Shown here: piece by piece, positions 1-64,000 of the stretch
How positions within the stretch are numbered: position 1 is the stretch's first letter
How the letters are laid out: each line of letters starts with the position of its first letter
Source of the DNA: Macrostomum lignano
Lineage: Eukaryota
Reading direction: 5' to 3'
Assembly: GCA_002269645.1 (NCBI GenBank)
Contig: NIVC01001210.1
Location: 124,001-188,000 of the forward strand
Length of the DNA: 64,000 nucleotides
The notes under the pieces: generated by a model
The model's input: the letters and a program-made list of their open reading frames with translations, nothing else
What the model was told of the DNA's origin: nothing
Database searches by the model: none
Translations under genes and position numbers: made by a program

Positions 1-848
1 CTTTATGGCGTGATTGCAAAATCATTGTTCACCAAGTTATATTTGTACTTTTATGCCAAAGCCAACGCATCCGCTATCTTTGTGCATGGATCATTTTAGG
101 GACACTCGCACCGGACCAGTTTTGAAAGGCTGATACTTTTATGGCGTGATAAAGTGTGTAAAAAACTGCAAGATCTTCTAACTACTGTCAGTAGCACATG
201 TGCAAAAACCTAGCTATACTCAGTCAACAACATAAAAAAATTCGGCACCTATGAGAGTGCGCAGTAAATTCTAGCTCAGTGTTGACTTTTGAGTGACGCA
301 ACTTGTGTCGCAGAGTTGGGCTGGGCGAGGAGGGATCGGGATGAGTGGAGGACGACTGTTCAATGTTGCCGAGTATATGTGTAGGCTTTTAAAACAGGAA
401 AAAGCAAGTCGATAATACGAGCAAAGGCCGTGACAGGAGCCGAGCCACTGGAGACAGATTGAGCTGCTGACGTGCATAATTTTGCTACTCAAACCTGCGA
501 AACTTGAGTTGAGACGGCATAAAACCAAAGCAGAGCTTTTCCATGTCTATCTCCCACAGTCTCTCGAGTGGTTCGAGTCCAATCGAGCTGTTGAGAGTTT
601 CTCTGCCCTTCACTGCAGCTCCCGCCGCCCCAGGAGAGTGACAGAGGCGCTGCTGTCAACTCGCGAGAGAGAAATATGGCAATAGTAATGCAACCGACAG
701 TGAGTGCCAACTTAGAAAACGGGCAGTGGAGAGGTAAGGAGAGACTGAGAAAGAGATAGCATATAAATTGCCACCCCCATCAGCTGGCAATAGAGAGAGC
801 TAGTTTGAAAGCATTGCACTGGGCTAAAAAAACCAGCTGCCAGCAATC

Positions 849-3554
849 ATGAGCAAGAAGAAGTCGTCAAAGCGCGAGCAGTCGAGAAATCCGGACGATG
901 TGATGAGCTCGCTGACTCAGGAGCAGATTCACGAGTACTATGAGGCCTTCTGCATGTACGATCACGATGGCAGCGGCACCATCGACACTTCGGAGCTGGC
1001 CATCATCATGACGTCCATGGGACAGAACGTCACCGAAGATGAGCTCGAGAAGCTGGTGCACGAAGTGGACGCCGATGGTAAGAGAGCTGGATTCCAACTG
1101 AGCTAGATTCCAACTGAGCTAGATTCCAACTGAGCTAGATTCCAACTGAGCTAGATTCCAACTGAGCTAGATTCCAACTGAGCTAGATTCCAACTGAGCT
1201 AGATTCCAACTGAGCTAGATTCCAACTGAGCTAGATTCCAACTGAGCTAGATTCCAACTGAGCTAGATTCCAACTGAGCTAGATTCCAACTGAGCTAGAT
1301 TCCAACTGAGCTAGATTCCAACTGAGCTAGATTCCAACTGAGCTAGATTCCAACTGAGCTGGATTCCAACTGAGCTAGATTCCAACTGAGCTGGATTCCA
1401 ACTAGCTAGATTCCAACTGAGCTAGATTCCAACTGAGCTGGATTCCACCTGAGCTGGATTCCGACCATGCTGCATGGGATTTCTACTCTTAGTCCCTAAT
1501 TATATCGTGCTCCACTATCAAGCAAAATGAACTCAAAATTCTATATTGCAGGCAGCGGCACGATAGACTTCCCAGAGTTCGTCTCTCTAATGGTCAACCA
1601 CATCAACAAGCCGGTCACAAAAGAAGAGATCAAAAGTGCTTTTATGGTATTCGACATTGACAACAAAGGCTACATACCATCTGAGGAGCTCAGGTTGGTT
1701 ACCGTGGATGTTTTTTTAACAGTAGGAATACCAAGCCATTTTTCGCCCGCCGAACTACCGAGGGGGGGGGGGATTCTCCGCCCCCCCCTTTGACAATTTT
1801 TTTGCTGCGCCGGAACGGGGCAATGCAGGCACACAAAATTCGAGAACACGGGCTAACTTTTTGTTGCGCACCTTCTCAAACAAGAATCAAGTCGCCAGCC
1901 CTCCGGGCCGTCGAGATATTCGACGATTCTGCCAGAAGGTCGGATTAATCCCATAAGCGCTAGTGTATTAAGTACACCCCTGTGCGTCAATCAGCACTGC
2001 GCCTCAGTGCAGCCTTGCCAAGTCTCCAAATTTCATCAGCTCGTCGACCACATGTGTCTACATCAGCTCTGACTTCTTTGGTCACTGGCCTTCACCCAGG
2101 CGGAGCTTCTGGGCCTTCAACAGGTGGCACCAGGTGACTATGAACACCCTGATGCGAATTTCTCTAGTTTTGCCTATCAAGCCTCGACTGTTGGACATCC
2201 TCAGCTGGTTTCTCAAGCATTCCGTTATCACCCGGACGCCGTCGGAACCTTTAAGAAGACAAAAACAGTATGGACACCCATAGTGGATGTGCTGATGAAG
2301 TTTGGATGCTTGGCAAGGCAGTGCTGATGGACGCACAGGGGTGTGCTGAATACACTAGCGCTTATGGGAAAAATCCGACCTTCTGGCAGAATCGTCGAAT
2401 ATCTCGACGGTCCGGAGTGTTGGCAACTTGATTCTTGTTTGAGAAGGTGCGCAACAAAAAGTTAGCCCGTGTTCTCGAATTTCGTGTGCCTGGGAATCCC
2501 CCCCTTGGTAGTTCTACTGTTAATTGGAGAGCAGCACTGCTCCAGATACGAGTACAGTTGTGTTTTCTAAACGGATTTTGCAAAGTTTCGCTTCTTTACA
2601 TAGCTTTTAAAGGGGTTTAGCCAGAGAAACTCTTTCGAGACAAAAACACACTAAAGAGATAGGAACAGCAGGAATTTCGTCAGAAATTATATCGATTGCT
2701 GGCCTTCCGGTCTCCGAAACCTCAGCTTTATAAATTTCTGGTATGCACCTGGAACGAAACACGTTTTTTCATTTGTAATTCCGAAGTCCATGAGAGCTGA
2801 TATTGGGTAATTAATTCTTAAAAAAAACTGAAAACTCCTCACCTCGACAGTATGCAGATTCGTGACTGTATAGTGCCCTTCCTCAGTTATACACGCACCT
2901 CATCTTTGCAGCGGTCTGAGCTCTCAGTCCGATTACAATGACCATTAAAAAAGCCACCGTTCTAACATACATTATAGGACGTAACTCTTAGGTCCAATGC
3001 AATGGTATATAAAAGTCTGATTTCGCTAAAAATACATTTTACTTTGTATGTTGTCCACTAGAAAGATGGACAGAATGGTAAATTATACGCTCTGACTTTT
3101 GCGTCCTTGAAACTGCACGTGTCCTGGAAATTGTGTTAACTTAGAAGAGTTCCAAAACTAAACTCATAAGAAATATTAGCAGCAAAAGTCAAGCAGAATC
3201 CAAGCCAGCCGGCCCCTTCAAATCGATCTTCTTCGACTCGAATTCAGTTGTCAATCCTTCGGTACCAAAACACATTTTATAGAAATAAGAACCGTTCATT
3301 TAAATCGAAATCTAAACATTGTTTTCTACATCTCGCGATAATTTTTTTACGCCCAGTTTGGCCTTAATGTTGTATGAATAGACAGCTCAAAAAAACGCCC
3401 GACAACACATCCCCTTGCTAGGCGCATTTTAACAACCCGCGGCGACCGGATGACCGAGGAGGAGGCCGACGAGATGATCGCCGCGGCGGATCTTGACGGC
3501 GACGGGATGATCGACTACGAGGAGTTCGCCTCGGCCCTGGTGGACTCGGATTAG
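849..3554 (+). CDS. Calmodulin-like four-EF-hand protein, 3 exons (849-1077, 1552-1693, 3422-3554), 167 aa
   Basis: EF loops DHDGSGTIDTSE, DADGSGTIDFPE (split by intron 1), DIDNKGYIPSEE and DLDGDGMIDYEE. GT-AG junctions at 1078/1551 and 1694/3421 are phase-compatible; total 504 nt ending in TAG at 3552-3554. Confidence 0.93.
1085..1462. repeat. 16-bp minisatellite (AGCTAGATTCCAACTG)n, about 23 copies, in intron 1 of the EF-hand gene
   Basis: Direct tandem repeat, nearly homogeneous, with occasional a/g variants. Confidence 0.97.
1720..2519. mobile_element. Foldback/MITE-like non-autonomous DNA element with long (about 200 bp) imperfect TIRs
   Basis: 1826-1998 is the reverse complement of about 2321-2491. 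Ends are CAGTAGGAATACC and GGTAGTTCTACTG; TTAA flanks both sides (1716-1719, 2520-2523). Confidence 0.8.
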
Positions 3555-3959
3555 GGAGGCGGCGCGGTTGATATCCTGACTTGAAATTGTCTGACTGCTG
3601 CTAACACAAGTGCTTAGCAGCCTACTGTTGCACAGTAATAGACGTAACTTTTGTACGTAAAAATATTAAATTCAATGACTGTAGAAAAATCTCGTGCCAA
3701 TTGATTTTAGTTGACGCTGATCTTAAAACTCGCCATCGTGTTTTTCATATCCTTATTTCCTTTGAGTCATATTGAGCGCAAATTGATACCAATATGGATT
3801 TTGAGCTGAAGCTTTGGACGTATGGGCTTTCGCCATAGACAGTAGCTCGAAACCAATGAAAGTCCAGGTAGGGCTGCACTACACTCGCAATACACTACAC
3901 TAGGGGCCCATTTCATATCCCTAGGGGAGGGGGGGGTCGCTACGAACTTTTGTTTCACT

Positions 3960-4243
3960 TGAAACTCCGCTAAGCCTCTCTATCCGGCCCTCGAGCCCTC
4001 ATTGTTTGTTGTCTCCTTTCAGCTCTCTTCTCACTAATACTACTTTTCTTTCCTCTTCTCTTCCTTCTCTCCTCTCCTCCCTCCTGTCCCCTCTGTTCTT
4101 CTATCTGCTGTCTTCCGGCACATCTGCTTTCTTCTATCTCTCTTCTATATTTTCTCTGACCCTCTCCTCGCTCCCCTTCTCTGACTTGCAGCCATGCACT
4201 AGATTCTGCATCTGGCCTTTGAGGTAAAAAAATTGTCGACCCC
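3960..4243. mobile_element. Degenerate hAT-type MITE with CT-rich core (same family as 15470-15815 and 25184-25568)
   Basis: Shared segments TGAAACT..., CCGGCCCTCG and the end ATCTGGCC(C/T)TTGAGGTAAAAAA..G(T/C)CGACCCC surround a CT low-complexity core. Confidence 0.6.
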
Positions 4244-4505
4244 CGTTCTAGGGCTACTGGTTTAATTAACTAAATGGGATCTTGGTGGACTAACTATTAC
4301 AAACTATCTGATTTATCTACTGGCTTATTAACTACCATAGACGCAAAATCACTGACTACAAGGTAAAACCAATCTACATGTAGTAATGTGTTTCGGAGAC
4401 TAAGTCCTTAATAGATCGTACTCCAACTTTTGTAGTTTCCCGTCCTTAGTTATTGAGTAGTCCCTGATCCAAAACGAAAACGTGGATCCTATTCTTAATT
4501 GCATA

Positions 4506-4803
4506 GAAAACTAATTAATAATAATTAATTGATTACACCTGCCCCAATTGGGCCAGATGTGGCAACAGACAGCTCAGCCGCAACTATTGGGCGTCTGAAG
4601 GTTGCATACCACTGTTCTGTCCAAGGACGGGGGTCACACCCTCATACACACCCTCAATCACCCCAATTTGCTGTGCCAATTTTACAGCTGGGGGGGGAGT
4701 TGTTTCTTGCTCAAGGACACAAATTTTTCTAATGGGATCGGGAATCGAACCTCCGACCTTCAAGTCGTAATTCCGACACTCTAACCACTAGGCTATAACC
4801 CCT
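4506..4803 (-). mobile_element. tRNA-derived CORE-like SINE, copy 1
   Basis: The reverse complement aligns over its whole length to the 13090 copy: A/B-box head, CCTTGAGCAAG..CAGCTGTAAAAT core, ATT-rich tail. Confidence 0.8.
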
Positions 4804-6272
4804 TAGAAACCTGCAAACTCCAATCTTTTAATCAATACAAGTAGACCAAAATTATGAAGTGCAATGTTTTGGCAAAAGGCGAATAAACTGCCAACAATTT
4901 TGTTTGAAACTGTGTATTGGTGCCGTCAAAGTTATTTTGAAAATTAAATATTGTGCAGCAAAAGCGAAACAATATAGATATTAAAATTGCAGAATAATAT
5001 AAGATAAGATTTCAAATCGATGATAAAATGAACGTCGACAGTTAAAATGCAATTGCATTAAAAAATACGTAATTTTGAGCTGAGTCGAAACAAGCTTGCG
5101 AAAAGTAACAATAGACCATATCAAGTCAATGCAAAGCTTGTGAATACAAAAGGTGACGTCACGTGATGCCTCGATTGAACTACGAATTTTTGTGAATTAG
5201 TCCAGACAAGATCAGGACTGGAGCGGCCGCTCGCAGTTGGCCTGCGGGTCAAGATTACGGTGGAATAGTAGGGAATAGCCAGCGTTCACGCCAAAATGGT
5301 CTCATTTAGAAACTAGACAGGCATTAAAGCCGCCGGGAAGTTAAGGTCATGGATAACAGGAATAGGCCAAATGGACAAATATTTGGACAAATACGCTTAG
5401 TACACATGATTTGATAGATCCCCATTGGCTTTTTGTCATATATCAGTCTAAATGATTTTTTTGAGATTTTTAGGAAATTACTATTGCACTGAACAGTTTA
5501 ATTTTTACGAGTGTAGCTAAAGATTCGGTAGTTAGCTAAATGTAGTAGTTTGCTAGACTTGGTACACGAGTTAGACCTATATATACAGAATAGAGTCCTT
5601 CCAAAAGTCACCAGACATGTGCATAGCATCTCGTTCTGCTCGAAAAATTGCTTCGGACTTAGAACTACATCTACTCATCAGTATGTACAGTTTCCAACTA
5701 GCCTTGATCCTTGATCTTCGCATGACAGAAGTGTACCACCTACCTACATGGACCACTAGAAACTTACTGCAACTTAAGGAGGATGTAAAATTGCGAATCA
5801 AGAATTAACTACATGCGAGCTCAGCTTACCATTTGGAGTGGCCAATGGTTCATCAATATTGGGCTGCGATGGTTCTGTCAACCACTGCTGCTGCTGCTGC
5901 TGCAACACCGAAGGTTGCGGCGTAACCGGAGGAAGAGACGCTAGCAGCTGGCGAAACTTTATCAACTCTTCCTTCAACACTTGGCGTGTACATTGACAGT
6001 CTTGCAACAACTGCTGAGTGGAATTTTCTGCATTACAGTCTGTTTTACTCCAATAATTCAAGCTGAATTCTATCTGTGTCTGTTGCTGCTTCGCATTGAC
6101 GGCTGCCTCCATTGGCTCCATTGGCATAGTTGGTTGCGAGCAAGTTGCTTTGTTTGTTTTGGTGCAGCAGAGCGACTCTGATTAGGGTCGCTGCTCCACT
6201 AAGTTTATTTTGACATAACGACATGACTGTACATCTTTGCCCCAACCCCCAGTGTCTTTGATTCTTTTAAAC

Positions 6273-6565
6273 CAGGGGTCCCTAACCTTCTATGGGCGAC
6301 GGGCCGCATTGACAACTGGCTTGGGGTGTGCGGGCCTCATGCTCCCCCCTACCCCCCACCCCCAACCCATTTAACCCCCTCCCCCACAACCCCCACCTCC
6401 TTTGCCTTCTACTCTTGACTGCATGTACAATTTGTGCGCTAGGAGTGGCCAAAAAAGCAATCCAAATGAATCGGGGGCCGCAGTGAAATCCAGTGATAGT
6501 CTCGGCGGGCCGCGTGTAATGCAAACTACTGGAACTTGCCGCGGGCCGCAGGTTGGGGACCCATT
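6273..6565. mobile_element. hAT (Charlie-like) MITE
   Basis: Termini CAGGGGTCCCTAACC and GGTTGGGGACCC, with GGGCCGCA subterminal motifs typical of hAT-Charlie non-autonomous elements. Confidence 0.7.
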
Positions 6566-8267
6566 ACACGATTGCTATGTTCGGCTACAGAAGCCACGAT
6601 ATGACATAACCATTAAATCGATTGCAACAATATGCACAAACGTGGGAGGGGAGGTAGGCTGTACATCTTGGAGAATGGAATTGAGCTTTGCAGCCCTTTG
6701 AAGGACACAGGGTGAACAGAGCGGCTTTGACTTTTCTCTTATCGTCAAGCATTTACACTCTGTGCCGTGCGGATTTGGCGATCGTGGGCACAGCAAGCCC
6801 ACTGATAAGAGAAAAGTTGACGAAATTGACAAAGACGACAAGGACGAAGTTGACTTTGACGAAATTGGCGCGAGATTGAGACGCGTGACAGCTGAACTCT
6901 ACCCCCCTCCCTCTCCCACAAAAGTTTAGTCATATGTCTTTGATGCTAGTCTCAGTATCGTGTGCAGAAACCTCGAGCATGCAAATGTGCCATCACTCGT
7001 CGGCCGTCGCGGCATCCTGATCAGCAGCCGTGTTGTTGATGAACTCTTAGGGCAGCTGCTGCCAGGCATACAGAACCGCCAGACGCAACAGTTAGCAGTC
7101 TGCCACTCTTTGCTTTATGAAGTCCCAGACTTGCTCGACATGTCTGGGACTTGTCTGGAGACTGTTTGACTAGCGAGTTGCGTTGAGCCAACCCCCTTAG
7201 GGTGTAGCTTTCGTGAGTATATATTTTCGATTGAACTGTTTTTCATGAATCTTTTAATTGCAGTTGTACTGTTTGCGGCTAACTGCTTGTGTGCACTTTT
7301 TGCACCAAGAATATTCATCTTCTTATCCTTCTACTGTTTGTGGATTACTAGCAGTTTACATCTCCCGTTGGCGAGCAAACAAGGAATGCAATATTTTTTT
7401 AAATAAACTACATGTTGCTGCTTCTGACCGCAGCCTTTATATCTTAGCAATTCCCCCAAGTATTGCCATCTCAACGATTCCCCCCGTAAGCCTTGACATC
7501 TCAGCAATTCCCCCGAGCAAGCATCCCCCAAGAGCAAGCAACACCAGATAGCAAGCATCCCCTCGATAGCAAGCACCGCCAGCAAGCTAGTGCAACAATT
7601 TCCTTAGCTAGTGCAATAATTCCTTTTTTATCTAGTGCAATAATCCCTATCTCAGCTAGTGCAATAATCTTATTTAAATTTCAATTTTCAATGCAAATTT
7701 TTGAGTAACCTACATGTAGCTTCTGACATTAAGCCTTGAAATTTCAGAAATTCTCCCTAAGTTTCACGTGACGCTTCATTTATGTTTTACATGACGCTTC
7801 CTTTTTGTCTGACAAGACTCTTGTTTTTAGGTACAAAAATGCAGGTAGTGGCGTAGAATTCACGTTTGCAAAGAACAGAATACTTGAGGTGCGCTTTGGA
7901 AGCCGTAAACCAAGGATCAGAACCGATGCTAAAATTTCACTATTTTATTACCCTAAAAAGGCATAAAAAGTCTTCAATGCTACTAAACACCAAAGATGCT
8001 GTCTTGAAATGATAAACAGGGATAAATTTTGATTTCATCTAAAAGTTTGCCTATGTCCACGTCTTTGTCTAAAATTTGCTTTATTTTGCTTTATGACCCA
8101 ACCGGGGCTTTTCCGTGAGAAGTTTGCGTCTTGTCTATGCCCCGATCCTTATACTCGTAATTCATAAGCCACTTTAACTTGGATAGACTTAAATGCATTA
8201 TTACCATTGGCATTAAGTGCAGAAATTTCAATAAGAAGAATAGTTAAAATATAGCGATCTGCAAGAT

Positions 8268-9536
8268 ATGTACGCCGGACTAAGCTACAAGAAGCAGTAC
8301 CTGCTGCAGATCACAGACGCCAGCTTGAAAATGTTCAGCGACACGCGCGTCAAGGCCGCCTGCAACCGCACCAGCTGCGTGTTTGCCGTTAAAAACAAAA
8401 TCCTCACCAGAAAGCTCGGAGGCACGCAGGCCATGCGATTCTGCATCTTCGAGATCAAGGGGCCGAGCGAGCTCAGCGTAGACAAGTGCAATCGCATTAT
8501 TGAGCAGCACTTTCCCGACTACAAGCTGCGCAAGGACTACAACGAGAAGGAGGTGGCCGTCAGGCTGAAGGTCGGGCAGTGGACGCCTGACAACACCAGC
8601 CTGTACTTCCTGAACCAGCGCTACGGGCTGGGCAAGGGCCGGCCCGGAGACCTGCAGAGAACTGGGCCAGAGGATGGAGATGGAGCCATGAAGCAGGGTG
8701 AGGAGCTCGTCATGACTCACACCTGAGCCTGAGTTCTGACGTGTGTTTTCGTTCAATATTGGTCTTTTTGGTCCTGTAAACAGATCCTGATCCACCTGAC
8801 ATGGCGCCCCAGCACTGCCAGATGCAGCCTGCAGATTCCTCCCGATCCACCTGACATGGCGCCCCAGCACCGCCAGATGCAGCCTGCAGATTCCTCCCGA
8901 TCCACCTGACATGGCGCCCCAGCACCGCCAGATGCAGCCTGCAGATTCCTCCCGATCCACCTGACATGGTGCCCCAGCACTGCCAGATGCAGCCTGCAGA
9001 TTCCTCCCGATCCACCTGACATGGCGCCCCAGCACTGCCAGATGCAGCCTGCAGATTCCTCCCGATCCACCTGACATGGCGCCCCAGCACTGCCAGATGC
9101 AGCCTGCAGATTCCTCCCGATCCACCTGACACAGCACTGCCAGATGCAGCCTGCAGATTCCTCCCGATCCACCTGACATGGCGCCCCAGCACCGCCAGAT
9201 GCAGCCTGCACATTCCTCCCGATCCACCTGACATGGCGCCCCAGCACTGCTAGCAGTCTGCACCTCCCCCGCCCCGCAGGCAACTCGATAGTGGAGTCCC
9301 TGGCCCGGAGTCTTCAGCAAGACTGGCCCGGCGCAGGGGACCTGGGCGGAGGTGGCGGCCGCCGGCGCTCCGTCAGCCAGGGCCCGCAGCACCGCCGGTT
9401 CACCGGGGCCGCTGCCGCCGCGGCAGCCGAGGAGGAGGCCCTGAGTCGCTACATGGGATTTCGCGAGCGAGAGGAAATTTTGAAAAATGAGATTAACAGG
9501 CTGGAGTCGTACCTGAGCAACCTGCAGTTGGCTTGA
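8268..9536 (+). CDS. Orphan two-exon gene (8268-8697, 9280-9536), 228 aa; possible REC114-like architecture; an upstream exon is not excluded
   Basis: The phase-1 donor CAG G|gtgagg (8698) joins in frame to the acceptor cgcag|GC AAC (9279), linking the 152-aa and 81-aa ORFs. Codons are GC3-rich; total 687 nt. Confidence 0.7.
8790..9250. repeat. 55-bp minisatellite, about 8 units, filling most of the intron of the orphan gene
   Basis: Unit ATCCACCTGACATGGCGCCCCAGCACTGCCAGATGCAGCCTGCAGATTCCTCCCG starts at 8790, 8845, 8900 and onward; one unit is internally deleted. Confidence 0.96.
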
Positions 9537-10842
9537 TGAGGGACTGCCCTGCTCAAACAGGTGAGCGCCAGCTTAAGACAAAGGCCGACCAAAACCTGTG
9601 CCAGAGTTTTAGAAGCCACATCATTTTCTGTTTAGATTTCAGTCCAAGCAGATGGCAACCAGGGAGCCTTCATTGACCTAGCAAAAATGTGTCAACCACC
9701 TTTTGAAACGTCTTTAGCCAAAGAAAACATTTTAAGCACTTACCGACGATTGCATAGTTTATTAGTAGAAGTCTTAGGAAGAATTTTTTGTTAAACAAGT
9801 ATTTAGTTTTCCATTTAAAGCCATTTTTCTTGACTGTCTTCCACATTGTTACTGTGTGAACAATAGGTTTCCACTAGCACTGAAAAGCCTCCCCTTTTGC
9901 CCCTCCCTCTGTGGCGCTCTGCCTTCGGTATTCCATGGAAATTATCTGGTTTTACTATCATCAGCTTCAATCCATTTGTTCGCCGATAATATTTGGATTT
10001 TTTTCTTAAAATACTTTTAGTTGAATTTGTTGCTCCATTTGTCTCGCTTGCTTTATCACGACTATTCAGTCTCCACGAGTTTGTGGCGAAATTAAACCGA
10101 AAAAAATATTAGTGCTCAACCTCGCATGCAAGAAGGGTTTGAGTTGAAGTGCATGCACTCTTACCCTCTCGGTCTGCTTTCTGAAACTTACAATTTTCTT
10201 TGATTGGGACGAAGTTGTAGGCCTTCTTTTCTTTTGCTAATGTTGATGAGTTGTGTAGCGGTCTATCAGGATTTACAATTTTACATGTATGAAGAAGTAG
10301 TAGTTAACGTGGCGAATTACAGGGAGCTGTCGAAATACTGTCGAACACGAGTATTCAATATATTTATCTATTAAGTATTAGAGGCAATACAAAGCCAAGA
10401 CTCAAGAGCGACGACCGAGCGACCAACCAGACAACCAGACAACCAGCTTGGAGCAAAATTCAAAACGTTTTTATAGTAATTTGAAATGGGAGTGTAAATA
10501 TTTAAAAAAAGAGAGTACACTTAATCTGCTTAACGTGTCAAACAATACGCGCAGATGTACGATTAAATAGAATAACCAAATACCAATAATTACTTTGTAA
10601 AGACTTTCACAACGACGGTGGCACACAAAACGATCTACAAAAGCTCAAACCGTCACATAATGAAGTGTGTTTTTTTTTAGTCGTTACTAAATTGATATAA
10701 TAAGTTTTTCTACTAGCAAGCAAGATAGAAGAAAATCACTTTTAAAACTTGCGAGCTATTTACCTGTTTGTCTAGCCCTGCCTCGAGTTGTCTGGCACAT
10801 CGGTGAGAGTGGAATCTGCTGTAGGATTTTTACCAAGGACTA

Positions 10843-11243
10843 CTCAAGTAGGACGGGAAACTAAGTTTGTTGGAAAAAATTAGGAGGCAGGTTTTTCTAA
10901 GAAATACATTACGGAGATAATGTTAACTGTGTAATAAAAATGTAACAGAATGATAACATAGAATCATAAAACTAAAGAGTCGAGCTGTCCCATGCATTTT
11001 TATGATTTTAAAAAATAACATAGAGTCCTAATGTTCTAAACAAAAAACTGTATGAATATCAATAAAATTATAAGTAAGGCAAAACATATCAAAAGATGAA
11101 CATTGGGTCTGCCTCCTATCAAAAGCAATAACAATTTTTGTGCTGAAAAAATGAAAACCTTCTATCTCCGTAATGTATTTTTTAAGAAAAACCTGCCTCT
11201 TAAATTTTCCAAGAAACATAGTTTCCCGTCCTTTCTACTTGAG
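10843..11243. mobile_element. MITE with about 78-bp TIRs
   Basis: 10843-10919 (CTCAAGTAGGACGGGAAACTA...TACGGAGATA) is the near-perfect reverse complement of 11163-11243. A related end lies at about 4433-4463. Confidence 0.75.
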
Positions 11244-13089
11244 GCCACGACCCAGCAAAGCCTGATGGCCTGACTACATCTGACAATCTGTCACTCAAAT
11301 AACACAACATTCTCTGGGCTCTGTCGACTGACTGACTTGGGGAAGGCGGCAGAGAAGTCAGAGCGGCCGCGGCTTAGAATTCGCGTCCAACTTGACAGCA
11401 AAAATTTGCTTGTAAAAGCAAACTAGACTGGAATGAGATCTGTTCCATCTGTTTGCTGGGACCTATTCATGCTTGAGCGCGTCGCAGTATTCTGGGGGCT
11501 GAGGGCGTCCATTTTACCTGGCCAGGTGGAATCAAATCAACTGAAGGGAAATGGGGAAATTGAGAGTGGGGAGAAACCGGATCAGCGAGAACTGCCCAGC
11601 TCGTACACATGAAGTCGGAGGCGCACCTGAGTTCCGTGCTCATATTGCAGGCAAAGTCAACCAACTTCAGGTGTTCTAGAAAACTGAAACCGAACCTGTG
11701 GTCAAATCCTTCGGAGGTCATGCGGAGAACGGGAGGTTGACAAAGAGGTTTTGAGCGATAGGTGGGATGCTTCCAGGCTGACCTCCCTGAGCCGCATTAT
11801 TTTAGACCCGACTGTTGCCGAGCTGGCGCAGGCGTTGAGAAGAAAATCAGGCCTTTGTCCAGCATGAAAACAAGCGCTGAGTCAATACAGAGAGCGGGCA
11901 GGCTGCTCCAGAGCTCTCTTGCATGCACCGAAGGAGCAGCAATCCATCAGAGTGCAGGGCGGGACTCTCCTTACCTTCACATCTACTTTAACTTTTTCTC
12001 TCCTCTTGATAACTTGGCACGACCCCCTTCCGAAGTAATTGCAGTGTTGTTAAATTGAGGCGCGAGAGATATTGAATTTCATGCCTGCCAATCAAAATTA
12101 TGGGAATCGATTTCAACAAATCCATCGGATTTGAGCCCACCCCAACAAAACATGGAGGCTGCAGGCCAACTAGGAGAACTCTCTACTCTCCCAGCCCGCA
12201 TCCTGGCGGCCAGAGCGCTATACTGACTTTTTTAAAGCCGATCCTCTTTAGAGACAATCGCCGGTTGAGTGCCAAATTAATTATTAATTGGAATTTCCGC
12301 ACTACAGTTTCTCGACTTTGTCTCCATCCCATCGCGTGAAGTGTCGCCGACCTCCACTGGAGGCTACACACTGTATTGCGATTGTGTTGAATAGATTTGG
12401 ACCCCGCCAATTTTATTGTGATCATTGTTTAATTCAGCAGGGGGCGCCAGGGCCTGACGCAGCCCTAGCTATAGTCACGCTTTGCTATTTCGTATACGCG
12501 AGAATTGACAAGGACAACCGAAGATGCTGGAGACAATTGCACGCGCATGAATCCCCAGAGGAAAGTGCATCCATTTTCTTCCTTCTCTCTGCTCGCACCC
12601 ACACGGCTTCAAATAATGACAGCCTAGACGGAGAGACAGCGAGAGCGAGAGAGAGGGATAGAAGAGGCAGGGGAGAATGGATGGGGGCTCGGACAGAGTT
12701 CTCCCAATGCCCAAGAGCTGAGGAGCAGCATGAGAGGGGGCTGACGCCGACTGCGCACTTGAAAGGCAATTATTGCCAAAGCCATGGGTTCCTGCTCACA
12801 CACTCTCTCCAACTAGCACTTTTTATTGCCCACTGAACTCTTAATTGCAGAGAGTTGAGCCCAAGTTCCCCTGCTCCGGGCTTCCCACGTCCTGCAGCAG
12901 ATGTGAGAAGGCCATTTTTTTGCCGGGCCACGCGCTCTTTTGGGAGCATTCTTTGACGCCATCCATTCATTACGCCATGATGGGTCCCGTCTCACTAGTT
13001 TTTAAGTCTTTAAGCCTCTGCCTTCATCTTTCTTTATTCATCTCGCGTATTCTTGTTGCTCTTATTGTCATGTCTCTACATTAGATGGA

Positions 13090-13461
13090 GGGGTTGTAGC
13101 CTGGTGGTTAGAGCGTCGGACTCGCGACTGAAAGGTCGGAGGTTCGATTCTCGACACACTCGGAACAATTTGTGTCCTTGAGCAAGACACTAAACTCTGC
13201 ATTGCTTCAGTTCACCCAGCTGTAAAATGGGTGCCAGCATTAGCTGGGTTAATTGAGGGCGTGTGTGGCGACCCCCCAGTCCTTCGACTGAACAGCCGTA
13301 CGCAGCCTTCAGATGCGCCGCGCAATAGCTGCGGCTGAGCTGTCGGTTGCACATCTGGCCATTAGGGCAGGTGTAATCAATTATTATTTTTTTTATGATT
13401 ATGATTATGATTATGATTATAACTATGATTATGATGATTATGATTATTATTATTATTATTA
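13090..13461 (+). mobile_element. tRNA-derived CORE-like SINE, copy 2, with (ATGATT/ATT)n tail
   Basis: A box TAGCCTGGTGG and B box GGTTCGATTCT. GTGTCCTTGAGCAAGACACTAAACTC...CAGCTGTAAAATGGG resembles the MIR CORE consensus. Microsatellite tail at 13394-13461. Confidence 0.85.
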
Positions 13462-14297
13462 TGTCTACAGAAAGGCTTATGAGCGTTAGTATGTATTCAT
13501 TGTTCTCGAGCTCTCGTTCTCTACTCCGTCAGTCTGTCGCCTTCCCTATCGGCAACCCAGAAGTCCCTTCTTATTTCTCCTTTTTAGCCCCTAATTTAGT
13601 CTAATCCAGCATGCAATGCACGATTTATAGTCCTGTGCATCGCTTCTCCGTGGCTTTTCCATTTCCTCTAACAGTTGCACTACATATCCCTAATTTACAA
13701 CCGACCGTTGGCCTCCCTACAGGCAATTGAGAGTTAGGCGCAGGGGCTCTGAGTTTCCTGGGGAGGGGGAGGGGCACCTGAGCCTTCCATCCTCAGGCGC
13801 AACCTGATCCGGTCCGGCGCGGCTTTGCAATTGGCCTGTCGCGCAGGTAAGAGAAACCTCCCTGATGGGGAATGGCAAGGGTACGTTTTCTACCCCCCCC
13901 CCTCTTCCCAGCCGAAGGGATTCTGATCAAGGAAGCAGAGAAAAGTTGTTGTCCAAGCCCTGGGCTGTGAGTATTTTTTTACACACCTGGGATAGCGAAG
14001 CAAGCTGTAACCGAGTCCCGTGCTGCCTGTCTTTCCGGCGAAAAGTAAAAAATCGATTCTCTTTCTTTATTGTTTCATTTTAAAGAAAAATTTGCGAAGC
14101 CACTGAAGCCTTTCTTTAAGACACCGAGCTTATACTCGTAAAAGTACTCTACTGAATTTTGGAACCGCTATTTCGAGGCCTATTGTTAAAAACGCAAGTA
14201 GTGTGTAGTGTGTCGTAGGTTTGATAAGCTTGGCTTCTTGACTTTGATATTTCCAAGAAGCTGCTTCTTATTTCTAGGAAAGTTTCGAGCATCAAAG

Positions 14298-17200
14298 ATG
14301 GACGCCAGCAACGACTCGGGAAAAAAGCAGCAGCACCAGTCTCGGCTGGATGAAGCTCTGGCTGCCGGGTACTCCGCCATTGCGGAGCCGCGCCGCACCG
14401 ACATCAGCGTCAGCGCCGGCGACCAGCGGCGCCGTTCGTCGCGTCGCTCCCGCCGGCGCCAATCGGCTGGCGCGGCGTCTTCTTCGTCGACTTCCGGCAT
14501 ACCGGACATCCGGTCAACTGTGGAGACGCGCAGCAGAAGCAAGCGAGAGATGCAGGAGCTGAACGAACGCTTGGCCGGCTTTATTGAAAAGGTACGGGCC
14601 GAGAAATGTTTGAGAAAAGTACTGCTGCATTTTTCGCAATCTGATATCATTAAAAACAAGTTCTCTATACTAATTCAAGTAAGGTATACAAGTATTCCAT
14701 TGTCGTCTTTTAAACAGAAATACCCGCCGTGTACAACCAGATTCCTAATTTAAAGTCAGAAGAGTGGACCCTTCTTCACTTACTATCTAAAACACATCCT
14801 CATTTCTGGTTCAATATACTTCCTAGGTCAAAATCTAACACCTCGTCCTCATGTAGGGCGTATGCAAGGGCGTAGCCTGGACTCTTAATTCTTTTATAAT
14901 TTAGGCGATGTGTATTTGGGGACCGCCAAATTTCATTTGACTTGGTGCCAGCACCAGGGTCGCGTCAGGTACTCTCTGCAACTGCCTCACCGGCCCCTCT
15001 CGTTCCCGCACTCAGAGTCGCTACCTCCAAGCTCAGAACAAGCGCCTGAAGGAGGAGCTGGACCAGCTGCGCTCCATCTGGGGCCGCGAGACGGAGAAAG
15101 TACGGCGCTCCTTGGAGGCTGAGCTGGCCCAGATGAGACGTCTGTTGGACTCGGCGGAAGCCGCCAAGGGAGAGCGGGAGGCGAGAGTGGCTACGCTGGA
15201 GGGACAGCTGCGAGAAATTCGAGAGCAGTGAGAGGATCATGGGTTGCTTGGTTGCTATGCCACTCTAGGGTTTAACTCATTTCAACATTCCTTTTATGCT
15301 TTTGAGATATAACTGAGCTTCGATATTACCTGTTGAACGAGCAAGAGGTTATGAACCGAAATTTTTTTTTTAAATAATCAGTTCTTCATTTATTTAAAAT
15401 TATTTTCCTTTTGTTAATTCGATATTCAATATTGACTTAAGGTGTATCAGTCATGAAACTTAGGGGGCACTTGCTCAACATTTCTTCGGCCCTCGGGTCC
15501 GTTGAAACTTCACTATGGCAATTCGGCTTGACCAGGGTTTGTCTCTTCTCGGCTGTCTTCTCAGTTCTCTCATCTCTCTCCCCTCTTCTCTCTTTTCACT
15601 TCTATCCCCTCTCATTTCTCCTCTCCTCTCCTCTGTCTTCTCTCTGCCCTCTCCTCTTTTCTCTCATCTCTCTCCTCTCATATCTCTTCCCCTTTCTTCT
15701 CTCTTCTTATCTTCTCTCTCATCACCTCTCTTCTGTCATCTGTCATCTTCTTTTTCTTTCCCCCCCATCTAGATTATTTATCTGACCGTTGAAGTAAAAA
15801 TGTTTGCCGACCCCTGATTAAATTATAAGTGGGCAACCTTTTGTACGCACTATAAAAGGTCAACATCTTTTCTGGCTGATCTTGGGTAGGCTATCACTGA
15901 GTCTCTATCATGACCTGCTGTTCTGCTGTTCTGTTGTTTTCGCAAGAATTTTCATAGGTTTAACAATTCTTTCACCTGCCTGCGCCAATCCAGCTTAAGC
16001 AGTGTGACCCAGTCGCACGGTCAGCTGACGGACCGCCTGGACAGGGCCAACCACGAGCTGGCAGACCGGGACGGCGAAATCTCTTTACTGCGTCGACGAC
16101 AGGGCCAGCTGGAAGACGAGGTCAGCCGCGTTCGTCAGAGACTCGAACGATCGAGAGCCGATGGAGATCGGCTTAGGGCCGATTTGGAAGCCGAGACGGC
16201 CGGTAGAGTAGCCGGACAGACGGCGGGTCAATCTGTGCGCGAGGAGCTGCAGCTGGTGAGGCTGGTGCACGAACAGGTAAGCAAAATGCTCTTCATTTCT
16301 CATTGCAGACCTCAACTTTCAAACTGATAGTGTCTCCGTTTGGACGTAGTGGAGCAGTCTACCAAAAGAAAAGCATTATTGCAGGAACTGGAAGAGCTGC
16401 GCGGCCTCGTGAAGACCAGCACGGATCGAGATGACAGTCGGGCTTTCTGGAAATCGGAGCTTAGCCAGGCTATTCACGAGATCCAACGAGAGTATGACGA
16501 TAAACTAGACGGAGTGCGCGAGGAGCTGGAAGGCGTCTATGTTGATAAGGTACGAGCGGCTACACGCTTTCTATAGCTTTATTGCTCGAAAGCACCTAGA
16601 TCTTCAGTTCTTTGCCTTATCAACAAAGAATTGTCAAAAAGTCTAAGGTCTGAGCTTGTCAAAGGTCAAACAGGCTTACACGGAAGAATTCAAAATTACC
16701 CTCTAATCAAGCGTGCATATTTCAATGGACGATTCAATGCTTGATTGGGTCGTTCTACATCTGTACATGCAAATCTAAACAAAGCTCGAGTCATATGCAC
16801 AGATATACAGATACTAAAATAACTAGACTGGCCACTCAGGCATATATACTTAGTAAAACAGCTTTCTACTTTCAGTTCAGTAGCAAAGAAGAATACATAA
16901 GCTATTTTATAGAAAAGAAGCTGAAATGACTTTGATAAGTTTAGAAGCCCAAGCTTGCAGACGTATGCTAATTGGTTTAGCAATAATGTACATTAGCCAG
17001 CCCACTGAAATGTACATGGCAGCTTTAGGCTGGAATTCCGAGAACGGCAATAAAAATTTGGGCAGGGCGGGGGTGGTGTGGAAAGGCGCGGTTGGAGGGT
17101 TTAAGCTGGAGGGTAAAAGCCAATAAATGAACCTTGGCTAAAAAAATACAATAAAATTCTTCTGTTTAACTTACTACTGAGCTGAAAGTAGATTATACGC

Positions 17201-19657
17201 AAATGTGTTGAGTGGCCCATCTAGTTATTCTGGTATCTGTGGTCATGTGCAACTATTTGCTCATTAAGATACCATGACAGTACATCCAGTTTGGTCATTT
17301 TAGCTTCGCGATTTCGTCAAAGCTCACACGGAAGCTCAAAATGGCGGCACTGGGGCGCTTAACCAGCTGAAGGAAGAGAATCAACGCATGAAAGATGGAA
17401 ACTCCGAGCTGCGCGATCGGGTATCGGATCTGCAAACAAGGGTAAGCATGCATGGCCTGACAAACATAATCATTGGACCATTTTGATTTCAATAGAACAG
17501 TAGTGGGAGCAAAAAGCAAACATCAGTACCCTTCATCGTTTCTAACTTGCCTAATTCAACCCTCAATCGCGCCCTATTTGCCAATGGGACCCCCAAACAG
17601 TGCGAGGTGTTGCAGCGGCAGGCTGAAGAATACCGCAACGAAGCCGAAGCTGCCCAGCGTCGAAACGATGCCGAGCTAGACCGGCTGGACCAGCAGCGTC
17701 GCGTTGCTGAGGAAGACCTTCGCAGAGTTCTGCAGGTGAGTGCCAAGTTGCTGAGAGCGGTGACGCGTCCAACTGTCGGTCCAAAGTCCTTCATTAGCAG
17801 CCCAATTCATTGCACACAAGTAATATACGTATGATTATAGTCTAGAAGTCCTTTAGAAGTCCGTGTTCGTTGACGGCGGATCAACTGGAGCCTTGATTTG
17901 CGGCAGAGTCTAAGACTCCCTACGAACTCACTTCATAGCTAATAAAAGAGCCGCAGGTACTCGTAAGTAAGGTTGCTATGGTGAACTATAAATTGCAAAT
18001 TCGTTTACGAAATATAATTTTAAAACTTTCACTCACGGACCAATTCAAGTAATCAAGTTCATTTGCAAGTGAAGCTAGCGTGTTCTGGCTTGTAATGCTA
18101 CGGGTTCACAAGTTTATCAAGTTGTAAGGGAGATGGCTACACAAGAGATACGACCAAGTTCTTGATGACTTATTCACGACAGGAGCTGCAGGGCCTCACC
18201 GACGCCAAAGTAAGCCTGGAGCTGGAGATCGCGGCCTACCGAAAGCTGCTGGATGCTGAAGGCGAAGCCCTGGATGCCGCTGCGCTGGCTGCGCCAGAGA
18301 TGCGGGCGAATCAGCAGCGGGACCGGATCCATGCTGTGCAGCAGCAGCAGGCTCTGGAGGCTCCTACTGGGGATAGAAGTGAGCTGGCTAGTTTCAGTGA
18401 ACTCTTTAATCGTCGCCTAGCTTTTCGATTTCTTCATTAAAATACTCGCTATTTTCTCTTGGTCCAGACTCCCTGCAGCCTCCAGTGAAGGCCATCACTA
18501 CTGAAGTCACAGCCAAGACTCAGTTTGAGAAGACATTCAAAGGCGGCATCTGCATTGACGAATGCTCTCCGGAGGGCACCTATATTCAGTTGAGGAATGT
18601 AGGCAGCAAGGTAAGCAACGATTTTAAAAATCATGATTAATAACAGCCAGTTGCCACAGAGTTACTGTTGTCTCCCATTTCTGAAGCACTATTTTTGGTA
18701 GCAAATTGGCAACAACGAATCAATTAATTACGAGCATAATACGCTCGTAGAATCGCTAATCTAGCGACACGGTGGCATGCGAGTATACCAAGCTCCGAGG
18801 CTCCATTGACCAGATTGACACACACACTTTTGGCCTGTATATTGTAAATGTACAATACACCACAGGCTATCCAACAATACAAGAAAATCCCGATTGGTGC
18901 GTCTCACTGTTTAGAAAGAGACGCTGATTGGCTGGCGCCTGACCCGGACCATAGACAGTCGCAGCCAGCCGAAGGAGTTTCCGCTGCCAAACCTGGTGCT
19001 GGACCCTGGCGACGTTTGCCGTCTATGGGCGGAGGACGAGAAGCCGTCCGATGCGTCGGAAGTTGATGCCGAGGTTTCTGTACGACGATGGGAGGTTGGA
19101 AACTACTCCAGAACCGTTTTGTATAATTCTGACGGCCAGGTGAGCAAGGACCAAGTCGCTGATTCTTAGTTATGTGAAAGAAGTTGATTTGGTAGTTTAG
19201 GACCTACTGAAAGGACTTCTCTAAAACCATAAAGACGGTTTATTGACTAGCCTGGTAAAGAGGTGAAAGATAAGGAGGTTTTAGGGGCCCAGCTATTGAT
19301 CCTGCACGATCACCCTCCATTCGATGGCACATGGCTCGTAAGGTCCACAGGGTTGATTTTTGTGTCAACGGTAAACAAGCCGTGCAATTGTTGAATGCTT
19401 GGCCTCCCGCTAGCCTTTTAGGCAATAAGTTAGGGCCTTCGATCCAATCCCAGCCAGGGATTTAACTCCTGGCAAACCCAGCTAATACTTCAGAGCGGAT
19501 CTGTTTTCAACGTATTAACAATAATGGGCTTCTTTCAAAGTTATACCAAGGACAATTCAAGTTGTTATTGAGTTATACCCGCGCCGCTTTGTGACATTTC
19601 AAACTACAGGAACGAGCCCGGCACGTGCAAAAGACGTTCATGACCAGCCCAGTGTAG
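14298..19657 (+). CDS. Cytoplasmic intermediate filament protein (protostome type, with lamin-tail domain), 10 exons, 612 aa
   Basis: Exons 14298-14591, 15016-15227, 15994-16276, 16385-16549, 17304-17441, 17601-17735, 18183-18378, 18468-18610, 18915-19139 and 19610-19657 sum to 1839 nt. Motifs: coil 1a EMQELNERLAGFIEK, FWKSELSQAIHEIQREYD, rod end LELEIAAYRKLLDAE, LTD with GWRLTR. No CaaX box. Likely 5' UTR intron at 13847-14277. Confidence 0.93.
15470..15815. mobile_element. Degenerate hAT-type MITE with CT-rich core, in intron 2 of the IF gene
   Basis: Ends with AAAAATGTTTGCCGACCCCTG like the 25184 copy and has the same CT-rich interior. Confidence 0.65.
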
Positions 19658-19859
19658 CGGCCGAGCAGCAGCCAAGACAGTCTGAACTATCTAAAAAACG
19701 AACGAGTTATCATTTTTACTGAGAAATCTATTTTACGAGTAGTTTAACGTTTTTCTTTGCGTAGTTCAAGCTGCTCGAGTAGCCTTATTATAAAAGTGAT
19801 GTAGATCACTACACATTTTGACAAATTGGATTTCCTGCACTTTAAAGCGTTACATGTAC

Positions 19860-22029
19860 AACTATACTCAGCAACATTGAGAAGTCGCCACTCTATGCGC
19901 AGGTGAGCCATTTCTCTTGGATTATTATGAATTAACCTACAGAAAGTGCATTTCTCGCCTCTTTCGCAGTCTCATCCTTTTCCCGAGGAACAACAACTTC
20001 TATGGTAATTTATCGGTTGTAGGAGGACTGAGAACCATTTCTCAGTCCCCAAACGAGGCCTGAGAAATAGTTCTCAGTCCTGCTATAAACAGTCGTATTT
20101 AACAAATGTAAACCAACAACAGGAAGTTCAAATAGTAAGATTTAGAAGCGTCTTGTAAGCACTCACTCGAAAACGATTTCAACGGTGTTGGTGTTACCAT
20201 TGATGTTAAGCCTCATTTTCTTTGCAGGATTAGCAGTCACTACGTTACTTTGTTCCATAGCTTCAACAGAGCGTTCAGGCTCGGTGTCAATAGACAGACT
20301 TGATGACTGACCACCAGATTGAAGAGCATGCGATACTTTAACATGGTCTTGTACGTCAAACTGAATATAGCGCTCAATAGCTGTCGAAGAGTGTCCTGTA
20401 ACACGAGCGATGTCCTCTCTAGCAAAGCCAGCACGGTGTAGAGTACTTGCGCAAGTCTTGCGTAGAGACTGATTAGTGTACCTTTCAGTCACTCCAGTTA
20501 GGGGAGCCGTTAATTCACGAACAATACCGTCCAAGCTGTGCCGGCCGACGGGTGCGTTTTGGTACCACCTGCCTTGCTGGATGCTGGCATCGCTACGCAT
20601 CCAAGCCAGGAACAAATTCTGAACCGTACAGTTTTCCGGTCTTTTGTCCACATACAGCTTGTAGATGCAGGGTAGACATCTATCATGATCAGCAGTATGA
20701 GATGCTTTAACGGTTTTCAATGGAACAAAACGTCGCTTTATGCCAGCGTTGTTGGTCTTCGTGGCTCTGTTCTCACAGTAAACTAGAAGTTCTTGACCGT
20801 CTTCATGCTGCAACTGGATCTCACAGCTATATCTCAGACCATGCAGCTCCGTGCCTCCACGCAAAGCGAACTGCTTGCCAAGGTAGAACACAAGCGTAAA
20901 CAGCAGTAATTTCGGCGACGTTGTTGCAAGACGTCCTTTCTGCCACAACTCCTCCTCCAGAGTTGCGGGAATTGGGCTAGACGCATTTGTCCCCGGAACT
21001 AGGCCCTCTCTAGTAGCTTCTTTCATGGCAGCATCCAATGCCATTCTTGCATCCCTGTACGCAGCGTCCTTCCAGAGATTCAGTTCTTTCTTGAGCGTGT
21101 ACTGCAGATAGTGTTGCATCATGGAAAATATGTCCCTAAGGGTCGTAGCATTGTATTTAGTGCCATCGACTTTTCGCACCTCGAGAATGAACATCTTTAA
21201 TAGATAGTTCCAATCGCAAGCGTTCCATTCATGACGCTCCTTCAACACGAGAAGGCCAGTTGTATCACCATGTAGAATTCGATTGTGTCGCTGCTCAAAC
21301 CACTGGTCAAAAATTCTTACAGCCCATAGTTCCTTCCTTCGCGTATTTGGTGGGATAGCAGCGTCCAGCTTCCCTTGTATTTCGTCAGTCGAGAGCGTAG
21401 CGAATCGATCACTACCAGCAGCAGGATTCGTTGCAGCGGATTCTTTACTTTCAAAATATCGTAGCACTAGATCTAAGTCGTCTTCCATGGTTCTATTATA
21501 TATGCAAATGGATGGACTGCTCAGTGCTCCATCTAGGTAGACGATTTATAACACTTTAGCCAGTCAGTCACATAGCTTGTGCCATAGACTAACTGTACTG
21601 GATATTGATGCGTATTTTGCTTTCAGTAGGTTAAATATTTTCTCCTCCTTTTCCCAGTGTGGCTATGGAAAAGAAAGTCCTCGGATGATATTCTCAAGGC
21701 CTCGGCAGTCCGAGGATGCATTTCTCAGGCCGAGGCGAAGCCGAGGCCTTGAGAATATCATCCGAGGACTTTCTTTTCCATAGCCACACTGGGAAAAGGA
21801 GGAGAATGTATACCTAAAAGATACGAGAAAACTGATCGGGGTAGCCTTAACCCGTCCAACCCTCGCACACCGCTCCCCCCACTTCATTCCTCAACTCAAG
21901 TCTTCCGCGGCGTAGCTGAGTTGCGTCATTCGCAAAGATTGAGACTTTAATCTGCACTCTCAAAAGTGGCGATCACAGATGGAATCTTCTGTGATGGCGA
22001 CTTTTCGATGTTGCTGAGTATAACTATAC
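19860..22029 (-). mobile_element. Crypton-type (CryptonA/DUF3504-like) tyrosine-recombinase DNA transposon, apparently full length (about 2.17 kb)
   Basis: Single YR ORF. 28-bp inverted repeats at 19863-19890 and 21995-22022 (26/28 match). Direct repeat AACTATAC at 19860-19867 and 22022-22029. Internal hairpins at 20024-20081 and 21640-21806. No RT or gag. Confidence 0.8.
20163..21488 (-). CDS. Crypton tyrosine recombinase, 441 aa, intronless
   Basis: IPPNTRRKELWAVRIF N-terminal motif; FYLGKQFALRGGTE (catalytic Arg); TNQSLRKT (HxxR position); VTGHS...IERY (His and Tyr nucleophile); PAKKMRL NLS-like tail. Confidence 0.9.
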   Translation of the reverse strand: MEDDLDLVLRYFESKESAATNPAAGSDRFATLSTDEIQGKLDAAIPPNTRRKELWAVRIFDQWFEQRHNRILHGDTTGLLVLKERHEWNACDWNYLLKMFILEVRKVDGTKYNATTLRDIFSMMQHYLQYTLKKELNLWKDAAYRDARMALDAAMKEATREGLVPGTNASSPIPATLEEELWQKGRLATTSPKLLLFTLVFYLGKQFALRGGTELHGLRYSCEIQLQHEDGQELLVYCENRATKTNNAGIKRRFVPLKTVKASHTADHDRCLPCIYKLYVDKRPENCTVQNLFLAWMRSDASIQQGRWYQNAPVGRHSLDGIVRELTAPLTGVTERYTNQSLRKTCASTLHRAGFAREDIARVTGHSSTAIERYIQFDVQDHVKVSHALQSGGQSSSLSIDTEPERSVEAMEQSNVVTANPAKKMRLNINGNTNTVEIVFE

Positions 22030-22627
22030 AGTACCACAGTATGCCTTAACAATAACTTCTATTCTATTACGTCACTTGGTTTTCCCTAAAAATTATATTG
22101 GTCCGCTTCTTTTTTTCGCTTCTGCTCTCGTCTGCACTTTCGATCGATTATATAGCCACTGCTATACTCTTTCCAGAGTGTCCTAGCGTCCGCCTTCACA
22201 GAATTCGCTTTATTTTCATTTTTTCTAGAGTTTTTTATTTTGAGAATCAAACTGCGCTAGAACCTGCTTCTCTGTCTCTTAGATACGAGTGCTTGATGCA
22301 ACGAAATAAAAAGTAAGTCCCTCAAGTTATGGTTTAGGACTGCTCGACTTGTTAGATTTTCTATTCTCTTGGAAAGCAAATTCAAACGGTGACAATGCTC
22401 TCAAAAGACAATCATGGGGCGCATTTTGATCGCATAGTTAAATATTGGAATGGAAGATTTCATATTTCGATGGCGGTGAAACTGGGTTGCTAAGAACAGA
22501 AGGCTGCGCACTTATTTGACTGCAATTTGAAAGGGAACTGTTAAGATGAGGTCGCGTTTTGACGAGAAGGAATTGTTCTGTGTCATTCGTGTCAAAGACA
22601 GTTAGTTGCATTGCAAAGTGGAGTTGA

Positions 22628-23818
22628 TTATTTCTTCTCCAGCTCCTGTTCCATGCGGATGAGTTCAGTGATGCCCTTGAACATCTTGCTGACGGCGTCA
22701 AACTCAGTGAGTCCCATTCTTTCCCGGTTGGAAATGTCGTACATTCCGCCCACTGCCTCCGAGTGTTCACCAGCCGAGCCGCGTACTTGCAACTGGAATT
22801 TGTCGGCCACTTTCTGCAGCGCGTCGTGTCCGCCCTTGGCCAGCAGTGGCAGCTTGATGTGCACGGACGCCCTAATCGTGGTGCCCAGGTTGGTCGGACA
22901 GAAGGTGAGGAATCCCAGCCGATCGTCGTGGCTAAACTTCATCCGTTTGGCAATCTCTTCGACGCCCTTAACTAGTCTGGCGTACACTTCTTTGATGTTG
23001 CCGCCTTTCTGCATCGAGATGATGCGCATATGGTCCTCCTCGCCGATCCAAACCAAGAAGGTCTTGTTGTCGTTATGAAAGATTCCTCGACCAGTGGGCC
23101 AGTAGCGGCAAGCATTGGCGGCTTGCAGGAAACGGTCGCCCTCTTTGAACAAGAAGTGATCGTCGATGAGTTTCTGCTGCACATCTTTGGTCATTCCTGT
23201 CAGGGGATAGTAGGTACCCTTCAGCTCGCCAGAGAGTCCTTTTAGAGTGCTGGAGACCAGATCCTCCAGTTGCTTATAATGCTCCTGGGTCATGTTGGGA
23301 TTGAACGGGAACTGCTGAACGGAGCGACCGCAGCGGATTCGCGTCGACACGACGTATTTGCCCTGGGGATCGACGTCGCCAAACTTGTTCGGATCGCCCA
23401 TGGTGCACTTGGGGTGCTTGTCGGTCTTCTTGAAGCCGCCGTGGTAGTCTTGGATGATTGGATCGAACAGATCGGCAAACACGGTGTAGGCCTCGGCGTC
23501 TGGGGCGTACACACCGACGCCAGAGTCGAGGTTTTCGATGCCTATGACGGATTGAGGGTGGCAAGCTTTCAAGCAGGCGCTTCATTTGCTCTTTAGTTAT
23601 ATTTTTCATTGAAACTTACCCGACTGGATGACGTCTTTCAGGGTAGACCCGAAGGTTTTTGTCTTCAGATTCTTTAGATTGTCAAAGACTTCTTTAGTGA
23701 GGAACTTCTTCAGCTTAGATTTACAGGTGGAGCTGCTCTGCAGCTTCTTGAAGCCATCTTCCAGATACTTGAGCACGGCGGGGTCCACTCCAGTGACAGC
23801 CAGTGGGCATTTGGACAT
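22628..23818 (-). CDS. ArgK: Arginine kinase-type phosphagen kinase, single domain, 2 exons (23818-23620, 23541-22628), 370 aa
   Basis: Motifs [31 protein letters not shown] and CPTNLGT. The phase-1 intron TCG G|gtaagt...atag|GC ATC joins the two ORFs; total 1113 nt. Confidence 0.93.
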
Positions 23819-24522
23819 GATGAGAACTCAACGAGTCAGTGCGTGTCGATTCAAAGCAGGTTCCTTAGATTGTTGCTTGTTTAAGCTGTTATCGCTTACT
23901 GCAGTGGAGTTGATTTGGGACTCGTCTATTCTCTAAAGCGGTGACTCAAGGCTGCGAGCTGCACTCCCTGGGACTGTAAGAGTCAGTCTATGGTCTAGAC
24001 GTCCGAACCCTTAGTGAGCAAGTAAGGTAACCGAATAAAAGTACATTTTATATTGAAAAATCTTTTCACTGAATTGGAAGTCGCATATTTTACAAGCATT
24101 TAGTTTCATTAGATTATAAAAAATCTTAATCGTAGTCTAGCTAGGACGACTGGTGGATTTGGACTCAAAACATTGGGAAGGATCTTCAATGTAAAAACAC
24201 TCGCCTACTTATATAGCACTAAATATGGCACGCGTAGGTAATAGTTAGTCACGATATAACACTCTTATTATTGCCTAACACTACAGCCAAGATTATTTTA
24301 AGCACGGTGATCAGCAAGATAAGTAGATTCGGCTAATCTTATAGAAGCTTACAGCCACATGTAATAGCAAAAATAATGATAAACAATAACCTGATTTGTT
24401 ATATCAAAAGCAAAGTTCCCTTATTTTTTCATTAATTTACTTTTAAATAAAAATGAAACAAGCACTTCAAACAAAAGAGAATAGCGTGCAGATTTCAGTC
24501 AAAAAATGCAGCCCAGGTCTCT

Positions 24523-27500
24523 TTAACTGCCAATTAACAAGATCGCTGTTGCCGTTGCTATGCTGACTGTCTGAAATTGTAGCAGAGGAATTCTCCTTTT
24601 AATTCACGGTAATAATGACAATAATAGTAATAGCAATAGCAATATTTGTCCGACTGCCGTGCGTGTGATGACGCAACGACTTCGGCTCACAAGCAGCGTT
24701 GAGGCGATTCCGCCAAATTCCGCCGACCCCTGAGCACATACAAGCGCACCAATACTGTACGCAGGCTCACACTGTGCTTCTAATCGTCAGGCTTGTACAC
24801 TTTCTGTGCCGTGGGTGTTGGCTTCAATTAGTAGTTTTAAAGGCTCATCCACACTGCAATCAAATGAAAGACCAAATCACACGACTCGTTAGACCATACA
24901 GAATTTCTAACTTTTTCTGTGATCACTTGAAATCTCAGCTAACTTAGAATATTTTCAAATTCAGCGACAAAAGTTAATAACGCGAGGGCCAGTTGATCAA
25001 CTAAAACGCTGTACATTGGTCGCTTGCCTCCTACACAGCACCCCAAGTTGCGCAACACACAAAATTCAACTCAAGCCACTCTATTTCAACAACTCTCCGT
25101 TTAGTCTGACTGTCGTTTTAAAATTGATTGGCCATCTCACCAGTCAGGTTGTTAACTGTTTTATTTTTTTCCATCACATGAGCCAGGGGTCGGCAACCTC
25201 CGGCCCGCAGGCCACATGCGGCCCGCAAAGCCTCTTCATCCGGCCCTCGCGGTCCTTTGAAACTGCACAATAGCAATCCGGCCCGCTCGTTGTTTATCTC
25301 TTCTCAGCGCTCTTCTCTCTTCTCTCTTCTCTCCTCTCTCCTCTCCTCTCTCTTTCCTACTCTCCCTCTCTCTTCTCTTTTCTACTCTCCTAGTTAAATT
25401 CATCTCTCCTCTCCTCTCTCCTCATTGCCCCTTTATTCTCTCGCCTCTCCCTTCTCCTATCTCCCTTCTTTCTTTTTTATTCCCTCTCATCTCCTCCTTC
25501 GTCCGGACCGCAGTCATGCTCTAGGTTCTTTATCTGGCCCTTGGGGTAAAAAAGTTTGCCGACCCCTGCTCTATCTAGGTTCTTTTTCTGGCCCTTGGGG
25601 TAAAAAAGTTTGCCGACCCTGCTCTAGGTTCTTTTTCTGGCCCTTGGGGTAAAAAAGTTTGCTTGTAATCGATTAGAGAAAAAATGGTGTGAATGGGCCT
25701 TAAAAACGTCAAAATAAAGTGATAATTACCATTAGCGCTATTAGAAGGCTTCCCAGAACCAGCACAGGGGTTACATACTGGTCAATGTAGAGCCACAAAG
25801 CGTTATAGCAGGTCTGCGGGTTCGCATAAATGTGTTTTGTCTAACTTACTGACTGTCTAAGATTTGCAGCGTACAGTTCTAGGCACTAATTTTCTTCAGA
25901 TTCAAAGGCGTCACAGAGCTAATATTTTATCTTAATCAGTAGTGTGAAACAATTCCTTCTAACAACTACTTTGATATTTAATTGTAAGTAACGTATGCAT
26001 AATAGTTAGTATAGACCAGATTTCAATTACTTTAACTTTAAATTTGAGCGTATTTAGCCAATTAGCAGAGATTTTAAAGTGGAGTAAACCACACTCTGTC
26101 TTATTACTCCCGTGCTTTTGGATCAGTTTTCTCCAAGACAGTTCACTACTCTCATATTTCTATTTCTCATCAAATCTCAAATGAGTATGGCTTAGATTTA
26201 GATGGGATTTCTAGCGTCCAACTTTGCCACACAATGCTATTGCTATATTCCATAATAACAAATGCTCCATATCATTTTCAAAAATTTTAACTAACATTTA
26301 TAAAAAACCAACTACACACCAAAGCCTATATTACTGATGCAAACAACTCCATCAACATCTCACCTGATTGTTGACGCCAAAGTTTTCCTCTTCAAATATG
26401 CAGGAAATTTCTTCCATGCTGTCGTACATTTGGCTCACATCGAACTCGTTGGCAAGCAGCTTTTTAATGCCCTCCATCTGACAGCAGGTCAGAGGCGTGC
26501 GCAACACCAGAGCGCTGTCCAGAGCCTCTGTGACCGCATTCACAGTTTCAGTAACAACTTCCTCAACAACTTCGGTGAGGCCCTCGAAAAGATCCTCATC
26601 AATTTCGAAGCCGCCAGGCAGCATGTCCGGCACAGCATAATCAGGCGGCATCGTCAGCTCCGGAGGCACGTCGTAGCGCATCCAGTCCGGCTGGGCTTGC
26701 CCGCCTCCAGCTCCGCCAGACGCACCTGAGCCGTAGTCCGAGTAATCAAATATTGTGTAGTCGTACATGTCGCTCTGTATCGCAGACCGTCTGTACCTGG
26801 CCTCAAACAACCCCTCGTACAGGTAATCGTAATCGTTGCTATTCTCGCCATTCATAGAGCTTGCGTACAGGTCCGCCCCAGCCGCCATCAGCTGCATGAG
26901 GCGTCGCTCTGAATTTTTCCAGCTGGTGCTGTTACGAGCGTCGCCTACATTGCGGATGCCGCAGCATCTGAGCTGGTGACGAACAAAATGTACAGAGGTT
27001 TAAAGGTACAATTTTATTTTAACTTCTCTAGTGCGAATTAGATCCCAACTTCTCTAGAGCCCAAGAAACAAATTTCCCAATAGGCTTTCTTTAATTTCTA
27101 CAATCCATTCAAGAAAGTCAAATATATGCTTTTGTGGGGCCAACTGCTAAAATAGAGCAAATTTGAACCAACTAATGGTACTGACACAGCTATTCATTTT
27201 ACGGCTATTGTGTGACAGACTTTCTTCACAAGAGCATGCACAGATACTGAAATCGTGAGTTGTCTTTTCAAAACTTCAATGTGTACATAGAATTCAAAGT
27301 GTGTGTAGCTGAGTGTTCTGAGTGCATAAATTCTCATGGGCGATATGGTAATTGGCTGGCTTAATATATTTTCATACTTTATTCGCCAAACTTACTCACC
27401 GAAAAATGCATGAAGTTGACGGCTAAAGTGAGCATTGCCTTGACCGTACTGTTGTTTTGTACGAGTTCAATTACTGAAACAAAGTATTTGTCTTGAAGTT

Positions 27501-28101
27501 TAAGCATTCGGTCCTTCATTTTTTCCGCGATCCGCTCCTTGAAAATACCGCAGTAGACGACAACGCCAAGAATTGCCATCAGCAGGATGCTCATCAGACC
27601 GGTGTACTGCGGTTCAATTAAGTCACTTCATGTCTAAAGTTTTGAATTCAGGCAAACAAAGCATTTTATTATTTCCTAAAGACTCACCACGTAAAGAACG
27701 AACTTCTGCAGCATGCACGCTCCCGCCAATCCTAGGGTGGACACGAGGCTCACCAGAAAGCCCAGGGCGATGAAGGCCATGCCAACTCTAGAGATTACGT
27801 CATACTTGTCGATTAAATCTCCCACATCTTTCTTGTACTTTTCGAGCATTTCCATTTCGCCGACGTCGATCAGGTTGATCATGGAGCGCAGTTTGGTCTT
27901 ATTGGCCAGAATGCCGACGCCGATGCCTCCGAGAGCCAGTCCGATCAGCAGGGACAGGCTGCATATTATAATGAGAGCGATGCGCAGCGCCAGCTTCACT
28001 GAGCAAGTACACGACTTGCAGCGTTGAGCGCAGGAGCTGCAGCATTGATTCTGTAATTTTGAGCTCAAGGAGGATTTACTGTTCGCGGCTGGCGCAGGCA
28101 T
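24523..28101 (-). CDS. Tetraspanin C, atypical with enlarged LEL; 5 exons (28101-27688, 27606-27400, 26972-26364, 25813-25730, 24570-24523), 453 aa; start codon uncertain
   Basis: Four hydrophobic segments, LRCCG, TPLTCC and TCY. All introns are phase-0 GT-AG at the same positions as in tetraspanin A; total 1362 nt. Confidence 0.87.
25184..25660. mobile_element. hAT (Charlie-like) MITE 25184-25568 with tandemly reiterated right end
   Basis: Left TIR CAGGGGTCGGCAACC and right TIR TTTGCCGACCCCTG (25568). The right-end block of about 53 bp repeats again to about 25621 and partially to about 25662. Confidence 0.8.
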
Positions 28102-28921
28102 AAGACTCAAGTTGTCTGCTGGCCTTGTTTCAGCGTCATTTAAGTTATTGGCTTCTCAGGTGCTCAGACTTAATGAAATATTGAACAGTAAGAGTTTTAA
28201 TGATGCTCCGGAATTTTTTATTGACACGGCTATAGCAAAGATGTTTTGCTGACAGACGTATTGAGTTGCTAATCGTTTGCCGAGTAGTGTCTACGGGTTA
28301 AAGCTTGTTGACTCGAAGAGTTCATAGAGGAACACGGAAGTTCTATGCAGCGATTATTGAGCCAGTTTTGTAAAGCCAACGTGGCTATGAAAACTTGGTC
28401 CCCATTTTTTAAAGTTACATCTGGGAGTTTGCTTTTGATAAGTCTGTGCAGCGTCTGGTACTGCCCAGAAAATACGATGCCTACTTTACTTCATCAGCTA
28501 AGGAACAAGTTCAAACGATCCCGTCAGGTCATTTTAGATAAGCGATACTCCATGAGCTTTGGCATCTCAGCAATTAACCTGAGAAAGTCGTCACGAGTCT
28601 TGTCATTTAGGTATATATTAGGTGAAATTATTTGATTTTTTTCAGCAAAAGCATTATTTCACTATGAGTTAATTTTTCTCAGTCTAACCAACAATAACTA
28701 AATAGCAACTCCTTAGCAAGAAGTAGAGATCAGTCTTAGAGATCAGGACTAACTACACTGCTTTTGCAGTACAGTACAATACAATACGATACAAGAAATC
28801 AAAAACGATCAATTGCAAAATAATTTTCCTTTTACAATTTCTTACAGTGTATTTCTGGAGAAAATTTGTCAGCACACAGGGTGCTGGAACTCAATAAAAA
28901 TAACAAAACATTTTAAGACCC

Positions 28922-30939
28922 TCAGGTTGAGTTCTCAAGGTTAATAATTCCAAGCGCCAGTGCCGTGCTGACTGCCTGAAATAGAAATGCTTTTTTTAGT
29001 AAAGCCTTTTAAAAGTTGCATCCTCTTTGCTGCAAAAAAACTAACATGAAAATTCACCATTAGGATGATCAGAAGGCTGCCTAGGGCCAGGACGGGAGTG
29101 ACGTATTGGTCAAGGTAGTTCCAGAGAGCGACGTAGCATGTCTGAAGGTTGTGTGAAGATTTTCAATGTCTCTGTTCTGGTAATCTAGCATCCAGTGCGG
29201 TCTGGAACTGATCCAGACAAAGCCCAACAAGGATACTTTCATGTACTAAAGACTCAATTACATTTATTCTACCTTGCCGCCGCTTCCTTCTGATATCTTA
29301 ACGATCTGTTAAATTGGAATCAAAATTGGCACAGAAGACTCACCTGATTGTTGACGCCAAAGTTTTCCTCTTCAAATATGCAGGAAATTTCTTCCATGCT
29401 GTCGTACATTTGGCTCACATCGAACTCGTTTTCAAGCAGCTTTTTGATGCTCTCCATCTGACAGCAGGTCAGTGGAGTGCGCATCACCAGTGCCTCGTCC
29501 AGGACCTCTGTGACCACTTTGACAGTTTCAGTAACAACTTCCTCAACAACTTCGGTGAGGCCCTCGAAAACATCTTCATCAATCTCGAAGCCGTCGGGCA
29601 GCATGGTGGGCACAGCATAGTTATCCGGCATCTCGAGCTCCTCAGGTACGTCGTAGCGCATCCAGTCCGGCTGGCCTTTCCCGCCTCCGCTGCCTGAATT
29701 ATCAAATATGGTGTAGTCGTACATGTCGCTCTGTATCGCGGACCGTCTGTGCCTGACCTCTGATGAGACCGCATAATCGTAGTCGCTAGTCTTAGTGCCT
29801 TGGAACAGGTCTGCGCCAGTCTCCATCAGCTGCATGATTCGTCGCTCCGACTTCAACCAGCTGGTGCTGTTACGAGCGTCGCCTACTTTGCGGATTCCAC
29901 AACATCTGAGCTGTTGATTTCGATGGAAAGAGCTTTGCATTAAATAAGAAATTGTCAGTTCGCTCCCTACTGAAATTACCCTTGATATTTAAGCTTGATT
30001 GCAAAATGTTAGCACTCACCGAAAAATGCATGAAGTTGATAGCCAAAGTCAGCATCGCCTTTTCAGTTTCTTTGTTACTCAAGAGTTCCACGATAGAGAT
30101 GAAGTATTTGTCCTGCAGTTGGTGCATCCGATCCTTCATTTTATTGGCGATCTCTTGCTTGAAAACACCGCAGTAAATGACAACACCGAGGACAGCCATG
30201 AGCAGGATGCTCATCAGACCGGTGTACTGGCGGGGTCAAAATTAAACATGATGAAATTTTCGTTCTTCATTCCGAGGCTGTTATTTTTTTCTGTAGTGAT
30301 ACTTTAAAGTCTTTTTGTTTGCGCAACGTAGCTAGATGATATGGTTTAAGTAATCTGTCACAGTCAAATCCTGTTTTCAGAATTTACTAGCAATCCAATG
30401 CCTCCTTTCGGGGCGACCAATAAGCAAGGAGCAAAAATTATCATGCAAATCCATTAAAAATACACATTTTCCTGAGAACAAATTACTTCTTCAGTTTTAA
30501 TAGATCACCTTATTCGAGTAAATCTGTTATGGACAAAGATTTTTGCTATGAATATCTTTTTTCTAGAAGTAACACTTCTTCATCACGCCTACATGTAGTA
30601 GAAAACTTATATACCTTAACTACTCACCACGTAAAGAACGAACTTCTGCAGCATGCACGCTCCCGCCAATCCTAGGGTGGACACGAGGCTCACCAGAAAG
30701 CCCAGGGCGAGGAAGGCCATGCCAACTCTAGAGATTACGTCATACTTGTCGATTAAATCTCCCACATCTTTCTTGTACTTTTCGAGCATTTCCATTTCGC
30801 CGACGTCGATCAGGTTGATCATGGAGCGCAGTTTGGTCTTATTGGCCAGAATGCCGACGCCGATGCCTCCGAGAGCCAGTCCGATCAGCAGGGACAGGCT
30901 GCATATTATAATGAGAGCGATGCGCAGCGCCAGCTTCAT
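28922..30939 (-). CDS. Tetraspanin B, atypical with enlarged LEL; 5 exons (30939-30628, 30226-30020, 29910-29344, 29141-29058, 28975-28922), 407 aa; start codon uncertain
   Basis: Paralog of C with LRCCG, TPLTCC and TCYVALW. Phase-0 GT-AG introns; total 1224 nt. Confidence 0.87.
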
Positions 30940-31261
30940 TGGGCAGGTGTCCGACTGAGGTCCTCGTTTAGCAAGCACACCCAAGTGGCTATGCGTTTGT
31001 CGTTCTCAATCCAAGCGTTTGAATTTAAACACATAATGGTTCCTCAAAAAATCAGAATTTCGCAGTGTCTTCCAGGTTTATGGTAAAACTCATGATGTTT
31101 GACGGCTATGATTTGAGCGCGATAAAAGTTGTTAAGCTGATTTCGACTTCCGGTCACACTAGCATTTTGTCTTTGGCAGTTTAGAGAAAGTTTTGTAGAT
31201 ATTAATTTATCATCTATCATCATCTTTCGCTCAAATGCGACTTAAATATAGGTAATTGTAA

Positions 31262-31543
31262 GTAGTCTAGTCGTTAGAACATCGGACTCATGACTGAAAG
31301 GTCAGGGGGTTCGATTCTCGACCCACTCGGAACAATTCGGGTCCTTAAGCAAGACACTTAACTCTACATTGCTTCAGTTCACCCAGCTGTAAAATGGGTG
31401 CCTAGCTGGAGTAATTGGGGGTGTGTGTGGCAGCCCCCCCCCCAGTCCTTGGACTGAACAGCCGTACGCAGCCTTCAGATGCGCCTGAGCTGTCGTTTGC
31501 ACATCTGCCCATTGGGGCGGCTGTAATCCATTATTATTATTAT
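31262..31543 (+). mobile_element. tRNA-derived CORE-like SINE, copy 3
   Basis: Aligns to the 13090 copy: GGTTCGATTCTCGAC, CCTTAAGCAAGACACTTAACTC...CAGCTGTAAAATGGG and an (ATT)n tail. Confidence 0.85.
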
Positions 31544-33596
31544 ATTAATGCAAACACAGTTCACATTTAAGTATATCATGTAGTGAGTTCCGTAAGTCTG
31601 TCTGGGGCAGACGTCTCTGCTCTGTGCAAAGTCGGATTCGCTTGCTGAATAGAACGGATGATGCAGTGAATGAACAAGGGACTAAATTGACAGTACTGCA
31701 GCCTGGTTGGCTCAATATCACGTATCAAACCTGTCACCTCGTAAAAAAACTCAATCAGCAGCTCTACAACACTGTTTTCATCATTTTTGCTGCTTCTTCA
31801 GTGCCTTTAGGCGCTTTCACGTGCGCAGGGGCTTTGCGTTCGGCCGTGAAAACTGCTCTGCCACAACATTTGATGCCTGCACGACGCGCCACTTGTATGT
31901 GCACTGCAGCCGCTGAATCGCACGAACAAAAGTGAAGACATTCAGGTGTGACCGGTTGAAATATCCGATTCAGCTTGTGGTGATAACCTTCCAGCATGGA
32001 CTTTGCTCCCTCGGTGTCGTACGCATTGCCTACACATTCACCCACCCTGTCAGTACACACAGCCTGTAATTCTAATTGAAATGCGACAATTTACTCACAT
32101 TTCGAAGAATTATTGACGGGACATTAAACCCTGTTGACTTGCCATTGCCAATGGTCATCGTCGGTTGGCAATAATTTGCGTTAAAAATTTCTGCCCATTG
32201 AGAGCAAATAAATGCTCAAACATTGATGCTTATTAAGACTTTTTAGCAAAAATATATTTACAAATAATAACCAAAGTCAGTAGAGGCAAAAACCTTAATT
32301 TGGACAGTTTTTGTTGAGTGCATGATAACTTATTTTGTTTACACGCAGATAATCGGGTGTATTTTTCACTTCTTGACGGAAAAAATAGCCTGATTCAATA
32401 AAAAAACAACTTGGGCTCGACAAAAAATCCAAGAAAGCGTAATTGTAAGTACTGGATTGAATCAGTGCGCCGGAGACACCAGGAATGTAAAAAAATTGCA
32501 GCCTTGATCGCTGCCACTAGCTATATAATAAAATATGCTGCGAAGATGTGAATAAATAGTAAATACAACTTGAACGCTATAGAAATTCTGTCACATTGAA
32601 GTGATAAAGTATATGATATATATGCTTAATTACAGCTTGTGCTGGCCGGTACAATAAGGGAGATTAAATATAAATATATGGTTATATATCTATGCAATTG
32701 TTATTAGTTTATAAACTTTCCTGTTTACGGTTTTGCAGTTTGCATTTTTATAATTTCGAAAAAAAACTTTCAGGCGGTTAATTTAAAACAATAACCGAAA
32801 AAATTGAAGCGAGATTTTATTAAAATTAAAAAATTAATATTAAAAAATTAAAAAATACACTTCACTTAAATGAGCTTAATGTACCACAGTAACTATGCAT
32901 GCATATTGGTGTCGATAAATACTCTGATGGGAGAAAATAAGCATCGAATGCGACCATTGCAGGGCCAGAAAAGCACAAAACCTAATTAATGACGTAGAGA
33001 TACACGCCTGCAAAAAGGTTATGATTATGATTATAACAGAATCGGTTTATCTGTGTCACTGCACAAAGACGGCGATCAAATTAACTGTTTCAACAAATTG
33101 AAAAACTAGGTTTTAATGATTTTGTTCCGGAAATGATAATAAAACATTACATCATAATTAAAACAAAGAAGATTCATGATCATCTACTCAAAGAATAGCT
33201 TTTGATTACTATCTTTTTACAATCCTGGCTTATCCCGTAGCTATTTAGAGGTAAAAATACGGCATATCCTTGATTCGGCTTGCCAAAGGGTGGGTCTTAA
33301 ACTTTGAATCGTTTTGAAGGCATAAAAGTTTTAAAGGTTCTGGGTATTCATGTGACGCACATTATTTAGAGAAATAATTGCCTAGAAAAAATTCTACATT
33401 TATCCACTTAAGTTCACGAAAGGATCGGAATTTATTAATAGAAAAAAAAGCAATAACAACATTATTGCCCTTTGTAATACACTTAATTAAAATATACTCG
33501 CTGTGATAGAAAATCGATTGACTCAAGCGCATCTCTTCGTCCCCGATCTTAATATCCTGATTGCTCAAATGAGTTCGTGAGCTGGTTTTGGTCGCC

Positions 33597-35555
33597 TCAG
33601 TCCTTCGGTTCGATGGCCCTCACCAGGCAGCAGGCCACGATGATGCAGAATAGCTGCAATGGGATTTTTATTGGCTCATTTTGATCATAAATTCTCATTA
33701 AGTCTTGTAGAAGTATTTCAATCAAGGATCTTCCGAACCTTCTGAGCTTTACGAGAGTAGGAACGCATGTAATAATGATGTTTATGCGTTGCGGAAATTA
33801 TTTATTGAAAGCAAAAGACTACAAATTCGCATGCCTGTGACGTATAGAGTTAAATAACAAATGACTCACCTCAAACACGGCGATGCCAGCGCAGACGCCA
33901 ATTAGTGGCCCGGCAAACTTGCCGATGAAATCCATGATGCCACTGTAGCAAGTCTGTAATTCAGTTGGGGGGATTTTCCAGTATTGTCATTCCTAAAGAA
34001 TGACGCTCTCGCTTGACACACGGAGAGCAGTAGGTTCATATAGAACAAACTTACCTTAGTGTGCTGCGTGGTGCCAGTAAAGGGGCAGCTGGGATCCACT
34101 AGAGTACCATTGAGTTTGGAAACCCAATTATAGCCTGGGGCAGCGGCTGCAGTCTTTTGATCCTGGCGAATCTGGCAGCAGGTGATGGGCGTTTGAAGCT
34201 CGCGGCCCTCCCAGCTGCGGTTGGACAGGAGCCAGCTGCTGCTGTTGGCAATGTCGCCTGGCTTTTTGGCTCCGCAGCAGTCGAACTGAAGCAATTTTGC
34301 AGAGAATGTCATAGCCAGCAGTTTAATAGAATACTGACAGAAGGCCTAAACCTTTTGACAGGACACCAATAAACAATCAAACAAATTAATTCTTGACAAT
34401 GGAACTCTCGATTCGTACAAAGCGATGGCTAAAACGCTGAGACACACCGTCCAGCTCCCTCTCTTGGTCTCCCAGGGGATAAAGGGGATAATTGGTATCC
34501 AGTGAAGTCCGTTTGGTCCAAAGCTTTACTTTGGGCCCTCTTTAGAGCCATAAGTTGACACCCTCTTTGTGGTATTTTAACATTTCAGCATAATTTATCG
34601 TATAAAGTTCCCACCCTGCAATAGATGCGCAGAAAAGCTCACCGACATCTGCAGATAGTTGATCAGGGTTGTAACAGTTTTATTATTATCGCTAGTTGAG
34701 TCGCTTAGGTAGTCGGTCATAGCTACGAACATCTTCTCCTGCAGGCCGTACATGCCGTCTTCGGCGGCGGTGCGGATGCGAGCCTGGTACACTGCAGCCA
34801 GAATGGCAGCGGTGACCTCCACAGCCAGCACCAGGCCGACCAGGAAGGCGTACTGCGGACGGTTGGCGGGAACGTAATCGCATCGAAGTACCATAATATG
34901 TCGCTATGTTAGTTGAGTCTAGGTAAGCTTTCAACAGTAGAAAACGTATAAGATCAAAATAATCTACTTAAGTACTGATGGTATATTCATTCAAGGATTG
35001 ACACCTACTACATGTTTACAGTCGTAAAATATACTAGCTATATAGAGCACGACTAAGAGCTGTGAGCGCGAAAGGTGTTGGTTAGAAACTGTCAGAGTTT
35101 TCAATAGTGGGATGTCAATTATGTGAGTGCTAAATGTCCTGCGACGCGAAAGCGAACCATGTGCCCTTTTATCCCACCGGCTAAACCAACGTAAAATTTA
35201 AGAGCTCTGAGCCGTACAAAACCAGCAAACAAACCCTCACCATTCCCAGCAGGCACTTGGACTCTTTGACGGCGCCGCAGCAGCCGCAGAAGCCCACGAC
35301 TAGCGTGAAAGCGCCGATCCCGATGAGAATGAATCCGGCCACCGTGACCAGGCCATTCTGATTGGCTACCGAGTCTATCTGGCCCTTGTTGTCGCCCTGA
35401 TCCACTCGGGCATCGATTAGATTGATGACTCGAAAAAGGTCGCTCTTGTTGACGGCAACCCATATTCCCACGCCGACGCTGGCGGCTCCCAGCAGGAAGA
35501 AGACAATATTGAAGATGAAGAGAATCATCTTCGCTAGAGACGTGCTGCAGCTCAT
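33597..35555 (-). CDS. Tetraspanin A, canonical; 5 exons (35555-35241, 34852-34643, 34285-34055, 33953-33870, 33653-33597), 298 aa
   Basis: N-terminal MSCSTSLAKMILFIFN, GFCGCCGAVKESKCLL, FDCCG, TPITCC and a C-terminal ACCL. Total 897 nt, all phases consistent. Confidence 0.93.
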
Positions 35556-38500
35556 GACTCTTGGCTTGTTTTTTGATATGTTGCTGCTGAAATATGATTT
35601 TTTAGTACATTTTGAGGGCTTGAGTCAGTGGAGACGCATCTTTATCTATGTAATTTAACGTACGTATACTTACATGCCTAAAAGTCGGTTTCCTGGGAAA
35701 TCGAATGTGTTTTCGTGTCCTTTTGACTTCCTGTGTTAGAATCTGTCCGGCGAATGTCGAGTTGAAATGCCAGAAATTTTTCTATCAAGCCTAACAAAGC
35801 ATTAGGCAAGAGAAGAGAGTTTCTGTTTTTTTAGAGACGCGTAAGAAGAGAGAGAGCTAGGAGGGGCAAAATCTCCCGATCGATATAGCCGTTACCTGGG
35901 AAACTCGTCCTTCGCCCATCGTTTAGAAAGCGGCAATGCTCCCTAGGCGTACAGCCGGGTGCAGAGGGACAGTGATGGAGAGCGATCCTGTGAGTGAGAG
36001 AAAAAGGGAATGGAGAGTTTCGTCTTCCGCTTTGAGGAGAGAAACGGCAGAAGAGTACACATAGTGGAGAGAGGATTTTCTGATGAGCACTAATTATCTC
36101 GTCCCTTTTTCTATCTCTAATCCAAGGACCTCCACGACCCGCGATCCTGCTCGCCCCTAGTGGTACTGCAAAGGGACAGAGAGACGAGCTGGCTCGTGCA
36201 TCGGTTTTTTGTTTTTTGCAACCTGCAAGCCGCCGCTTCCCTTGCCATCCCATTCTTTCTGTTAACTCAATAGCGCATGGCAAGCAATGATCCCTTCTTC
36301 TCTCAGCGGCCGCAAAGCCATGTCCCTGTCGCTGCCTCCGCCTGGCTAATTTTAGAAACAACCAAGCAGCCACTCCTCGGGCGCATTACCTTACTTGACC
36401 CATATGCTAATCCGCCAATCCCATCTCTTTCCAGCCTTCCCCAGGCTTTTCATTCGACTTAGAATCCGTTGACATTTCGAGTCTTTCAGAAAAGCACTAC
36501 AGAAAATTTTGCGTTAGAGATGGCTGATTTCTCACATGTTTTACTTGGATTGCATGTCATGTTCTGCTGATAGCTTAGAACTGTCTTGGTTACCTATTTA
36601 GCTCCATTGTTAAGATTAAATTGTTTTATAAAATATGAAAAATCGAATGCTTAGTTGTTAAAACTGGTGGTTCGTTTAGTTTCAATGAATTACATTAATT
36701 AGTGCAATGCGTTTGTGCCCACTCCGGCAGCAACTGCTCACAGCGTAGCTGCACTCAACCCTGATAATGACAAATTTAATGAGTGCTTAAGTGCCTCTAA
36801 AAATTAGTCGAGTTAATTAGTTAACGATTCATTTCCCAGTAGCAGCTCTGCAAGCAAGATCATGAAGAGTTTGCTTTAGCACACAAGAGAGAGAGGGAAA
36901 GAAAAGAGAGAGAGAAAATTAAGTAATAGTGTCTAAACGCACGAACTCCCACTTCCAGACCTCAAGCCTGGGAACAAAATTCAGTGATCACCTACTGGTG
37001 CGGGCTCCTCTTCTTTGTCGTGCAGGTCTGTAGAACTCGTAGTCTTCTTCCGGAGTTGTCTTCTTGAATTCAGAAAATCGTAAAAATTTAATCCGTCGAC
37101 GTCGAAAGTATTCCTCGAGTGCAGAAATCAGAAATGCGCCCTAATAACAAAATCAACTCTATAACAATGACGAGGTCCTCCATAAAGGGCGTCTTCTTCT
37201 ATAGAAATAACGGAATCGGAGTCGTGTGCTCCTAACGGTTACTCTAGGGTACCAAAATCAATCAAATCGATAATCCTCTAAGAGTATCGAAATCGGTCCG
37301 CAGATCCTATCCTATCCCTTAAGAAAAGGGAGGCCTCAAATTCAATGAACTCAGTAAAATCAACTGATCAGTAACAGCCGGCAAAAAAATCACTCTCAAA
37401 AATAAAATAACAAAGACTCGAACAAAGGCTTACCAATCGGTATTTGTTTCCCACAGAGATATAGCCTCGCTCCGCTGCTCTGGCAAAACTCAAGATCTTG
37501 TGAGGCTGCTCCAATTCTGGGATTTCAGCTCGGATTTTTCGCTTGTATTTATACACAATTTGAGTCGACCTCGAGCTCAAACTGGTTTTTATGAATTCAC
37601 GAAAGGAATTTTTATTATTTGACAGGTGGGGTTTTTTAATGGAAACAGTGAAACTTAGGTAAATTTCAGGTTAAAGTTTGCTGTATTTGGGAGTTCTAAA
37701 ATTAAATGTTGTGAACCGGTTTTTCGCACAATGAAATTGTCATTTGCTGCTTTCGTGATACTAATAAGAATAGGTTATGATCGCGGGACATAATTTTGTT
37801 TTTTTCGCATTTTATCTCACTACTTCTAGTAGTCTGTTTGTACTGTATTTTGGAGATTTCTAGACTCACCCCGACTCCCTCCCATTCAGAGTTTCTGCGT
37901 CTATGGCAGACAGACTTCCTACCCCAGCACCCCTTTTATCTCCAGCAGTCGGCAGTAGAGCTTCCGCAAAAATTGTTCAGCTGGAAATTAAACTTGGATA
38001 AAAAACGTACGAGTGTATGGAATTGAACTACGATTTGGTTTTAGAATTACACGACTTTTATTTGATGTAACAATCTTAGATGCAGCACAGAAAACAACAA
38101 CATAGCAAGATAGAAAGCAGCATCGTTACAAAGTAGAGAGAAAATAACATGAAAATAAATGACAAGGCTGCTAATCATGTGAAAAAAAAACAGTGTCAAG
38201 TAGCCTCTTCCATCATACTCCAGCAGCATGTGATTTTGGTTTTGGGCCTCGTGCCATGGTCTGAAGCATATGTGTTAACATCTGTTGTTGTCTCTTTTTA
38301 TTGGGTCGTTTATTTACCCGGCCAAATAAAAGAAATGGACGTTAGGATAGACTTATTTTGATCGAGTGTCCAAGTGGAGAATAAATAGCAGACTATGTAC
38401 ATACAGCTATACATCAATACAAATATAAATTGCCGTTTAAAAATAAAACTATTATGAAGCAGGGACTTCTTGAGCACTCTGCAGGACTGGAAACTCACAA

Positions 38501-39114
38501 TCACGCATGGTAAAGGGTTAATTGTTAAGGTGGATTAGAGGCGATTCCTAAGGTGAATTTGGGGTACTTGGGATGAAGCTTTTTCACCATGATTTGCGAG
38601 TTTCCCGTCCTGGGTGATTAAGACACTCAGGCTGATTAAGAAGGCCTTGTTATAAAGCTGAAACTGCTTCATGAACTTAATTTGTGCTGCCGGTGGTCAG
38701 CAAGCAGACTGCAGCTATCTATGGTCAAAAAGTAAAAGCCGCGTTTTTATGACTAGCTGCAGCTGCGAAGTTGGCAAGGTCGCTTCCTGGTAACCTTGTA
38801 CTAAGGATTATAAAATATACTACTGAATGGTAGGTTATGCATTCAAAATGTTTGTTAACAGACCACACCACAGACAGCACAGTTCTGTGGACAGCAGTAC
38901 AACAGTACAACAGAATATTGAATTGTGTTGATGTGTCTTCAAACAACTACCAAACCAAGCATCTATACCAACATCTGTTTATGGTGGTCTCCACTCTGTA
39001 CAGGTGAATTCCTGGTGAGTTGACTCTCTACAGAACGGATTTTTTATTTAAATGTCACTTGCATATCAACAACAACAACAACAAAACACGCTGTCAGGTG
39101 GAAAAATGCAGCGT

Positions 39115-40195
39115 CACAGCGCACGCTTCAGAGCCTGGGGGCGAACAAAGGCCGCACCACCGGCAGAGTCCGGGGCGCCAGCGTCGGCCAGCAGGCAGTC
39201 GACGAAACGCCGAGTTCGGGCCTGGCCGCGCCGGTAGGGTGCCTGCAGCGTTAGCAGCAGCACCTCCTGCACCGGCTGCGGGCAGTAGGACTCGGCGCCT
39301 GCCAGCTGGGACCGATTCCACGAAGCTTAGCAGCTAGCAGTTAGCAGTAGCTCAGCCAACAGTAGCTCTTGATCACGTGACAGAATTGAGGCCATAGATT
39401 GGTTGAGCTACTGCTAACTGCTAGCTGCTAAGCTTCGTGAAATCGGCCCTGGAGTCGCCGAAGTCGCAGCAGTTCACTTGAACGGGCCAGGCCGGTGCGG
39501 CGATAGAGTGCCGCGTTGGTGATCCGCTCGTCGCTGATCATAAAGGCGGCGCGCAGCAGGCCAGCGTGCGCCGCGTTGACTTGCTGTTCGAGCGAATCAA
39601 TCAGCGTCCAGGTCTCGGCGTTGTACAACAGAACGGTCTCGACCACCGCCTGGAACAGCGCCGCCCTCTGGCGGTCAGGTAGGGCCTCGGACTGCAGGAC
39701 CGCCCTCACAGAACGAAAGGCAGCCCAAGCGAGCCCGCGGCGACGCCGCAAATCTTTGCGGACGTCAGGTACCAGACCGCCGAGGTAGACGAATCAACTG
39801 CTGACAGCGCGGAAGCTCCGTTACCTGCCCGCCAGCGCCTCGGTAGAAAATTGCGGCCTCAATGTCGCCCGGCACGCAGAGCATAACGGTCTTCTTCGTG
39901 TTGACCACCAGGCCGACGCTCGCTGCAGCGCTAACCAGCTTGTCCAGCTGGCGCTGGGCGCCCCCTCTACGGTCGAGGACAGCAGGGCGAGGTCATCGGC
40001 GTAGCCAAGCACGCTGAGCCGTTTCTCCGGTTGACGTCGACCCACGCGTCGCCGCAGTAGGAAGCCGTCTTCGTCGGTAGGAAGAGTAGCACCCAGTCAA
40101 GCACCAGGACGAACAGGAACGGCGCTAGAGTGTCCCCCTGGAGCACCCCGGAGGATGTCTCGAAGGAGTCCGACAGGCCGTCCGGCGTCATCACA
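39115..40195 (-). mobile_element. Truncated, frameshifted RTE-like non-LTR retrotransposon (RT and C-terminal fragment)
   Basis: GVLQGDTLAPFLFVLVLDWVL, LGYADDLALL and LLYNAETWTL appear in different frames. The C-terminal part (QLAGAESYCPQPVQEVLL...) continues beyond a nested MITE. Confidence 0.88.
39309..39448. mobile_element. 140-bp palindromic MITE (PIF/Harbinger-like) inserted in the LINE ORF
   Basis: Ends are GGACCGATT and AATCGGCC, with perfect 36-bp inner arms (39319-39354 / 39404-39439). CTG is duplicated at 39306-39308 and 39449-39451. Removing the element restores the reading frame R-L-Q-L-A-G. Confidence 0.82.
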
Positions 40196-40559
40196 TATTA
40201 CACTTAATGATCGAACTGTCGAGGCATCCGTCGCCGTGCATGAAGACATAGCAAGCATACGTGCTAACAGTATTTGTTTACAAGTACATACAACAAATAT
40301 ACATTTATAGCATATTGAAAGAGTTTGAAAGAGTTAAAGTTGAAAAAACTTCATTGTTAAGCTGTGTGATGAAGAGCCACTGTACTGTACGATGCAGATG
40401 TGCTGAGTGCTTAATCCTGTCCCTCCTATCCTTTCTACAGGACTTTAGGATTCGGGGCGGTCTATAGCTGATGACAAAAAATAATATTAGTATATTCCAA
40501 TTAGTCCTGTCCTCGCAAGCACTGTGCTTGCAGACACATCAGGATGCAGCGCCTCATGC

Positions 40560-40730
40560 ATCGCGTCTGGGGCAGCATGACTCTAACAGCTGGAGTCTAC
40601 AGCAGGGTTGCTTGGTCCGGTTAATATTTAACAGGACAGTCTCGATCACGCCTGCATGGAACAACGTACGCGCCGCGCCACCCAGCAGAGTCGATCAGGA
40701 CTACAGGACAGCACCCAGAACGAAACGCAG
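40560..40730 (-). pseudogene. Second, more diverged fragment of the same RTE-like family
   Basis: 40628-40730 aligns loosely, in the same orientation, with 39625-39722. Confidence 0.55.
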
Positions 40731-40823
40731 TCAATTCAAGAAAAGCAATTAGAAAAGTCTTTAAGAAGTATATTGACCTAAATAGCCAAACCGGAACAAC
40801 AATTTTTTTTCTATTGGTACAAG

Positions 40824-41200
40824 CAGGGGCATCGCCATGGATTTTATGATGGGGGGACAAAGCCATGCAAGAATTCAACATGTACATATACATGACTAAA
40901 TTTTGGCACTCATTTTAGCGCCGCAGGCACTCATTTTGGCGCCGCAGGCATTCCTTTTAGCGCCGCAGGCACTCATTTTAGCGCCGCAGGCACTCATTTT
41001 AGATTAGCGCCGCAGGCACTCATTTTGGCGCAGAAGGCGCTATATTTTGTCGCCCTGAAGAAAAATTATTGATTACCACATTCACAACGACTCACAAAGG
41101 TGTGGGGTGGGGGAGACAAAGCATTGGCATGTCCCCCCCAAAGCTTTTACTGGGGGGACGGGGGACATGTCCCCCTGTTCCCCCGGTGGCGACGCGCCTG
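40824..41200. mobile_element. hAT-type MITE with 8-bp TSD and an internal short tandem array (unit about 21 bp)
   Basis: TIRs CAGGGGCATCGCCA and TGGCGACGCGCCTG. GGTACAAG occurs at 40816-40823 and 41201-41208. (TTTTAGCGCCGCAGGCACTCA)n lies at about 40900-41035. Confidence 0.85.
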
Positions 41201-42832
41201 GGTACAAGTATACATGCATGTACATGTATACATGTAGACCTACATGTACAGGTATAGCTAACACGTGTAAACGTAAGAAAATAATGCGACACCTTTATTT
41301 TGAACGTATGCAGGTGTTTTGTCATGAAATGTTTTCAATGGCCTCTCGAAATCGATGTATTGTAATTTTTTCCACCTTGACACCCGATATTTAGTGGGGC
41401 TTATGTTGTCGTGTAACATAAAACAGGATTTATCATTCGTTCTCGATTTTTATATTTCTGCAGTTAAAGTCAAAAGTCTTACAAATGGACGACAGACAGA
41501 CAGATCTTGAACATTTAGTATCGGTTAAATAGCAAATAGTCCAAAAAATTGGTTTATGCCTGTGGCACCACACAATTGCGGGCTAAAACCAGGAGTTGTA
41601 GTCCGGAAAATGATATTTTAAAGAATAAATTTAGTTCTTCTGTTATGTAGCCTTGTACAAAACTGCCTCTAAATTTTTATTATTAATTGATTTGTGTCAT
41701 TTTCTGACAATGTTTGGACAATTTTTTTGTTTTAATCTGTATTCAAAAGAAACCATATTTTTTAAAGATTTTTAAAACCACGCTTTTGCCCCCGGATTGG
41801 TCCTGATTGGCCCCGCTCAGGCGCTCACAACTACTCGCGAGTTACAATTATATCCTTTAACAGTCAAAAGTTACGAAGCTACATACATTGGCAGCAAAAA
41901 CCATTTATCTGTAGTGAAACTCGAAGTTTCTACAATATATTTATAATCTTTCAGTTTTGATTTGCTGCTGCTTTCATTTCATTGTATTATTATTATTATG
42001 CTATGTATTATTTAAAAAAATTAACGCATTGCCATTCAGATGGATTATCAGACTTGTAGTTCCATATCTAGATTAATAAATAGCATTGCTACTAGAATTA
42101 AAAGATGCCAGTAGAAGCTATTTAGTAAAGGGATAGGTGTAGGCTAGAGGACAAATGGCTAAAGATAAATTCAAATTTGGCCTATTTATAAATTCATTTT
42201 TTTATTTTGACTTTTTTAAGCCTCTATTATAACCAATAATTATATTTTGCAAATTAAAAAGCTACTTTAAAATACTGTATATAATCAACTGAATAAGTAA
42301 GCTTATAACCCAAAATCAAATTTACCAGTAATTTATAACAACAACCTCAATAATTAATTATAGTTTGGTAGTTATTACCTTAAAAATTAGTTAAAATTGT
42401 CTACTAAAAAGCATTGTTTTATTATGCTCATATTATTGTGTAATTTAAAAAATAATCATAACTCATACTTTTCTTGAGACCCAGCCTATGGGCTATGGTT
42501 TACATTATTTTTTCTTTATAATAATAAGTTTTGATTTTTATAGGCCTATGTAGAGATTAATATACTTGAAATTCCATTTATAAATTTTATTTATAAATTT
42601 TATTGTAATTTTGTTAATATTTGGTTCAATTGGTTGTATAAATATTCTACAATTATACCTGTTTTTGTTATTTATTTTGTTATTATATATGAATAAATAT
42701 GAATAAACAGGCATTGTATTATAATAATTTTTTAAACTTAAACATATTTCTAATATTTAGATAACTAGTTTTGACTATAATAATAATCTGAATGCAATAT
42801 ATTTTTATCAAATATGACATCCCAATTGCCGC

Positions 42833-43873
42833 ATGGCGTCATTCCAGCAGCCATTCACCATGCAGCTGATCACAGCTGATGGCGTGTCACTGCTGCCAGC
42901 TCACACTATCATTACTAGTGCTCCTGCCGACTTTCTCCGCAAAGATGGCCAACCAATTCAAGTGACAACAACCTCTGGCGGCTATGCTCAGGCAATTGAG
43001 GTCAAGCCTGGCCAAGTCCTGTCTGGCCAAGTACTATCTGGCCAAATTCTGTCTGGCCAGATGCTTCCAAGCCAGATGCTATCTGGCCAAGTCCTGCCTG
43101 GCCAAGTGCTGAGTGGCCAGATGCCTCTGACAGCTGGGTCGCGCGATTTTTTTGGCCAGGCTGGCCAGCACGTGAAGCTGCAAGCTTTGCCGCATTCCTT
43201 CATCATACCGACTGCTCAGCTGCTGCCCCAGCAGAAGGTGGAAGCTCAGCAGCCTGGGGTGCCGCAGCAGCAGGCGGCCCATCATCAGCAGCATCAGCAG
43301 CCGCAGCAGTGGGTCAAGACTGAGCCCGGCGGTGCTGTCGTGGCTGTTCCGATGCCCCAGCAGCAGCTGCAGCAGCAACAGGCTCAGCCAGCCGGAGGCT
43401 TGCCCTGCACCACCTGCGGCAAGATTGTGGCTGACGCGGCTAAGCTCAAGCGGCACATGGCGACGCACACGGCGGAGGCGGCCGCTTCGGCTGGCGCATT
43501 TCCCTGCGAACACTGCGGCAAAGCCTTCGGCTCCAGCTACAGGCTGCGGCGGCACGCCGTCATTCACAGCGACGCCAAGCCGTACACCTGCCCGACCTGC
43601 CACAAGGCCTTCAGCCGGTCCTACAGCCTCACCACCCATATCAAGATCCACAGCGGCACCAAGGACCATCGCTGCAGTTATTGCGACAAGGCCTACGCCA
43701 GGTCCGACCACCTGCGCCGGCACATCCTGCACGCCCACACGCCGGGCGGCGCGCCGGCCACGCATCGGCCGCCGGCGGCCAAGAATTTTATGTGCCCAGT
43801 GTGCGGCAAGGCCTTCTCCGACTCGTCGCACCTGCGCCGGCACATGCGGACCCATCCGGGCCAGACCGTCTGA
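42833..43873 (+). CDS. C2H2 zinc-finger protein with 5 fingers and a Q-rich N-terminal half, 346 aa
   Basis: CTTC..H..H, CEHC, CPTC, CSYC and CPVC fingers with TGE-like linkers (SDAKPY, SGTKDH); single ORF. Confidence 0.92.
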   Translation: MASFQQPFTMQLITADGVSLLPAHTIITSAPADFLRKDGQPIQVTTTSGGYAQAIEVKPGQVLSGQVLSGQILSGQMLPSQMLSGQVLPGQVLSGQMPLTAGSRDFFGQAGQHVKLQALPHSFIIPTAQLLPQQKVEAQQPGVPQQQAAHHQQHQQPQQWVKTEPGGAVVAVPMPQQQLQQQQAQPAGGLPCTTCGKIVADAAKLKRHMATHTAEAAASAGAFPCEHCGKAFGSSYRLRRHAVIHSDAKPYTCPTCHKAFSRSYSLTTHIKIHSGTKDHRCSYCDKAYARSDHLRRHILHAHTPGGAPATHRPPAAKNFMCPVCGKAFSDSSHLRRHMRTHPGQTV

Positions 43874-46800
43874 GACTCAATTGGTCCGCCTGCCGCCCCT
43901 GGTCATCCACCCCGCTTCGAAGTCCAGCGACCCCCCGCCCCCGCCGCCGCTGGGTGAACCGCCTCACCCGCCTCAGCTGCCTCCTCGCCTCCCTTCGACT
44001 TCAACCCCCGCCTCCAGACAGGCATCTACCAATACCGACCCCGCCTGGCCCCGCCAACTCCGGAGTACTACAGAGACTTCGGGAGACGATTTAAACGCGC
44101 GCTGAAAAAAATTATTGAAACTTTCATAAAGACTTGGGATATAAGCTTGTTTTTTTTAAACATTTCTAATGAGCTGAGTATTGAAATCAAATTCGCACGC
44201 AAGAGAGGTGGGGGCAGTTGGGGATGCAACATTTTATCCTTCTGCTTTTTAAAGACCCTGCATTTTCGCCTCCCATCCGCCTCCTCTCAAGCCTCGTGTC
44301 GTGTCCCCACTCGGGTTTTTTCCACAATCCTCCCCCCCCCCCCCTAGCTTTCCACCGTCTCCCCTTCCTTGTCTGGGCCCTCTCCCTCCTCCGGCGCCTT
44401 CCCCTTTTCCATCGCGTTTCCCCCACCCAAAACCCCCCCGTCCGTCTCTCGCCTCTCCTCTTCTCTTCTTTTTCTCTTTTCTGCAACGCAGAAGCTTCCT
44501 CCCCCAGGCCCGCCGCCTCAAGCCGCCCGTCATTCATTCTCCCCTAGCTATAGAACCCGAGGCCTCTCTCTCGGGTCTGGGCTTGCCTGCCTCCGCCCTG
44601 AGGGGTTTGCGCTGTGGAGTGGGGGCTGGCTCGGGCTTCTCTTTAGAACTGCGCCCCCTCGCTCGCTAAAGCCCCCCCCCCCATAGCCAGGCCTCTCTAA
44701 TTTCCTCCTTCAAGCCCGGGGGTTGCTGGCGGAGCGGCCTTCACCCTTTTTTCTAGCCCTACTAAAACCCTACCCTGTCTTGCCTGCCTGCTTTTTCCGT
44801 CTCTCTGCCTACTGTCTCTCTTGCTTAGTTCTGTCGATATGCGCTTCGCCTCTGGGTCTGCCTGCCTGCCCTGCCCGCATTCAATAGTCTAGTAGAAGCC
44901 TGCGTTTGCTTTGCGTGTTCCACGAGCCCCTTTCCTTCCCGCCTTGCCCCACGCTTCTCTCTCTCTTAGGCTCTCCCTCCCTCCGCATGGAACGAATGCA
45001 ATGGCGCAGAACGGCCTATAGCTTTGAAATTGGGGCGGTGGACAGCCGGAGCGGAGGTGGCCCCGCCCTGGGTCGCTGCTCTCTGTCTCCCTGCTGGCAA
45101 GCCTCTCATAGCCTTCCTGCCTCCCTCTCTCTCACTCTGCATTGCTGACGTGCGCGCGTGCGGCCCTGCAGCTTATTTCTGCAGCCTGCCTGGGTTGGTT
45201 GGTGAGGAGTTGGGTGGGTTGTGGCCCAGTTCTAGGAAAGCTATCTCTGTTCTCTCTCCTCCAACTCTGCAGCATAGGGGCGTGTGTTAGTTGTGTTGTG
45301 CTTGTGTAGAAAGAGCGGAATGGAGTGTGGGTGGACCGGTTTTCGGCTCGGGAGGGTGGAGGCCCCGCGCCGCTCTGCAACCCTCCCTCTTCGCAGGCTG
45401 TATCGGGGGCTGAGGCGGGCCGGCCCACGTCACTCACGCCACGGCTGCGCCCCCAAGTAATGCATGGGGTGGAGGGTCGGTAGAATATCTAGGACTTAGG
45501 GGGGCTGACTGTAGGAGAAGAGATGGGGCCGGGAGCCGCCGCCTCTCCCTGGGGGTTGGGGGATGGGAACAGGGGAAGGCCTCCGCCGCGTGACGCAGTT
45601 TTTCATGGGGGGGGGGGATATAACCAGTGTGGCTTCCCCACTCCCGGGAGTCCCCACCTCTGCCTCCTCCCAGTTCTCGTTTTATTTCTTCTTTCGCTGA
45701 TTCGCTTTTGATTGTCCAATATTATTTGATTCTTGCAGTCTGTGCGGGGAGGGCAGGTGGTGGTTGAAGTTTCAAAGTTTCATTAAATTTACTTGCTAAC
45801 AATTGATTACTGTTTCAATTTCATCAGTCACGATTTGGTTGCCAACAGGATGTAACACCTAAGTCTTAAAAAAGTCTGCCCCTATTCAGAGTCTGTCTAT
45901 TCTGTGTTTAAACCAGTTTTTTTAACTTGATCCGAGTTTGTTCTTATCATCAGCTCTGGCTGACACTTCAAACTCAAGTTTGCATGCTGTGTCTGCTTTG
46001 CCATGCGGCAATCATTTTTATTAATAATAAGATCTAATTGATTGCTTTTTTCTCTGATCTAACCCCCCTTCTCACTGCCTGCCTGTCTGTTTAACCTTTG
46101 TTTGAGATTAAAGTACGTTTTTTTAACATTTTCCTTCTAGTTCTGGTGGTTAAATTCTGGTGAGTGCAAGTTCAGGCACTGTAAGTTTGTTTAGCTGTCA
46201 CTTTTTAACGATTGTTATTATTTTTAAACAAATAAAAGACGTTCACATTCTGTCCGTGAGGTGGGGGAGAGGCTCTGCCCTTGTACTTGTTGAAAGTAAA
46301 CAATAATGAGTAAATTTACTATGCAATTTGTCTGTATTGAAATTCTACATTAATTAACTAATATTTATCTAGTTGTATTGGTAATTCTTGTGTCCGTGTC
46401 TATCTTGCAAGCTCTATTGCTTTTTTCATGCAGTTTTTTATATATATAAACATTCTGTCAAAATATGTTTCACACGAAGTGTTTCAACTTGTCTCTCCTG
46501 TCTCCTCGCCTCTGTACAGACTTGCTAATTTACTTTTGATAATTGTAACACCACACTTTAACTATTACTGGAAAATCTGTGTCGCCGCTATCCCAGCTAA
46601 ACTTTGCTTGTACATTGTGCCGGATTACTACTGTTTGCTATGACTCCCATTTAGCCAATAATTTAATGATTCTAGTTGCTTTTCGCTTGTCTGTTGCTTC
46701 AGATTGACACAAAAATCTAATTAATTGGTGAATTTGGTCGTTATTAAACTACTGAAGTTGTTTAGGATAATAAGCAATCTGATATTAAAATCAAGTGGCT

Positions 46801-47564
46801 AGATTAGCAATCCAACGATAGATTAGCAATCCAAACGATAGATTAGCAATCCAAACGATAGATTAGCAATCCAAACGATAGATTAGCAATCCAAACGATA
46901 GATTAGCAATCCAAACGATAGATTAGCAATCTAAACGATAGATTAGCAATCCAAACGATAGATTAGCAATCCAAACGATAGATTAGCAATCCAAACGATA
47001 GATTAGCAATCCAAACGATAGATTAGCAATCCAATAGATAGATTAGCAATCCAAACGATAGATTAGCAATCTAAACGATAGATTAGCAATCCAAACGATA
47101 GATTAGCAATCCAAACGATAGATTAGCAATCCAAACGATAGATTAGCAATCTAAACGATAGATTAGCAATCCAAACGATAGATTAGCAATCCAAACGATA
47201 GATTAGCAAACCAATGGACAGATTAGCAATCCAAACGATAGATTAGCAATCCAAACGATAGATTAGCAATCTAATAGATAGATTAGCAATCCAATGGACA
47301 GATTAGCAATCCAATGGACAGATTAGCAATCCAATGGACAGATTAGCAATCCAATGGACAGATTAGCAATCCAAACGATAGATTAGCAATCCAATAGACA
47401 GATTAGCAATCCAATAGATTAGCAATCCAGATAGATAGCAATCCAAACGATAGATTAGCAATCCAAACGATAGATTAGCAATCCAAACGATAGATTAGCA
47501 ATCCAATAGATAGATTAGCAATCCAATAGATAGATTAGCAATCCAATGGACAGATTAGCAATCC
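46801..47564. repeat. 20-bp minisatellite (AGATTAGCAATCCAAACGAT)n, about 38 copies
   Basis: Direct tandem repeat; variant units (TGGAC, TAGAT) cluster toward the right end. Confidence 0.97.
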
Positions 47565-48129
47565 GAACCAAGCACTAGTTGTGCTAGTTCCAGAAAGTTA
47601 CATGTCAAATGTCATTTATTACCCGTTAGTCGTCGGCTGTTGGCTCCCCGGCTCTCTCCTGTCTTACTAAAAAGCGCTGATAAAATTTTATTCTGTCGTT
47701 TGTGTTAAAAAATCTGGATTGCGCAAGAAGTAATTGTTTGCTATTTAGTTATGTTTGTCCCTATGTGACCAATAAATATCTGATTTTATAATATGAACTC
47801 ATGAAATTCTAATAAATAAAACAATAATCAATTACAACTTAACATCAATTTACTGTATAGAAAGCGCTGCCTATCGCAAAACCGGATGGTCAAAAATCTT
47901 AACTAATCTTGTTTTCTTATTTGCTAAATTTCTAATTAACCAGTAGTTTATTGGCTTATATCGAATTAATTGTCTAAAAGCCTAATTAATTTGTGTTGCG
48001 AAAAACACTTCTGTACTATTTGTGAGTAGCAAGCTAAGCATTTTTTGCTTGTTTGCACAGCAAAATTAATTATACACATCTGGCTGTTCCGATTAGGAAA
48101 TCTACAGGTATACTAACTTGATAATACTT

Positions 48130-49350
48130 AAACAGGCGCCACAGCTGTTAGACAGGCGCAACGGCTGTTAGACAGGCGCCACAGATATTTAAACAAGCGC
48201 CACAGCTGTTAGACAGGCGCAACGGCTGTTAGACAGGCGCCACGGCTGTTAGACAGGTGCCACAGCTGGTAGACAGGTGCCATAGGTGTTAGACAGGCGC
48301 CACAGCTATTAGATAGGCGCCACAGTTGTTAGACAGGCGCCACAGCTGCTAGATAGGCGCCGCAGCTGTTAGACAGTCGCCACAGCTGTTAGACAGGCGC
48401 AACGGCTGTTAGACAGGCGCCACGGCTGTTAGACAGGTGCCATAGTTGTTAGACAGGCGCCACAGCTGTTAGATAGGCGCCGCAGCTGTTAGACAGGCGC
48501 CACATATATTTAGACAGGCGCCACAGCTGTTAGACAGGCGCAACGGCTGTTAGACAGGCGCCACGGCTGTTAGACAGGCGCCACAGCTGTTAGACAGGTG
48601 CCATAGGTGTTAGACAGGCGCCACAGCTATTAGATAGGCGCCACAGTTGTTAAACAGGCGCCACAGCTGTTAGATAGGCGCCGCAGCTGTTAGACAGGCG
48701 CCACATATATTTAGACAGGCGCCACAGCTGTTAGACAGGCGCAACGGCTGTTAGACAGGCGCCACGGCTGTTAGACAGGTGCCATAGTTGTTAGACAGGC
48801 GCCACAGCTGTTAGATAGGCGCCGCAGCTGTTAGACAGGCGCCACATATATTTAGACAGACGCCACAGCTGTTAGACAGACGCCACGGCTGTTAGACAGG
48901 TGCCATAGGTGTTAGACAGGCGCCACAGCTATTAGATAGGCGCCACAGTTGTTAGACAGGCGCCACAGCTGTTAGATAGGCGCCACAGTTGTTAGACAGG
49001 CGCCACAGCTGTTAGATAGGCGCCACAGCTGTTAGACAGGCGCAACGGCTGTTAGACAGGCGCCACGGCTGTTAGACAGGTGCCATAGTTGTTAGACAGG
49101 CGCCACAGCTGTTAGATAGGCGCCGCAGCTGTTGGACAGGCGCCACATATATTTAGACAGGCGCCACAGCTGTTAGACAGGCGCAACGGCTGTTAGACAG
49201 GCGCCACGGCTGTTAGACAGGTGTCATAGGTGTTAGACAGGCGCCACAGCTATTAGATAGGCGCCACGGCTGTTAGACTGGCGCCACAGCTGTTAGGCGC
49301 CACGGCTGTTAGATAGGCGCCGCAGCCGTTAAGACAGGCTCCCAGCTGTT
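48130..49350. repeat. 20-bp minisatellite (AGACAGGCGCCACAGCTGTT)n, about 60 copies with recurrent variant blocks
   Basis: Direct tandem repeat; 21-bp CACATATATTT variants recur at about 48500, 48701, 48842 and 49143. Confidence 0.97.
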
Positions 49351-49784
49351 ACCGAAACCTAAACCTAACCTTAACCGAAACCTTCGCCCTAGTATTCTAC
49401 ATGTAGCTGTAATAAGAAATCACGAAGCCTTAACCTTGCATGCTCCCGGCTCCAGTCTGGCTGTGTTCAAAGTGCAAAGCAGCTCAATCTCTTGAAATGC
49501 ATGCATGCAGTTGCTCGCTTGCAAAGCCGCCCATCAAAACTATTGATAAGAGCCGTCGAACAGCAATTCGGAAACCACCATGTGTTCGAAACTCTCACTT
49601 TTTTGGCTATTGATTAGAAACCAAGGGCTCTGAGCTCGCGGCTTATCTCTCTCCTCGAACTGACAGTGTCAAAATAGTTGCCACTCGCGAATAAATAAAT
49701 GCAATTATTGCATTTACTGAAAGCCTGACTGTTGTGGAGCTTTTATTTGCTCACAAAAGCGACAGAACAATTTGAATTGTAGCG

Positions 49785-52700
49785 ATGCTAGAATTTCTAA
49801 TTCCTCTGACCCTTGCCTGTCTGGCGGCCTACTGGTATTTCACCTGGAACCGGTGTCTGCCTCCTGGTCCAACCGGTTTGCCCCTGGTCGGCGTCGCACC
49901 CTGGCTGGCAGTCAGTGAGTCACTTCCAACGGAGTTTTACCAGCGTATTAGCAATTCGTAGCAAACTATCTCTGGAAGAATCAGTTTAAAAGAGATAAGG
50001 AGCAAGTGTAGTTCCATGCGCCAGAAATCATCAATTGCATAAATGTATAGGTATTCGAATTGTCAAGTTTACAAGTTTGACAGGGTTAATCTCAAGTCGG
50101 GGGATTTAGTTTGAATGCCAAGCACATGACTGCCGGGCTCCGTCGGGCTTCATTCGAGGACGAACCAGATAAAATTACCTTAACAAGGGGAATGACTTAA
50201 AAAAACATTACAGAACGCCGCGATCACTACTTCACCGAGCTCGCGAAGCAATACGGAGATATTTTTACAGTTCGAGTCGGATTCTTCTACATTGTGGTAC
50301 TCAACTCAGCGGAGGCTATCAAGGAGGCATTTGCCAGAAACGAGCACATCGCTGGCAGGGGTCTGTGCGCATTCACCAAGTTTCTGTCTGATGGAAAAGG
50401 TTCGTGTCATATCACAGAAGAAACCACTGCACCTCGATCCTTAGAATACCTATCCATTTCGATCCTAGACACTAAGTGGCAATGCTACCACTTCAACCCA
50501 CCCCAATCCTTAGACACCAAACCACACCGATCCTTAGACACCAAACCATCCTGATCCTTAGATACCAAACCACACCGATCCTCAAGCATAAATCCACCTC
50601 AACCTCAGACACCAAACAACACCGATCCTACGAAACCAAATCACACCGATCCTTAGAGACCAAACCATCCCGATCCTTAGACACCAAACAACACCGATCC
50701 TTAGAGACCAAACCATCCCGATCCTTAGACACCAAACAACACCGATCCTTAGACACCAAACAACACCGATCCTTAGACACCAAACAACACCGATCCTTAG
50801 ACACCAAACAACACCGATCCTTAGAGACCAAACCATCCCGATCCTTAGACACCAAACAACACTGATCCTACAACACTAACTACGCCAATCCTACGACACC
50901 AAACCACACCGATCCTACGACACCAATTAACACCGAACCTTTGACGCCAAGCCAACTCGATCTTCAAGCATCGAACCCACCTTGATCCTCAGACACCAAC
51001 CCACCAACATATTGAAGCAGCCCGGTCACTAACCAACTTCCGCCAACGTAGCAGCAAACCAACCGATTTCTCCGTCAGGCATCGCCTCCGCTGAGGGTGT
51101 CCGCCACCGAGAGCAGCGCCGCTATTGCCTGCGCGTGCTGCGCGACTTTGGCTTCGGCCGGATCAACTTCGAAGGCACCATCATCGAGGAAGCAGGCAGA
51201 CTTGCCGACTCAATCCGGGCCGATGGCTCCGCCCGGCCAATTCGCATCGACGGCCGTCTTTCGCAGGCGATCGCGAATGTCATCGGGCGCATAGTCTATG
51301 GCCGCAGGTTCGAGTACAACTCCGCCGAGCTGCGCCGGATGGTTTCCGCCCTGCACGAGTTGAACTCGGCGCCTGGAGGCGTCCTGCTGTTGAACACGAC
51401 GAGCTTGCTGGACCCTCTGGCCGATTGGCTGGGCGTGGGGAAGCTTAAAGCCGCCCGGGATGGCATCCGGGACCTACTGGAGCCCATCGTGGCCGAGCAC
51501 CAGGCCGACCTGGACGAACTTGACGAGGATGGCCTGACCGATTTTCTCTACGCCTATCTTGCGGAGCAGAAGCGGCACCGCAGCCTGCCCGACGCCGACA
51601 TATGGGATGGTCTGTCGGGGTGTAGTCTGACGAGACGGGTCTGTCATCATAGTCCTGACACGCTAAATCAGGATTAGTCTGTCCGGGCTATGATCTGGCT
51701 GGATTATGATCTGTCAGGACTAGACCGAACGATCTGTCAGGACTATGATCAGTCGGGACTATAGTCTGTCAGGATTATTTCTGTCAGAGTTCATTATGTT
51801 AGTAATATCTACCAGGACTAGTCTAGGTGGCGGTTCTTTATTGCCGAAAAAGCTATTTCGACGAGCGTATTATTTGAAAAAATGCATTCACTGTTTTAAG
51901 GGTACCAAAACCAACTACTTGCAGTAGCCACGGACACAAGCTTAAAATCGTTCGAACACTGCAATCGCATTTCCCAGACCGGCAGATGATGGAGGTGCTG
52001 ATCGACCTGATGGTGGCGGGCTCGGATACCACCCGGTCGACGCTGGTGTGGGCCATCAACCTGTTGAGCGGCAGCCAGCCAGTGCAAGAGGCGGTGCGCC
52101 AGGAGCTGGCCAGCGTTGTCGGCGATGCCCGACCGCCGTCGACTAGCGATCTGCCGCGGCTGCCGCGACTTGACGCCGTCATCCAGGAGGTGCTCAGGTT
52201 CGATTGTGGCGCTTTAACTGAAGACAAAGTATTTCCATATTAGTAGAGTGGTGGATTGATTGATTGACTGACTGACAGAATGATGGATTGATAGAGAGAT
52301 AGCTTGATAGGTTCACAGACTGTGAACATACAGATTGATATATTGATAAATTGATAGATTGATTCACAGATAAATTTAGCTAGATGGTATAGATAGAAGT
52401 CTAAGCTTGGCAAATCCGATATGAAGTAATTTAAACCGTTTTGCAGAATTTCTGCCCTGGTTCCGACGGCGGTGCCGCACTGCTGCACATCGGACACAGA
52501 GCTGCGTGGTTGCCAGCTGCCGTTGGGCACAATGGTCATGGCCAACACACACTGCCTGACCAGAGATGCTGATGTGTTTGCTAACCCAGATCAGTTCGAC
52601 CCGTTCGGACACTTTCTGACTGTTGGCGATGAAGGCAGCGGCCAGCTGCAGGTGGTCAATAAGGACAAGATCTTACCGTTTAGCTACGGTGATTAAAATT

Positions 52701-53070
52701 TATTTAACGTTTCGATAGCACAAGAGATTGGAATAGATTTACTATAATGCACCATACTGAAAAGAATAAAAATGATGAGCCAGTATAAGTTACTCGAACG
52801 CATCGCAAGAAATGCAGTTACAAACTCGGAACTGGAAGTCAACATGCCGCGCGTCCCTCGAATCCCTCTGCCGCCTTTCCAGGACGTCGTTCGTGCATCG
52901 GCGAGAGCCTAGCCCGCATGGAAATCTGCCTGTTCCTGAGCTACCTTCTGCCCCGTTTCCGGTTCGAACTGCCGCCCGGGGTGACGGACGCGGATACGGT
53001 GGGCAGCGGCGCGCTGTTTAACACCTGTCGACAGAAAGAGTTTGTTTTCCGGCCGATCAAAGCTCTGTAA
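49785..53070 (+). CDS. Cytochrome P450 (microsomal, clan-2-like), 6 exons (49785-49914, 50214-50399, 51079-51609, 51978-52197, 52447-52688, 52883-53070), 498 aa
   Basis: N-terminal anchor plus PPGPTGLP, I-helix AGSDTT, K-helix EVLR, FDPFGHF meander and heme motif FSYGRRSCIGE. Total 1497 nt with consistent phases. Confidence 0.94.
50497..50935. repeat. 24-bp minisatellite (CTTAGACACCAAACAACACCGATC)n in P450 intron 2
   Basis: Direct tandem repeat with a homogeneous centre and degenerate edges. Confidence 0.95.
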
Positions 53071-53556
53071 ATTGCAATGGTTCAACGATTTTAACGTCAC
53101 AACTGACTTTTAAGTGTCTTTATTTATCACTAAACATTGAATTCCTGTTTAATCATGGTTGACTTCCCGGCATGATTACAATTTTCCATGCTGACATCGA
53201 TGCTTACTACGGCAGTGATTGCGAGTAGGTTTGAGAGCAAATATTTTATTCAAGCGATCTTGCTAAATTAGATCATGCATTGTTTCTTCTGTCTGCTTCC
53301 TAAAGTACGAGCTATCACTGTAATGAATATTCAGAACCTATAGTTTTATAGATACATTTTCTGCTACACAAGACTCGTACACTTGTACGCCAGCATTGGC
53401 CAAATTCTGTGCCAGCCAATGACGTCTTGTCCGCATGCGAGGGGGGAAAATATTAAAAGCTACCATCAGTCCCATTCCTGTGGAAAAAGTTATTCAGGCA
53501 AGCGGGCTTAAAAATTATCGAAAGAAACCAAGATACACGCTCCATTCAAAACGATC

Positions 53557-64000
<10,444 letters not shown>

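Follow-up and report, generated by a model that had tools for sequence, protein, structure and literature searches.

Oversized loops in a Macrostomum-restricted clade of CD63-like tetraspanins: a probable disulfide-closed binding arm

Tetraspanins are usually seen as small, compact organisers whose head varies only inside a tight disulfide scaffold. The photoreceptor tetraspanins PRPH2/RDS and ROM1 share the tetraspanin fold and have a much enlarged second extracellular loop (EC2), which mediates dimer and oligomer contacts, and PRPH2 carries seven cysteines in this large extracellular loop (LEL). Acidic segments bearing sulfotyrosine are known from the N-terminus of PSGL-1, the N-termini of chemokine receptors, and the tail of hirudin, where they are extracellular or luminal, disordered, and rich in Asp/Glu, with Tyr next to Asp. 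In TspanC8 tetraspanins (Tspan15-ADAM10) and uroplakins Ia/Ib the variable LEL is a dedicated docking surface for a single partner. A usual tetraspanin has 200-300 aa and an LEL of 69-132 aa; almost every known interaction site of tetraspanins maps to the variable region of this loop, where variability and intron gain are also known to be concentrated (PMC2650405). The CD63-like group is marked by a six-cysteine CC-CC-C-C pattern and phase-0 introns at ancestral positions 1-6, TspanC8 members by eight cysteines and a different intron set, and RDS/ROM genes by the retention of ancestral intron 6 only (PMC2650405).

Here, we compare with these systems the tetraspanin genes A, B, and C, all on the minus strand of Macrostomum lignano contig NIVC01001210.1, within the 64,000-nucleotide stretch of DNA analysed (the window; Table 1). 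Genes B and C belong to a known tetraspanin family with a loop variant not described in the literature searched: both are members of a Macrostomum-restricted, CD63-like clade with an enlarged first variable LEL sub-loop (CCG-PxxCC), which goes from ~30 to 106-158 residues in the carriers. Each gene model has five exons and four phase-0 GT-AG introns (12/12 introns), at positions equivalent across the three genes, which reproduces the structure and the exon 3 and exon 4 lengths of the first-pass annotation. Gene A, whose product exactly matches M. lignano PAA58388.1/PAA70723.1, adjoins the carriers at a distance of 2.7 kb and, with a CCG-to-TCC gap of 31 residues, is indeed the un-inserted internal control it had been taken for. 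The product of B is 99% identical to PAA63420.1, encoded by L003, a 98%-identical copy elsewhere in the M. lignano genome that also encodes PAA63421.1, equal to C in length and exon structure and near-identical in sequence. Exon 5 of C lies 1.16 kb past exon 4, with repeats in between; C has GTG at the site of B's ATG and an upstream ATG (28101) is used instead, the resulting N-terminal extension being Cys-rich and 34 aa long. Public annotation of the locus is faulty (GenBank PAA70722.1 is a chimera of B and C, which are fused in the UniProt models), and family surveys would be misled by it.

Table 1. Positions of genes A, B, and C and of the parts of the inserts, numbered from the first letter of the window
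Feature	Position	Strand	Details
Gene A, canonical tetraspanin	33597..35555	(-)	298 aa; gene model
Gene A, exons 1-5	35241-35555, 34643-34852, 34055-34285 (231 nt), 33870-33953 (84 nt), 33597-33653	(-)	
Gene B, insert-bearing tetraspanin	28922..30939	(-)	407 aa; gene model
Gene B, exons 1-5	30628-30939, 30020-30226, 29344-29910 (567 nt), 29058-29141 (84 nt), 28922-28975	(-)	
Gene C, insert-bearing tetraspanin	24523..28101	(-)	453 aa; gene model
Gene C, exons 1-5	27688-28101, 27400-27606, 26364-26972 (609 nt), 25730-25813 (84 nt), 24523-24570	(-)	
Insert of B	29479..29838	(-)	Residues I198-R317; SWLKSERR on one side, TPLTCC on the other
Insert of C	26499..26900	(-)	Residues L232-R365
B, CCG	29896-29904	(-)	Near-invariant or invariant columns, 61-sequence tetraspanin alignment
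B, short entry helix RRIMQLMETGADLF	29803..29844	(-)	Residues 196-209; AF2 helix 198-209, pLDDT ~62-83
C, short entry helix	26865-26906	(-)	Equivalent of B 29803..29844
B, acidic spacer with D-Y motifs	29671..29802	(-)	Residues 210-253; pLDDT <50 at 211-252
C, acidic spacer	26691-26864	(-)	Equivalent of B's, 14 residues longer
B, Pro-rich motif PDWMRYDVPEELEMPDNYAVPTMLPDGFEIDEDVF	29566..29670	(-)	Residues 254-288; Pro columns invariant in 4 lineages; pLDDT 54-79 (at 255-284)
C, Pro-rich motif	26586-26690	(-)	Equivalent of B's
B, long amphipathic Val/Glu-rich return helix	29479..29565	(-)	Residues 289-317; AF2 helix 285-313, pLDDT 79-87
C, long return helix	26499-26585	(-)	Equivalent of B's
B, TPLTCC (PxxCC), loop-closing	29461..29478	(-)	Near-invariant or invariant columns, 61-sequence tetraspanin alignment
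C, PxxCC motif and CCG	26481-26498 and 26958-26966	(-)	

Genes B and C score 68.5 and 54.3 bits against the Pfam Tetraspanin profile (PF00335; cut-off 32.1), compared with 148.2 for A at full length, and their best stretch is limited to profile positions 2-152, the match being broken by the insert. The CCG, the TCC, and the later cysteines, described earlier as retained, are confirmed in both by a 61-sequence alignment, giving the CC-CC-C-C pattern of six LEL cysteines (in B, C176-C177-G178, P319 with C322 and C323, then C350 and C364). The AF2 model of B (mean pLDDT 79.6) has four TM helices (2-32, 68-96, 99-125, 364-406) with pLDDT >90, and the best Foldseek matches are all tetraspanins, namely PRPH2 (7zw1_A), Tspan15, CD53, CD9, CD81, and uroplakin, the Tspan15/uroplakin structures being 8esv_B and 8jj5. 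A polar Asn in TM1 and a Glu/Gln in TM3 are typical of tetraspanins without being universal; on sequence inspection, the TM1 Asn (N16), the TM3 Glu, and a GCCGA-type TM2 motif are present in A and absent from B and C. With LELs of ~239 and ~253 aa, B and C exceed the usual size in loop and whole protein alike, but this is the anomaly under study and no ground for excluding them from the tetraspanins.

Among described groups, the CD63-like one (CD63, TSPAN7, Sm-TSP-2) shares the CC-CC-C-C pattern and the phase-0 introns of B and C and differs from them in LEL length (69-132 aa) and in CC-to-CC spacing (16-49, against 144 in B and 158 in C). Among PDB sequences, the family profile matches TSPAN7 best (E=1.4e-42). 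PRPH2 gives the best Foldseek match for both AF2 models (E=1.3e-3 and 2.7e-4), but is only weakly related in sequence (profile E=1.6e-15); it has seven LEL cysteines where B and C have six, RDS/ROM genes keep one ancestral intron where B and C have four of phase 0, and the loop of B and C is much longer and partly disordered. Membership in the peripherin/ROM group was rejected on the closer TSPAN7 profile match and the four introns versus one. TspanC8 and uroplakin loops are compact and fully folded and, unlike those of B and C, lack a long acidic or disordered segment. The un-inserted M. lignano paralogs share the exon plan, the 84-nt exon 4, and the SW..S.R and TPxTCC anchors with B and C, though overall identity is 24-26%.

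The insert is flanked by SW..SER(R) and TP(L)TCC and lies in the CCG-to-PxxCC segment, at the coordinates and between the anchors first assigned to it, and adds 120-134 residues to a loop that is now about twice the usual size. Spacing between the CC pairs is 106-158 residues in insert carriers versus 16-49 in a set of 56 representatives of other tetraspanins (median 30.5), far more than chance would give, the un-inserted M. lignano paralogs (A itself, PAA65122.1, PAA89688.1, and PAA79624.1) having 31-34. A homologous insert occupies the same site in two distant M. lignano paralogs on other contigs, PAA79579.1 and PAA88730.1, at 29-35% identity. A phmmer search of 1.84 billion representatives returned 78 tetraspanins, three of them with the insert and all three from M. 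lignano; no carrier outside this species was seen. The insert alone matched in BLASTP (B vs PAA88730.1, E=1e-10; B vs PAA79579.1, 3e-4; a third comparison within the subfamily, 3e-3), and in an NJ tree of 268 non-insert columns the four carrier lineages were monophyletic in 200/200 bootstraps, with the un-inserted M. lignano paralogs as sister. These comparisons bear out the lineage-specific subfamily that had been proposed and show that the insert was gained a single time, before the split of at least three gene lineages that are now deeply diverged; no described tetraspanin family with the same insert was found in the literature searched.

Carriers share one insert layout. It opens with a short entry helix whose SERRLxEL start is common to B, C, PAA79579.1, and PAA88730.1; next come a spacer, which is variable, and a conserved motif with three prolines (PDW..xP....xP....xP.GxxIxxDF); and an amphipathic helix of 25-30 residues, the return helix, leads to TPxTCC. 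The AF2 model of PAA79579.1 has the elements in the same order, with its equivalent helices at residues 251-278. Conservation across the subfamily is limited to the C-terminal 60-80 residues of the insert. The spacer is its variable part and, in the distant paralogs, is short or different, neutral, and N-glycosylation-bearing, the acidic D-Y stretch being specific to B and C. In these two genes the insert has a net charge of -18 (B) and -20 (C) and 6 and 11 tyrosines, respectively, mostly next to Asp; 3 in B and 5 in C have >=3 acidic and <=1 basic residue within ±5 positions, making the spacer a holder of candidate tyrosine-sulfation sites as judged from composition.

That the insert is an annotation artefact, i.e., a retained or unrecognised intron in genes whose mature proteins are short-looped, is very improbable. 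The unreliable gene models at the locus (the PAA70722.1 chimera and the UniProt fusions) would fit such an error, as would the intron lying inside the insert of PAA79579.1 and PAA88730.1, but 83-99 insert residues of these paralogs are still coding once that real intron is removed. The reading frame is open across the full 567 nt (B) and 609 nt (C) of exon 3, the B/C indels, all within the acidic spacer, are whole codons (4, 2, and 8), and no GTRAG splice donor was found within the insert, which is retained in the GenBank CDS PAA63420.1 and PAA63421.1, products of an annotation built from RNA-seq transcript assemblies (PMC5730564). On this indirect evidence from frame, splice signals, and transcript-derived CDS, the case first named as refuting the claim, an insert that is spliced out, does not hold. 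Substitutions are likewise biased: between B and C, ~25 of 81 synonymous versus 44 of 282 non-synonymous sites of the insert differ (dN/dS 0.45, Fisher p=0.0035), and against L003 exon 3 of B differs at five third codon positions, each change being synonymous (p=0.004; three of the five within the insert), and that of C at none in 609 nt, in 5.3 kb of surrounding sequence that is 1.4% different. These patterns show that the extra sequence is translated and under purifying selection. They also bear on a neutral expansion, in which low-complexity or ex-intronic sequence was fixed in a length-tolerant loop with only its frame maintained. The rest of the protein evolves more slowly (omega 0.09-0.22) than the insert, which also holds all B/C indels, and this would likewise agree with an expansion that is simply tolerated; the intron inside the insert of the distant paralogs is compatible with exon extension at an intron, and the variable LEL is a hot spot for such change (PMC2650405). 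Yet omega is significantly below 1, the changes between exon 3 of B/C and the 98% copy are synonymous only, and paralogs otherwise diverged to ~30% identity still agree in the prolines, PDW, DF, and the return helix, and we regard neutral expansion as unlikely.

The first-pass annotation saw in the insert a whole extra domain displayed from the tetraspanin head, and a novel, autonomously folded extracellular domain would agree with the conservation of the C-terminal 60-80 residues between paralogs 27-35% identical overall and with a pLDDT of 66-87 for the Pro-rich motif and long helix of B. This part of the claim did not hold up and seems to us improbable. The insert has no Pfam and no PDB sequence match, no cysteine (composition check of B and C), no beta structure, and 35-45% coil; its N-terminal half is variable in length and of low complexity; and AF2 gives it no compact fold and models the Pro-rich part as coil, with ~40 consecutive residues of B at pLDDT <50 and the whole insert of PAA79579.1 at 51-75, a confidence weakly founded because only about five alignment rows are informative there. 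The models point to an acidic arm that is disordered in part, not to a folded domain.

We propose that the insert is probably a disulfide-closed, partner-binding arm of single origin in a Macrostomum-restricted CD63-like clade, and not an independently folding domain. The conserved CCG/PxxCC disulfides would fix its two ends to each other, if pairing is as in other tetraspanins, so that the insert would stand out from the head of the protein as a stapled arm. The entry and return helices may form its stalk, and in B and C the tip is predicted to be an intrinsically disordered, strongly acidic spacer, whose D-Y motifs are good candidates for Golgi tyrosine sulfation. This spacer resembles the PSGL-1, chemokine-receptor, and hirudin segments in composition only, with no homology, and because the distant paralogs lack the acidic D-Y stretch, sulfation cannot be the common mechanism of the subfamily. 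As the variable LEL is the partner-binding region of tetraspanins, the arm would most likely act as an enlarged surface for a partner or ligand, and where the tip is acidic, the binding of a basic ligand would be electrostatic. Alternatively, the helical stalk could pair tetraspanins, for which the contacts of the enlarged PRPH2-ROM1 loop provide a plausible analogy. A full-text identifier search and the supplementary files yielded no expression, localisation, or binding data for these genes.

The stapled-arm proposal can be extended to a claim that we advance only tentatively and consider doubtful, namely that no tetraspanin described so far has a longer LEL than B and C, and that entry helix, triple-proline motif, and return helix, stapled by the CCG/PxxCC disulfides, make up an unrecognised module, in B and C with a sulfotyrosine-rich acidic tip. 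If so, a tetraspanin with this module would no longer just organise other receptors but would itself serve as a receptor or adhesion molecule; within the same reading, the helical stalks could instead drive B-C hetero-oligomers, analogous to PRPH2-ROM1. A clade that doubles its head via one sub-loop shows how far the tetraspanin scaffold can be stretched and, with un-inserted sister genes alongside the carriers as controls, represents a natural case of loop grafting on a tetraspanin, offering, in an animal amenable to RNAi and transgenesis, a candidate for a binding module that is self-contained.

Our analysis showed that the first variable sub-loop of the large extracellular loop (LEL) has undergone a genuine, subfamily-specific expansion in the tetraspanins encoded by B and C; the C-terminal half of the added sequence is conserved, its N-terminal half variable. 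Measured on a 61-sequence alignment that included 56 other tetraspanin representatives, the spacing from Cys pair to Cys pair is 144 residues in B and 158 in C, against 31 in the neighbouring gene A and 16-49 (median 30.5) in the 56 others. The approximate length of the LEL is 239 aa in B, 253 aa in C, 128 aa in A and 79-135 aa in the others, and the published range for tetraspanins is 69-132 aa (PMC2650405). Default MAFFT placed the TCC of A against the insert, which was corrected in an alignment to which other paralogs were added.

Gene models were built by hand from the minus-strand translation (see table), and the exon sizes reported in a first-pass annotation proved exact. Its description of five exons with the same intron positions in all three genes also held, with 12 of 12 introns GT-AG, phase 0 and equivalently placed, and an exon 4 of 84 nt throughout. 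The insert occupies precisely the coordinates assigned to it at that stage (B 29479-29838, I198-R317; C 26499-26900, L232-R365) and lies, as described there, between SW..SER(R) and TPLTCC, with CCG, PxxCC and two later cysteines retained in B and C. Gene A encodes a protein identical to Macrostomum lignano PAA58388.1/PAA70723.1, and positions 23597-45555 agree at 100% identity with contig NIVC01001210.1 (L001). All three genes are also found at ~98% identity on contig NIVC01001845.1 (L003), consistent with the known redundancy of assembly GCA_002269645.1 (PMC5730564).

Hand-built gene models, modelled segments of the B insert and other features (nucleotide positions are those of the window)
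Feature	Position	Strand	Description
Gene A exons	35241-35555, 34643-34852, 34055-34285 (231 nt), 33870-33953 (84 nt), 33597-33653	minus	product 298 aa
Gene B exons	30628-30939, 30020-30226, 29344-29910 (567 nt), 29058-29141 (84 nt), 28922-28975	minus	product 407 aa
Gene C exons	27688-28101, 27400-27606, 26364-26972 (609 nt), 25730-25813 (84 nt), 24523-24570	minus	product 453 aa
B protein	198-209		helix, AlphaFold2 pLDDT about 62-83
B protein	211-252		no regular structure, AlphaFold2 pLDDT < 50
B protein	255-284		Pro-rich coil, AlphaFold2 pLDDT 54-79
B protein	285-313		helix, AlphaFold2 pLDDT 79-87
C intron 4	24571-25729		1.16 kb, vs 82 nt in the equivalent B intron
C intron 4 repeat	25517-25662		54-nt unit x2.9
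C intron 4 repeats	25310-25469		CT-rich microsatellites
Phosphagen (arginine/creatine-type) kinase gene	22628-23572 and downstream	minus	directly downstream of C; GenBank product matches PF02807 and PF00217
1309-aa ORF	56296-60225	minus	judged by eye, resembles an LTR-retrotransposon gag-pol, with stretches like reverse transcriptase and integrase and a CCHC zinc knuckle
441-aa ORF	20163-21488		
C2H2 zinc-finger ORF	42833-43873		
SINE-like stretch	31260-31500		resembles a tRNA-derived SINE head, then a conserved core; no tRNA called there by ARAGORN

The first-pass annotation had raised the possibility that the insert is spliced out as an intron, and indirect evidence went against it. The frame is open throughout exon 3 of both B and C, and the three indels that separate their inserts are of 4, 2 and 8 codons. 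Between the two genes the insert has a dN/dS (omega) of 0.45, with differences significantly more frequent at synonymous than at non-synonymous sites (p=0.0035). Exon 3 of B differs from the L003 copy at five positions, all five third codon positions and synonymous (p=0.004), and exon 3 of C shows no difference in 609 nt; the surrounding 5.3 kb diverge from L003 by 1.4%. A search of exon 3 for GTRAG donors found none within either insert, the sole one lying downstream of TCC. The GenBank CDS on L003, PAA63420.1 (407 aa) and PAA63421.1 (453 aa), agree with our models and keep the insert, and that annotation derives from RNA-seq transcript assemblies, not ab initio prediction (PMC5730564). These five independent lines (open frame, omega between B and C, L003 comparison, absence of donors and transcript-based CDS) agree that the insert is translated, and a retained intron is rejected in view of frame, substitution pattern, missing donor sites and transcript-based CDS.

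An exhaustive phmmer search with B against 1.84 billion representatives (E < 1e-3) returned 78 matches, of which three, all from M. lignano, have extra loop sequence: a fused B+C model, PAA79579.1 (369 aa, 35% identity) and PAA88730.1 (473 aa, 29%), the latter two encoded on contigs other than that of B and C. No insert carrier from outside M. lignano was present among the 78 matches, in a library clustered at 50% identity that would hide orthologs of other Macrostomum species above 50%, and the nearest matches from other organisms are normal-length TSPAN18/Sm23-like proteins of molluscs and rotifers, plus transcriptome contigs. The two distant paralogs have inserts of 83 and 99 residues, placed precisely at the site seen in B and C, whose features in common with the B and C inserts are the entry motif SERRLxEL, the triple-proline motif PDW..xP....xP....xP.GxxIxxDF and, ahead of TPxTCC, a return helix. 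When inserts alone were compared, B matched PAA88730.1 at E=1e-10 and PAA79579.1 at 3e-4, and the two distant paralogs matched each other at 3e-3. In a neighbour-joining tree of 268 columns outside the insert, B, C, PAA79579.1 and PAA88730.1 formed one group in 200/200 bootstraps, sister to A-like and PAA65122.1-like M. lignano tetraspanins. This clade, together with the shared site and motifs, therefore shows, on sequence grounds, a single origin of the insert in a subfamily of sufficient age for its members to have diverged to ~30% identity. The lineage-specific subfamily proposed at first pass is thus borne out at the 50%-clustered level by the 200/200 clade and the restriction of carriers among the matches to M. 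lignano. An already described tetraspanin family bearing the same insert, which the first-pass annotation had considered, was not found in the literature searched, which also gave no earlier account of either the insert or its subfamily. A search for six gene identifiers in literature full text, and of supplementary files of M. lignano papers, gave no occurrences, and no expression or functional data were found.

Both distant paralogs retain the 207-nt exon 2 and the 84-nt exon 4, and each has an extra intron within its insert near the PDW(L/M)K motif: that of PAA79579.1 follows LMKP in phase 0, and that of PAA88730.1 splits the Lys codon in phase 2. B and C have no such intron. This variable-loop intron was either lost in the B/C lineage or gained in the distant paralogs, and loss would fit growth of the insert via exon extension on both sides of the intron. 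At the PAA88730.1 locus (L008), two exons, of 99 nt and 84 nt, occur as perfect tandem copies (L008 14397-14755 and 15474-15832), whether through misassembly or through recent duplication, and the GenBank model spans both copies, so that the 473-aa 'partial' protein has its TM4 segment twice. On a 314,527-nt M. lignano contig, PAA75744.1 (PAA79579.1-type, inserted) and PAA75750.1 (A-like, un-inserted) have accessions six apart, so the pairing of inserted and un-inserted genes may recur at a second locus.

GenBank and UniProt already list the insert-bearing proteins, under the names "hypothetical protein" or "Tetraspanin", and several of the models are wrong. Public models fail at 24523-30939 (14617-21033 of L001, the NIVC01001210.1 locus): GenBank PAA70722.1 (419 aa, L001 contig) joins exon 1 of B to exons 2-5 of C and skips the remainder of B, which has no correct GenBank model on this contig, and UniProt A0A1I8JCT8, A0A1I8GFX2 and A0A1I8GD49 (793, 778 and 798 aa) each run B and C together as a single protein. 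The L003 copy is properly split in GenBank, into 407-aa and 453-aa models. The position of the B start ATG is GTG in C, which instead uses an upstream ATG at 28101, adding (28036-28101) an N-terminal tail rich in Cys, NQCCSSCAQRCKSCTC, in which palmitoylation sites are likely. In the fused UniProt models an acceptor falls within this extension, at 28050/28051. ATG forms the end of the spliced leader (SL) of M. lignano (PMC8629364), and trans-splicing at this acceptor would bring the SL ATG in frame (M-NQCCSS...). AATAAA and ATTAAA signals (28201-28227) lie about 100-120 nt upstream of the C ATG, and the gap between B and C, at 820 nt, is below the 1-kb operon threshold given in PMC8629364, so the two genes may belong to one operon-like unit. 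Divergence between the two is a mosaic, with dS of 0 in exon 1, ~1.05 in exon 2, ~0.34 in exon 3 (0.17 after TCC) and ~1.9 in exon 4, a pattern pointing to recent gene conversion in exon 1 and at the 3' end of exon 3; identity across exon 1 is 97.9% over 335 nt including flanks (27682-28016 vs 30622-30956).

The first-pass reading of the insert as a whole extra domain was overstated. No Pfam family matched it at E up to 1 and the best PDB sequence match (Nop9, E=1.4) is meaningless, so a known domain was rejected; the insert contains no cysteines, and one stretch of it was modelled at pLDDT below 50 (see table). Origin by tandem repeat expansion was rejected as well, as Tandem Repeats Finder detected no array in exon 3 of B or C. 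Net charge of the insert is -18 in B and -20 in C, with 6 and 11 tyrosines, respectively, mostly in D-Y contexts (SDYDY, DMYDY, FDYSDYG); the inserts of the distant paralogs are near-neutral, lack Tyr and have N-glycosylation sequons. An AlphaFold2 model of B (61-row alignment, mean pLDDT 79.6) gave pLDDT > 90 for the four membrane helices and canonical loop helices, and the PAA79579.1 model repeats the order of elements seen in B at pLDDT 51-75. Foldseek searches with both models returned tetraspanins only, with PRPH2 (7zw1_A), a classic large-loop tetraspanin, as the top structural match. Despite this, membership of the peripherin/ROM family was rejected, because TSPAN7, CD9 and CD81 are closer to the insert-bearing family by sequence than PRPH2.

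A neutral, merely tolerated expansion of the loop could account for its length, but the conserved motifs and an omega below 1 argue against it. The main alternative mechanism, by analogy with the PRPH2-ROM1 pattern, would be helix-mediated oligomerisation. We favor a projecting arm: the CCG and PxxCC cysteines, as in other tetraspanins, would pin the ends of the insert together, so that it should extend outward from the head, as a stapled arm whose stalk consists of the two modelled helices and whose tip is the spacer. These findings are of moderate relevance to structural biologists working on tetraspanins and to Macrostomum researchers, with no bearing on a long-standing open question. Since partner binding in tetraspanins has been located in the variable region of the LEL (PMC2650405), the arm may be taken as an enlarged putative binding surface, and in B and C the acidic and probably disordered tip, whose tyrosines are candidate sulfation sites, would be suited to capturing a basic ligand by electrostatic attraction.
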